A DNA stretch of 59,670 bases, the filler included, from Globobulimina sp. (taxonomy: Eukaryota): NCBI GenBank assembly GCA_003354225.1. It is 12 parts of 12 records of this genome, joined end to end, with 100 filler letters (N's around TTAATTAATTAA, not from the genome) between each part and the next. Parts side by side here need not be neighbours in the genome. Positions count along the whole stretch, not along the records: positions 34,893 to 39,770 come from PIVH01000874.1; 11 more parts are not named here. One strand, given 5' to 3'. Below the pieces are notes generated by a model, which worked only from the letters and a program-made list of their open reading frames with translations, had not been told where the DNA came from and made no database searches. Below are positions 1 through 59,670 of the stretch, piece after piece. How positions within the stretch are numbered: the stretch's first letter is position 1; every line of letters begins with the position of its first letter. Position numbers and translations under genes: made by a program.

Positions 1-2
1 TC

Positions 3-3000
3 CTCATCGTTCATTGAATAAATTGAACCAATATTTCGAAACTTTAATATTTCAATCTCGTCCTCCTCATTTTTATCATGTTCTGTGGTTTGGACAGTTT
101 TTTGTTTTTTTAAGTTTCTATTTGTATTTAACATAATTTCCAATGTTTGATTTATGTCTTTATTCACAATATCTTCATATTTGTGATACGTGCCGGTACT
201 GTCTTTTTCATCAATATCCAGCCATAGCCAAATGGCAGCATTTGACCTGATTTTCTCATTCGAGTCATCCTCATCATCAAAATTAAACAATTTATCCCCG
301 ATTCTTGTACAATGTTTCATTAATTTATCATCGATTTTCCGTGCAAATCTATCGCTGCATTCGCATAAAATAAATGGAATCACTGTCTGTGGCTTGATGG
401 TGGTTTTTATTTTTTTATTTTGGTTAAAGATACCACTTCTTTCCTCTTTGATGCTTTTCACAAATATTTTTACATTTTGCGGTAATTGTTTGATTAAATT
501 TATTCGATATTGCGATTTTGTATTTTTATCAATATACTCTCGCCACGAAATATTACATTGTGGGCATCTGTGCGATAAAATTGTGCCTTGCGAATACCAC
601 AATATTAATAATATCATATTTAATATGCCGTGGTATTGGTCCGTCAATGTATTATTTAATTGTTTGGTGATAAACTCGTCATTGTCGTTGTCATTATAAA
701 CAATCTGATCGGCACTGTCCACACTGACACTGACACTGACACTCATACTTTGATACAGCGTCAAAGCTTTTTCATAATAACCTAATATAACTTTATATAT
801 TTGATGGGTCTCTTTACATTGTAGTCCAAACATATATTTATTTTGCCAGAATCGGCGTAATGTTGCAATATCTTTACAAATTCCTCCGTCTGTTTGCAAC
901 GACAATAAGCTTCGTTTTAGTTCTTGTATTGGTATTTGATCCATATATTCTTCGCCGGCGGCTTCAATCGCTGAATAGATCAAATGTATCGCCTTTAATT
1001 CGCCGTGAATTAAGAAATCATGAAATAAGAATTTCACTTTTTTTATCTCAAACGATTCATTACCATTGCCATCGAAATGTCGGCTGACTATACTTTCCCA
1101 TTTTAGGTCGTTACCACCTTCAATTAACAGTCGATGTGCACTATTTCTATACAAAACGGCTAAATCCGATAAATTCAAATTTGCACAGGATTTTTCACCT
1201 AAAATAATTCTTGGCGTAGAAGAATATTTATGCGCTAAAAGAGAATCAATTTGATTGACATCATTGGAGGATAAATCGACATATTTTTGCATTCTGGTCA
1301 CATGTCCAGCTAATCGGCGTAGGGCAGACGATGAAAATTCAAAATGAACCACATAATTAATGCCACAGACGCCATGCGACAATTGTTCAAAATTCAATAC
1401 ATTGTAATCTTGCTTGCCTCTGTCTACTTTTTTTTTCTTTTTCTTTTTCTTGTAATCACGCTTTCTTAGTTGCTTTTGTCTTTGCCTCTGTTGATAGTCT
1501 CTATGATGCCGAGACAATAAATGTGACAAAGGCACCCAATTCAAGCGTGCATTGAGACAATTTATACCATATTGAAATAGGGTGACCCGGGTCGCGGAGG
1601 CTTCGGCAGAAATAATGGTGACTTCCAGTAAAAAATGGATGGCCGCAATAATAACACTCACAATCACTGCATTTGCACTCACATTTAAATTTGTAGAATT
1701 GCCCTCAAACTGCAGTGCATATAACATTCGCGTTTGCAATATTACCTGAGGCAGACTCTCGAATATTAACTGTGATAATGTGCGCAGCCTACGATAGCCT
1801 TTAATCTCCATATGACTCATACCAAATAATCGAAATATCCAATCACTATCAACACACGCGACATTACAGCAGCACATCAAAAGTGGAATGGTGAATATCA
1901 AAGCTATTATGACATAGAGCATAAATACAATATCTAATATTAACAAAAATAAGACCGATAAGGGAGATAAAAACATTAAGATAACAAATTTATTTAATTC
2001 TCCGCCATCGGCACTTTTTTGCGATTGGAATATTGATGCCAAGGCACAAAAGGACACCAAATACGGTGCCAATAAAAATAATAACATCCAGGCAGTCCAC
2101 CATTGTTCGGGTGATTGGATCAATTGCAATAAAATTACAATATCTGACATTAAATCCATAACACTTAAACCTTCGATCATAAAAGCATAGATTAACTCTA
2201 ATCGTTTCCAAAATATTACAATAAATGTATTTTGTTGCACAGTTTTCCGGGTTTTTTGTCTTCTCAGCTCGCCGAGACTTATTATAGTACCGCGGGCATT
2301 GTCCCCCTCCTCTTCCTCTTCTTCCTCCTCTTCCTCTTTTATCTCTTGTAACAATCTCTCATTCTCTGCATCATCAACGCCAGTCTGACTCCTCCCCATT
2401 ACATATTTTTGCTGTCGTTTGGTAATTTGTTTAGTGATTTGTTTGTCAATTCTACCAATCCAATTCCTCATTTCTGTGATAATATTTGAGCGACCATCCA
2501 ATTTCAATGCATCTTGCTGTTCAACGAGAATTACAGACTTTTCGTGTGCTTTTTTGTTCCATTTTATTAACAGAATCTCTTCCGTTTTACTCACACTTAA
2601 ATTGAATTCATTGCGTAATTTGGTCGCAATTTTATATCTCATATAATCATCGAAACTGATCTCTTGTGCTAACACAGTAACAATGGATAAATCCACTAAA
2701 TCTTTGTTTATTTTCTCATCATCATTGTCGCCGTTAATGTTTAGTGACGCAATCGAATCGATAATATCATTTATGTCATGGCCATTGCTCATACCAATCT
2801 CAATTAGATACGATTTAGTAATGGTTTGCTTTACTTTTGTCAGCGTGTTGATATCATTCGATATAAATAAATCCAAATATATTTGCTTATTAATATTTTT
2901 TAGCCATTGTTTTACGGCTTTATATTTGTCGGGATCGTGGTCAGCTGCATTCCATCGGATATCGTTACCAAAGATTGTAAATATTTTCCTCAATTGGTTT

Positions 3001-4886
3001 GAAAGGGCTTTGTTTTCTTTACAACTGATAAATTGCACCAATTTCCTCGTCTCATTGACAATAAAATATAGCAATATGCCCATAGTATATCTATTTGATT
3101 TGAGTATTGTAATTAAGCGATGTCGATGTGAATCAGTCGGTGCATTATCAAACACCATTTTAAAGACGTTGATATTTGGATCATTGTCTCGTAATATATT
3201 AATCAGTGGCAAATTACCATTCACATCGTGTTGAAACATCCAATTTAAAGATGTATTTTGTAGGTCGCGAATAAAAAAACCTAAAGCGGGATGAGAGTAA
3301 AATAATTCAGACCGCAACAACAAATGTAACGGATTACACGCATTTTCATCTCGAATATAATCCAAAGGGATTTGTAATTTGGTACATATTTTCACCAACA
3401 AATATTTTCTCTCCTTCCAGTCATCAATCTTTTCATTCCATTTTGGAAGGAATAACGAGGATAATTTCACAATTTCTTTGCTATTTAATTCGGCATCAAA
3501 CGGTATTAATTCTAAGATCATGTCTAATTTTTGTGCCTCCAATAAAAAGCCCAAAGGGGACTGCGTCAAACCCGATTTTTTCGACACTGGGAAGTTTGGA
3601 TCGGAGCCCGATTTTAATAATAACATATACATTTTATTATCATTTTTATCCACATTGCCGCTGTTATTAATATTAATATTATTGTCATCGTTGGATAAAT
3701 TCCTGGTCATATCCGCCAACTCAATGTCTGAGAAATTATTAGTGTGTATGGCGCGATTTAATTGCGATATATTGCTTGCAATATTAAACATTGTGCCATC
3801 CACTTCATCCAATGCTCCATATTGAGGCCCGGGTGAATTTGGTGTTAAATTTGAATATTTCTCGTTTGTTGTTTTTCGTTTTTTTGTCTTGATTTTGTTT
3901 TTTAGCTGTTTTCGTTTGCTTGTTTTGGTGGTAATATATTGTTGTAAAGCATAAAAAAGCGGTGATTTGCCTTTTTTATTCCGTATATCGAGATAAACAT
4001 CGCAGTTTCGCGTGGTTTGATACTCATTTAAGAGGTACCATAAATTATTATAATCGTTGTTCTTAATCAATTCAAAAACGAGTGTTTCGCCCGTTTGTAA
4101 TGAACTTATATTGACATCAAAATCTAATCCGATGCATTGCGAAAAAATGGTAGGTAACCAAGCAATTTTTAGATAATCCTCATCTTTTGATTGGGTGATT
4201 GTGGATAAATGTTTTAGTTGTTTTTGTATGACTGGAGAGGCATAGACTTTTTGTAATATCTTCTCGGATTTATAGATGGTGACTAAGTGTGAGGTGCCTT
4301 GCGAGTCGCGGGAATTGCTTATTATACGAACATCATTGTTATTATCCATAGAGCCTAACACGGCGTTATTCCAATTTAACTTATCATTGTCATTGAGGCC
4401 TTTGATAAATATGTGTCTCTCACTGCAGGTCCGTAATAACTCCACCAATGAACTCACTGTCAATAAACGTAAACTTTCATGGAAATCAATAATCAAAATA
4501 CTGTCATAGCCATCTTTTTTGATTGGTCGAATTAATAACGTTTCAATAAATTGGTGAATGGTCAATTCACTAAAGAAAAAGTCGACGGATACAAACATAA
4601 ATCGAATATTATAGGAAATGTAGGCTAATTTTGCATTTTGATTCTCTAAAAACTTTCGTATGGATCTCCGAAAAGGAATCCATCCAATTCTCGCCATAAA
4701 ACAAGTTAATGTATAATTAAAAAAACCTTCTTCCACCGCTTTGGATTCAATGAATAGTTTAAATATTTCCAAGATTGTGTTTGCCAGCGCCGATATGGTC
4801 GATATTAATATGTCCTGAGCAGTAATACCACCGGTAATCTCCAGTACGCCTGGGATTATCTCGAAAAATAGCAAACATTGAAGCGT
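3..4886 (-). CDS. Very large membrane protein, open at both contig ends: XK-like TM module (partial), ankyrin-like repeats, second XK-like TM module, soluble C-terminal region
   Basis: Hand translation of the minus strand found no stop over 1628 codons. Motifs: 'MDLMSDIVIL', 'QLIFESLPQVILQ' (XK-family ESxPQ), ankyrin-like 'DIRNKKGKSPLFYAL', 'DENACNPLHLLL', 'DVNGNLPL'. The longer + strand ORFs here (190, 2419, 2683, 3379, 4276) share one frame and are antisense shadows. Confidence 0.8.
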
Positions 4887-4888
4887 CA

Positions 4889-4988
4889 NNNNNNNNNNNN
4901 NNNNNNNNNNNNNNNNNNNNNNNNNNNNNNNNTTAATTAATTAANNNNNNNNNNNNNNNNNNNNNNNNNNNNNNNNNNNNNNNNNNNN
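4889..4988. other. Artificial contig linker (first of 11; others at 9875, 14861, 19846, 24831, 29815, 34793, 39771, 44748, 49724, 54699)
   Basis: Identical 100-nt N44-TTAATTAATTAA-N44 spacers that put stops in all six frames; flanking contigs decrease in length from 4888 to 4872. Confidence 0.98.
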
Positions 4989-5380
4989 CCCAATATGAAC
5001 AGATACGCTTTGATTGATCACGTCTCTGCATCCGACAAGTTAAGTGAAGGAAACACAAATCATAAAAACAATACTTTTCAAACAATAACATTCTTTACAT
5101 GCATACAAATATCATTCAATCACTGTCTTGACACATTAATAACGTCACATTTATTATATTTACATTGATTTTGTAATACTTTAGACAGTAAAATTAAAGA
5201 CAGTTTATTGGATTTATTTAACGGATTTATTGGAAAGGCACGCTTTGTTGACTGACAGAAAAAACTGATCAAAACCTTGAGGCTTATCTCTCAAAAGAAT
5301 CACAAAGTTCCAAAATCACCAAAGTCTATGGATCCTAAAACATAAACAGCAACGATTATGAAAAAAAAATTGTTCGCAGG

Positions 5381-6427
5381 TCACACAGAAACAATGGAAG
5401 AATGCATGTTTCGTTCGTTCAATGCTTTGTTGCAAAGCTCACGCACCGACATATGGTTTCTGCCGCGGCCGTGTATGTGTTCGAGAATGCTTCTTCCAAT
5501 CATTTTTCTTATAAAATTGCTTCTTACATTCATCGCATTGAAATCGTTTCTTTTTCTCATGAACTCTCTCAATATGCTCTCGTAAACCGCTTTTATGTTT
5601 AAATGCTTTCTCACATTGCACACATTTAAATGGTCGATCCTCACCACAGGTTTTACACTCTCCATTCCTGTATGTTTCGCAGTGTTTATTCAATCCCAAT
5701 TTGCTCTGAAATTGTCTCCGGCAAACACCGCATCTAAATCTAAATCTTTTCTCTTTAGCATTGCTATGCATTCCCATATGCACTTGTAACTCACTTTTTC
5801 TTTTGAATGAATCATTACATTTGATACATTTAAATGACTTATTACGACATACATTACACTCACAAATGACGCGAGAAATGTGTTTGCTGTCAATGTGACA
5901 CACAAGAGTCGGTTTGCTGGGGTAACATTTATCGCATTGAGCGCATTTATATGGTTTTAGTTCATTATGTTTTACTTTCATGTGATGTTCAAAATCTTTA
6001 TTTTGATAAATAGTTGCTCACAATCGGGACATTTAAGATTTATCCCTGGAAAATACACATGTAATCCTGAATGTTTTTTGATATACTCACATTTCACATT
6101 TTTGGTGTCTGCCATTATGGGTTCCTTATTTTGTTCAGTTGTATTAATTGGTTCCAACAATGGTATATTAGGTGTATTTGCTGTGTTATTTTTTTGATTT
6201 GTAGTATTTGTCTTGATATTGTCCTTAATATAATTACAAATAGACTCATTAATATTATTTATTATTTCATCATATTTCCTTGTTATATTTTTTTTGATCA
6301 CTACTTTCTGTCGCAACACTGAATGAATGTAGCTGGTGTATTCTGATTCCAATTGTTGCAGTAACTCGTCTCTGTGTTGAATTGTATTTGTTTGTTGTTC
6401 CATGAATAACCGTACTACCTCGAGCAT
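5381..6427 (-). pseudogene. Multi-C2H2 zinc-finger gene with N-terminal helical domain; frameshifted (pseudogene or assembly indel)
   Basis: Several CxxC...HxxxH fingers with KPY/RPF linkers. The first finger CPDCEQLF-x5-FEHHMKVKH is split by a 1-nt deletion in an A-run near 6002; the last finger (KPY..ELCNKA) is also broken near 5445. Confidence 0.75.
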
Positions 6428-6537
6428 GATTAATAGTTAACAAAAATCGTTTTACGAACATGGCTGCTGCGAAATGTTGCAGAGGTTTAAAATTGTTGAA
6501 TAACAAACGGAAAACATGCTACTATGTTCACCATCGA

Positions 6538-7338
6538 ATGTTATCAGATCACAATATTAATAGTGATCACTTACCATACCACAAATTCCGAATACCGTTA
6601 AGTTATTTGCATCATCCAACGTAACCATTAATGTTGCTATAATTGCCTATAAATAGGTCTCTTGAGCAGCAGCCTTGCATCATTGTAGCATTTGGTTCAT
6701 TTTCTCCCACACTTCTACATTTACGGATGATGGAAGAATGTAAACATCACTTATCGGATTCATTGGATATAATTGGTGGTATACTCTCACCTGTTCATGA
6801 CCAATACGGTGTGTTACATAAAGATAGTTTGCAAGCAGCAAATGGTGTGCATAGGATTAAAATGTGTGAATTAGCGACACAATGTTCAGATTGGATTGGT
6901 GTTTCTCATTATGAAATATCACAAAACTGTGTTATGAATACAATTGATGTGTTACACCATTTCCATGCACAAATTAATGCAAAATGGAGTGTTGATTACA
7001 ATCAGAGCATTAAACTTATAGTAATGTGTGGCAGTGATTTATTATTAACTTTCATGCAACCAAATTGTTGGGATATTCAAGATCAAATCGAGATATTAAG
7101 CAAATATGGAGTTGTTACCATGGAACGCAAAGGATATGCATTAACAAAAGATATAATGGATGAATACGAGTTATTTGCACAATATAAAGATAATATATAT
7201 TGTTTTGAGTCGTCAATAGAAAACGATATAAGCTCAACAACCATACGGAAATTGATTAATAATGCGCAATCTATAAAATATTTGACTGTTGATTCAGTGA
7301 TAAACTATATCAACGAACATTCACTTTATGTGAGTTAA
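6538..7338 (+). CDS. NMNAT: Nicotinamide/nicotinate mononucleotide adenylyltransferase (predicted intron 6597-6656)
   Basis: GSFSPTLLHLRM, SPVHDQY, HRIKMCELA, CGSDLL and ISSTTIR motifs; a GT-AG intron joins the upstream ATG exon (LPYHKF) in frame. Confidence 0.92.
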
Positions 7339-7465
7339 AATGCGATATGACTCATAAGAACAAATGATCAAAATGAAAAACCTCGTTTCCGATCCGTTTC
7401 CTAAATGCATTTTGCAGTTTTTTCAAGTCGCAGTGAGCAATTAATTTGGAAACTTTTACGATCGA

Positions 7466-8458
7466 ATGTTCAAAGAACGGTCATCATTCTTTTGGGGAAC
7501 GTGCTTCTTTATCTTTTCCATTGCACTATTATTTAGTTACATATATCGAGAAAACAACATTACATCTTTTTCAAGCGCCTCCTTTTCGATGGTTTTATCA
7601 GAACCCACAACCAATGACAAAACCGTTAAAGCAATCAACCACATATTTTCCAATCTATCTTCTGGATTAGTTGATGATTCAACATATTATCCAATCGATT
7701 ATCAGCAGGGGAAAAATGATCATGTACTCGTTGATGATGCAAACCAATTTTTGTACTGTGCAATCCAAAAAAATGCAGAGACTAAATTCAAATGTTTATT
7801 TTTTAATATTGCTCACAGCATTGGAAAATACAAAGATTGCCGCAAAGTGCACCAAAAAACAAAACGACTTCGTAGTCCGGATGTGGTAACATCTGATATT
7901 TATGAAAATTACACGAAATTGTTGGTAGTACGAGATCCCATTGAAAGATTATTATCGTCATATTTGGATAAATGTGTCCATAAAATCAACAATGATCATT
8001 GCAAAAAATATGGATATCCAAGGGATTTCAAAAAATTTTCATATCAAATAATCGATGAATTTGAAAGAAATGAGAAACTCAATATTGTGGGTTTTCAGGA
8101 CACGGATTGGCATTTCAGACCGCAACATACATTCTGTCACATTTGGAGCACTTTGGATAAATATGATTTTGTGATTCAATATCATTATTCTACGATTGCT
8201 AACGATACATTGTCGTTTTTAAAAGAATTTGGGAAACCTGAATATTTTTATTATCATAAGAATAATAACACGAATATGTTTGGAGGGGATACGCGTCACA
8301 CAACAACTGGGGATAAAGGCGATGATTTGGAAAGCAAAATTGAATTTTATTCAAAATATTTTGATTCTCAAATCATTATCAAATTATTGCATATTTATCA
8401 AAGAGATTATAAGCTTTTTAAAATGACGCCTCCGCATTGGATTCGATATATTAAATAA
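7466..8458 (+). CDS. Golgi-type carbohydrate sulfotransferase (Sulfotransfer_2-like)
   Basis: N-terminal signal anchor; YCAIQKNAET (5'-PSB-like), VRDPIERLLSSY (3'-PB), HFRPQ, YQRDYKLF. Confidence 0.85.
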   Translation: MFKERSSFFWGTCFFIFSIALLFSYIYRENNITSFSSASFSMVLSEPTTNDKTVKAINHIFSNLSSGLVDDSTYYPIDYQQGKNDHVLVDDANQFLYCAIQKNAETKFKCLFFNIAHSIGKYKDCRKVHQKTKRLRSPDVVTSDIYENYTKLLVVRDPIERLLSSYLDKCVHKINNDHCKKYGYPRDFKKFSYQIIDEFERNEKLNIVGFQDTDWHFRPQHTFCHIWSTLDKYDFVIQYHYSTIANDTLSFLKEFGKPEYFYYHKNNNTNMFGGDTRHTTTGDKGDDLESKIEFYSKYFDSQIIIKLLHIYQRDYKLFKMTPPHWIRYIK

Positions 8459-8829
8459 ACTGCACAATCGTTACTGCCATTGGTCATTGGTGGAGTTGTT
8501 TTATTTTTATTTTTATTTTTTCATTCCTTACCTTCTTTCCTTTATTAATACTATTAAATTTTTCGTTTCTTTTATAAAAGAAACGAAAAAGTTGCGGAAA
8601 ACACTATTTGTACGGTGATAAATGGGTAAAAACTGTTTTTTGGAAACACGTTACTAGCCACGAAATTACTGCCTTTCGGTAAAATACTAATTCAAATTGT
8701 TTTTTCTGAAACCAACGTTTTTGATCGAGCATATTTGACAGCATATATAAAGTGACTTTTATAGTAGTCAAATAAAAGTTTTTTATAGGCGTTTTTTGCC
8801 GTTTTTTTTGATAAAAAATGTTATCTTTT

Positions 8830-9408
8830 TTAGTTATCTCTTTCTGTGAAGCATCGAGAATGAGTTTCAAAAATATACTTTTTGATATCCACAGTCATAT
8901 CGTAACGACATATACTATCAAAGCATCCAAACATTGTATATTCACTGTTTGTTATCTTTTCATCATAGACACATTTAAATCGTTTTTTTCCATCATTGTA
9001 AAATGTGTATGCCAAATAATCTCCTTTTCGTTTAAACCTCCCACTTTTAACAAACTCAAATATTTGTTGTAACTGTTTACCATTCACATCCTTAAAAGAC
9101 ATCAATTTCATTCTATTATTCTTATTATTCTTAATTGCAACAAATATATTATTCAATGAATTGCTTTTTTTATATTTTTGACCAATGAATTTATTCAAAA
9201 TTCGTCGATTCAAAATATTGCATTTCATGATCATTACAGTTTTATTGACACTCAAAATACAGGAAATCTCAAACCATGGATATCCTGCCAACTTGGATGG
9301 GATTCCACAATATTTTGCAATCAAAAGCGCAAATGGTACAATGTCATAACTTGGTAACCAATGTTTTCGTAAATATCCGGTCATAAACATGTTCAAATAT
9401 TCATTCAC
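8830..9408 (-). CDS. Hypothetical protein with N-terminal 'FMTGYLR' motif
   Basis: 192-aa ORF; the N-terminus resembles the motif at 48486 and 16170. Confidence 0.45.
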   Translation of the reverse strand: MNEYLNMFMTGYLRKHWLPSYDIVPFALLIAKYCGIPSKLAGYPWFEISCILSVNKTVMIMKCNILNRRILNKFIGQKYKKSNSLNNIFVAIKNNKNNRMKLMSFKDVNGKQLQQIFEFVKSGRFKRKGDYLAYTFYNDGKKRFKCVYDEKITNSEYTMFGCFDSICRYDMTVDIKKYIFETHSRCFTERDN

Positions 9409-9480
9409 TGTATATTCTCAACAAAATATTAATATTCATTCTCAACATATTTTGCAAAATATTAATACGCAAAGGATATT

Positions 9481-9874
9481 TTATTTATATATATGCATCA
9501 CACTGTTTTTTGAAATTCGCTTTTTTCTTTGATGGTGATATAGATTTAATTTATATTTTCCTTTTTTCTTCAGTTTTTGCCCAATATCAAGCATAATTAT
9601 TCTATATTTTTCTGTAGAAACGTTTTGCTCATCAAGTTGAGTTAGAATCCATTCTGAATCATTTGAAATATTTGCTTTCTCAGTGAGTTGCTTACCGACT
9701 AAAGTGCTGATATCAATATCAATAATTTTTAACCCTAATCCGTACTCAACAGCTTTGGTTTTGGTGCAATCATTGATATCAAAATAACAACGAATAGCTT
9801 TGCTTAATGGTTCATTTTCAATCACATCCAATAGTTTGGTTTTGGATGTATGTTTTTTCTTTGTTTTTTTCTTT
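9481..9874 (-). CDS. Hypothetical protein, 5'-truncated by contig end
   Basis: 116-aa ORF with protein-like composition; no family recognised. Confidence 0.35.
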
Positions 9875-10088
9875 NNNNNNNNNNNNNNNNNNNNNNNNNN
9901 NNNNNNNNNNNNNNNNNNTTAATTAATTAANNNNNNNNNNNNNNNNNNNNNNNNNNNNNNNNNNNNNNNNNNNNTTTTTCATTTTTTGCTCCAACTTTGA
10001 GTGTTTTCATATCAATTTTAAAACCTGATGGCATTTGTATTTTTCCTCGTTTCTGTTGGATATCAATGATTAATGATAAATATATTTG

Positions 10089-13000
10089 TCATATATTGGA
10101 TTTAACTTTTTCGGCATTGATTATTTGTTTGGCTTGTTTGAAATTTATATCTTGTAAATGTTCCTCACTTTTTACGAATTTGAGGAAGTGCGTTGCATTT
10201 TTTGGTTCACATTTGTTTTTCTCACAGAATGCATTCCACGATGGATGCGTATATTGCTCCTTCCGCAATGGCTGATTATCTGTACAGGCCTTGAATTTAA
10301 TTCTATAAACTGGAATGGCCGTATAATCCCTCCAAACAACATAAATTGACGGATTTCTTGTATTATCAACAAATGTGTCGTATTCTGTTTGATTCGGTTT
10401 TAAAGGCACTTTTTTAATTGAACTCGAACCTTTTGTTGAATCGCCAACAATTACTTTACATAATAAAATATATTGATATCCATTTGAATGTGTTGGGCAA
10501 TAACCAGTGACAGTGTAACCTGCATCTCTTGCAAAATACATTCCATTTCCATACGCAGACACTGTACTGTATGATGGATCAAATCCGTTTTGAATTATTA
10601 TGTTTGACACATGATATGATGAACCATACCATACATATTTCTCAATTTCGTCTCTTGTTTTTTTTAATTCATCACATTTACTCAATAAACTTAACTCATA
10701 CAATCGATTTTGTTTTGGTAGCATAACCTCCTCAATGTCAATAATTTGAATATGTGCGGAATCGACTGTTTTATAGAATAATTGTTTTATTTCATCATCC
10801 ATTAATTTATTATCATCATTTTGATGAATTTCAGTATTATATAATTTATCTTTATTTACACCCTCATTTCCTACAACAACATCCTCGATATCTCGAAACC
10901 AATCTGCATATTTCCCAACATTCTCATATTTATGGAATGCATAAATACATTGTGTGGGGTTTTTGCATTTATTTGTTTTTCGTTCCCATTCGCAAGCTAC
11001 AAGAACTGTGTTTGGATTCGCATGAATGCGATTACAATGGGCATTGCATCGAAAACTAAGATGAGAACATAATTTGCCATAATACCAATCTTTTGTATAT
11101 TTCACTGCTTCTGTGTCTTGGAGGTATTTCAGATTAATGTTATCATGTTGTTTATTGTTGTGGAGCATCACAAAAACCATTTATTATTTCCCAAAAACAA
11201 ATAGTTTTAATACTATGAGGTTGCACATGTTTTAATGTGCAGGATGCCCTCTTATCACATCTCGATTTAATATGAACACAGATCTTGCCATCAAACCATT
11301 GTTTTTTCAGTGCATTTAATTTTGCTGCTTTTTGAGGGCTCTCCTTCCGTTCTCTGCATATGTCTGTATTTTCCACTTTGTTGTCATCACACACATTGCC
11401 ATACGGTCGAAGATAACCAATTTGTTTGTCCCTTCGCGGAATTATGCCGCATTTTCTTTTTGATTTATCAGGTTTTGTTAAATCAATAGCTTTACAAACG
11501 CCTTGCTCTGTATTTATTAATTTAAATTGTACCGCATCGCCTTCATTCAATGATTGGTTTTTACATTCTTGTGAAGCATAGTCCACTTTAATATTTTTAT
11601 ATGTATCATCTAAATCAAATTGTATTGTACCATCAGATAAAGATATTTGTGTAATATGTCCACGAAATACAACTATTCGTGAATATTTTGTATTGGTTGC
11701 ATATTCAATGATATTTTTATTTTTGCGTTGATAATATTTGCTTTCTAAGTGTTTCGATTTCTGAACGGAACAATTTGTCCATTCATCAGGACCTTTCATT
11801 GCTTTTTCTCGCCATAAAAATGTAATTGGCAGAAATTTAACGGTTACACATTTCAAATTTGGTACGCCATTTTCGTCCTCATCCCGCTCAATTTTATACG
11901 AAATCATATCACCTTCATTCAAAAAAGATGCATCAAAATCGCATTCATCAAATTCAAACAATACATTATATTTTACGCCATATTGAACATATCCCATTCT
12001 TTTATCTGCATTTAATCGTTTAATTTTGCCTTCAAATCGCTTTGTTTTTTACGTTTTGTATATAGTTATATGTTGTTTATGTTGTGTGTCAAGTGTTTTT
12101 TCTATACATATCCGGATATTAACTCAACAGTGTATCTCTTTAAACGTTTTCCATTCAAATTCAACTCACTTTCCATATTTAAATGATTTGGATTATACAT
12201 ATTTTCATAATCAACACATTGTTGATAAGTGCATTTATTCCATCTTTTAATAATATAATTAAATTCTCGCCATTTATAATCCAAAATTACAAAGGTAACC
12301 TTTGTAGCTTTTGCGTTTTCAACACAATATTCAACTAAACAACTTTTCTCAATATCAATTTCAGCGCATGCATCTAAATCAAATCCAAGCAATGTATTCA
12401 ATTTTGTTGACCAAATATAACCTCTTTGTTGAAATGTATTTACTTGTTGTACTCTGTCAATATATCTGTTTAGTTTGGCTGTTGGAGCTGATGCTGATGC
12501 TGATGCAATTTGTACTGGTTCAAAAGTAGGAGCTTCAGCCTCTGTTTGTGCAGTCGCAATAGGCATGGAAGGTGAAGGTGAATCCGCTATCTCTTTTGAA
12601 ATAATTTTAATATCAACCGCTCGAAAGCCTGCGTATTTTGGAGGAGTACTGTAAAATTTGAGTGAATATTCTAATTTATATCCCGTTCTCAATGGATTAG
12701 AAGCATTTATGTGCTCATTTCTAAAATCTCCATAATAAAATGCAACACCAATTGACTTATTTTGTTGTGGATAATTTGGCTCAACAAAACCCATCGTTTG
12801 TTTTAGAATTTTAATAACTTTACCTTCAAATCTTGTCATGCGTCGCCGTCGAAATGAGTCAAATGAGCCAAGTGCTTCAAAGCCATTTGCTTCAAAGCCA
12901 TTTGGTAACCACTTATTGTGAGCATTACATTGTTGTTCATGTCGTAGAGATTCATAATGACTGCACCATATCCACTGACTTTCAACATCATCATCACCCT

Positions 13001-13661
13001 TATCAGTTACTTGTATTTTGCCTTCAAATACATTCTTTTGAGTTTGTACCTGTTTTATTTGCCATCTGTACGGTAAAATTGTTAATTTTTTCCACGGACC
13101 TTGCAATTATCGTGCTTTGTAATTGTTGTTTCTATTCTGGTTATTATAAGCCCCTCTGTTATAAGCCATGGGTGCTCTCCTCATTCCTCTTACGAATCTT
13201 CCTCGTGCTCTGTTACTATTATACGATTGATATCTATCTCTACCGACACTGCCTATCCCTCTCCCTCGTGATCGGTTATTGTAATTATTATAATGGTGAT
13301 ATCCTCTGAGGCCTCTGTTGCTTTTGAATCCCATATTTCCACGATAGTTATATTGACCTCTGACACCTTCATTGCTTTGATAGTTAGTGTATTGAGTTGG
13401 ATTTTTTGCGTAAGATCTACATTTTTCGACGGTAATAACTTTAATTACTAAATTGTGTCTTCCATGTTCATCAAACGCGTTTTGCAAATCATCGTTTTCT
13501 TCAATTTCGCAATCGTCGGTGTCTCTAAATTGTACAGTATGTGTTTCCGGCAATGTATCATATAATGCTGTTTTCATTTTTAACTCGCCCATAGTTGGTC
13601 GAGTTAATGTGACATGCACATCACCAGCATTTGCATATTTCAATAGCACAGAATAGCTCAT
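10089..13661 (-). CDS. ZAP/PARP12-like multidomain protein: PB1-like, RGG, WWE-like x3, cold-shock/OB x4, CCCH x3-4, PARP catalytic domain (split over 4 ORFs)
   Basis: PARP motifs WYGS, YGNGMYFARDA, ILLCKVIVG, PSIYVV; LPYRWQ and W-x7-W..E..Y WWE-like blocks; RFEGKxK...GY/GF...LNEGD cold-shock-like blocks. Clean intron 12040-12107. Breaks at 13107 (in-frame TAA) and about 11152 (frame change) are either introns or lesions. Confidence 0.8.
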
Positions 13662-13790
13662 TCTGACTATGCGATGACTAGCTCGCTCTGACTTTTTGAA
13701 TTAACGCAAGAGGGCAAACAATTTTCGACTTAGGTTGTTTCACTCTTCAAAACTTTCAACATAAAAAAACAAATCAATACAAAATATCAT

Positions 13791-14860
13791 TTACTGTGAA
13801 GAATTTCTAACCAAAGCATCAGACCGTATCCTTTCCAATGGTTCAGGTGTTGTACTCACAGTTTTATGTAACGAGCCTGCCATATTTGCAAAATTTGGGG
13901 ATAAATTATTATTATCATTACTATCCTTACTCTCATCAATACTCACTACCTTATCATCATTTGGACTGTTTACATCCATACATTGTTCGCCCAACAATTC
14001 CTCCCTCGTCGTCTTCCTTTTCAGCGCCGTAAATCCGCCCAAATCCTTTAACAAATCCTCTGCATTCATCACCTGTTCTTTCTTTTCTTTCTTCTCTTGT
14101 TTTTTGTCATACTCATTACTCGCGGCGTGTGCCAATGCAATTAATCCTTCAAATGAGGTATTTGAGGTCGACCGCTCCGGAAATCCCTTTGGTAACACAG
14201 GTAACTGCGATATCGACAACTCGCTATATTGCACATCTAATAGCGATGCATTGCCATTTGGTTTGCTTTTATTCTCATTTTGCAAGTGTGGGATATGGAA
14301 ATCTGACAAATTTATGCCTAATTTGTTCGCTTTGTTTGCGTTTTGCGTGCTATTTGTGGGTGTATTCCTGCCTGAATTACTGTTACTTTTCCGGTCCATA
14401 ATGGGCGGTATGAATATAATGGGAGCATTGGGATTTGCTATGTCCATTGCTGGTGATTTTGCACCTGAATTCATGGCGGTGTCCACCATACTTTGCGCCA
14501 AAATGTTCAATGCGTCCGGATCCAACGTTTGATTGCTTAATAATGGACGGTGCATCACTGGGAATCTGTAATTAAAAATGTGCAAACAATCAAAAAACAT
14601 TTTTTATATTTCAAACATACATTGGTGGGTTTGGTGGGAAATAATTATTATTCTGCAACACATTGATATTATGATTATGATGATGGTGCGTAGTAATTAT
14701 CTCATTTAGCCGCAGCTTATTAGTATGAAATGGTGGTGGCATATTTGCAATATTTGGCGGTATATTGGCCTGATACATGTTGGGTCTCCCTTGTTGTAGC
14801 AATCTATGCCGCATTGGTTGGGGCGGTGGCGGTCGATGGTGATTTTTAGCAGACATTACC
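13791..14860 (-). CDS. Low-complexity (Pro/Asn/His-rich) hypothetical protein, two or more exons, probably 5'-truncated
   Basis: ORFs 14611-14856 and 13791-14600 can be joined by a short GT-AG intron near 14566-14620. Confidence 0.55.
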
Positions 14861-15063
14861 NNNNNNNNNNNNNNNNNNNNNNNNNNNNNNNNNNNNNNNN
14901 NNNNTTAATTAATTAANNNNNNNNNNNNNNNNNNNNNNNNNNNNNNNNNNNNNNNNNNNNATCATTATTTTGTAAATTATTCCCCAAACACTCTCAAAAA
15001 CCAATCAGTTCATTTTTCAAATATGTAACAATTATATGTGTCTTTTTCTGTTGTGTCAGCACT

Positions 15064-15885
15064 ATGGTCGATATCATCCACACTGCAATTGCCCGCATTG
15101 CACATGTAAATGACACAAATACTCAACAACTTGGAATAATAATAACTATTGCTGATATTTCATATTTCACATCGTCAGTTTTTTTATATATCTTAATCAT
15201 CGGCAAATTATATTTCACATTTCAATCAACCACATATCAAGTATCCCGACGATATATTGCATTCCTAACAATATTAATAATTGCATCTATCGGTTGTATG
15301 ACACAATATGTTGTCGCAATAAATAGCAACGATACCATTGATTTTTTGTCAAAAACAGTCAAGTTTCTATATGCGATGATCATTAATGGTTTTATCATTG
15401 ACATCAGTGTTTTAGCATTATTTGTTTATAAATTACAACAATTATTAATTGATACGGTTGACATTAATGTATGGCAACAAAGTCAAGAGAATATTGTTGA
15501 GATTATAGAGATTGTGAAAGAGACTACGAATGAATATAATTTTCAAAATAACCAGAAACGTTTAGTTGCATTAATTACACGACAAACAATATTAGGGAGC
15601 ATTCAAATTTTCTTCAATGGCATGTTTTATTTTAAAGTATTGTCTGATCGCTATACTTTGGGACCGGCATTTTCCGGAGATTTAGCATTTGAAACTTCAT
15701 ATTGTTTGAGAGCAGTGGAGAATTTGGTGATTATTGCTATGTTATATTTGAATTTGAATGTGAATCAGAGATTGTATTATCAGATATGCGGATGCTGTCA
15801 TAATGGATGTTATTTGTGCTGTATGAAATGCACAAAAAGAAAAATAACGGAAAAAACATTGAATGTATATTTTGAGCTTGTGTAA
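15064..15885 (+). CDS. GPCR-like multi-pass membrane protein (possibly lacking 5' exon)
   Basis: About 5 hydrophobic helices, 'GKLYFTFQSTTY' loop and a Cys-rich juxtamembrane tail (ICGCCHNGCYLCC). Confidence 0.55.
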   Translation: MVDIIHTAIARIAHVNDTNTQQLGIIITIADISYFTSSVFLYILIIGKLYFTFQSTTYQVSRRYIAFLTILIIASIGCMTQYVVAINSNDTIDFLSKTVKFLYAMIINGFIIDISVLALFVYKLQQLLIDTVDINVWQQSQENIVEIIEIVKETTNEYNFQNNQKRLVALITRQTILGSIQIFFNGMFYFKVLSDRYTLGPAFSGDLAFETSYCLRAVENLVIIAMLYLNLNVNQRLYYQICGCCHNGCYLCCMKCTKRKITEKTLNVYFELV

Positions 15886-16085
15886 TCCTCAACAAATTGT
15901 ACTTGAATTATATGTGTGATACAATTATTTTCCCGCTGTTTTGATTTACTTTGAGCTTCAATTATATAATAATCCAATGCGTTGTTTTGATTTTTTTCCT
16001 TCTGACAAGGTCCTGTTATGATTTATGCAAAGAAAATTTGATTCAAAACTCATCGTTTAAGTTTTGAAGAGCAAACAATTGTACC

Positions 16086-16904
16086 ATGGGTTCCTCTGTT
16101 ACCAAGGCAAACACAACAAAAACAGAACCTGAAATGATCCATATTCCAAAGATTATGGTTAAAGTTCAAATGCGGTATATTCTATTGCATTGGATAAGAA
16201 AACATAAAATATCAAGTTTTCCACATGAAATTATAAAATCAATAATTGATAACTGTATATTTATCACTGTTTTTGACATCGAACACGAATATAGATTACA
16301 ACATAGAAATGGAGCTACATCGGCATTTTTATCAAAGCATGATGGAAACTCAACAGTTAAAACCTATGATTACATATTCAAACTTATATTGTGTGGTGAT
16401 ATTGCAGTTGGAAAAACATCATTGTTAACAAGATATTGTGATAACGTGTTTGAGGATGCATATACTCGGCAGATTGGTACTGATTTTCAGTTGAAAACAC
16501 TCAAAATAGATAATAAAATTATTAAATTACAAATATGGGATCAAGGTTCTGGACAGGAAAGATTTAGAACCATCACAACTGCATATTATCGAGGAGCACA
16601 GGGTGCAATTCTTGTTTTTGATACAACCAAGAAAGAAAGTTTTGAAAATGCACAGAAATGGAATAATCAAATTGAACAATATGGCAAACATGATATTCGC
16701 AAAATATTAATCGGAACTAAATCGGATTTAAATAACGTTGTGTCATTGAGTGAAGCAGAGACTTTGTGTAAAGAATTAAAGATTGAAAATTGCACTCAAA
16801 CATCAGCCAAAACCGGCGAAAATGTGGATGGTGCATTTTATGAATTGGCCAATGGATTATATACATATCATATTAAAAGAGCATTCATGCCATGGTGCGA
16901 TTGA
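16086..16904 (+). CDS. Atypical Rab1/Rab8-like GTPase with about 90-aa N-terminal extension
   Basis: YDYIFKLILCGDIAVGKT, GQERFRTITTAYYRGAQG, TKSD, TSAK. Confidence 0.9.
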   Translation: MGSSVTKANTTKTEPEMIHIPKIMVKVQMRYILLHWIRKHKISSFPHEIIKSIIDNCIFITVFDIEHEYRLQHRNGATSAFLSKHDGNSTVKTYDYIFKLILCGDIAVGKTSLLTRYCDNVFEDAYTRQIGTDFQLKTLKIDNKIIKLQIWDQGSGQERFRTITTAYYRGAQGAILVFDTTKKESFENAQKWNNQIEQYGKHDIRKILIGTKSDLNNVVSLSEAETLCKELKIENCTQTSAKTGENVDGAFYELANGLYTYHIKRAFMPWCD

Positions 16905-16953
16905 TTTAAATTTTAAATTTGTCAAAAATGTTAGAGTTCTGACTCGCGCAAAA

Positions 16954-17872
16954 TTAATTTACAGCCTCTAAAATAGCATTCTTTACTTGCAAAACAAGAT
17001 CATCGATGTTCTTATTCTCTCTGTCATTCATCCGTTCAAACAATTTCATATTTATTTGAATTTTATGCTCAATGTCAGGTATTGTGCTATCCATTGAATG
17101 CAGAGGCAATACATCCGCAATGTTAAACAGATACAAATTATCCACAAATTCATAAGACTCTGCGAGAAAAATTTGAATTCCTAAATCACCATAAAATACA
17201 CTGGTGAAAGATTGGTCCGTTTGCATGACTAGGTCTTCCAATGCATGTTGTAATGCGTTTTTTGTCTTTGAGTAATATCGTGGAGAATATGTGGGAGTGA
17301 ATAAGGGAGAATGTTTGACAAATCTTGATCTTGATTTTGGTGAATATAACAATGAGATGGACAATTCAGGCGAAGAAGGCCAATAATATCCTTTTACAGT
17401 ATGTGATAATGCATCGCGTAAATGTTTCGGCAAATACACTCCATTTTGAAATATAGGACTGGTGAGAACAGATTGTTTATGCAGTAACAGTTGAAAATAT
17501 TTGAGCAACTTATTGGCTCTATTCATGTAATTTTCTGGTTTTGTAAAGTCTTTCCACCAATTTTTAGCTGGAAATGTTGGCGGATTGTCACCAAATGAAT
17601 GCTGAATATTGTTATCTTTCAATAATGCGCTATGGAATTGAGAGAAGGATGAATAGCGAGCTGTGAATGAATGTGTTTCATTCATTATTTTTAAGGTGAA
17701 TGAATATACCTTTTTTGGAAGAATTATTAAAAAACTCTGATGTTACTGCTGTATATTTGAATATAGAGAGATATTTATGACACACTGTGTATTTCTTGTT
17801 TGATTGTTGTAATACGATACACGGTCCCAAGGATATGTTGATTGGCATTTTTTCTGCTTTTGGAACAAACAT
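16954..17872 (-). CDS. PX-domain protein (multi-exon; start approximate)
   Basis: RYSSFSQFHSAL...PPTFPAK...RANKLLKYFQLLL matches the PX consensus. Confidence 0.7.
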
Positions 17873-18280
17873 CTTGTGTTGAATGCAGATATGAGATATT
17901 TGGTAACTGTTAGTAAAATGTACACATACCAAAATTGTGCGTTTGACTTCGTTGGGTACAATATGTATATTGAAAAAGAATTCGTTTTCGAATGTAAGAT
18001 GAATATAAACATCAACCAGCAGTTCGTCGACTGACATGATTGAATAATTACTAGCTTAGTAGTTCAAAACAGCTTAATAAATCTTTCTGCTCATATAATA
18101 TTGCAGAAAATGTCCAACAAGAAAGTTGTTAAACCCATACAGTGGCTCCGGTAACAACACACACCGAGAACCTTGTGTGCAAGGATACGATATTATTGAG
18201 TGCAAGGATAGGAACTTATGAACTTATCGGATACTCTCAAATTAAAGTGTTGTCATGAACATTGTTTGCATTTTGCATGT

Positions 18281-18776
18281 TTACCAGTCATCATCATCAT
18301 CATCGTCCTCCTCCTCGATATCTGGTGGGAATTTATCCAAAACATCAGGCGTGAACAACCTTCCTTTGTTAGTCCGTGCCCAGTACCAATCCGCTATTCG
18401 ATCCATTGAAACCTCCCAAAAATAGGCACCTAAAATAACAAATGTTGCATAAGAAGCTGAGGATCGAAATATGTAATTATCCAAAAAACGACAAATATTT
18501 GGTATTATCATTGGCGATCTACGTTCGAGATCTCCAGCAAAATCAAAAAACTGATATTTATTATTCAATGGATGTTTTTTCCAATCTTGATAATGTTTAA
18601 ACTGTTTATATTCATCAACATATATTTGTTGTATTTTTGCGAATGTGCGGAATGTATATATTCTTCATTTTAACTCTCTTTTGTGTCCTTAATAGTGACA
18701 ATCGTGGCCTACACATTGATCGATACATTCCTATCGATTTTGCTTGAGACACTACGCGCGAGAATGGCCTATTCAT
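18281..18776 (-). CDS. QCR9: Cytochrome bc1 complex subunit 9 (QCR9/UQCR10) with N-terminal extension; predicted intron 18602-18674
   Basis: IFRSSASYATFVILGAYFWE..D...DWYW..TNKGRLF matches QCR9; upstream Arg/Ser-rich exon joins in frame. Confidence 0.75.
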
Positions 18777-18828
18777 TGCGGCTGTTTTTGGCGTACAAAT
18801 CTGAATAATCAAGAAACTGATAATAACC

Positions 18829-19302
18829 ATGTCAACCATATTGTTGCTTGTACTTATAATTATGTGTAATATTATTCGTTCCCAAGTCGCAATGGAAATT
18901 CCCATAGGAAGAGGGACATCATGTGTCGGAGAATCAGGCTCATTACGCGCATGGGGACTAACTAATAAACAAATCACTTACAACTTATATAGGCTCTATG
19001 ACAAGAGGTTACGACTTATTTTATACAGTCTGTACATGCACGTATATTTAAATCAAAAATTTATATATAAACTTAGCGGTGTATTACTTCCCGAGAGTGG
19101 AATGTATGCAAATAAATTGCTTCGAATGAGTATCTGTGGCCATATGACACCGGAAGAAACCTCGTGTGGCCAAACTAACGAAAGATGGTGCTTTGAGGAA
19201 ACCAATTTGGATGAAACATGTATCGCAGGCATTGCGCATTGGGAAGAAGACACCCAAACTGGATCAATGATTGAATATACAGCCATGTGTTATGTATATT
19301 AA
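18829..19302 (+). CDS. Small secreted Cys-containing protein (probably has an in-frame intron)
   Basis: Signal-peptide-like N-terminus; Cys/Trp-rich C-terminal half. Confidence 0.45.
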   Translation: MSTILLLVLIIMCNIIRSQVAMEIPIGRGTSCVGESGSLRAWGLTNKQITYNLYRLYDKRLRLILYSLYMHVYLNQKFIYKLSGVLLPESGMYANKLLRMSICGHMTPEETSCGQTNERWCFEETNLDETCIAGIAHWEEDTQTGSMIEYTAMCYVY

Positions 19303-19564
19303 TAAGCTGAAATCCACATAATTTAATTTTATGACACAGTTTAAAATCATAACATGTACAGTTCTGTGTTAAATTATTTTTTCTCAGCACAGAAAAAAAT
19401 AATGTATATCTATTATGATTTATATTGTCTCATTGAATTATCACCAAATTATTTGTATTACAGCTTATGTAAATTTATATTGCGATTTTGCGTATAAACA
19501 AATACATTAAACAGTTGACAGCACGCAAATATCGACAGAAAGTAGGATCGGAGTTCGAATAGCT

Positions 19565-19845
19565 GTGTTAGATTATGGTCAATATAATATTTCGTGTTTA
19601 AATAAGCATTCGATTGTGAATTATTTTATACATTGTGCGCCAGATACCAATTGGACGCATATGAGTTTCACACAAAACAAGACTCTCTGTGATTGGAATA
19701 TTACGTTGCGATCACAATATGGCTGTTTTGATATTGTTGATTGGATTGCCCCTGATTCTGGTTCATCACTTACAAGTTTATCGGTTGGCTCTGTGTTATT
19801 GATAATATGTGTTGTAGTATTATTGACGTATTGTATTTTAGGATG
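19565..19845 (+). CDS. Mannose-6-phosphate receptor/ATG27-like membrane protein fragment
   Basis: CDWNITLRSQYGC followed by LSVGSVLLII...TYCILG TM segment; cut by contig end. Confidence 0.55.
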
Positions 19846-20030
19846 NNNNNNNNNNNNNNNNNNNNNNNNNNNNNNNNNNNNNNNNNNNNTTAATTAATTA
19901 ANNNNNNNNNNNNNNNNNNNNNNNNNNNNNNNNNNNNNNNNNNNNAAAGACATGCATTTTATGCTACAAAAAGAAGTGGTTGAACGCATGGCTGCTCAGC
20001 CGAGCCAATCAGCCTATGGCAGGTTGGGTA

Positions 20031-21950
20031 TCATGACTCAATATTATTGTCGCGTTCAGCCGCTATAATGGATAATGGATCGTTATTATTCAACAACAGC
20101 TGATCCGAGGAACTATGCCTTCCATCGAAAAATAACACAAAATGGCAGCCTTTCATAGATAATAAAGAGTTTAGTTTATCGCGTAACTGTTCAGACGACA
20201 CTTCCAATGACGGATCGATCCAAAAAGCGGTGGGTAAATGGCCAGATTCGTACTGTTCCAATGGCCGACAATCTAAGATAAAAAACTTTTGATTCTTGTT
20301 CTGTTCTGCATATTTGGTCGATTGTTTTAGTAATTTGCGCACTTTGCGGCCATACTTCTTACTCGCATCGAGGCCCACATTCTCCGCATTGTTGGCATAG
20401 CCATTGCCATTGCCATTGCTCTGGATGGGGTTGGCAAAGGGATCGATGTTGTTATTCAAATTATAGATCAATTGCTCCGCATAACAGTGTCCAATCAATT
20501 CCTTTGGCTGTATGGATAAACACGGCAGTTTCTCTAATTTTATATAGTCGATGGAATCTACGATGATCTGTTTCTGCGAACATTTCTGTAACATTTCATG
20601 AAAGGATGACGGTGTATTAATGCTCGTTTTATACGCTTCTTTTAAGAGTCTGCGCGCATAGTCCCGGTCTTCGATGATCAGATTCACCAAAAATTGCGGT
20701 AATTCCTCCTGCGATTTCTTGAGTATATCGTGCTTATTATGGCGCAATATCTCGACGTCAATGAAGTAATGAAAACAGGTGTCGTATGACAGCAAGATCT
20801 GGTCCCACAAATGTAGCAAGGTCATCTTATCGCATTTGTTGGCGTGAATAGTCATAAACCAGCCCGAGGCGAATAGCTCTGGCATAATCTCGTGATGGTC
20901 CAAGAAGGTCGACAGCAAAGGGTCGTGATATTGCATTAACAGTCGAAACATGCGGAATATGCATTGCAACGATCCAAATTCTTCATCATTGAACGTAGAG
21001 TTCAAATAAGTCTCTATAAACGACTCAAAACATAAATAAATATCCAATCGGTCCTTCATTTCAATCATAAAGAAAGGCGCCAACACATAGTTCATGCCCT
21101 GTTTGTAGGACACTTTGTTTCTGTGGCAATATTCGGTTAATATGATTTCCATCTCGTGCCTGATGGCGCTGTCTTGGAAGCATTTCATAGTCGGCCGAGT
21201 GCGCTCGATGTCGGCTTGGATGACCCGTTGGTTGTATAATGGCGGGGGGTCATCCCGCCGTGGCTCGAAGGTGCTGGTGTCGACCTGCGGGGTGTTGGCG
21301 TTGTCGCTGCTGTGGTCGCTGTGCATATGCTCCCGATGGATCTTCTTGGTTTTGAACTTATTGTGTGGCGAATAATAGTCTTTGTTTTGTCGTTGGAAGA
21401 GTTTTGCTTTTTTTTTGGGAACATTGAGTAAGATCTTCCAAATGGTGGCACGCAGATTTATGGGAATGCCGACGTGTTTGCAGGCTTCGCGCACAGTCTT
21501 CGCGGAGGGAGAGTGCGACGATAATTGTTCAGTCAGAATGTCCAACCATTCTTGCTGTGATTTTACTTTTTTGCGAGATTTGCCAGACCTGTTTAATACT
21601 TTTATTTTACGAGATTTATTGTTGCTGTTCATGGCGTTGTTGGTGGCTGCTTTGTTTTTGGGTTTGTTTTTGTCTTTTTTTGGTTTGTTTTTTCTATTTT
21701 TTTTAATTGCATCGTGTTCTTTGACTAATTTTATTAATTTTTGAAAGGAGGGGTGTTTTAAATTAAATTGTATGCCATCTGCTTCCTCTTTAACTGCTGC
21801 TTCCATTAAAATGTCATAATATTCCGGAATTTCCCATCTCTCTGCTACTTTTTCTTGAATTTGTTTAAAGGTAAATTTTTTTAATTGGAGGTGGGAGGTT
21901 CGTGATGATGTGGAGGTTCTTGATCGCGACGAGGACATCGTAGTTAGCAT
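20031..21950 (-). CDS. TBC1D23: TBC (RabGAP) plus rhodanese-like domain protein, TBC1D23-like
   Basis: [33 protein letters not shown], then [21 protein letters not shown]. Confidence 0.78.
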
Positions 21951-22081
21951 TTCATTTGGTTCAATTACTCATTTCGAGAAACAAAAAGCAGCAATGATCC
22001 AACACTCGTCACTCGTGTATGTATTAAAAAACTTTCTAATAAAATTGCATCATACTCTCGTTTGAGTAACTTTGAGTTAAT

Positions 22082-22372
22082 ATGGATTGTACATTTGTGT
22101 ACTATTTAACATGCTTTGTATTGTTGCAAATCACATTGATCCAAGGAAACGACGACCACATGGAAATCACGGATGACAACTTTAATAACAATGGAATTAA
22201 AATCTCAGGACATTCATTACAACTCATCAGCATTGCATTTGCCTTATTTGGTATATTGTTTATTGCAAATATAATAATGTGTGTTTACAATTGTTGGGCT
22301 TGTTCATTATACAAACGACGCAAAAAAGTGTCACACTTTGATGAAGATGCAAGTAAAAGAAACACATTTTGA
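22082..22372 (+). CDS. Small single-pass membrane protein
   Basis: Signal peptide, one TM helix, basic stop-transfer segment KRRKK. Confidence 0.55.
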   Translation: MDCTFVYYLTCFVLLQITLIQGNDDHMEITDDNFNNNGIKISGHSLQLISIAFALFGILFIANIIMCVYNCWACSLYKRRKKVSHFDEDASKRNTF

Positions 22373-22504
22373 CTTTTTTAAAATTTCTATCTTTTAATTC
22401 TTTGTTTTTCTTTTATTTTTAAATTTTATGGTATGAACGTACGGTCAATGACAATTTACATAGTTACAAATTAAATATAAACAGCTTTTAAGTTAGTTGT
22501 TAAT

Positions 22505-24376
22505 TTATAGGCTTGCAAACATATTGTAAAAAAACATGATGGCGTTGAGCACAGATAAAAGCGCCATCAAACTCGTCAAACATTTCATTGTCAGCGAGGT
22601 GTCCGTTTTGACTGCGCACATTGCAGGGAATATAAAACAAACAATGGGCAATGTGGTGGAGGATATAATGCTATTCACCTGACCTATATTTTGGGCAAAT
22701 ATCGCCACTCCAAACACAGATCCTAGAAACAATATTGTTACCAATGCGTGATAAAATGTGGGTAATTCCATCTCATTCAATTCACCCTTTTTCCCCCGCA
22801 ATTCTTTATTTTTTTCCACAATCTTCTTGGCTTCGGGTGATATGGGCACATATGCTAAATGTGGATTGGATATCGCATCTTCAATAATATCCCTATCATC
22901 CACCTCGCGATGCCCTTCGCCATTCGACGAAGACGGCGATGGCAGCTCATCATCAATGACCCGTTGAATCTTTCTCTTTTCTTTCCTTTTCTTTTTCTCG
23001 CGCAAACGCGAATAAATTAACTCATTCAACGATTTCCTGAATGCGTGGGCAAAGAGCGGGATTATACTCATTACATACAATGCCAGCAAAATCTGCACAA
23101 TCAGCATTGCCGTATCATTCTCGTACAATGTAATCAGATTCTGGTCATTTTTCGGGTCTGTCAAGTTAGGAAAAGACCAATATCCAACATAGGCCACCAC
23201 CAAATAGATTGTGCAGGTGATGCCAAATCCGGATACAATGCATTTGGTCATATTGCGAGGCGAACGTTTTTGCATTTCAAAATATATCGGCAACACTGTA
23301 AATTGTGCGGCAAAACCACCAAAAAATAAGGCAATGGTATAGGTATGACCCAATATATCAGAATTAAACCAATAATTACGGTCAGAGAGAGACTTTTGTG
23401 TACATTTGCGGTGAAATGCGGGATCATTGCAATCTGTTATATGGTGCTGACACGAGTTGATATAGGTGACCACCACCAATATGGCAGAGAATATAACCAC
23501 ACATAGTCCAAATAAAGACGCATAACGCAAGGCAGACACTTTTCGTTGTAAGGCCAAATAGGTTGGAATTATAGAGGCGAACAATAATAACAATATATCA
23601 TTATTGTACCATTTATCATTGGCAAATAGGTTTTTCATGGCCGAGGATAATAAGTTTTTGGTTAAGGTCATATATGAAATGCAAGCCATCCATAATAATA
23701 AGACGAGCGCGATTTGTATAAATATTGCTAATTGGTTTGAATATAATTTTTTGGCTAATTGTCGAAATGAAGGACAGTTGTTTTTTTCTGCACAATATAC
23801 AATGGCATGGGTGGTGTAGCCCGCTAAGGAGGCGATCAATAATAGGTAAAATAGGCCGGGCAGCATACCACATTTATATATGCCATAACTAAATGTAAAG
23901 GTTCCCCCGCCGACCATGCCTGTGATAACAGTGAAAGTAGAGGCACGCAATGAGCCGGGAGGCAATCGCATGGATCTGGACAAGAGGGAGGAGGCAGAAC
24001 GTATTAATACGGGAATGGGTGAGGATGAACGTGTGTATTCATTGCGTGGTGGTGTTGTTGCTGCGGTGGCTGTTGATAGGTTTGTCGGTGATTGTGATTG
24101 TGATTGTGATTGTAATTGGTGTTGTCGTGGGTGGTTGTTTATGTTGTATGACTCTATTGAATGATATTGTACATCTTGCGGATGGTTGATACTTAGGTCA
24201 GAATGACTTAATGAATCTGAATTGAGGTAGTAATGTTGCAATGATGCATCTTGTGCCTCAGTATCACTGTCGGAAGTATTAATACCTTGTCCTTGTCCTT
24301 CTGCTTCTGCTTGTCCTGTAGATATTAATTGTTGGTATTTCGAGGAAGACGCCATTCTTCGTTCACAAGTAGGCAC
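22505..24376 (-). CDS. Amino acid transporter, AAAP/SLC38-AVT family
   Basis: About 11 TM helices; GMVGGG, LRYASLFGL, AQFTVLPIYFEM, VGYWSF, CFIFPA. Confidence 0.9.
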   Translation of the reverse strand: MPTCERRMASSSKYQQLISTGQAEAEGQGQGINTSDSDTEAQDASLQHYYLNSDSLSHSDLSINHPQDVQYHSIESYNINNHPRQHQLQSQSQSQSPTNLSTATAATTPPRNEYTRSSSPIPVLIRSASSLLSRSMRLPPGSLRASTFTVITGMVGGGTFTFSYGIYKCGMLPGLFYLLLIASLAGYTTHAIVYCAEKNNCPSFRQLAKKLYSNQLAIFIQIALVLLLWMACISYMTLTKNLLSSAMKNLFANDKWYNNDILLLLFASIIPTYLALQRKVSALRYASLFGLCVVIFSAILVVVTYINSCQHHITDCNDPAFHRKCTQKSLSDRNYWFNSDILGHTYTIALFFGGFAAQFTVLPIYFEMQKRSPRNMTKCIVSGFGITCTIYLVVAYVGYWSFPNLTDPKNDQNLITLYENDTAMLIVQILLALYVMSIIPLFAHAFRKSLNELIYSRLREKKKRKEKRKIQRVIDDELPSPSSSNGEGHREVDDRDIIEDAISNPHLAYVPISPEAKKIVEKNKELRGKKGELNEMELPTFYHALVTILFLGSVFGVAIFAQNIGQVNSIISSTTLPIVCFIFPAMCAVKTDTSLTMKCLTSLMALLSVLNAIMFFYNMFASL

Positions 24377-24501
24377 ACTAATTATTTCTTTTTTGTAAAA
24401 ACTTCTCAGAAGATTATAATTTCATTGAAAGTAAATGGGCAGTATCCGTTGCACTTGGAATGGGATATTATAATTTACCCAAGGATCTGGTTCCGATAAC
24501 A

Positions 24502-24830
24502 ATGACATCATCCGACAATACACCACAAGAAGCCGGAATCTGCCGGGCGTCTTCCCGGACGCGTGAGCGGGCTTGCGGTACGGTTCTGCTCCGAAGAGGC
24601 ATAATAGTTGGAATCGCGAGCATCTGTAGTACGGTGTTGCTCATACTGGCCTCGACTTCAGACGGCCAGGAACGCAAAGCCCCAAAGAAACTCAAGGAGG
24701 GCGCATCGTGTGTAACAGAGGAATGTCACCCCAGACAAATCGCCGGCCCGGTGACGCACAAGCCTGTCGCGCAAAAGAAATGCGACGCCTGCCACGATCA
24801 GGAAGACGAAACCCTCCACAAGTTCGAGTT
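24502..24830 (+). CDS. Bacterial-type multiheme cytochrome c, N-terminal fragment
   Basis: Signal-like hydrophobic segment, CVTEECH and THKPVAQKKCDACH heme motifs; visibly higher GC than the rest of the contig; cut by contig end. Confidence 0.7.
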
Positions 24831-24930
24831 NNNNNNNNNNNNNNNNNNNNNNNNNNNNNNNNNNNNNNNNNNNNTTAATTAATTAANNNNNNNNNNNNNN
24901 NNNNNNNNNNNNNNNNNNNNNNNNNNNNNN

Positions 24931-26917
24931 GCTCTGCACTTTGCGGTTCGATTTACGCGATTTGCGTTTTCTTTTTTTCGTGGCATAGTCGCTGTCGCTG
25001 CCACTGTCCTCCTCTGCGTCTGAGTCATTATTCTTGTTCTTATTCGATTTATCATTTCCTTTATTAATCTCGTTCTCAATCTGCTGCAATATTTTATAAG
25101 CTTCGGCAATGATGCGTTTACTCACTTTGCCCAATGGCAATTTGGCCGCATCGTAGCCAATCTCCTTCATCTGCGTATCCATCATATCCTTATCAAATAT
25201 CAACTGCACTAATTCCTGAATGCCGTCATCCAATTTGCTCTCACATTTATGCTCCTCGCTGCCGTCAAATACCGCATCGTCGCCATCTCCCTCTGCGTCG
25301 GCCCCATAATCCATCGGTAAATACATATATTTCCCGGCACGAAATTCAAAGTCATCGCGGTCGTCCCAGTCATTCAAGGTTTTATCATGAAATTTCTTCA
25401 TAAATAACGCAATACTTTGCTGTTTAGTGCCGTCTACTTCTCGGTGCTGCCCTGTATAACCAACGCGTGCCCATCGAAAGTAAGTACAATATCGTTCGGT
25501 GGTGTCGTGCTTTAAGACGTGTATTTTATACATTTTGTTGTTGTTGTTACCGATGTTGGTCTGATTCAACATGGCGTCGTATACCACACCATCCTCTTCA
25601 TAGACACTCCACTCCGGGCCGCGGGAAAAAAACTCGTCGACGGGCGCACTGCCTCGGAACTTATGTGTCTTCGTTACGGACTCTTTCGGGCCTTTACCGT
25701 CGGTGTCATTATCATGGTTATTGTCGTCGGATTTTGTTTTTTTTTTCTTATTCTTGTCGCTCATTTTAATATCTTCATCGTCACTCTCGCTCTCATCCTC
25801 ACTCTCTTCGATGATATATTTATCATATTTTAATTCCTCTTTTTTTGCAATACAATCATGCAAATAGTCTTCGCCCACAATGGGTATTTTTAACTTTATG
25901 GCAGTGGCACATTTGGTGGATTCCAAATTAGCGCCGACGGTTTTAACTAATACGACATCTATTTTTGCAGTGGTCGCCGGTTTAACAGTCCCGTCATTGT
26001 CTCTTATTAATTTCTTAATGGCGCTCTGCGATTTGCTGAAGCCGCCACTCAGTACAAATGCAACACCACCAAATATACCTTCCTCTTCTTCCTCTGATGA
26101 TGATGGCTCCTCTTCGTCCTCTGATGATTCCACAATGCTCCATTTATTACGCATTTTAAGCTGTAAATACAAACAAAAATAATTATTTCACAGCATTTTG
26201 TGGGAACATTTATAGAAATGCATGAAACCAAACTACTAATAAATGCAATGCCTCATCGAATGCGTCTTGTTTCGAATCGGCTCTTTTTACCAATTTCCTG
26301 CCCTTTGTGCCAATTTTGCCTTCAACGATGGAATAGGTTTTGTTTTCGTTGATAACCACTTCGTATTTCTGCTTTTCATCTTTGTCCTGTAATAAAACAG
26401 AGGAAACCTCCAACATCGGACGTAATACTTTCTCATTCTTTCTATCATTGGAATCATATTCATCTTCGTCGTCTGGTTCTGAGGAGGAGTCAGATGAAGG
26501 GGTGGGAGTTGGTGCCTTTTTCTTTTTTTTTCTGCTTTTTCTGGTGTTGGTTTTGCGTTTTTTAGCTGGAGGCTGCTCAGAAGAGTCCGACGCGTCTTCA
26601 TCGCTCGAATAATCCAACTGTTTTCTTTTTCGCCCTTTGGTTTTCTGTTCGCAATATCCAGCGTCCTTTTTTTTACGTATCAGAGCTTTGGCGTTGGTCT
26701 CGCATTTTTTTCTGGATGCGAATTTTTTGGGGCTCATGGTGCGTCCGCTACAGCCGAGCTTGCCATAACGAATGGTAAAGGATTTTTCTCCTACTTTTAT
26801 TTCCCAGAATTTTCCTCCTGCGCTCTGTATTGTTTTTGTTTGTACGTTTTGGTAATGTCCAAATGCGAAATGTAATACAATTTTACATACTGTATCTTGT
26901 GTCAAATAAACTTTCAT
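24931..26917 (-). CDS. PARP1/2/3-type poly(ADP-ribose) polymerase (WGR-like x2, BRCT, WGR, regulatory domain), 3'-truncated, with introns
   Basis: KFWEI...IRYGKLG; IFGGVAFVLSG (BRCT); YDAMLNQTNIGNNNNK...RWARVG; SKLD...LIFD...LPLGKVSK. Confidence 0.88.
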
Positions 26918-27231
26918 GATGGAGTTTTAGTGTTTGTTTGACTTTCTGACAAGATCCGACAAGAAAAGATGATTAAAGTAACTAACTAGTTTTTTATCTA
27001 GTGTTTTTTAAATAAATATTACTGGCATATATGCAACACCGGCTCATTAAAGGTAGCTCACACTGGCACTCCTGGACGAGTCACATTATCATCATTTGAG
27101 CCACCAGATTCAGATTGTTTAGCCTGTCACATATATGTCATATTTCCCATGCATGCTGAGCATGAAGGTGATGATCAAAAGACAGTACAAAATTCTTAAA
27201 CGCAAAAGAAAATAAATAAACAATGAAACAA

Positions 27232-29264
27232 TTAAGAAGCCCACCTACCGCGAGACGTACTCCTTGATCTACTCATCGATCTGTCTCGTTTCTTCCCATC
27301 ATTTCTTTTCCGTGACCTCGACCTTGACGGTGATCGTGATCTTGATCTTGATTTCCTATATTTTCTACCTCTCCCTTTTTCTCGTTTCCTTTTCCTTTTA
27401 TTTCTTTTTCTTTTTCTTTTTCTCCTGTCATCCTCAGACGATTCCGATGATAAATCCGACGAATCTGAATCTGACGAATCCGAGGATGACGCATCTGAGC
27501 TATCCTCCGAATCACTATCACTGTCCTCATCAGACAACATTTGCGATTGTTGCAACTTTATCATATCTTTGTGTTTCTGCTTCAAAAAAGTCCTCATTCG
27601 CTCCGTCAATCCGCCCAAGCCAATGGTGGTGAAAAAGTTAATCGCAAACCGCGTGTCCTTTGCATCTATCATTGGGAACAAACCCTCGAATGCTTTGCCA
27701 TATTGTTCGTCAAACAGTGTTTGGCGCAACTTCTTACCCATAAAACTAGCCAATTCCTGAAACAATATCTTAATAAAGATCCGCTTCGATGCGTTTGTAT
27801 CCCTTTCATTCAATTTAATAAATTCCAATACACTCCAATCCAACGCATGCGAATGCAACAAATGCGCATAAAACTTACTCACATTCCGAATTTTATTCGT
27901 ATCCAACAAATGAATGTCCTCATACTGTCTTACAAACAATTCATCAAAGCAATCCTCAAACGTTTGTTTGATTTTCGATAAGCGTTCAGCGAGCAAACCA
28001 TACTGTTTTCTGTAAGAGCGTTCATGCGAACATGCTTCCAATATCATATGAGACACTTCCTTGGCCGAACCATCAAAGCTTCCCAACATTTTATGCGCCA
28101 TTTCCTGCGCTGTCAGCGATGAAACAATGGTTAGATATATTTTCCTGCGTAAAGTCATTACATTTTCATTGGTCATATCTGCAATTTCCATATCATTATC
28201 AGCCGCGCTTTGACTCTCAGACTCATCATCAGAGTCATCCGAATCACTGCTCTCATCATCATCAGAATCATCAGACTCTGCGTCAGAGTCATCGCCACCG
28301 CCTAATATCTCGTATTTGATGTCTTGATAATCTTTTTCATGCTGATTCCAATCCGGATCGTAGTGAAATATATTCAGCATTTTCTCGCTGTCCTTATGTC
28401 CCAATAAGTTGATATTATGGCAAATTATGTCATCTTCGTCCACTAAATCTAGGTCCTCGGTAATGGCTGGATGCTCCTATTAATGTACAGTATGTGTATG
28501 GGAATATTGTATTTGGTGCGAGGATAATTATTTGGTAACAAAACTTGAAAATTATTTTTAAAGGCTTTGAACAGTGATTCCAATTCATATTGGACTCTGA
28601 TGTCCAGATCTTGGCTTTCCTGAAGTATGTCTTTTAAAGTGTTGAATACAGCTTTCATGGCATCGGGGGATAATTTGCTTAATATTTGACCGCAATTTAA
28701 AATCAATTCTTTCACGATTTCGATCGAGTCGTTGGTAGGAGAGGTTAGCAATAATTGAATGATTTGTAAACCACACAATTCGTGCAATATTTGGTAATTT
28801 ATGAGATGCGCAATAAACTTCACAATGCATTTCAACGACAGTTTATCATTCCGTTTGTAGGAACGTTGAAATTGGGCAATAGTACGGCGGCAAAGTAAAT
28901 CACCAATTTCGGGGATTTTCGTGTTTATAATACAGATTAAGGCGCAGTAAACATTTGTAAAGGAAGGTGAGGACAGTTGGGATTTCATAATCGAACGACA
29001 AAATAAACCACGGCCACGAACTATGTTTTCATTAAATAATTCAACCACAATTTCGGTGATGTTGAATTTATTCACTTTGTTTATCGGTCCATTGATGGAT
29101 TTTCGTAATGCTTCCCATTGTAAACGTTGGTAGGCTTCTGATTTTTTATTCGCCGAGAGTTTGGCTTCGAGCCTACGCATTTTAAATGGTGGGATGTAAA
29201 TGCCACCGAGTCGTAATGTTTCTAAATCGGAGGTGGCTAATTTTGCTTGCTTCGCTGCCATCAT
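27232..29264 (-). CDS. CWC22: Pre-mRNA splicing factor CWC22 (MIF4G + MA3, RS tail); intron 28477-28544
   Basis: GGIYIPPFK, YQRLQWEALRKSING, ENIVRGRGLFCRS, RFAINFFTTIGLGGLT; splicing restores HPAITEDLDLVDEDD. Confidence 0.96.
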
Positions 29265-29398
29265 GTACCTTAATGTAAGTTACAGTAAGAAGTTAAGGTT
29301 TTTCTGACATAAAAAAACAGATTGCAGCGAGCCAGCGACGAGTATAAATTGAATTGGTCTGCAAATGTCAGAATTGCGTATAATGCATTGCACTCCAC

Positions 29399-29719
29399 TC
29401 AATACTGCATGCATTGGATGAATGGATATGTCTGTTCAATAAATACAGTGTCATCGGCATAGTCCAGTTCAAGAATGAAAACTATTTTATTGATCACATG
29501 TTTATCAATAAAATATTTCAATTTATCTCCACATTTTCGCCATAATTTCCCATTTCTAAAAATATTCATAATGCATGATTCTGCAGAATCTGTTAACAAA
29601 ATATCAAATGTATATAATCCAATCGCATGAGTTATATCCGGATCTATAGCCACCACTTTTGCTCCAATCAGCTTTCCCAAAATAATGTAAAAGTCCACGG
29701 TTATAATGTGTGATTGCAC
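29399..29719 (-). CDS. Hypothetical protein fragment
   Basis: 106-aa ORF near contig end; no family recognised. Confidence 0.25.
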   Translation of the reverse strand: MQSHIITVDFYIILGKLIGAKVVAIDPDITHAIGLYTFDILLTDSAESCIMNIFRNGKLWRKCGDKLKYFIDKHVINKIVFILELDYADDTVFIEQTYPFIQCMQY

Positions 29720-30258
29720 TACGATTATTCCTCAAAGATTTATTATGTAAATAGCCCGATTTATCCATTAATCCGATCCACATTTCATCGCCAACCGATT
29801 TAATATAACAATTANNNNNNNNNNNNNNNNNNNNNNNNNNNNNNNNNNNNNNNNNNNNTTAATTAATTAANNNNNNNNNNNNNNNNNNNNNNNNNNNNNN
29901 NNNNNNNNNNNNNNATTTGTATTGAAATAATGAGCACATTTGGAAAAATAACCAAAAACAAGGAATTTAACCTAAATAATTTGACGACTTGCAGCCAGTT
30001 CTGGGCAAATCACTCTCCTGTAGTCGCCCTTTCGACTGGCGGTTAAAAAATTTCTTCAAAACTTTAAGAAATCAATTGTAATTAATACGTAATTAATTTT
30101 ATAATTAATTGAAAATAAAACAAAACATTGATTCAATAGTTTCAATAACCAAACAAGACAAAAAACAAAACAGAAACTACCAAAAAAACAGAAACTAAAA
30201 AATAATGCAGTGAGTTTTGCTAATTTTGATAATTGGACAACAACAAAAAAATGTAAAT

Positions 30259-31458
30259 TTATAATTGTTCATAATTAACATCCACTTGACTTAGCATCTT
30301 AGCGTCTTTTTTATAATCACCTCTATGTTTGAAGCAATATACCATCATTCCAATGATACCAAGCGCCACAATCACAGCTAAGACACCAACTGCAATCTCA
30401 AAACCCACCGTCGATTTCTGTGTTTCTCCACTTAACCTCTCAGCAACTATATACATACAAAAATAACACACTGTACTCCTCCGCTAGAATATAATATAAA
30501 AGATACCTTCACTCGTTGTAGCATCGCCAGCCACAGTACTCGACATATCTGAGCTGTCACAGTCCTCTTCCCAGGCTCTGTAGCATTTATTCTTCACCGC
30601 ACACCAACCATACCCTGCACTGGCAATACACCCATAACTGTCCCGATCGCTGCCATCAATGACAATGGTATAATTACAATCCGCTTCCCACGGCACGTAA
30701 CATGTCGCTGTAGACACACAATATATATATCCAGCAGCTATCACACAGCCATGTACGTCTACATCGCCACCAATGGTACACGATTCCTCCCATTTTCTGT
30801 AGCATTTATTCGTTGCTGCACACCATTCATAACTGTTTTTGTTGTTTGTGGGTTAAAAGTAAACATAGGCAGAAGGTATATACCCTGCGGATATTACACA
30901 GCCATAAGAGTCTCGATCGCCACCGATAGCGGCAGAGGCACAGTCTTCTTCCCACCATCGGTAACATGCACTGCTGGCCTCACACCAGGAATAGCCTGCG
31001 TTTGTGTAGCAATTATGTGAGTCCGTTTCGCCTCCAAATGTGCCGGTCGTAGTGAGGGTAAACAGAGGGATATTGCCTTCGGTGAAGGAGCCCAATGTAT
31101 CCGCTAATTGTGTCGGATAGTTCATCGCCACTAATATTGGTAATGAGTCAATGGGTTTGTAGATATATAGTTGTGCATAGTTCGCAGCTGGATCGCATAA
31201 TAATTGTATTGATGCAAAATAATTTATGCCATTTACGGTTTGTTTTTTTGCACTGTCTAATTGATAACGAGTGGTGCAGCCAACGTTGAGGGTTACACCA
31301 CTTTGTTGTAAGGAGGAGCTGATTATATCGTCGAAGGAGGATACATATTCAACTACAGTTTGGAAGTCAGTTGAATTGGATGGAATGTCGGTTAATCCGC
31401 CAATTATTGTCTGTGATATCGCCATTGAAATGGCGAACGTTGATAAAATTAATTTCAT
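30259..31458 (-). CDS. Type I membrane protein: signal peptide, cystatin-like domain, 4 Cys/Trp repeats, TM, YEQL tail (3 exons)
   Basis: IIGG and QTVNGINY (cystatin G and QxVxG); four GGDxDxxGCxxxAGYxWC-x5-CYxxWEExC repeats; intron 30833-30883 restores repeat 2. Confidence 0.75.
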
Positions 31459-31987
31459 CTTTATTTTTGCGATTTTGCGTGGGGATGAGGTAAACTAAAA
31501 ACTTTATGTAGTTTTTTTTTATGTGTATTGATTAAACCATGTCGTCTCGTTCGAAAAAGAAATTGACAGTTGATCGCACGAAAGCTCTTAGATTTATGTC
31601 AGTTACCCTCTTAATCACATCCATGAACCACCAGATTATGTAAACAAAACAACCACAAAAATAAACAGTGCCAAACAACAGTTTTACAAATTAGAAGAAA
31701 CTCCGGAAGAAAAAAGCAATGTACGCATTTTGGAAAGAGATTGGTATCAAAATGCTACACATAATGACTCCTACGCTCAACAAATATGTACCTACGCTGT
31801 CAAACGACATTTAGTTTTATTAGAAAAATACATCAACAAAATGAGCGTTACAAACCCAAATAGAATGCAACAAATATCAACGAGGGACCACATCAAACAA
31901 AGAACACAAATGTGCATAAATAATGTATGTAAAATGTGAATCCTTGCGCTAATCACAAGCATCCAAACAAACAAAAAACAGAAACTA

Positions 31988-33357
31988 ATGCAGTTCTACC
32001 AAGCAGTGGGGCTCCCGCCACCCGCTACATTCATGAAACAGCCATTTATTGTCCAAACAAACCATATGGCAATGCATGCAAACATGCAACGGTATCAATA
32101 TCAATACCAACATCCGTACACAAACCCGATGGCCCCTCAAATGATGCCAGCACACTCACAACAACCACCTACAAAAAAGATGAAATTATCGCATCCCAAT
32201 GCGAAGATAGCGAAAAAAGCCACGGTTAACAAGGAAGAAATTGAAAACGAGAAAATAAATCGATTGAAATTGCCCTCCAATCTTATAAATAGTGGCAAAT
32301 TGCAACAATGGTTGGATAGCAAACTACTTTTATTGACAGAATATGAGAGTTTGATCACCAAATCTGTGACCAATACAAAATTGCTATCGGAACATCGCAG
32401 TGCAATCATGAATTTGCGGCGAGATATCGACATATTAAAATCGACGGTCATGCAAGAAATGCAACAAAATAAAAACAAAAACAATAATAATAAGCAATGG
32501 AGCGATAATAAGGAATTAAAGCGGGTTTATTTGGATATCATGAAAATGGATAAGGATTTACCAGTGTTGAGGTAGCGGGATTTGTATAATCTGATAAGAA
32601 ATATGTGTTTTTGTAATGTTGATGATGAAAAAATGTCATATTTATTATCATATTATAAATTCCTGTGTGGTTTTAATATTAAAGGGAGAAACATATTAAA
32701 CCGTTGATAGATAAATATGTGCAGGAATTTGGCGAATGTGATATTAAAAAAAGTATTTCCGCACAGCAAAATATTAAAAAGATATTGATTGAGAATAAAT
32801 TTAAGAAGAAAGCAGAAACTTTTTGCAATATTATTGGTAAACAATTTGTAAGAAATAAGTTGTTTTGCTCGGAAATAAATAATGTGTTAAATGATGATTT
32901 AGAGTTATTGAGTGATTTCGGTGTGAAGTTTTTTGTGAAAACTCTTCAAAATGATCATGCCTTCAATTTACAGATAACATTTTGTGGACATTTTGGCAGT
33001 CGTATTGATGACGAATGGCATGCACCGACTTTGGTGGTCATGTTGAATGAAAGCAAATATAGACATTATTATGGAATGTTGCCTTGTTTCAAGCGATTAC
33101 AACAACGCTTTATTGATTTTATATTTGTTTTGAAAGAGACACAGAAAGATTTATGGCATGATGAGGAAGATGTTGTTGACGTTGATCGGTTTACAAAGAA
33201 ACACATAAAGTGGTTGGATAATTACAAAATAAATACATTGAGAGGTAATGGAGAGTTTGTGAGTATTGTCAATATTTATAATTTTTATCAAGATGCTGTC
33301 AAGGCATTGATCAAAGAAATGACTGGTAACAAATCTAATAACCGGAAAAACGTTTAA
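31988..33357 (+). CDS. Hypothetical protein(s); Gln/Pro-rich then coiled-coil, probably multi-exon
   Basis: Consecutive same-strand ORFs of 195 and 217 aa; no family recognised. Confidence 0.45.
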
Positions 33358-34095
33358 TAATTAGCGAATTTCCGATATTTTTCTAACATTTTTCACCACA
33401 TCATCACCATGGTCAAAACGTGGACATGTTCACAATTTTGTGATGGTGATTTATGTGACTTATGTCCATAGGTTCTCACCACATCAACGTACGTCTTAAT
33501 TCAAAGTGAAATTAGCTTAAATTAATTAAAATGTTAATGTGAAGGCACTGCAAAGGAGTTAGGAGAGGAAGGGTCAACTCGTTGAATGATTGATACATTG
33601 TACATTTCTATTCCATGGATATGGCGTAGTTTCAACCTTCAGATATCAATACAGATCATTCCAATGACGATGAGTATATTATCCCCATATAACAAGCATT
33701 AGGATGCCAACTACGTTTACGAATATCAATGGGACTGTAATTATTTGTGTATTGGGTGATGTGTCAACAGAATGAATATCAAAAAGAATTAGTAACTTTG
33801 CAATATAGTCCTGGCAGAATATATTATGTTCACCATTTTGCCCTTTATTGTTTGGTCTTCAAATTTAGGTTTATCCCATCCATCTATTTACATGATATTT
33901 GTGGTAAATTTAGTTCACAAATTATGTATGAAATACCATGCATACATTTAGCTAAAAATCTTTGTTCGTGCAAAATAGCTAACGAATTGAGAAAAAATAG
34001 GCTTGATAGTGTAAGATCATAAATACCAAAGCCCATGCTTCAAATGTCGCAGTCAGCAGAAAATGTTTAGACCGCGCTAAGTCACAGTCACTCTG

Positions 34096-34557
34096 ATGAT
34101 GCTCCCGAAAGAGGAAACGAAGATGGAATCCAAATCTGTTGAATTAGACCTAAATGGGGTATGGGAATATTCTACTATAGAAAATTTAGATCCATTTCTA
34201 GTTGATATGGGAATTAATTGGGCGAAAAGAACTTTGGCTGCATCAGTTGCTGCTGTTATACAATGTACTTATACTGTTGTTCAAGATGGCGATAATATTA
34301 CACAAACAATTAAAACTCCATTGGGAGGCAGTACGCGTTCATATTCTGTGGGTACTGGTCATGTCTTCAAATATAAAACATATAAAAATTCAGATATGGA
34401 ATCAAAATATGAATGGAATGATGATAAATCGGTTTTGTATGGAAAATCAAAAAATATAACACGTGGGGCAGCCTATAATTATACATTACATACAGAAAAC
34501 GATGATAAAAACACCAAACTGTTTCTGGTAACATATGGAAAAACGGTACACCAATGA
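34096..34557 (+). CDS. Fatty-acid-binding protein/lipocalin family
   Basis: LNGVWEYSTIENLDPFLVDMGINWAKR matches the FABP N-terminal signature; the true 3' end probably lies beyond an intron. Confidence 0.75.
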   Translation: MMLPKEETKMESKSVELDLNGVWEYSTIENLDPFLVDMGINWAKRTLAASVAAVIQCTYTVVQDGDNITQTIKTPLGGSTRSYSVGTGHVFKYKTYKNSDMESKYEWNDDKSVLYGKSKNITRGAAYNYTLHTENDDKNTKLFLVTYGKTVHQ

Positions 34558-34581
34558 CCATAATATTTATTAATAGTATAT

Positions 34582-34742
34582 TATTCATATGCTACTTTTT
34601 CGTTTCGAGGATGAGTAACGTTTCCCGAAAACACAGTTTTTTGCCGAGGGGGCTCCGGGGGGGGTGGGGGGGAGCCCCCAAGGCTCAAAACTGTGTTTTC
34701 GGGAAACGTTACTCATCCAAGAGATAAAGTTGCATATGAATA
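34582..34742. mobile_element. MITE-like palindromic element with nested hairpin
   Basis: Perfect 32-bp inverted repeat 34609-34640/34687-34718, outer arms TATTCATATGC/GCATATGAATA, inner GGGGGCTCC/GGAGCCCCC stem around a poly-G loop. Confidence 0.65.
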
Positions 34743-35156
34743 CGATGCTTTATTCCCAATAATGACCATATAGGGAATTTGGTATTATCATANNNNNNNN
34801 NNNNNNNNNNNNNNNNNNNNNNNNNNNNNNNNNNNNTTAATTAATTAANNNNNNNNNNNNNNNNNNNNNNNNNNNNNNNNNNNNNNNNNNNNTGTTCCGG
34901 ACTCGGAAATAACATAATGTTTTTGTGCAACACTGGCAGCAAAACACAAATTAGCACACATTTTGGATCCCAGAACTTATAAAATTAAATTTGAAAAATA
35001 TAACCAATCACAGACAAAATAAAAATACAACACACATTGGTTCACAACAACAAATCTAAAGCACAAACACACTTACTTCTGTATTGAGGGTATTGAGTGG
35101 GCGCGTATTGAGAGGGAGAGTAAGTAATTTTAAATATTAATAAATATATATTTACT

Positions 35157-37377
35157 TTAATTAATAACAACTGGAAATTCAGCACCATTCTCAGCATTTG
35201 ATTGTGTATCCACTGATTCTCTGCTAACACCACTACTATATACGGGCACAATATCTGGTACAATTTCAATAGACTCTTTTCTGCTGTTTTTATCTTCTGC
35301 CATTGTTGCCATAATAACCGCGGCAATATCCTCCGTTTTCGATTTTCTTTTTCCAAACCAACAACAAAATAAACAAATTGATATCAAACAGACATTGACT
35401 ACACCGACACCGACAGCTAATTTCATCCATGTTATGGTCTCTGCACTCTCTATGTCGCCATCTCCATCCACATCAACTGAGATAACTGGATCATGAGTAA
35501 TTGCGGCAAAACTATTAAAATGCCTTGTTTGCGAAGCAGTCTCTAAATCGTCAGACAATCTTCTTCTTCTTCTTCCTGGTGCTGCAACTAAATCGATTGA
35601 AACTTGAGCATGAATCCATAAATTTGTTCTTATGATAGATGGAGAGACATAGAACGAGAACCGCATCGTTGCGTTGTTATACGGTGTGTATAATGTAACA
35701 TCGCCACCTGCAGTTAAGTCATTTTCTACGCCGGACTGTACAATATGCCATAATGAATCTGCATCAATACTTGCACTTAAACAGCCTCCCGCGCCCAAAT
35801 TCTGATTGGTTACCGACAATGGTTCGTTATCTGGCGACGTGGTACAAATCCAAACCGCATCCAAATTTACATCAAATATACCAAATTCGAAATTGGCGGG
35901 TAAAATAATTGAGAGTTCGACAAAAGCTGTATCTTCCAAGGCATACTGGTCTGTTGCTCCTAATTGATTCGCAAATGTGGCATCAGTATAAAAATCCATG
36001 GTTGCCGCAAATTGCATAACAAATACTTGCGGATCGCAAATCTCATCTAACCACTCCAAACCAACTGTTAATCCGACATCCGATCCATAGTTCGTAATAT
36101 AATCGGCACACAATGCAGCCCCATTTGTGTAATTTACATTTGGATTGCATGTTGTTGTAAAATCTAATGCATAGTCACCTATTTATATAATCAAAATCAA
36201 AAACAAACAAAAAAATATATTGTACTGTAATTTATACAATACAAACCCGTAAAATCCGTTGGTGGACAGCTCACATCCGCTGCTGATACATGCCATAATT
36301 GAGAACATAGACTAGCAGAAGCCACTAAACATCCGCTATTTATCGACACACTGTTTACCTGGAAAATGGTCCCATTCAATGCTGGCACATTCAGCAAAAT
36401 GGGATCAGTCAACATCAAGAAATCCGCAGATTCAGTTAATAAAATAAGTGTAAAATCACCCTCCAAATCGTCTTTAAACACAGAAATAATGGATAATGTG
36501 AATAAATTAATACCAACCGACGAAATAAAATTCACTGTGTTTCTAACAGCCATAACAAACGGTGCTGATAACATTTGAAAGACGCGATAATAACCTGTTT
36601 ATGTCACGGATTAATTTGTTTTATATAATTCAAACACCGAAAATATAGATTGGGAATTTGTACCTGTATCCGTATAATGCGCGAGCGGAGATACCATGTT
36701 AATATAAAATACACCCGACATATTGATCCAATTTGCATCGACTGAAACCGCTGCATATAAAGCATCCCCTCCATAATTGCCACATTCCCGTAATTCTGCC
36801 CAATTAAACTCACCATGATACTTAATAGGAGTGCACTCATTCACTGCATCAATGGACAAACTCCAAAAATCTGACGGCGGAGGATATGCTAAATATGATT
36901 CGTTTGCTAAATGGTTGACTTGGGCCGGAGTATCAGAATAAGTCCATAGCGATGAAAAATCACCAGAAAAATCACCACTTACTCTGTTTTGACAATTTCC
37001 TGCTTCTCGGATATCATCAATGTTTGCATTAAAATCTAGACACAAAACAGATAAAAACAGATGTGCGTAATCCATATATGGACTTACTTACCTTCGAAAT
37101 CCAAAACATATGTGGTGCCATAACCATATGTATGAGCGTCCGCATACGAAGAACCAACATATTCTAAGTCTACATCCAATACTAATCTTAACGAGGTCTG
37201 GTCAACAGCCAATGTGTACGCCATATTAGGTTTAAGGGACTGATCCGACATCAAATCATCCCAATCAATATGCGCAATTTGCCCGCTACTCTCACACGTC
37301 GCATTTCCTGTTAATTGGCCTCTTACTCTGCCGGCGATGCTTAATAATAACAATAATAATACTGTTGATGCGAACAT
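35157..37377 (-). CDS. Multi-exon type I membrane glycoprotein with ZP-C-like region and furin-type site
   Basis: Signal peptide in the 37084-37377 exon; four same-strand ORFs separated by short introns; RRRRRL, then TM helix, then cytoplasmic tail. Confidence 0.7.
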
Positions 37378-37588
37378 TCTAAATTCTTATTAATCTCACC
37401 GGTACAAACTGGAGAAAAGAAAGAAAGAAAGAAAGGATTTGGAAGTAGGAAATGAAAGAGAAAGTTTTTGTAAGATACTAAATACTATGTTGAATTGCAC
37501 AACATGTGCAAGGATACGGTGATGTTTCTACTACGTACAAAATAATTAAAGCAAACTAATGAATTCAATAATATTATTAGTAACTTTT

Positions 37589-38092
37589 TCAGTCAATATC
37601 TTCAATATTGCCATCTTCATTTACCTCAACATCGGCATCTGCATCTTCTGTATCCTTTGTTTCATCATCACTTTCTTGTTTTAAATCATTTTGAATTTTG
37701 TTTAAATCGGATGATAATTGTTTTTCTGTCATTCTTTCCCTTTTTTTCGTTAATTTTGCACTTTTTTCTTGCAATTTATGCAATGTTTCCTGATCATATT
37801 CTTCTTCTTCTTTAACTTCAGCTTTATCCATTTCATTTTGTAATTTTTTTGGAGCCATTTCATTTACAGGTTGTGATTTGTCTTCCTTTACAATTTATAT
37901 TTTTCCATTAAAATCATGTTATTCAAAGTCGGGTATATTAACTTTTGATTTCTTACACAAACAATCTCTAAAAAAAGGCCAAAAAAACATTGTCACCATC
38001 GGATACAATATCACCAAAGCCATCAGGAATGCCATTATAGAACCCACCACCATTGCTGGTATACTTGGTTCTTCTAACACTTTTAGTGTCAT
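37589..38092 (-). CDS. Small single-pass membrane protein with acidic tail (2 exons)
   Basis: TM exon joins the acidic exon through a phase-0 GTTAAT...AAAG intron. Confidence 0.55.
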
Positions 38093-38104
38093 TATGATTT
38101 TAAG

Positions 38105-38605
38105 ATGCACGCTAGTGACAAAGCAAAGTTTTTTTATGTGAACATGAAGCTAATTTGGAGAATATTATTTCAATACATTGAAGTGGCGTTGGTTTTGTAC
38201 GCTGCATTTGACTGTGTTATGAGCACAGAATCATTTCTTTCAACTTACTTATTACCGCAATATAAAAACGATATAAACTTAATGACACATCCTGGACTAA
38301 AATTCATGGCACATCTTTATGCGGTGATGTTATTTGTATTTGGATTGGTAGAATTTGTTATATTTTATGCAGCCAATGTCCGATGCATTGTATATTATTT
38401 AATTATGTTATTAATTGGCGATATATTACACTGTGTTATGATATTACAATTCTTTGGAGGTGATATTAAAAATTATCCACTGATTATATTTGGTCATATT
38501 GTCATAACATTAACATTGTTTGTTGGGCGAGTTATATTTGTGTATAATTATTGGAATAGATTTACCATTGGAATGAATTTGCAGCCTAAAGGCAAAAAAT
38601 ACTGA
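38105..38605 (+). CDS. Four-TM membrane protein of unknown function
   Basis: 166 aa, four hydrophobic helices, LLIGDILH motif, C-terminal KGKKY (ER-retrieval-like). Confidence 0.6.
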   Translation: MHASDKAKFFYVNMKLIWRILFQYIEVALVLYAAFDCVMSTESFLSTYLLPQYKNDINLMTHPGLKFMAHLYAVMLFVFGLVEFVIFYAANVRCIVYYLIMLLIGDILHCVMILQFFGGDIKNYPLIIFGHIVITLTLFVGRVIFVYNYWNRFTIGMNLQPKGKKY

Positions 38606-38748
38606 AAACGTAATGCAATGATTGCTATCCTCGCACTTGATTGAAAAAGATGCAACTTTACCACTGGCAAAGTATTGCAAACACAGCCAAACATGTAATC
38701 GATTATCGATGCTCGAAGTAAACAAAACTGGTTTCATTCCTTTCAGTT

Positions 38749-39770
38749 TCAGTGGTTTACAGCATTTGATTTAACGAATTTGTGTAAAACATCCGTTATT
38801 TTTTGTATATCACTCTTTAATTTATCAATTTTTTCATCATAAACATAAAATTGCCGATTCATTCTCATTTGTAAATTATGTATTTCTTGTGTACATATTT
38901 GTAATTGCTTACTACCAACAGTTTGTTGTACTGTTTCATTATCTCTATCTTGCATAATATATCTATCCCATTCTCGCGATGCATCCTCAATCTCATTATC
39001 ATCATAGTCATATTCTTTAACAATACGTATTTGTACATTCAAATCCAATGTGTCAAATGTTTGAAATTCTTCAAATGTTGCAATACAACAACAATCCATT
39101 GATTTATCATAGTCAAAATCCGATTTGTTATTAATATTAATATTATTAACCGTATCATTAACTGACCACTCCACATCAATAGCACTTACTTGCTGAGGTA
39201 ATGCACATAGAACCAGATATACTTTACAATCTGCATCAGAACGGACAGAACCTTCTGAATCATTATTGGGGCATAAGCTAACTGCCCACATTGAATTATA
39301 TATTTTTGATGTTATTATCTTTCCAATTGATGCACTTTTAAGCTTTTCAATTATTTCATGATTTAATGACCATTCAAACGATTGATTATAATCGTATTTG
39401 AGTCTAAAATTATAATAAATCTCTTTATTTCTTTTCAATTTAATTTGAATAATTTGTATTTTAATAATTATAGTTAAATGATTAAAAACACTCGTTTTTA
39501 TTTCATTAAATGATAATGTGCCAGCTCTCCAACCTTTTGATGTACCATTTTCATAAATGTCTATAGCAGTTTGTGATGAATTAAACTGTGGGCATTGTAT
39601 GGTGCGTATAATTGTAATGTGTTGCCATGACGGAGGCATTGAATGTGCTGTAACAAATATACCAAATGAACCAATTGTATTTCTATTCCAACCATTTGGT
39701 AATAATATACATTTCCATGATAGTTTTGCGATTTTAAACACATCCGAGTATAATTTGTAACCACGTCGAC
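38749..39770 (-). CDS. MATH/TRAF-like domain protein with C-terminal coiled coil, 5'-truncated
   Basis: FEWSL...SKIYNSMWAVSLCPN...KVYLVL pattern, with an earlier partial copy (WKCILLPNG...FGIFV). Confidence 0.6.
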
Positions 39771-39905
39771 NNNNNNNNNNNNNNNNNNNNNNNNNNNNNN
39801 NNNNNNNNNNNNNNTTAATTAATTAANNNNNNNNNNNNNNNNNNNNNNNNNNNNNNNNNNNNNNNNNNNNTTTTCTTCTGAAAAAATAATTTCATGCAAA
39901 TAATT

Positions 39906-40697
39906 TCACTTAGGTAATGTGGGAAGTACACGTACAGTGTGATTGTAGGCGGGGGACTGTGATTGGGACGGAGATGGACCATATTCACTCATACCCTGCT
40001 CCTCTTCTTTATATTGTGTGGTTTTTTTAAATATTTGGTGGTATCCGCCTGCTTTCTTTGCATTACAATCATTAATTAAACATTTTCTTGTATGGTATGT
40101 ATCTGTTTGTTTACTTTGTTTTGTACATTGAATGGATTGTTGTATCCCAAAATGTTTCCTTTCGAAATTATCTAATTCGGTTATGCTCGTTTCATCGCTC
40201 ATTTCCATTTCAAATTCTTCTTTGTCGTTCTTGGTTTCATACAATTCAATCTCTGCCTTTTGCTCACATACAATTTTGTTTATATTATTATCATTTATCA
40301 ATTTCTTTTTTCCTTTTTTTTTCCGAATCTTACTTTTTTTATTTGTTGCTGGTGATTGTGATGGCAACTGATGACAAACAGGAACAATGTATGCAGACAA
40401 TTCATCATTATTTTTGGGAATGTTTTCTATTTTTGTTGGTTGCACTCGAATTGGTTTGTTATTCCCGTAGTAATTATTTCTGTTTCTATTTTTATTTTTC
40501 CGTACTGCGTATAAATGTTTATTTCTTTGTTTTTTTCTTTTATCCAATGCATTCATTCTACGATTTATTTCTTCATTTTCTAATCTCTTTTGTTTTGCTA
40601 GAAATCGTTTTCTTCGTTTTTTTGTTTCACGATGAAGAGTGCGAAGGCGTTCATCATCTCGAAGCATTTGGGAAGCAGTTGGAGCAAACATTGCCAT
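39906..40697 (-). CDS. Basic low-complexity hypothetical protein
   Basis: 263-aa Lys/Arg-rich ORF; the overlapping + ORF is a Phe-rich shadow. Confidence 0.55.
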   Translation of the reverse strand: MAMFAPTASQMLRDDERLRTLHRETKKRRKRFLAKQKRLENEEINRRMNALDKRKKQRNKHLYAVRKNKNRNRNNYYGNNKPIRVQPTKIENIPKNNDELSAYIVPVCHQLPSQSPATNKKSKIRKKKGKKKLINDNNINKIVCEQKAEIELYETKNDKEEFEMEMSDETSITELDNFERKHFGIQQSIQCTKQSKQTDTYHTRKCLINDCNAKKAGGYHQIFKKTTQYKEEEQGMSEYGPSPSQSQSPAYNHTVRVLPTLPK

Positions 40698-40864
40698 AGA
40701 AAGCTGATACTAAAAAAATTTCACCAGTTAAAAACAGTCAAAGTCCTAACCACCGGATTCGTTTTATAAATTATTCCGTTTTCCCATTCACATAAATTAA
40801 TACTTAAAAAACAAAAGACATGATAAAAAAACAAAAATAACGATGAAAAGCCATGAAAACTGCT

Positions 40865-42999
40865 TTATAATTCTATAGGTATTGTCATAGGTTTGTCCAA
40901 AATTGCCGGACTTTGTTGTTTTTGCAACTGCATTCCAAGACAAATACCAATAACTAAACATATCAACGCAAAAATTGCAACACCACCCACAAAAAATGAA
41001 ATATCCTTCGCATTAAAACCGTCTGATATCAACTGATAATTCTCTACACCTATAACATGCTCCATATTTGCAGCCCTCCCTTTACCTCCGCCGCCTCCGC
41101 CTCCTCCTTTATCTCCGCCACCTCCACCTCCACCTCCACCGGATGAAGAAGCCACACATGTATCAGCTGGTGGTGCGGGTCTATCACTACCGATCGGCGA
41201 ACAACTATCCGCGCCACAACACCCTCCATATGCCATTACCAAATCATGTAAGTCAGTCAGTAATTCATCAGTCAAATAAAGTAAATCTCCAGCAAGATAA
41301 CTATTTGTTTGCTGAAATGGATCTTTATCCAAATCATAAAATTCAAAAAATATAGGATTCTCCACATCCCATTCTTCATTCAGAAATTCACCATAAAACC
41401 AGTTGACGGACTCATTTTTAATGCGTAACACCCGCCAATTATTATATGCATTATCCAATATCCATAGATCAGGTATCCCGTTTGCTGTTTGTCCAAATGG
41501 ATGCTCGGAATCAATTACCTTTACCCACATAGCGCAACTATTAAAACCTGCACTTTTTGTGCCACCTTTAATTGTATGATATTCAAACATTATGGTTTGC
41601 CTCCATTCTGCAGCACTGCCGTCCAATATTGGTGTGAATGAACGGCCATCATAACTGTCTTCATCATATGCGATATCTGCTAAACGTAAAAATGTTGGTA
41701 AAAAATCTATATTTTGTATCATCGCTTCGGTTGTGCCCTGTTGTATATTGCCACCGCGAACATACAATGGGATCCGTACTGTTTCTTCATATGGCTGATA
41801 TTTTTCGCACGGCAGACGATACTGTCCGATGTGATATCTTATTCAAAAAAAAAGAATTAATATTGATGGTGTACAACATTTGAAATGCATTGCATAGTGC
41901 AAACCCGTGATCACTGGCATAAACCAAATAAGTATTAGACCACATATTATACGCATCGACAGCCTCAACAATAGAGAGTACCATGTCATCGACAGCTAAT
42001 AATGAGCGTAATCTATCTCTATATAACAATAACATAAACTCTTCTGCTTCTGGATTAAGTTTGGGATTCTCAGACAACGGTAAATGATATTGTGAGACAT
42101 CGTCACTATCATAGTTTGGTGTACGTAGCAATTCAACAGAATCAAATCTGTCTTGATGCCCTGTTTATTATTGTTTAAATTATTGAAAGCAAATGAAAGC
42201 ATATATTATTAAAATCATACACGGTGCGGGATCCGCAGGCGAGTGTGGCGCATACGGCGCCACCCAGATAATAAATGGCGGTGTGCTTGGATCGGTTTGT
42301 TGTGCGTTGAGTTGTTGATTGATAAAGTCAAGTGTAGCGTTGCCTAATTGTGCTGTTTGGTAAAAATCAGCAGCATTCAATAACGTTGGCACTTCTTCTT
42401 CTCCTGTAACGTCCTCAACATATTTATTGAAATTGGAGGATGTAAAAAAATCACGATAGTTGCATGAAACATGAAGTCGATCAAATGAACTTAGATCAGG
42501 AGCAGCCGTGCAGAAATCCATATTGTTTGTTAATTTCCCTGTGTTGTTTTGGTTGTATACAGAGTTAATTTGCAATTGGCAGAAACAAATTGGTTTACTT
42601 ATATAAGATATTACCAAATGATCCGGTGATGTAGCCATTGTCATGGAATTTATTGAATAGTGAATCTTCATTTTCGTAGATGTTGTAAGATGCAGAGACA
42701 CCTTGACAGTCCGTTTTGTCTTGTTTCGCATTGTGATATGTCCTTCCGGATACAGTTTCGGTTCGCGATGGACAACAAACGGGGGTATTGGCGAATGCAT
42801 TGGTGAATGTTAAACCTTTATTGGCGACCTCAGATATTACATTGGGCATTGCTTCCATGCTATCTAAGGTGAGATCTTGATCATCTGTTAAAACAAATAT
42901 AATATTTGGCGCTGCGGTTGCATGGTGCATCAACCACTTGGAAAGTAACACTGCGTGCAATATAGCACTACAAGACATGATGCTGAGAATTAAGCGCAC
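40865..42999 (-). CDS. Sulfatase (N-acetylglucosamine-6-sulfatase-like), multi-exon, with C-terminal TM anchor
   Basis: PNIIFVLTDDQD, CCPSR (FGly motif), APYAPH, RLRSLLAVDD, YASDHG, NIDFLPT, EFYDLDKDPFQ. Confidence 0.92.
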
Positions 43000-43032
43000 A
43001 GCGGGGTGGAAAACAGAATTAATATTTAAGTT

Positions 43033-44292
43033 TTAGTTATCGATTAACGTTCTTGCTAAATATAGCAAAGCTGCCAATTGTTCTTCACCAGCAGGTACTA
43101 TGGGCGGTTGCCCAGAACCAATGGACCTCCCTTCAAACGTAAATGCTATGACTTGTTGATTACTCACAGCACAAACATAATCTTCCATAGCTCCTGACGC
43201 TTCGTACCATGTTCCTGATTGAATTGATTCATAATTCTGACCATGAACAGCATCCGCCTCAACTTGCATATTTGCTCCCAACTCGCTATATTGATTATAA
43301 TAGGGCTGCGGCAATGTATTGATTGTATAACCCCATGGCCACAAAATATATGGACCGGTGGTATGCATATCCACTGCAGCTTTAATATTATGCACAGGGT
43401 CAAAAATAAACTGCGAAACCGCAGCAGTTTCAGGTTCACTAAACGGTGCAGTACCGCAGTAATTATTGCTTGAAGGGTTGTGTGAGGTTCCTGTTGTGCC
43501 CCATATTCCGTCTGGGCCATAATTTCTATTTAAGTCTACACCAAATGAGCCGTCCCCATTATCCCTTCTATTTTTTCTCCAATTTCTCTCTGAAGTTCCA
43601 ATCCATGTAAAAATATAGCCATCAATGTTCACAGTTGGCACTATGAATATATTTATGTTATCCAATAAATACGTTATCGCATCATCGTTGTCAGAATATC
43701 CTTCACATATCGCATTTAATATAAATGTGGTGGCGGCATTTGCTAACCATTCATTGCTATGAACCGATGCTTGAATATAAAAACCAGGCTTATTTGAGTC
43801 GAATTCTTCATCGACAGAGAGCGTAATAATTGGAATATCTCTGTCTTGAATGGTTTGTCCCAAAATACGTTTTGATGTAATATTTGGGAATCGAACTAAT
43901 AATAAATCTAGAAATAATTCATATTCCCACCATGGCCTAAATTCATCAAAAAAAATATTCATTTGACTTTCAACCGGCTTCCATTTTGGTGTATTATTGA
44001 TCCGATCTCTTTCTTTGCGTATAACTGCATCATAGTCAGGTATTATTATCTCAAATGACAAGATTTTTGTCTCGTTTTGAATGTCAATTAATCTCTTTTC
44101 ATCAATTACTATCTCAATTGTTATTACAGTGTTTTTTGTTTTGTTGCGTACGCCAAATAACTCTTCTTCTAAAAATATTGAAGATACATGTTCTTGATGT
44201 ATTGTCACTAATGCGCCTACTTGTAATCCTTCAACTAATGTAGAAGCTAAAATGGATGCAATAAGTGTTAAAATCAAAAAATACGCCATCAA
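43033..44292 (-). CDS. Secreted M14 zinc carboxypeptidase with prodomain
   Basis: HSNEW (HxxE), WRKNR, GVDLNRNY, FSEPET, DMHT, FTFEGR. Confidence 0.93.
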   Translation of the reverse strand: MMAYFLILTLIASILASTLVEGLQVGALVTIHQEHVSSIFLEEELFGVRNKTKNTVITIEIVIDEKRLIDIQNETKILSFEIIIPDYDAVIRKERDRINNTPKWKPVESQMNIFFDEFRPWWEYELFLDLLLVRFPNITSKRILGQTIQDRDIPIITLSVDEEFDSNKPGFYIQASVHSNEWLANAATTFILNAICEGYSDNDDAITYLLDNINIFIVPTVNIDGYIFTWIGTSERNWRKNRRDNGDGSFGVDLNRNYGPDGIWGTTGTSHNPSSNNYCGTAPFSEPETAAVSQFIFDPVHNIKAAVDMHTTGPYILWPWGYTINTLPQPYYNQYSELGANMQVEADAVHGQNYESIQSGTWYEASGAMEDYVCAVSNQQVIAFTFEGRSIGSGQPPIVPAGEEQLAALLYLARTLIDN

Positions 44293-44847
44293 CGTTCTTA
44301 TTGTCTGGCCGGACTGAACTGCAGAATACTACACAAGTTTTCGTACTATCAATAATAAATCCAACCAAACGCAAGACCGTCAATAATAAATTCGTACTAT
44401 CAATAATAAAATGTATACAACTTATTGACCAGGGGGGGGGGGTTATCTTTTGGAATATCTTCAAAACTTTAAGAAATAAGAACCACTCAAAAAAAGAAAG
44501 AAAGAAATAATTACATAATAGTAAAAAAGAAAGAAAGAAAAAAAGTATATATATATTATAAAATGTATTAGTAAACAAAAATTATAATGATAATGCATGA
44601 CTTTGTGTTTTAACATTCCATCCCCAGAGAAATTTTGCAACTGCTTCTAATGTTTGTGTTGCATTCATGTTGTTGTTATGGATCAGACTCAAAATATCTG
44701 TTACAGCTTTAGAAAAGTTCCAATTTACCCAATCTAACAACCTATTTNNNNNNNNNNNNNNNNNNNNNNNNNNNNNNNNNNNNNNNNNNNNTTAATTAAT
44801 TAANNNNNNNNNNNNNNNNNNNNNNNNNNNNNNNNNNNNNNNNNNNN

Positions 44848-45325
44848 TGCGCGACTGCGAATGGGGGATATTGACGCCGTATACCTTGCACTTCTCGATA
44901 TTGCACGGGTTCGTCACCTAAATAATCATCCAATTCTACCGTTTTGTAGGCTGCTGTGCCGGCCTATGGATGAGTGGGTTGTTTGTTTTTGGCTGTTTAG
45001 TTTGTGGGTATTTGGAGTGGCGGATAGAGGTAACTTCGTCTTGCGAGGTTTCAGAACCGAGCCAAAAGAACACATCGTAGGATTTCTTGCCTTCGTCGTT
45101 TACTTTGGTATGCAACAAAATGTAGGAGTCGCCGCCATAAAACTCACCATATCGGTCTTTGGGCCAATGCTTGACTTTGAATTTTTCAATTCGCCAGATT
45201 TGAACACCGACATTTTGGCCAATGTTATTCCAGGCTGGTTCTTTCATTGCCGCGTCTTTTCTCATTTCTTTATGTTCCGCTGACCCGTAATTGGCCATGT
45301 TGCTATCTTCTAATTTTACTGCCAT
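44848..45325 (-). CDS. Gelsolin/severin/fragmin family actin-binding protein, 3'-truncated
   Basis: EPAW, IWRIEKFKV, YGEFYGGDSYILL, FFWLGSETSQDE; after an intron, YGTAAYK-like sequence. Confidence 0.92.
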
Positions 45326-46231
45326 TTTCTTGTGGCGTTGGTGATAAGTGTTGTTGGTTTATGTTTTGCTATGTTTGGGGAGTTTAATAAATGAAGAAAA
45401 GTTGAAGTAAGACGTTTTTCTGTTTTGCAAAAACTTTTTCATTACAATACTTTCAATATTCACTTTAATTGGCTTTAATGTATTCATCAATGCCATCGCA
45501 TTCATTCTTTATTGGATATGCTTGATCGTCAACAGCCACCGCAACAATGATTAGTATTATATAATTTATTATTATGTAAGTTATTGTTTCCTTATCAGGA
45601 CACGTTTATTAATAATGGACAAGGATGTAAATAGTGAAAAGCTGAGAATTTTAGTATTATGAATACAAGTTTTGAATGAGTTACGTACAGAAAGATTAGA
45701 AATAGAAAGTTAATATATATTGTACATTTTCATTTTGTTTTTATTTTCTGATTAAGTATATGTTTGTTTTGTTTTTCTTTGGAGTGTGTGGACTGTGGAT
45801 ATGGATCAACTTAAGATTGTTGAACATCATATAATTGCTTTTGGAATTTATCAACGTGAAACGTACGGATGTATGCAATTGTTGATCTGCACACAAATTT
45901 GTTTACAAATTATTTATTTAAAAAAAAACTTGGTTTATTGATATTTTATGACACTCAGTGCGAAATTTTATGCACTCAGTTTCTGGTAAACAATAATAAT
46001 CTGACGTTGAAAATCGGATGTCTTAAATTTTTACTTTCAAAGAGCAATGGATCTACACGATGTACGTTATTTTATCAATTCTGCGAAGTGCAAACAAATT
46101 ACCAACTTTAGAATACATACTAATATTAGAATTTACATGCATGGTCAAGTCCTTTCAATATAATATTACTAAAAACATATCCTTTTGATCACAAGATGTA
46201 TAATCATATACACAAAAAAAAAAATTAAATG

Positions 46232-47714
46232 TCATTGGAGAACCTCTGTAATGACGCCAACCGCCACAGTATAGCCGCCCTCCCGCATAGCAAAGCGAAG
46301 TTGCGGCCACACCACACCGGGCACTTCTAGCTCGACATGAATCTCGCAGTTATCACCCGGTGTAATAATGTCGCGATCATTCGGTATCGTAATAGCACCC
46401 GTAATATTACTCGTTTTCATATAAAATTGTGGTTTATATCCTTCTTTGATTGGTTTCTTTCTTCCGCCTTCGGGCTCAGTCAAAAAATAACATTGCGCCT
46501 TAAAATTCGTATTTGTTTTGTGTGAATTTGGATGGACCACACACTGTCCTCTACGGATTAGTCTCTTCTCCACTTTTATACATAAACCCAAATTGTCGCC
46601 GGGCTGCCCCTCTTTCACTGACTTTTGGAACATTTCAACACCGGCAATCACTGCTTTTTGTGCTTTATCGCGATAACCAATGATCTCGCATGGATCGCCG
46701 ACCTTTATTTTGCCCTTTTCGACGCGGCCAGTCACCACAGTACCAATCCCCTTCAACGAGTACACACTTTCAATGGGTAGCATAAAGGGTTCGTCCGCTG
46801 CCCTTTCTGGCACAATCTGCTCATCCAAACACTCTGCTAACTTCATTATGGAATCGCGGCCCAACGCATCATTCTTGTTTTCCAATGCACACAAAGCCGA
46901 TCCCCGAATAAACGGTATATTCTCACCTTGTTTATATTAAAAGTCATATTTCACTTTGAAACTGCAACTATCATAGAAATTGATGGAAATTTATTGTTTG
47001 GTCAGTGAAATTTCCATAAATTTCACACAAACTAAACTGTCAAACTCATATTGGTCCAATAATTCTTTGATTTCCATCTCGACCAATTCCAAGATCTCGC
47101 TCTCCGATTCCTGGTCACATTTATTAATATACACAATTAAATTGGGAATACCAATCTGTTTCGCTAATAATATATGTTCGGTGGTTTGCGGAGCTACGCC
47201 ATCGGTGGCGGCCACCACTAATATCGCAGTCTCTAACTGTGCTGCGCCGGTAATCATATTTTTGACATAATCGCGATGTCCGGGACAGTCCGTATGTGAG
47301 TAATGCCGCCCGCTGGTCTCATATTCGATAGTCGCGGAATTGATGGTGATGCCACGCGATTTCTCCTCAGGTGCGCGATCTATACGGTCATAGGAGATAT
47401 ATTCCGCATTCTCGCCACGTTCGTGTAATACTTTGGTTATGGCCGCGGATAAAGTCGTCTTGCCATGGTCCACATGTCCAATGGTGCCCACATTGCAATG
47501 CTCTTTGGTGCGTTCAAACACTTTGCTGGCAAACGATTGGCGCGATAAATATTGAAAATTTATGTGGTTGGATATGTGAGGGGATGCGATGAGCCGTCTG
47601 CAGAATGAAGGGAGCTTATTGCATGCTGAGTATGTGTGTTTATATGGTTTTTGGTGTTGCTCGGAATAATATTGCCATAGAACTCAACGCAATCACGTTT
47701 TACACATAACACAT
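46232..47714 (-). CDS. TUFM: Mitochondrial elongation factor Tu (predicted introns 47626-47710 and 46927-47037)
   Basis: [56 protein letters not shown]; Arg/Ser-rich presequence. Confidence 0.95.
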
Positions 47715-47835
47715 GGTTTTTATTGAGAGAGTGTCTGTTAAATTGACTCAATTGGTATACACGTTAGACGTTGATTGGAGTTGATCAGAGTTTGAGTAAT
47801 AGTAAAAGTTTTTTGGTCAAAAAGTTTGTATCAAA

Positions 47836-48486
47836 TTAGTGAGTGTTAATTTGTGTCAAAAGTTCAAATTTTGATCCTTTGCAATAGCTGACACCAACAG
47901 CTAATCGGTATCCTGTTTGTTGGATATTTTTAAAAGTAACCCCACAATCTGCTCCATTTACAATGAACCGCAATGTTTTTCTATTTAAATCCAAGATAAT
48001 TTCAACAATGTCCCCTGGGTTTTGCCAAGTTTTATAACAATCCACGGAATGCGCATTCGAATTGAAATCCATACACAAAAGTCTGGCGGTTCCACCACAA
48101 AACATATAGCCAATGTCTTCCCAGTCACTGAGATCTTTGTATTTAAATAAATTATTATCAATATCCGCAACAATACCGACATACGGAGGTGATATTCTCA
48201 TACCGCTATAAATTGCTTTTAATATTTGCACTTTCCATTCGAATATACCTTTATTTATTATTCTGCTTCCAAAAGCTGTTGGCGATTTATCACTAATCAT
48301 TGTAATTATATTTCCTGTAATCTTTATTTGTTTACTACACTGTTTTGCATCCCAAATATCATCGATCTTTTCATATTCACACATAATGTCAATAATTTCA
48401 TGAGGAACACGGATTGATTTGGAAATTGTTTCAATTTGTCGTATGTATCCAACAATCAACAATTTATAGCGATCGTAGTGGTCCAT
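47836..48486 (-). CDS. SPRY/B30.2-like domain protein with N-terminal 'LLIVGYIR...PHEII' motif
   Basis: GDIVEIILDLNRKTLRFIVNG...GVTF...YRLAV is a SPRY C-terminal pattern. Confidence 0.75.
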   Translation of the reverse strand: MDHYDRYKLLIVGYIRQIETISKSIRVPHEIIDIMCEYEKIDDIWDAKQCSKQIKITGNIITMISDKSPTAFGSRIINKGIFEWKVQILKAIYSGMRISPPYVGIVADIDNNLFKYKDLSDWEDIGYMFCGGTARLLCMDFNSNAHSVDCYKTWQNPGDIVEIILDLNRKTLRFIVNGADCGVTFKNIQQTGYRLAVGVSYCKGSKFELLTQINTH

Positions 48487-48529
48487 GAATTATTTTGATG
48501 ATTATATAAATGTACGATTCGAAAAAACA

Positions 48530-49415
48530 ATGTTTACTCCACAACTCTGCATGGCAGTGGCAGTGTTGATGACATACGTACACATCTCATTTGCACTCAA
48601 TGATCCTGTTAAGTATCGTATATATCGCTACATTGCAAATCAGAAATACCAATATAAAAAATACACTGTAGACGTTATCAAATTACTTCATTGGTGAATT
48701 TGACACATTAAAACAAGTAATTTCAGTGCCGTATCCACCAGGAATTTGCGTGAAAGAAGGACTAGGCGGCGTATACGTTGAATTTGAATGCAGCTCAGAT
48801 TATAACGCAGTAACCAAAAAAACATATACTTCTGCCAATGATGATTGTAGTGGTTCGCCAACGAATACAAAGACCTATACACTTGACTTAAACTCAGCTC
48901 AGGGCGACTTATATGATTTTAATTGTGCAGGAAAAGAAAATGCCATGGCATATGTTTCACATCTCGGCAGTTGTGGCAACATCATTGGTGTTACTTGGCT
49001 TGCTACGGACATTTGTTATAAATATAATAATTTATCAAACATTACTGGCAATTTAGGGAACTATCCGGATGCTCCATCGCATGAATATTATCAACTCAGT
49101 CAACGAAATACTTGTCAAGGATGTAACGTCACTATGGAGACATATGTAGGGGATCAATGTCAAAATGCTGATGTCCCACTAAGTAGATTTGAAGCAGACC
49201 CGGGATGTGGACTGTATTTCAGACAAGCAGGGTTTGAGGTGTTTGCAGATGCAATCGCGTGTATTCATGATGGAGAGGATGCATTTACAGTCAATGGGAC
49301 ATGCGATTATCAACCAGCTTATACAACATCTGAGGAAGGCGATGATGCAATAAAAGTGAATTATATGCCTGTGATAGTTATATCATTGATAATTTTGCTA
49401 CTCACAAATTGTTAA
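48530..49415 (+). CDS. Cys-rich cell-surface protein, probably GPI-anchored (2 or more exons)
   Basis: Signal peptide exon MFTPQLCMAVAVL; many Cys; hydrophobic C-terminus with no cytoplasmic tail. Confidence 0.6.
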
Positions 49416-49823
49416 ATTAATGTGTGTTTTTTGTTGGATACTTTAATATTGCCTTTGAAATACCTGTTCAGAAGAAACGAAGGCGTACTGTTTACTTAAG
49501 TGGTCTATAGTTTAATCATCGTTTTTAGAAACACGCGTTAACGTCATTTCAAAAAAGCAACACTGTTACACATGGATGTCGGTTCCAGTTGGTGGCTTCA
49601 AGCGTTGTTCTTTGTGGCAATCAACAGTGGTACTTATGGTTTGATGCAGTTTTGGCGACATTTCCCATTTTCGTCAATAATTGTGTTTACAATCATTACT
49701 TTAGTTGAATTACCATTTGTAATNNNNNNNNNNNNNNNNNNNNNNNNNNNNNNNNNNNNNNNNNNNNTTAATTAATTAANNNNNNNNNNNNNNNNNNNNN
49801 NNNNNNNNNNNNNNNNNNNNNNN

Positions 49824-50182
49824 TTTGCAATGGAATTTGGAGAACCTGTGGCTGGATTTGATTGCTTACAAATGAGAGTTGTGATGAATCCACGCTGGAA
49901 CCGACAATATGGCTCAGGCCATACAAATTGGAAAGGTGCATTGGAAGATGGTAAACCAAGAGGTGGTGAACCATATTTTTGTCCAGTAGCTTGGAAAAAA
50001 TTTGCTGTACAATTTAATGAAAATGCGTATGATTTTAAGAATGTTTATGATCAATGGCCCATTGCATATCATGGCACAAAATTTAATTTTTCTATGATGA
50101 TTACGCTAAGCGGATTAAAAGCATTTGATGGGTGCCATGGTACTGGTGTTTATTTATCACCGTCTATTAAATACGTAGCTCA
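49824..50182 (+). pseudogene. NEURL4-type ADP-ribosyltransferase-like domain, cut at the transposon left end
   Basis: RGGEPYFCPVAWKKF...WPIAYHGT...GTGVYLSPSIKY; the sequence runs directly into the TIR. Confidence 0.7.
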
Positions 50183-50250
50183 TCACCCGACCATGTTTGT
50201 CTTTGCTTTAAGAAACGTTTATTGAATCTGGTTATTCGCATTGTCATATC

Positions 50251-53200
50251 ATGGGTAGAAGTGATGGATTATCAACAAAAGTTACATATGGATCACAAAT
50301 AAGGACAAAACAATGCTTTACGTGTGGTAGAGAAAATAATGAAACTGTAAATATTAACGGTGCTAATATATCAGTCAAATTGCATTCAATTACAGCTGAA
50401 AAAGCTGCATATTTATGGTTTAAAAAAAGGGTTTCGTTACACCCAAAAAGAGATAAGATTTGTAGTTTATGTACTGACAAATCATTGGAACAACTGATAA
50501 TTATACCGGATAATATATGGGAGCGCAACACCACTAATTCCTCCGTCGCAGATGATAATCAAAATCGAATAATTCAAAATTTGATTGGTTTATTTTGTAG
50601 TGCATGGTATCGTTTATTATTAAAAGAAAGCTTTGAAATCTTATTAAATAAATCAAGGCGCAAATTGGATACAGACAATGGGAATATTACCAATGAAGAA
50701 TGTGAAATATTAACAAATGTTGATTTAGGTAAAATAGATTCTTTAGCAACATTTGCATTGGAAAACATTCAAAAACATTGTGATTTAAGTTATGATGAAA
50801 TTGTTAAAATAATTGATATTAATAAAAAAAATGATAAAAAGTTATTTGAATTTGTTGTAAATAATGATGATATTAAACAAGAAGAAAAACAATTGGATGT
50901 TGCTGAGAGTGAGGAAAGTGAAGAAGCGAAAATGGACATTTTGGAAGACAGTGATTGCATTGACTTGGATTTAAATGTTGATATATCAAACAATACCAAT
51001 AACAACATTTTACATTCAAATCCCCGAAATCATAACAGAAATTCCAACTGGAATTTCAACCCAAATCCCAACATAAACTCCGACCCAAATCCCAACATAA
51101 ACTCCCACACAAATCCCAACATAAATTCCCACCGAAATCACAACATAAACTCCCACCCAAATCCCAACATAAACTCCGACAGAAATCCCAACATAAACTC
51201 CCGCCCAAATCCCAACATAAACTCCGACCGAAATTCCGACATAAATTCCCACGCAAATCCCAACATAAATACGCAGCTAAATCACAACTTTAATATTCAC
51301 CCAAACTCCAACATAAATAACCTCCTAAATCCAAACTTAAATAGCCACCCAAATCACAATTATCGCAGAAATTCCAACACGAATTCCAACATAAATAACC
51401 CTCAGAATCCCAACATAAATACCCGCCCAAATCCCAACATAAATAACCATCGGAATTCCGACATAAATTCCAACGCAAATCCCAACTTAAATAACAACAC
51501 AAATCCCATCTTAAATACTCATGAAAATCTCAATATAAATACTCTCCCAAATCTCAACATAAATTTCAACGAAAATCATAACCCAAATCTCAACATAAAT
51601 TCCAACTCAAATGCCAACATAAATAGCCATATAAATATCAACATAGATAACTATCCAAATATCAACATAAATCCCAACACAAATTCTGACCCAAATCCCA
51701 ACTTAAATAACAGCCCAATTACGAACAGCAGCAATTTAAATGCTGAAGATGATGACAAAGATGAACAAAAAGAAACTGCCATTGACGCTTATGCTAAAAA
51801 AAGATTAAAAAAAAATCTATTTTTTTTTTTAGTCAAAAGCAAAATCAGAACGGCGAATGAAATATTAGGTGTTTATCATGGATATTCAGAAAAGGCGATA
51901 CGAAGACATTTTCACAGAGCACGTGTTATATTGTGGACATTTGTAACTCCATATTGGTTAGGTATCAATCATTTAACACGAGAGGCTTTATTAGCAAAAC
52001 AATCAGATTGGGCAAATTTAATTAATATTTTAACAGGAAAAAATTATATATTATTTGGTGATGGTATGAAAATAAGACAACATAGATTTACAGGAAATTT
52101 TGATCACAACTATAACAGTTATGATCCAGGTAAACATTATAACACTCGTGGTTTTATGGGTTTATGCACAACCACTGGATATTGCATTGATTTAATTGGT
52201 GGTTTGTGTACAAATGGCTCGCATGGTGATAGTCATGTTTGGAATTGGATAATACGTACTAATCATAATAATATTAATTCAAAATTAAATATAAATGAGG
52301 ATTTATTAGGTTTTGACAGAGGTTGGAAATTTATGATGGCACATTCACCGTATTGGATGTTATTGCCAACTCTGTCAAAAAAAAAACCAGTTGACGCATT
52401 TTTAATTAATTGCTCACGACTACATACAAATAATCGATGGATAAATGAGGCATTATATGCCCAATGGAAAAATTCTTGGGATGTATTCCGCTCAGTAATA
52501 TTACATTGTCATCGAATGTATATAAATTCATGGTTAAAAAATATTGCTGCTGTACATAATTTCATTAAACCTGATGGATTTGTAAATGATCATGATGAAA
52601 ATGATAAATTTATGAATTATTTCAAATATAAAATTAAAACTGAATTTTATCAAAATCATATTCAAGATATTGTTATTGAATTAGAATCAATGCATAATAT
52701 GATATACAGACAACCAACTGATGATGAAATATGGCACGAGGTAGATGCATGGGAATTACCACGAATTGTTCCAGGTTTTAGTCATTTTCGACACTTAGAA
52801 AATGAAGAAATAAAAATATATTCAGGTGGTCAGTATGGATATGAACAAAGGATTGGATATATTGCACATAATAATGCTGGCAATATCAGATTATATGTCC
52901 ATGGTGCACAGATAAAATATCTGCAATGGTTAGAGTTAAATGATATATTAGATCGAAAAATGCGTGTAGCTGAGCGAAATGATGATACCGAAGCCATACA
53001 ACAATTATTAGAAGAACGTGATAGAATCGATGAGGAGTCTGCATTGACCTGGAAATGGAAATATATTGTGGTCAAAGTGGCAGGCATTAACTCAAGGCAT
53101 ACCCGCAGCAACAATCCAAAAACCATCTATTGCAATTACTGGGCTTTTGATAATACTGGTTATTATAAAGAACAACTTGCAGACCAGTTACAAGTAACTC

Positions 53201-53754
53201 ATCATATATTAAACAACAATATCAACAATAATTCCAACAATAATTCCGACACTAATTCCGACACTAATTCCGACACTATTTCCAACAACCAACGACATTC
53301 ACACAACAGCAACTCGAATAATAATAATTTAGTGGATGATATACAATCTGATGTTGATATTAATATGAATGATGATGTTGTATTGGATTTACCTGTGGAT
53401 GAATTTGAATTTGATGAAAATAGCATTGAATATCAAAAATTGGTTGAAATACAGGAGTTTCAACTCAGGAAATTATTCACAAAAACTAATATTAATGCTT
53501 TGGAATATAATGATAATATTATTCCGACACGAATTAAATTTATTAAAAGCTATTGCGATCCTTGTTCTCATGGAGCAAGGACTATTGGATGCTGTGCACA
53601 TCGAACTATGTCACTTGAATTAATACGTGATGCTTTACTTGGACATGATCAGTTTACTCCGCATAAAATATCCAAAAAACAAGGTGATATTTTAATAAAT
53701 ATAGAAAAAAAACATCAGTTCACCAAAACACGACCAGGTCGTTGGTGGCAATAA
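50251..53754 (+). CDS. DDE transposase (DDE_Tnp_4-like) with N-terminal Cys motifs, Asn/Pro repeat insert and C-terminal SWIM-like finger
   Basis: FGDG, GKHYN, GDSH, FDRGW, SRLHTNNRWINE core; C-terminal YCDPCSHGARTIGCCAH. Confidence 0.82.
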   Translation: MGRSDGLSTKVTYGSQIRTKQCFTCGRENNETVNINGANISVKLHSITAEKAAYLWFKKRVSLHPKRDKICSLCTDKSLEQLIIIPDNIWERNTTNSSVADDNQNRIIQNLIGLFCSAWYRLLLKESFEILLNKSRRKLDTDNGNITNEECEILTNVDLGKIDSLATFALENIQKHCDLSYDEIVKIIDINKKNDKKLFEFVVNNDDIKQEEKQLDVAESEESEEAKMDILEDSDCIDLDLNVDISNNTNNNILHSNPRNHNRNSNWNFNPNPNINSDPNPNINSHTNPNINSHRNHNINSHPNPNINSDRNPNINSRPNPNINSDRNSDINSHANPNINTQLNHNFNIHPNSNINNLLNPNLNSHPNHNYRRNSNTNSNINNPQNPNINTRPNPNINNHRNSDINSNANPNLNNNTNPILNTHENLNINTLPNLNINFNENHNPNLNINSNSNANINSHININIDNYPNININPNTNSDPNPNLNNSPITNSSNLNAEDDDKDEQKETAIDAYAKKRLKKNLFFFLVKSKIRTANEILGVYHGYSEKAIRRHFHRARVILWTFVTPYWLGINHLTREALLAKQSDWANLINILTGKNYILFGDGMKIRQHRFTGNFDHNYNSYDPGKHYNTRGFMGLCTTTGYCIDLIGGLCTNGSHGDSHVWNWIIRTNHNNINSKLNINEDLLGFDRGWKFMMAHSPYWMLLPTLSKKKPVDAFLINCSRLHTNNRWINEALYAQWKNSWDVFRSVILHCHRMYINSWLKNIAAVHNFIKPDGFVNDHDENDKFMNYFKYKIKTEFYQNHIQDIVIELESMHNMIYRQPTDDEIWHEVDAWELPRIVPGFSHFRHLENEEIKIYSGGQYGYEQRIGYIAHNNAGNIRLYVHGAQIKYLQWLELNDILDRKMRVAERNDDTEAIQQLLEERDRIDEESALTWKWKYIVVKVAGINSRHTRSNNPKTIYCNYWAFDNTGYYKEQLADQLQVTHHILNNNINNNSNNNSDTNSDTNSDTISNNQRHSHNSNSNNNNLVDDIQSDVDINMNDDVVLDLPVDEFEFDENSIEYQKLVEIQEFQLRKLFTKTNINALEYNDNIIPTRIKFIKSYCDPCSHGARTIGCCAHRTMSLELIRDALLGHDQFTPHKISKKQGDILINIEKKHQFTKTRPGRWWQ
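51061..51710 (+). repeat. Degenerate 24-bp coding minisatellite (NPNINSxx)
   Basis: Repeated AATCCCAACATAAACTCC-like units in frame within the transposase. Confidence 0.9.
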
Positions 53755-54820
53755 TATTTTTCATATTTATTTTATTTAATTATCATCATAAATATCATAT
53801 TATTAATATATTAATTATATCTATATATATTATATTCAAATTATATCTATTGTATATATGTTGTGTTTGTGTTTAGGTATTAACAATTTCATAAACAATG
53901 TTTGTATATCAGTTTAATATCACTCAGTAATATATTATCATCAAAAAGTTACTTTACTCATTCTAGCAAAGACAACAACATCGTTCAGTTTTAGTTATTG
54001 ATTCTATAAACATAAAAATAATTCAATATCAAACCAATAATAAAAAAAAGTAATACAATATGATAATAAATACATTGTATTTATATCGCTCCATGTTTTG
54101 TATCAATATCTCGTGCAATATCTGCATAATATTCAGTATAATATACATATTAAATTCTATATAATGTTATTGTATTATTTGTAGGTAAATATGTTGGATT
54201 ATTTGTGTGAAAAATTGTAGGAATAAAGCTTTGAATATTAAAATATAATAAAAATAAATATTTGAATATATGTTGGATTATTTGTGGGTTACTTTCTATT
54301 ATATGTTGATATATTGTTGGATTGGATGGTATCAAATTAGTATTATATAATTCTACTCCATCAATATATTACAGTACTTTGCAATGCCATTAAATCATTA
54401 CCTCTGATACTATACAGACATTGTTTCACTCCATAATGTAATGACTGCTGAATAACCAATTTAAGTCGCCACAAATAAGACAATTTGCAAATCCAGCTTC
54501 TGTGTATTTTGTTTCAATATCAAATCAATAAACGTTTCTTAAAGCAAAGACAAACATGGTCGGGTGACTGAAGTTAACCGACATTACGGACTGTTTTTAG
54601 GTTTGTTAAACCGGTAACGATAGTTGTACACAATTCTAAAGTGGTAGAAACATTACTGGGAAACAATGTTTTCGAGACGACTAAAATTTTGGTACACANN
54701 NNNNNNNNNNNNNNNNNNNNNNNNNNNNNNNNNNNNNNNNNNTTAATTAATTAANNNNNNNNNNNNNNNNNNNNNNNNNNNNNNNNNNNNNNNNNNNNTG
54801 ACAACATTAGCAATGGAACA

Positions 54821-57308
54821 ATGCAGAATACTCGAATTTTTAAGCATCAATCTAAAATGTGTCATTCTGCGGATGATTGTGATGTTGTGACTAAAATAAT
54901 GCATGCAATGAAGTACTATCGAGATCGAGTTCGACAATTTGATAAGCAGTCATTAATCATATTTTGCAAAGAGACATATGAATCATTACTTGATGATTAC
55001 ATCCATGTTATCGTGCAGCACGGTAAAGATATAGAAAGTATTTATGATAAAATGGTATCATTAAATATTTCAAATTGTTCTTTCAAGAATTGCCTCTCTG
55101 CAATTCGTCATAATAGAGATAGAAACAAAGACAATGAAAAGGAAAGGGATCAAGATCTAGACTTTATTTTTTATCGCGATGTCATGGATTCCTGTCATTA
55201 CTATTTATACCATCTCTACGACGCTGGATTGAGAATAAAACTCCAAGATATTCAATATGATGAACATAAGTCAAACGATGAACATTTTGATAAGGTCTTT
55301 GCTCGAATTTACAAAGCGGTAAATGAGAGAAAAACAGCACTTTCGAAATTATCGCGATTCAGCTTTATTAGATATGAGAAGAATAAATTCTCCCTTACCA
55401 CTACCACTGCAAATATAACTTTTCTCGATGGATTATATCAATATTTGACACACAAACACATTGCATATGATACAATCTTGGCGATACAAACTGTTTTGAC
55501 TCAAAAAGACTATGATTCTGATGCGTTAAAAGTAGATATTGATACAAATATAAATGAGTCTAGCATTGGACAAATGTTACAACTGCAATCCTGTGACTCT
55601 GTGTTTTATCTAATCCAAAAATACGCGCACATTTGCAAACGTTATGTTTCCTGTTTTACTTTTTTGTGTTGAAATATATGATAATATGCGTGATGAAACA
55701 GTCAGCGATTTTTCGTTTAAAATTGGATACAGATTTTATTATTGGGACTTCTACAAAACAAAAAACGAAAGGTTTCAACAAACGCAGTATCACGATAATA
55801 TAAATCCGCATTCAGGACATGAACCTTATGAATTGTACATAGCACAAAAATATGACTCCCTCAAAGAAGAAATATTGAACAACGCAACTTTTGCATTAGC
55901 TACTTATCAGTTCAATATTTCTGTGGCAAAGGCCTGTAAATATATGTTTACAAAAGCAGCCAAATCAATCAGAGCGCTTCATTCCAATGTGGTATTCACG
56001 GATGATTTGCATTATAACATAATATGCGGCACTCCAATCACTGTTGAACATTTATTGAGCATTCTTTTATATACGGATTGGAATGAATTATCATATGAAT
56101 TCTCAAAATCGTTTCGAAAAATTCATCATTTCGAGTCATTATCAATGATAAAAGCTAGAAATAGAGAGTATGCGCATTGGTCCAAAGCTCTTCGAGAGAC
56201 AGTGGAGTATTTTGGGACTGGAGGATGGATTTACAAACAGGGAGTGACTGACGACGAGAATATACGCGCTGGAAGGCACCGCGGACCATTCTTTTGCGGA
56301 TTGTCATTTGTTATGGTCATACCACAGTTTAATATGAGGGTTAATGCGCCAACATCCACTACGAAAGTGATCGAAGTTGCCACTTATTTTGCCGGCGATA
56401 AAGGAATGATTATCCAGTTGAATAATAATGGTCATATACAAAGTTATGGTTTAAAGTCTTGGAATTGTTCTTGGTTAAGGTACACCTCTTTGTTTTATAA
56501 TGATAAACATCTGAAATGCATTAAATTTAGTAATTATAATGGAGAGGATGAACGGTTATGGATTGGAGGTGAATGGTGTATGAAATTAGAAACAGTTAAG
56601 TTTATTGTCAGTAAGAGAAACTATAGTAAGTATTTTAAGGCGTTATTTTATTTCGATTGTATGATTACTGGAGTTGTTATGATTGAAGTGCTGGATATTA
56701 ATGATAGAGAAAAGGAGCTATTGTCCGATTTGATTAAACATAAATTAGGAGAGATTCAGGACATTTATCCAAAATATATATATGACACATTTGATGCATT
56801 TGCAAATAGTAAGCATCAAATTGTGCTCAATATACCATTGATTCAAGAACATTTTGAGAATTATCAAGAGTTGCTGTTTTATAATCATGTCACAACTGAT
56901 TTTCGCAATTTGTTTAAAATAGAGGTGTTTGGATTATTTGAAAATGTTGAAAGCATTGTGTTACATACAACCTGTTATGATAAACATGGAGAATATCATG
57001 AGTATCCAATTGATATTTTGTCATTGTTATTAGTAATGAGTAAGAAAGCTAATATAAGAGTTACATTGAGAGCAGAGCATCGTTATAAAGTGATTGCAAA
57101 CAAATATGGCATTATTGATAAATATCTGGATATTGCAAAAAAATATGATTGTTGGTTATCAAAAGTAGGGCATGAGACTTGGAGAGTATTAGTGACTTCT
57201 AAATTACCTGAGATCGAAGATTATTCTTTTTCTTTCTGCACGAACCAAATGAGTTATTCTGGTGGACCATACAAAGAAGATTGTTTCATAATTTCTAAGA
57301 TTCGATGA
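54821..57308 (+). CDS. Large protein with R-S-E-clade ADP-ribosyltransferase-like domain (predicted introns 55641-55701 and 56480-56530)
   Basis: ILLYTD helix, FFCG (in place of YRG), APTSTT, VATYFA, WLSNYNGEDERL after splicing. Confidence 0.65.
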
Positions 57309-57472
57309 TTAAATTAATAATTAATTTAGTATTCTACAATCATTAAGTCACGAAATCAAGTTATCTTGCTAAATACTATTGCACTAAGGCTGATTTGCGT
57401 TGATATGCAGAATCCATTTAATATTCTTAGTTCGCTGTTTGTTTTTTCTTACATCATTTAATAGTCACTACA

Positions 57473-59398
57473 ATGATTCAGTTGCTCAAGGACCGTGAAA
57501 GGCAACTTGTTAAAGAGAGAGATAATTTGTTGGTCGCCCTGGAATTAAAATACATGCATTATATTCATGGATTGTTGCAGCAAAAATTAACAGTCGCGAA
57601 CAACATTAGAGCCCAATATAATAAATGGATAAATGACAACAGTGAGTTGATTTATACCACCATTAATAATCAATTCAATGTCTCTACCAACGCATTAATG
57701 TGCACCATCATTAGCTCCATTAATTCGCCACAACCATCAATTGCAGATATTCCATCGACAAAAAAAGAAGAAATTGCAGTTGAGTTAAATGATATCGATT
57801 ATGATCAACCATTCATACCACATATGTCTACGGAGGAAGTAAACCAATTATCAGTCAACGATAATATTGATCACAGAGATGTGGTTCAACAAAGTTTACC
57901 TGCGACCATTGTAAACGTTGATAAACAAGGCACAAATTTCAAAATTCATTATCTTGGTTGGGATCAGGAATGGGACATTTGGAGTGATACAAAAAATGAA
58001 TTATACAAATTTGCAAAATACAAATCAATTTCACACCGGCCACAACATCGATTATTTGCTTTAAAAGTAGGCGACTTAGTCGATATAAATCCAATCAAAC
58101 ACAAAGGCTGGAAAATCGGTAAAATTCTTGAAATTGATGAACATTCCGGACAAATAAAACTGTCGTATAATTTAGTAGATGATCTGGCTTATTTTTATTA
58201 CTGTTGGGCTCATATTGATAACAGAAATGAGCTCGAAGCATTACATACATTCACTCCTCGATATGATTGCGTATTTTGTACATTATCGTTTAAAACCTAT
58301 GCTATGCTACGGAGTCATGTCGAAACTGTGCATGCAAAGAGCGACCCTCAACGGAAATATATTTGCAAATATTGTCCGGAGGCTTTTGCCAGTATAAAAG
58401 GTGCGGGGACGCATGAAAAACAACATGTACATAAAGGGACATTTAAATGTACTCTTTGTCCCAAATTATTTGAATGTAACACTTCATTTAAACTTAAAAC
58501 CCATTTAACTTGGCATTATCAGCGGGTTCATAAAATTGAGAATAATAAAAAGAGTGTTTGTGGCAATAAACGAAAGAATCTGATCACAAACATACCAAAA
58601 GCAAAAAAACAGAAAGTAATTAGTGTTCGAAATAAATCAAAGGTGTCAGTTAGTTTTGAAGATAGTTATTATATATCTGTACATTGCCATATTTGTAACA
58701 AACATTTTAATGATTTTGATAAATATGGCAGTCATTTAAGGCGACATTACGATAATGAGAATGATAGAGGTAAAACATGGAAGCATTGTGATTTAGGATG
58801 TAAAATAAATAAAAATCACCCAATCAAAACAGCAAAATATACGGGAATATATCCAAGCAAAATGGCATTTATTCAACATATTGCATCGCATACTTCTGAT
58901 CGAGCATTTCGATGTAATGTTGACCAGTGTCAAAGTAAAACATCTACGAAAAGCGCCCATGAAAAGCATTGGCAAAGACATCATAGCATTCAATTACAAA
59001 ATGAAGAAAATGGAAAGAGTATTAATGCGCCGTTATGCTACGAACATGCCAAGAAAATGAGTGTGAACCAATTAAGGGATGAAATGAAGAAACGAGGACT
59101 TGATGTTACAGGACATAAGAAAACACTGTTAAATAGAATATCATCCATGCAACGGACAGTAATGTCGACACCGAAATCATTCACATCAAGATCTACCACA
59201 AATGGTGGAGAGAATTGTTCCATTGTTCCATCATTGTACAATATGCCCATTATACCTCTGATTAACGCATTGCAAAGTAATGGATATGATAAAGTTTATA
59301 ATGTCAGCTCGCAAATGAATAATCAGCAAAATATATCAACCGAGATTCAGACCCAAAATGATGGAAATTTATTGTCTGTATTGCCTTCCTTGAAATAG
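57473..59398 (+). CDS. C2H2 zinc-finger protein with N-terminal helical domain, Tudor/chromo-barrel-like domain and SAP domain
   Basis: IHYLGWDQEWDIW; about 6 C2H2 fingers; MSVNQLRDEMKKRGLDVTGHKKTLLNRI (SAP). Confidence 0.88.
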   Translation: MIQLLKDRERQLVKERDNLLVALELKYMHYIHGLLQQKLTVANNIRAQYNKWINDNSELIYTTINNQFNVSTNALMCTIISSINSPQPSIADIPSTKKEEIAVELNDIDYDQPFIPHMSTEEVNQLSVNDNIDHRDVVQQSLPATIVNVDKQGTNFKIHYLGWDQEWDIWSDTKNELYKFAKYKSISHRPQHRLFALKVGDLVDINPIKHKGWKIGKILEIDEHSGQIKLSYNLVDDLAYFYYCWAHIDNRNELEALHTFTPRYDCVFCTLSFKTYAMLRSHVETVHAKSDPQRKYICKYCPEAFASIKGAGTHEKQHVHKGTFKCTLCPKLFECNTSFKLKTHLTWHYQRVHKIENNKKSVCGNKRKNLITNIPKAKKQKVISVRNKSKVSVSFEDSYYISVHCHICNKHFNDFDKYGSHLRRHYDNENDRGKTWKHCDLGCKINKNHPIKTAKYTGIYPSKMAFIQHIASHTSDRAFRCNVDQCQSKTSTKSAHEKHWQRHHSIQLQNEENGKSINAPLCYEHAKKMSVNQLRDEMKKRGLDVTGHKKTLLNRISSMQRTVMSTPKSFTSRSTTNGGENCSIVPSLYNMPIIPLINALQSNGYDKVYNVSSQMNNQQNISTEIQTQNDGNLLSVLPSLK

Positions 59399-59670
59399 GA
59401 ATATAATTATATTAAAATTCTGAAATCAGCTCAAAATAATTATATTACAAATCAACGTATATTTATTTTTGTAATAAGTTATAACTCAAAATAAATTAAA
59501 TAATCACATTACAATTTGCAGCTCTACAAACTAAATAATCATGTTACAAATTCACTGTTCATTGTTCATTGTGGATCACTGTGTGCATAATTATAGCATG
59601 TATGCATGCGGGAATATTAATGTGTGCACAATGTAATTTGATGAATACGTGAATATTTGTGATTCTATTG

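Follow-up and report, generated by a model that had tools for sequence, protein, structure and literature searches.

The locus at positions 10089–13661 raises the question of whether Globobulimina sp. encodes a counterpart of the animal proteins PARP12 and PARP13/ZAP, which are the textbook link of RNA sensing to ADP-ribosylation, and whether its four consecutive ORFs are parts of a single gene. The window, i.e., the whole stretch of DNA that was analysed (59,670 nt), consists of 12 pieces of ~4.9 kb with N spacers between them. The locus lies entirely within the piece at positions 9975–14860, and all of its features described below are on the minus strand. No tRNAs were found in the window. 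A sequence-only reading had taken the four minus-strand ORFs for one RNA-binding PARP; these ORFs and every motif that it quoted are present at 10089–13661. They are ORF1 (13107–13700), ORF2 (12102–13106), ORF3 (11152–12048) and ORF4 (10089–11180). The longest is 363 aa, compared with 98 aa (median) and at most 208 aa for the longest ORF in the shuffled 4.9-kb piece (n = 500). Apart from two lesions, ~1160 codons are open at a G+C content of 33%.

ORF1 and ORF2 share one frame and are separated only by a TAA at 13107–13109. In the related protein P0008 (76% identical) the parts that correspond to ORF1 and ORF2 lie within one ORF, which is open at the position of the TAA. ORF2 and ORF3 are joined by an 89 nt intron of phase 0 with GT..AG ends (12040–12128). 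This is the sole intron among the candidates that is joined in contigs from the sequencing runs X2 and X6–X8, for which no record states whether they are RNA or DNA; the joint is seen in a run X2 contig and in a loose end of run X7. The same splice is found in the transcriptome protein P0006 (...KRLKRYT|RFQGKIKRLN). The offset between ORF3 and ORF4 represents a frameshift at 11150–11154 and not an intron. Contigs from X2 (95% identical) and X7 (93%) have 8 extra bases at this site, which add a Cys-x4-His, and they carry ORF3 and ORF4 in a single frame. In the present copy the 8-nt shortfall shifts the frame and gives rise to the terminal TAA of ORF3. Many GT..AG candidates could be drawn over the first TAA or over the ORF3/ORF4 shift, but contigs cross both places unspliced; a run X2 contig (record 6, 10 differences) spans 12517–13712 without a joint, and positions 13107–13109 are not among the 40 differences listed of a total of 218. 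Reassignment of TAA as a sense codon is ruled out, the standard code giving 29 ORFs of at least 220 aa in the window, with lengths up to 1180 aa. The proposal of one protein agrees with the single gene seen in relatives, but the DNA as it stands is broken at two sites. As sequenced, this copy cannot make the full protein, due to the TAA after the linker and the 8-nt shortfall in finger 2. Given these two breaks, the copy either contains assembly errors or variants at both sites or has lost its function recently.

The N-terminus encoded by ORF1 (aa 1–80, from the ATG at 13661; positions 13422–13661) models as a PB1-like beta-grasp domain with an AF2 pLDDT of 69–95. VIA ranks 1–8 are all PB1 domains, with 4mjs_A at the top (Z 10.3, rmsd 2.4, 78 aligned), and are followed by general ubiquitin-like folds at Z ~7. 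The PB1 domains matched include those of p62/SQSTM1, NBR1, PKC-zeta and MEKK2/3 (Z 8.1–10.3, rmsd 2.4–2.9, 71–78 residues). The earlier assignment of a PB1-like N-terminus is thus upheld at the level of the fold, but Pfam PB1 (PF00564) has no match in ORF1 at E ≤ 10, and Foldseek with the 511-aa model gives 4mjs_A as best match at E 0.028 and none at E ≤ 0.001. An acidic, OPCA-like stretch (D-x-D-D...D-D-L) is present inside the domain at 13473–13529, at what we take to be the OPCA position, and the first strand has a basic residue. P0008, P0012 and P0021/28 share the domain, and the acidic stretch is retained in two of four aligned family members. Complex prediction of PB1 self-pairing gave a score of 0.00, which speaks neither for nor against it. 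The domain is followed by a low-complexity linker (13110–13421; pLDDT < 50) that had been described as an RGG tract. That description does not hold: there are nine RG and no RGG, and the composition is N/R/Y/G-rich. The linker of P0008 is of comparable length and in the same frame but is unrelated in sequence.

Downstream of the linker is an array in which cold-shock/OB-like blocks alternate with WWE-like modules. Four such blocks had been proposed, of which C and D model as cold-shock domains, but A and B have low pLDDT values. Block A (12597–12833) is homologous to the N-termini of P0006, P0009, P0016 and P0017, and has a pLDDT of 35–55. Block B (12282–12467) is conserved in P0006, P0007, P0008 and P0013, and AF2 gives four strands and a short helix with low to middling confidence. 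Block C (11830–12039) has a pLDDT of 84–93. Its best VIA match is the first cold-shock domain of Unr (4qqb_Y, Z 10.8, rmsd 1.8, 66 aligned), and Foldseek places CspA/CspB at TMt 0.70–0.79. Block D (11476–11679) is recognised by Pfam CSD (PF00313) with 27.4 bits (cut-off, 27) when a 215-aa piece is searched (best stretch aa 154–189) and with 26.1 bits in the whole ORF; in VIA it has OB-level matches only (Z 6.4–7.0). The top Foldseek matches of the array model are Unr CSD789, CSD456 and CSD12 (E 1.9e-7 to 4e-6). A PDB search with the family profile from alignment A1 found just five matches, all of them cold-shock proteins and all weak (E 0.63–1.8). The same alignment shows the incomplete start of a further repeat at 11398–11454, where P0006 and P0007 have a complete one.

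WWE-like module 1 (LPYRWQ...; 12828–13079) has a ~27-aa insertion and is modelled mostly at low confidence, its extent being taken from the module alignment. Module 2 (YKWREFN...KRLKRYT; 12129–12287) ends at the exon boundary and has a pLDDT of 86–91. Module 3 (FLWREKAMKGPDEW...; 11665–11829) has a pLDDT of 84–91. Modules 2 and 3 are predicted to fold as strand-strand-helix-strand-strand. These three blocks had been read as WWE domains that bind ADP-ribose. They are short modules that resemble the first half of a WWE of the PARP12/13 WWE1 type, but Pfam WWE (PF02825) has no match in the window's own protein (pieces searched at E ≤ 10), and the modules align only to the first ~30 positions of the WWE and WWE_4 profiles. 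The first WWE of PARP12 falls under the Pfam model WWE_4 (PF23466). Related proteins show the same partial matches: P0012 matches WWE_4 with E 0.0041 over profile positions 1–33 of 55, and the homologous module of P0031 matches Pfam WWE with 35.1 bits for the whole protein (best stretch 367–398, profile positions 1–30 of 67). Comparison of a profile of 22 foraminiferal modules with the WWE_4 region of fish PARP12 gives an hhalign probability of 90.7% over 29 columns, and the profile finds the WWE_4 site in all 13 fish PARP12 sequences (8.7–16.5 bits; best of 380 shuffles, 7.3). The same profile does not resemble the second WWE of PARP12 (hhalign probability 0.35%) and matches none of four other WWE proteins, P0003, P0005, P0032 and P0034, three of which (P0003, P0032 and P0034) have a Pfam WWE on record. 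An ESM Atlas search with module 2 gave no usable match. The lists from the structure searches are filled by cold-shock and PB1 domains and do not reach the WWE-like parts or, for module 3, barely do so. According to the portion of PMC9720839 available, WWE1 of PARP13 has no binding pocket. Since the match is only to the first half of this pocketless type, ADP-ribose reading by the modules is not supported.

The region between the array and the PARP domain has three complete CCCH-spaced motifs found by pattern scan, finger 1 (C-x6-C-x5-C-x3-H; 11227–11280), finger 3 (C-x6-C-x3-C-x3-H; 11022–11069) and finger 4 (C-x8-C-x5-C-x4-H; 10932–10994). Paired fingers had been proposed; the fourth motif, finger 2 (C-x8-C-x5-...; 11150–11199), is cut by the frameshift at 11150–11154, as seen by comparison with the X2 and X7 contigs. 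Pfam zf-CCCH (PF00642 and kin) has no match at E ≤ 10 in the finger region, and no Pfam family of any kind matches this region, ORF1 or ORF2 at that threshold; among the Nonionella relatives 3 of 14 members have such a match, the best with E 1e-10.

The PARP catalytic domain (10290–10796) matches Pfam PF00644 with E 3.7e-16 and 59.7 bits, above the cut-off of 26.7. The best sequence matches among solved structures are PARP10 (E 2.3e-18), PARP14 (E 2.5e-16) and PARP15 (E 9.8e-15). Both this domain and its Y-Y-I triad are as first described. The first Tyr (codon TAT, 10626–10628) aligns with the His of PARP10 and with that of the other 23 PARP domains compared. All 23 have the triad H-Y-I, and Y-Y-I is found in the window domain alone (n = 24). 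The NAD-binding His of the active-enzyme triad H-Y-[E/I/L] is thus replaced by Tyr. A contig of another study's run (X2 record 2) covers the Tyr codon and has no differences over 10543–10701. Elsewhere the NAD site (WYGS, YGNGMYFA, NPSIYVV) is kept as in the active H-Y-I relatives. The domain is followed by a C-terminal tail of 66 aa and a TGA stop (10089–10289). Relatives are without this tail; the PARP domains of P0001–P0005, P0030 and P0031 stop 0–5 residues past a domain-closing ...KFK/...KYK-type motif.

The nearest named relatives are the Foraminifera Bolivina argentea and Nonionella stella, which is consistent with the rhizarian origin proposed earlier. The alternating WWE-like/cold-shock module is present in 12 or more of the foraminiferal or environmental proteins retrieved, and it occurs with different partners. 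P0008, P0012 and P0021 have a PB1 domain fused to the array, and P0010 has an RG-rich tract and two CCCH fingers together with the array. P0030 (711 aa) and P0031 (801 aa) have the same OB and WWE-like modules and, after them, a PARP domain that is 54–55% identical to that of the window. From the comparison of these sequences, the window gene is not alone in having an array joined to a PARP domain. P0030 and P0031 differ in that a coiled-coil and a canonical, Pfam-recognised WWE precede the PARP domain, where the window has four CCCH fingers; they also carry the triad H-Y-I and are without a PB1 domain in the sequences as retrieved. CCCH fingers followed by a PARP domain in this exact order are found in no retrieved database protein, and Pfam searches of P0006, P0007 and P0008 gave nothing significant. 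On balance, 10089–13661 probably represents one copy of a gene family that has so far come from Foraminifera and environmental contigs.

There are both similarities and differences to animal PARP12 and PARP13/ZAP. In those proteins, too, CCCH-spaced fingers adjoin a C-terminal clade-3 PARP domain, and a short WWE module of the LPYRWQ type is common to the window and to their first WWE. The His to Tyr replacement is also that of ZAP, although the third triad residue is Val in ZAP and Ile in the window. The fingers lead the protein in PARP12/ZAP but come after the array in the window. PARP12/13 have a canonical second WWE, and Pfam finds no such domain in the window pieces. The PARP12-type domains zf-CCCH_PARP12 (PF25261) and WH_PARP12 (PF24356), both of which are present in fish PARP12 P0033, have no match in the window pieces at E ≤ 10. 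Conversely, Pfam finds no cold-shock domain, PB1 domain or low-complexity linker like those of the window in P0033. As matches to the window PARP domain, PARP10/14/15 rank above PARP12/ZAP; in bits, which are read as a score ranking only, PARP10 has 69.8, PARP14 63.1, PARP15 57.9, RCD1 50.9, PARP12 47.8 and ZAP 44.0. The available part of PMC9189837 describes human PARP10/14/15 as H-Y-I/L enzymes with RRM/UIM or macrodomain partners. The array as modelled is closest in structure to Unr/CSDE1, which is also an array of cold-shock domains interspersed with other small modules, but sequence identity is just 11–21%. The Unr spacers are non-canonical cold-shock domains, where the window gene has WWE-like modules instead, and to our knowledge Unr has no PB1, CCCH or PARP domain.

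Of the explanations that compete for these observations, a relative of ZAP/PARP12 with three WWE blocks that read ADP-ribose, which was the original interpretation, is the least probable. It would account for the LPYRWQ motif, for the position of the fingers next to the PARP domain and for the Tyr, but the pocketless, half-length WWE match, the lack of likeness to the second WWE of PARP12 and the ranking of PARP10 over PARP12 and ZAP argue against it, as does the placement of the PARP7/11/12/13 branch within animals in the part of Perina et al. available (PMC4245714). The likeness of the PARP domain to ZAP looks convergent. It is also very unlikely that ORF1 encodes a separate small PB1 and RG-rich protein, with the rest a second product or made by low-frequency readthrough of the TAA. 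The TAA is in frame, the X2 contig crosses it unspliced and the code looks standard, which would be in accord with such a product; however, the 90 codons that follow it are shared with P0008 without a change of frame, there is no start codon before residue 90, and PB1 is fused to the array in P0008, P0012 and P0021. That the domain is an active mono-ADP-ribosyltransferase, with Tyr adequate in place of His and the array aiming the enzyme at RNA or RNA-bound proteins, appears improbable. The conserved remainder of the NAD site and the active state of the nearest solved domains (PARP10, PARP14 and PARP15) speak for activity, but the His is kept in 23 of 23 relatives and, in the portion of PMC9189837 available, is described as essential for NAD+ binding, PARP13 (Y-Y-V) and PARP9 (Q-Y-T) both being inactive.

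A more serious contender, though still a doubtful one, is that the copy is a recently dead paralogue with no function of its own and that the Tyr is part of its decay. The in-frame TAA would be expected of a pseudogene, and so would the 8-nt shortfall, through which, together with nearby base differences, finger 2 loses its third Cys and its His; the window domain is also the only Y-Y-I among the 24 compared. Differences to related contigs, of which 40 of 218 are listed, show a similar tendency: 1 of the 12 listed at 11304–11516 is synonymous, and all five listed between the C-terminal tail and the X6 contig change a residue. Together, 1 of 17 listed is synonymous, versus 17 of 22 listed in the neighbouring gene. 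In run X2 the 95%-identical sister has ~8x the depth of the near-identical contigs (64.6 vs ~8). On the other side, ~1160 codons are open bar two lesions at 33% G+C (median of the longest ORF in shuffles, 98 aa), contigs 99–100% identical are present in another study's run that also has spliced forms, and the 17 differences in this partial list fall in a linker and a tail. The two lesions, the His to Tyr change and the scarcity of synonymous differences fit decay as well as they fit fast evolution.

The explanation that we favour, by a modest balance of the evidence, is a lineage-specific RNA-binding scaffold with an impaired PARP domain, convergent with ZAP/PARP12 and not orthologous to them. 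Its intended product would be ~1160 aa, with a PB1-type beta-grasp domain, an N/R/Y/G-rich disordered linker, an array of short WWE-like modules alternating with four cold-shock/OB domains, two pairs of CCCH-spaced fingers, and a clade-3 (mono-ART-type) PARP domain in which the NAD-binding His is Tyr. By analogy with Unr/CSDE1 and ZAP, the cold-shock array and the fingers may bind single-stranded RNA. The WWE-like modules would act as structural spacers between the cold-shock domains and not as readers of ADP-ribose, and the PB1 domain and low-complexity linker could drive self-association. The PARP domain would be catalytically impaired and, like that of ZAP-L, may offer a surface for interactions. 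The resemblance to PARP12/ZAP would be of independent origin, and the TAA and 8-nt shortfall would be sequence or assembly faults, variants, or marks of a recent inactivation of this paralogue.

A bolder version of this scaffold is that foraminifera independently built a ZAP-like RNA-surveillance protein that is PB1-polymerising and condensate-prone, in which a composite WWE1-type/cold-shock repeat and CCCH fingers read RNA and a pseudo-PARP domain is a signalling surface. The shuffled partners of the array (PARP, CCCH, dsRNA-type C2H2 fingers, PB1) and the excess of residue-changing differences would then stem from an arms race against viruses or mobile elements. This is speculative and we consider it unlikely; an antiviral role is pure inference.

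A literature search found no description of a cold-shock domain, WWE, PARP and CCCH combination, of a PB1 domain with a PARP catalytic domain, or of a WWE domain paired with a cold-shock domain; its scope excludes the supplementary files of Perina et al. 2014, in which clade-3 PARPs of Reticulomyxa may be listed. The combination of PB1, cold-shock domains, zinc fingers and a His-replaced PARP domain is likewise one for which no description was found in the literature searched. PARP12 and ZAP are regarded as animal inventions in the available part of PMC4245714. If the favoured reading is true, a rhizarian lineage has separately combined CCCH fingers, WWE1-type modules and a His-less PARP domain, which would represent a convergent design, with cold-shock and PB1 domains added, and the case would point to the features that matter for such proteins.

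Four minus-strand ORFs are arranged head to tail in one piece of the window (positions 9975–14860), which contains the whole finding. The ORF scan places ORF1 at 13107–13700, ORF2 at 12102–13106, ORF3 at 11152–12048 and ORF4 at 10089–11180. The longest is 363 codons; in shuffled copies of the 4.9-kb piece (n = 500) the longest ORF has a median length of 98 aa and never exceeds 208 aa. The window consists of 12 pieces of one size (about 4886 bases each), separated by spacers of the form N44-TTAATTAATTAA-N44 (N runs at 4889–4988, 9875–9974, 14861–14960 and so on), and adjacent pieces are not necessarily linked in the genome. It is AT-rich (G+C 0.27–0.42). The standard code yields 29 ORFs of at least 220 aa across the window, one of 1180 aa, and the code was therefore taken as standard.

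The sequence-only reading had joined the four ORFs into one ZAP/PARP12-like protein, and all the motifs it named are present in the window. ORF1 and ORF2 share a frame and are separated by a single TAA (13107–13109). A retrieved relative, P0008 (76% identity, E 2.5e-122), has an ORF1-type N-terminus and the ORF2 region within one open frame. A contig from sequencing run X2 of another study, with 10 differences over 12517–13712, crosses the TAA site without a joint. ORF2 and ORF3 are separated by an 89-nt GT..AG intron (12040–12128, minus strand) that is spliced out in an X2 contig and in a loose end from run X7. The same junction is read through in P0006, a Bolivina transcriptome protein, and P0008 is an unspliced ORF call that enters the intron as the window's ORF2 does. 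The ORF3/ORF4 junction is a frameshift with no intron. At 11150–11154, 8 bases that the window lacks are present in contigs from X2 (95% identity) and X7 (93%), and by our own reading of the contig letters they supply a Cys-x4-His that completes a C-x8-C-x5-C-x4-H finger. The resulting frame change is exactly that required for entry into ORF4, and the remaining indels of the 95%-identical X2 contig total multiples of three. A 55-nt GT..AG intron in a neighbouring gene (14566–14620, minus strand) is removed in all four runs compared, so these runs contain spliced forms. The P0008 frame, the ORF2/ORF3 splice and the X2 and X7 frame at ORF3/ORF4 therefore show that the parts are one gene in relatives, but the window copy has two breaks, the TAA and the frameshift.

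The PARP domain is recognised by Pfam PF00644 (E 3.7e-16, 59.7 bits, cut-off 26.7). Among solved structures the order of matches is PARP10 (E 2.3e-18), PARP14, PARP15, RCD1, PARP12 (1.1e-11) and ZAP (1.6e-10). The proposed replacement of the catalytic His is borne out: the window Tyr aligns to the His of PARP10, the triad is Y-Y-I in the window and H-Y-I in all 23 other domains of a 24-domain alignment (7 foraminiferal or environmental, 2 other environmental and 14 fish PARP12), and the Tyr codon falls in a stretch, 10543–10701, that an X2 contig matches without a difference. PMC9189837 describes PARP13 as Y-Y-V and inactive, lacking the His on which NAD+ binding depends.

At two sites the window copy is either truly broken or wrongly sequenced. 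Among the differences listed against related contigs (40 of 218), 1 of 12 is synonymous in a linker stretch (11304–11516) and none of 5 in the C-terminal tail, with 17 of 22 synonymous in the neighbouring gene. The two lesions, the Tyr and the scarcity of synonymous differences fit either decay or fast adaptive change. The upstream neighbour (13791–14860, minus strand), which holds the 55-nt intron, belongs to no Pfam family and has a depth far above that of the PARP gene.

The zinc fingers form two pairs by spacing, C-x6-C-x5-C-x3-H with C-x8-C-x5-(cut) and C-x6-C-x3-C-x3-H with C-x8-C-x5-C-x4-H. The paired CCCH fingers proposed earlier are recognisable by spacing; one is cut, and Pfam profiles find no match in the window's fingers. 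The X2 depth reaches 879 over 10953–11115, the finger 3/4 region, versus 8–65 elsewhere in the gene; this finger cassette is probably common to other transcripts of that run.

For the cold-shock array, an AF2 model of ORF3 residues 1–215 (14-row alignment) has a mean pLDDT of 76, with 84–93 across residues 1–130. Its top Foldseek matches are Drosophila Unr CSD789, CSD456 and CSD12 (E 1.9e-7 to 4e-6), and single cold-shock proteins give TMt 0.70–0.79. Of the four cold-shock/OB blocks originally proposed, block C matches Unr CSD1 by VIA (Z 10.8, rmsd 1.8). Block D has OB-level VIA matches only (Z 6.4–7.0) and contains the best stretch (aa 154–189) of a Pfam CSD match to the 215-aa piece (27.4 bits, cut-off 27). 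Blocks A and B, in ORF2, have clear homology to relatives, but with poor models the fold of either is not established. A further cold-shock repeat begins after block D and stops short at the start of the finger region, which suggests that a finger-PARP cassette has been attached to a truncated array.

Three WWE-like modules of about 55 aa are present (12828–13079, with an insertion; 12129–12287; 11665–11829). Modules 2 and 3 are predicted by AF2 as strand-strand-helix-strand-strand (pLDDT 84–91), and module 3 passes without a gap from its final strand into strand 1 of the OB that follows. Pfam finds no match for the window's own modules but does match the homologous modules of relatives. Among the 14 sequences of family alignment A2, Pfam matches WWE in 3, WWE_4 in 2 and CSD in 1. 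In the relative P0031 Pfam WWE scores 35.1 bits over the whole protein (best stretch 367–398, profile positions 1–30 of 67), and in P0012 WWE_4 gives E 0.0041 (positions 1–33 of 55). A profile of 22 modules, with 3 overlapping or mis-cut ones left out, matches the WWE_4 site in 13 of 13 fish PARP12 proteins at 8.7–16.5 bits (best of 380 shuffles, 7.3). It matches none of four other proteins (P0003, P0005, P0032, P0034), three of which (P0003, P0032, P0034) have Pfam WWE on record. By hhalign the profile aligns to fish PARP12 with a probability of 90.7% over 29 columns at the first WWE and of 0.35% at the second. In PARP13, according to PMC9720839, WWE1 has shorter loops and no binding pocket, and ADP-ribose is bound by WWE2 only. 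Because of this likeness to a pocketless WWE1, the modules read as WWE1-type structural units; ADP-ribose reading by the modules is unsupported.

The N-terminus was modelled with ORF1 and ORF2 read through (X at the stop, 14-row alignment). Residues 1–80 have the order strand-strand-helix-strand-helix-strand (block pLDDT 69–95). VIA ranks 1–8 are PB1 domains only (best 4mjs_A, Z 10.3, rmsd 2.4, 78 aligned), followed by general ubiquitin-like folds at Z of about 7. The PB1-like assignment is favoured by the predicted fold, but Foldseek is weak (E 0.028) and Pfam PB1 does not match the window N-terminus. The supposed RGG tract, directly after this domain, is a 101-aa N/R/Y/G-rich linker with 9 RG but no RGG. 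By eye, P0007 (Nonionella) ends (residues ~560–686) in an acidic block like that of the window's PB1 domain, with a helical tail after it; judged from sequence, a PB1-like unit may occur at either protein end in the family.

Elsewhere in the window, an ORF at 24886–26187 (minus strand) matches BRCT (E 1.4e-10), WGR (4e-18) and the PARP regulatory domain (4.6e-19), and is therefore a PARP1-like gene. Perina et al. (PMC4245714) state that rhizarian PARP1 homologues are without BRCT. The 1180-aa ORF at 50212–53751 (plus strand) matches DDE_Tnp_4 weakly (E 7.3e-4, under the cut-off), and on this likeness could possibly be a transposase, either domesticated or still active.

Those relatives that carry a species name come from Bolivina argentea and Nonionella stella. 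P0030 and P0031 combine the array with a canonical WWE and an H-Y-I PARP domain; P0010, P0025 and P0027 have the array, an RG-rich tract and two Pfam-recognised CCCH fingers; and P0012 has the array, dsRNA-type C2H2 fingers and a PB1 domain. The window's exact domain order is absent among the retrieved database proteins. Searches of the literature turned up no account of a cold-shock/WWE array, nor of a PB1 domain fused to a PARP domain. Perina et al. (PMC4245714) conclude that the PARP7/11/12/13 branch arose within animals, and report unusual domains (ZnF-RBZ, H_lectin, transmembrane) in rhizarian clade-3 PARPs. The function of the encoded protein can only be inferred. The likeness to ZAP and PARP12 is probably convergent. 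The sequence represents a genuine gene, one member of a lineage-specific family, and a variation new to the clade-3 PARP theme.

Follow-up and report, generated by a model that had tools for sequence, protein, structure and literature searches.

Does a gene of Globobulimina sp. encode a membrane protein of the zona pellucida (ZP) type, outside animals? The question was raised by an earlier note on the window analyzed here (the whole stretch of 59,670 nucleotides, 12 joined parts of assembly GCA_003354225.1), which read positions 35157 to 37377 as coding for a ZP-module-like membrane protein. We lean to the reading that the gene product is a type I membrane glycoprotein precursor belonging to a large foraminiferal family, with an ectodomain that ends in a divergent, genuine ZP-C domain and that would act through the cleavage-dependent mechanism proposed below.

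The strings quoted in the earlier note, MDFYTDATF to LWIHAQVSI and then RRRRR, were all found in one reading frame on the minus strand (35157-36182), together with FNSFAAIT and the hydrophobic stretch LAVGVGVVNVCLISICLFCCWF that follow them. Assembly of the exons yielded one gene of four exons that covers 35157..37377 on the minus strand from start to stop codon (675 aa, 2028 nt coding). Exon 1 (37092..37377, minus) encodes the signal peptide, which starts at the ATG at 37377 as the strand is read, and the start of D1, the first subdivision of the N-terminal half (aa 1-95 plus 1 nt). Exon 2 (36664..37035, minus) encodes the remaining D1, with the conserved cysteines C110, C163, and C180, and the start of D2; exon 3 (36247..36594, minus) encodes the conserved, Cys-free D2 and the first half of the Cys-rich D3 (C308, C316, C329); and exon 4, with the stop codon (35157..36178, minus), encodes the end of D3, the ZP-C domain, the candidate cleavage site, a strand resembling the external hydrophobic patch (EHP), the transmembrane (TM) helix, and the tail. 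The three introns are of the GT..AG type and measure 56, 69, and 68 nt.

Two independent lines of evidence support this gene model, which is more than chance: collinearity with homologues and contigs that skip the introns. In the alignment, the 675-aa model was collinear from end to end with the full-length homologues P0001 and P0002, and the junctions were free of gaps. When contigs from public runs were compared with the region, a 1643-nt contig of run X7 lacked exactly all three modelled introns, including the 56 nt skipped at the joint of exon 1 and exon 2 (37035|37092) and those skipped at the 68-nt joint. The 69-nt intron was absent from contigs of X1 and X2, and the contigs of X3 retained the introns and were unspliced. 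None of the listed runs is recorded as RNA, and the kinds of X1, X2, and X7 are guessed or unrecorded; therefore, the intron-free contigs are reported as the joined form and not formally as RNA, and they would most simply be cDNA. Scans of the whole window revealed no paralogue of the gene, no tRNA, and no Rfam match, and a scan of the window for bacterial promoters and terminators gave background level.

The predicted protein consists, in order, of a signal peptide, a Cys-rich ectodomain of ~515 aa with six N-glycosylation sequons, the polybasic RRRRR, a beta-strand, an acidic spacer, a TM helix, and a tail, all encoded on the minus strand. The signal peptide (aa 1-21, MFASTVLLLLLLSIAGRVRGQ; 37315..37377) is a hydrophobic N-terminus (KD 1.7) with a putative cleavage position. 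The conserved N-terminal half (aa 22-386; 36027..37314, a span that includes the three introns) carries ten conserved Cys columns and was provisionally subdivided into D1 (22-190), D2 (191-300), and D3 (301-386). The ZP-C core (aa 387-537; 35574..36026) was recognized from the structural model (pLDDT 89.5), its top matches to ZP-C, and column counts; it contains a betaA/IHP-like segment (VMQFAATMDFY), C447 (35844-35846), C468 (35781-35783), the FXF motif F509-S-F511 (35652-35660), and betaF (NLWIHAQVSIDLVA, aa 521-534; 35583-35624). The RRRRR run, a candidate convertase site (aa 538-542; 35559..35573), lies in the loop that joins betaF to the EHP-like strand (aa 549-563, TASQTRHFNSFAAIT; 35496..35540), and the model makes this strand part of the ZP-C sandwich itself. 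An acidic spacer (aa 564-585; 35430-35495) precedes the TM helix (aa 588-610; 35355..35423; KD up to 2.55), which is followed by a poorly conserved cytoplasmic tail of 65 aa (aa 611-675; 35160..35354). The TM helix plus tail was 29% identical to the homologue P0131, and exon 3 was 72% identical to it.

The fold of the membrane-proximal region (aa 337-581) was predicted by AlphaFold2 without templates from an alignment of 74 sequences (A1), and the model was confident (pLDDT 89.5, pTM 0.75). In a Foldseek search against the PDB, the listed ranks 1-17 were all ZP-C or ZP-module structures, from 1.5e-6 for betaglycan to about 1e-3, and included ZP2, endoglin, ZPD, uromodulin, ZP3/ZP1, and GP2; the best other fold appeared at rank 18 (1.9e-3), with nanobodies from 3e-3. 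VIA-align, in which all 48,161 PDB representatives were compared without Foldseek, also placed ZP-C in all of the top seven positions (ZP2 12.2, betaglycan 11.5, ZPD 11.1, uromodulin 11.0 and 9.5, ZP1/ZP3 9.5, ZP3 8.8), followed by the Ig-V domain of myelin P0 as the best non-ZP-C fold (8.4). The model of aa 337-581 matches a ZP-C-type Ig-like fold in these searches; ZP-C ranked above generic Ig folds, and the outcome that had been named beforehand as contradicting the earlier note did not occur. A ZP-C fold in the membrane-proximal ectodomain is strongly supported by this predicted structure.

Sequence comparison was less decisive, and no sequence method reached significance for ZP-C, whether Pfam on the window protein and family members or the profile search against the PDB. 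The four exon translations gave no match to PF00100 in Pfam, only noise driven by the TM segment. Across the family, PF00100 ZP-C was the commonest Pfam match (16/74 members at E<=0.1, best 4.3e-4), all of the matches being below the Pfam gathering threshold of 24.6 bits (20.1 bits in P0019, the best member shown), and none of 23 further family members matched at E<=0.01. Three PF00100 matches started at a common family column, at Pfam model position 4-5, and one reached model position 123 of 133. The family profile searched against the PDB gave betaglycan ZP-C as its second and third match, at a nonsignificant E of 0.45, in an alignment that covers the domain start, the RFSF motif, and the betaF strand. 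None of the phmmer searches of the PDB, run with P0001, P0117, and exons 2, 3, and 4, gave a significant match.

In the column counts, C447 and C468 were each present in 74/74 sequences, D474 in 67/73, R519 in 68/74, and Q527 in 64/74. The FXF motif, which is highly conserved in the ef loop of ZP-C according to excerpts of PMC7737619, was present here as F509 (70/74) and F511 (73/74) and aligned with the RFSF of betaglycan ZP-C. The core contains C447 and C468 only, in place of the four canonical ZP-C cysteines (C5-C8, of eight in the whole module). Where betaglycan reads LFLHCELTLC, the family sequence aligned to it reads LYVHAQ, and Ala and other non-Cys residues occupy the Cys positions; because the betaglycan cysteines in and after betaF are replaced, the domain carries only two of the canonical four. 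C447 and C468 probably represent C5 and C6, with C7 and C8 absent. The remark in the earlier note that some ZP cysteines are missing was correct, with two invariant cysteines in the ZP-C core and not four, and its reading of a ZP-module-like protein is partly supported, in that it stands for the fold and falls short at the Pfam threshold and the four cysteines. Since the score lies below the threshold and the four cysteines are incomplete, the gene is filed as working like a ZP-C precursor, and not as a certified Pfam ZP-C or canonical ZP-module member.

These data bear on convergence, in which an unrelated, lineage-specific Ig-like sandwich of foraminifera would carry a basic site and a TM helix as generic features of shed proteins. 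The ZP-C fold is itself Ig-like, which leaves some room for this account, but we consider it improbable, as ZP-C filled the top ranks of three structure searches with 3-4 Z units over other Ig folds, the subthreshold Pfam ZP-C matches in 16 of the 74 members share the same register, and the FXF motif, the C...GC pair, and the order betaF, site, betaG, and TM all coincide. We infer homology to ZP-C rather than convergence.

In the model, betaF is followed by the RRRRR loop at lower confidence (pLDDT 66, block 201-210) and then by a confident strand (aa 549-563, fragment 213-227; pLDDT 92-94) that completes the ZP-C sandwich. Alignments to precursor forms of ZP-C (ZP2, betaglycan, uromodulin precursor) span this EHP-like strand, to model residue 227-231; alignments to filament forms mostly end at model residues 197-217, near the basic loop, and few reach the strand. 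The basic site was found across the family (R540 72/74, R541 71/71, R539 57/72, with RR in at least 71/74), and the strict furin pattern R-x-K/R-R was present in only 23/74 members. The furin site proposed earlier is retained as a near-invariant basic pair, with the strict consensus limited to those 23 members. The EHP-like strand carries a conserved (N)Q-x-R-H-F motif (His 56/72), and a TM-like segment lies ~70 residues past betaF in 57 of the 62 members that are sufficiently long. A consensus-type basic site, an EHP-like strand (betaG), and a membrane anchor are thus all predicted from sequence and model. The FXF motif, the two invariant cysteines, and the claimed order of ZP-C strands (ending in betaF), basic site, hydrophobic patch (the EHP-like strand), and TM helix are conserved across the 74 relatives. 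As described in excerpts of PMC7737619, the EHP (betaG) of uromodulin and ZP3 is located in a cleavable C-terminal propeptide that blocks polymerization, and protease-dependent release of the propeptide from the membrane-anchored precursor triggers assembly; the excerpts also describe a need for membrane anchoring in these two proteins.

The gene product may instead be a ZP-C surface receptor or adhesin that does not polymerize, like endoglin or betaglycan, and that binds ligands, prey, substrate, or matrix at the pseudopodia, its basic site serving shedding only or being unused. We give this account a limited, though appreciable, chance. Against it, the near-invariant basic site lies exactly between betaF and the EHP-like strand and FXF is conserved, both being hallmarks of assembly control, of little use to a receptor. 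The family also comprises 128 clusters at 50% identity, and so large a size would fit matrix components, although this is weak evidence.

The size and distribution of the family were obtained from an exhaustive phmmer search with aa 337-581, which returned 128 representatives of 50% identity clusters at E<=1e-3, 83 of them at E<=1e-10 and 10 at E<=1e-30. One candidate member, P0095, was a bacterial cadherin/RTX protein and was left out of the alignments. Thirty clusters were looked up; 18 had organism names, all 18 being Foraminifera from five genera (Globobulimina, Nonionella, Bolivina, Ammonia, and Elphidium), and the remaining 12 were marine metagenome or transcriptome records. The metazoan or holozoan distribution of ZP modules was not seen among the named members (18/30 clusters). 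The profile search and the search with the N-terminal half returned the same family only, with no NCBI or UniRef names, and no relative of the single protein was found in metagenome loci. The conserved unit is the whole ~515-residue ectodomain together with the C-terminal propeptide region, with twelve conserved cysteines. Longer paralogues carry N-terminal additions, including C-type lectin, TSP1, ricin B, EGF, SRCR, laminin G, Kelch, WSC, and F5/8C domains, RCC1-like propellers, and PT-rich linkers.

Some of these domains (C-type lectin, TSP1, EGF, SRCR) are common in animals, which are also the other known source of the ZP-C fold, as would be expected of an animal contaminant or of a gene recently transferred from an animal. 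Such an origin is nevertheless scarcely credible. The gene lies in the 59.7-kb window among genes of matching codon usage (r=0.79 against 7 neighboring genes, which gave 0.33-0.76 among themselves), and its short introns are typical of the window. Its best match, P0003, is a EukProt record of Globobulimina turgida with 99% identity, and no animal protein was present among the 128 phmmer matches. A FastTree phylogeny of 70 rows grouped the window protein with P0131 and P0005 (support 98), nested in a 10-row clade with Nonionella sequences. In the tree as a whole, paralogues from Nonionella and from Bolivina are intermixed; therefore, the family is old within foraminifera and diversified before the split of these genera. 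Among the 29 differences listed between exon 4 and the contig of a related organism, 20 were synonymous and 9 nonsynonymous. From its codon usage, short introns, and intron-free contigs, the gene looks native to its host.

The same distribution bears on a role in the sexual phase of foraminifera, where the protein, by analogy with the ZP proteins of egg coats, would serve in gamete-surface recognition or as a coat. We regard this as very unlikely. Members occur in five foraminiferal EukProt data sets, which we take to be bulk transcriptomes of feeding cells, and the many paralogues per species with lectin, EGF, and TSP1 heads resemble general matrix or adhesion proteins. What speaks for such a role is that animal proteins with ZP-N and ZP-C serve gamete recognition and that a ZP-N fold has been proposed for yeast Sag1p (excerpts of PMC3567151).

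A complete ZP module would also require a ZP-N domain. In language-model features of the Atlas, residues 20-340 and 20-190 of P0131 were nearest to ZP-N and CUT_N (cuticlin-N) clusters, at a score of <=0.80, which is a lead only. Pfam ZP-N gave no signal among the 25 commonest families in the 74 members, the N-terminal half had no sequence match in the PDB by profile or phmmer, and a search for homologues of this half found only the gene's own family (20 matches). Comparison of the D1, D2, D3, and ZP-C subprofiles by hhalign revealed no internal duplication (best probability 10.6%). D1 has four conserved cysteines, with a spacing that is presumably unlike the canonical ZP-N spacing. Upstream of ZP-C, the model has a helix (aa 355-366) and a strand (aa 369-374), and some of the filament-form alignments extend to model residues 36-40. 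If D1 were a ZP-N, it would sit ~200 residues from ZP-C, compared with the linker of 22-26 residues given for polymerizing ZP proteins in excerpts of PMC7737619, which also describe atypical linkers and no polymerization for endoglin and betaglycan.

A more far-reaching reading, which we put forward tentatively and consider doubtful, is a complete cleavage-activated polymerization system of the ZP type in Foraminifera, in which D1 would be a divergent ZP-N, D2-D3 an expanded linker, and the family of 128-plus clusters would supply the filaments for the organic lining or the chamber template beneath the calcite test. If this were true, neither animals nor holozoans would have invented the ZP module; its origin would lie in early eukaryotes, or it would have been exchanged long ago between very distant lineages.

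For the reading that we prefer, a precursor with a divergent ZP-C, we propose the following mechanism. The precursor would reach the cell surface and be cut at the basic site by a convertase of the kexin/furin type, and the EHP-TM propeptide would remain in the membrane. The ectodomain of ~515 aa, its ZP-C groove now empty, would be released and assemble with copies of itself or with paralogues into an extracellular coat, for which the organic lining, the chamber template, and the adhesive surface of the pseudopodia are candidate locations. In the longer paralogues, the same ectodomain would present lectin, TSP1, EGF, SRCR, or propeller domains. We presume the cleavage, the foraminiferal convertase, the release and polymerization, and the location of the ectodomain.

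According to excerpts of a 2026 review (PMC13361971), the canonical ZP module is a synapomorphy of Metazoa and is absent from fungi and plants. The literature covered, which lay mostly outside subscription journals, contained no description of ZP-type domains from Foraminifera, from Rhizaria, or from any other protists outside Holozoa, and PMC5741210 contains "zona pellucida" in its references only. The main text of the test proteome of Amphistegina (PMC11648905, 373 proteins) does not mention zona, uromodulin, lectin, thrombospondin, EGF, or adhesion; its two supplements do not mention zona, uromodulin, lectin, thrombospondin, or EGF, and the tables shown there give names and annotation and no sequences. 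A ZP-C domain that expanded in Rhizaria with the whole device for assembly control (FXF, basic site, EHP-like strand, membrane tether) would mean that this matrix-building device arose, or spread, far beyond the animal lineage. The calcite tests of foraminifera, which serve as climate archives, are templated by a protein scaffold of the organic lining and primary organic sheet about which little is known, and the family is a testable candidate for that scaffold.

Among known systems, the choanoflagellate Salpingoeca rosetta has only incomplete ZP-like domains according to excerpts of PMC13361971; as far as these excerpts go, they resemble the family described here in being non-animal, in their incomplete canonical ZP features, and in having no evidence of polymerization. 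S. rosetta is a holozoan of the sister group of animals, whereas the present family belongs to Rhizaria (SAR), and therefore a holozoan origin alone cannot explain it. The Ig V-set domains of nanobodies and myelin P0 scored 3-4 Z units below ZP-C in the model comparison and lack an FXF motif, a cleavage site ahead of the last strand, and a subthreshold Pfam signal. Endoglin and betaglycan (5hzv, 3qw9, 4ajv, 8dc0) are ZP-module co-receptors that do not polymerize and, to our knowledge, have no conserved cleavage-controlled EHP device; in the family described here, by contrast, the basic site is near-invariant, and the protist offers no context of a TGF-beta system. The polymerizing animal precursors with a ZP module, namely uromodulin, GP2, ZP1-4, and ZPD (4wrn, 6tqk, 5bup, 3nk3, 8rki, 28yj, 8xc5), differ in their hosts, which are animals and not a rhizarian protist, and in their four core ZP-C cysteines, of which the gene has two. 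Where these precursors have ZP-N and a linker of 22-26 aa, it has ~365 family-specific residues with ten cysteines. Its anchor is a TM helix, as in ZP1-4, and not GPI, and its predicted arrangement of basic site, EHP-like strand, and membrane tether is the one described for uromodulin and ZP3.

When exon 4 of the ZP-C gene, which encodes a membrane-anchored precursor, was aligned to a contig from a related organism (public run X2), six of the nine amino-acid differences fell in the putative propeptide, the part C-terminal to the RRRRR motif, at aa 546-578 (window 35430-35546), around and behind the EHP-like strand. A seventh difference was located in betaF at aa 531, and the remaining ZP-C core accounted for only two of the nine.

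The upstream neighbour of the ZP-C gene, located on the opposite strand, encodes a DUF7704 multi-pass membrane protein (38087-38605, plus strand; E = 2.5e-9). The window is broken up by runs of N (968 N in total), one of which lies at about 34760-34900, approximately 250-400 nt downstream of the ZP-C gene stop codon; both the 3' UTR and the gene that comes after it on this side are therefore incomplete.

Several other genes and open frames were found in the window. A gene with a PARP catalytic domain is located at 10089-11180 on the minus strand (E = 3.7e-16), and belongs to a series of long minus-strand open frames (11152-13700), one overlapping the PARP gene and the others adjoining. In an open frame of 1180 aa at 50212-53754 (plus strand), 24-nt tandem repeats form a long array (51034-51708) that encodes NPNINS-like units; the frame gave a weak DDE_Tnp_4 match (7.3e-4, below the cut-off) and may represent a transposase that is either domesticated or in decay. 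Two further Cys-containing open frames had no match in Pfam: the one at 30853-31494 (minus strand) has a hydrophobic N-terminus, a possible signal peptide, and the one at 48672-49415 (plus strand) is hydrophobic at its C-terminal end, which may be a GPI signal or a TM segment.

Sulfated polysaccharides are present in foraminiferal organic linings. The window encodes a carbohydrate sulfotransferase (Sulfotransfer_2, 7445-8458, plus strand; E = 3.6e-27). At 40865-41842 on the minus strand lies the C-terminal portion of a sulfatase (SGSH_C; E = 3.5e-14), after which come a Gly-rich stretch and a TM segment.

An M14 zinc carboxypeptidase is encoded at 43033-44328 on the minus strand (Peptidase_M14; E = 4.7e-63), and its N-terminus carries a hydrophobic signal. 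Members of this enzyme class remove the basic residues that remain after convertase cleavage, and this one might conceivably do likewise.
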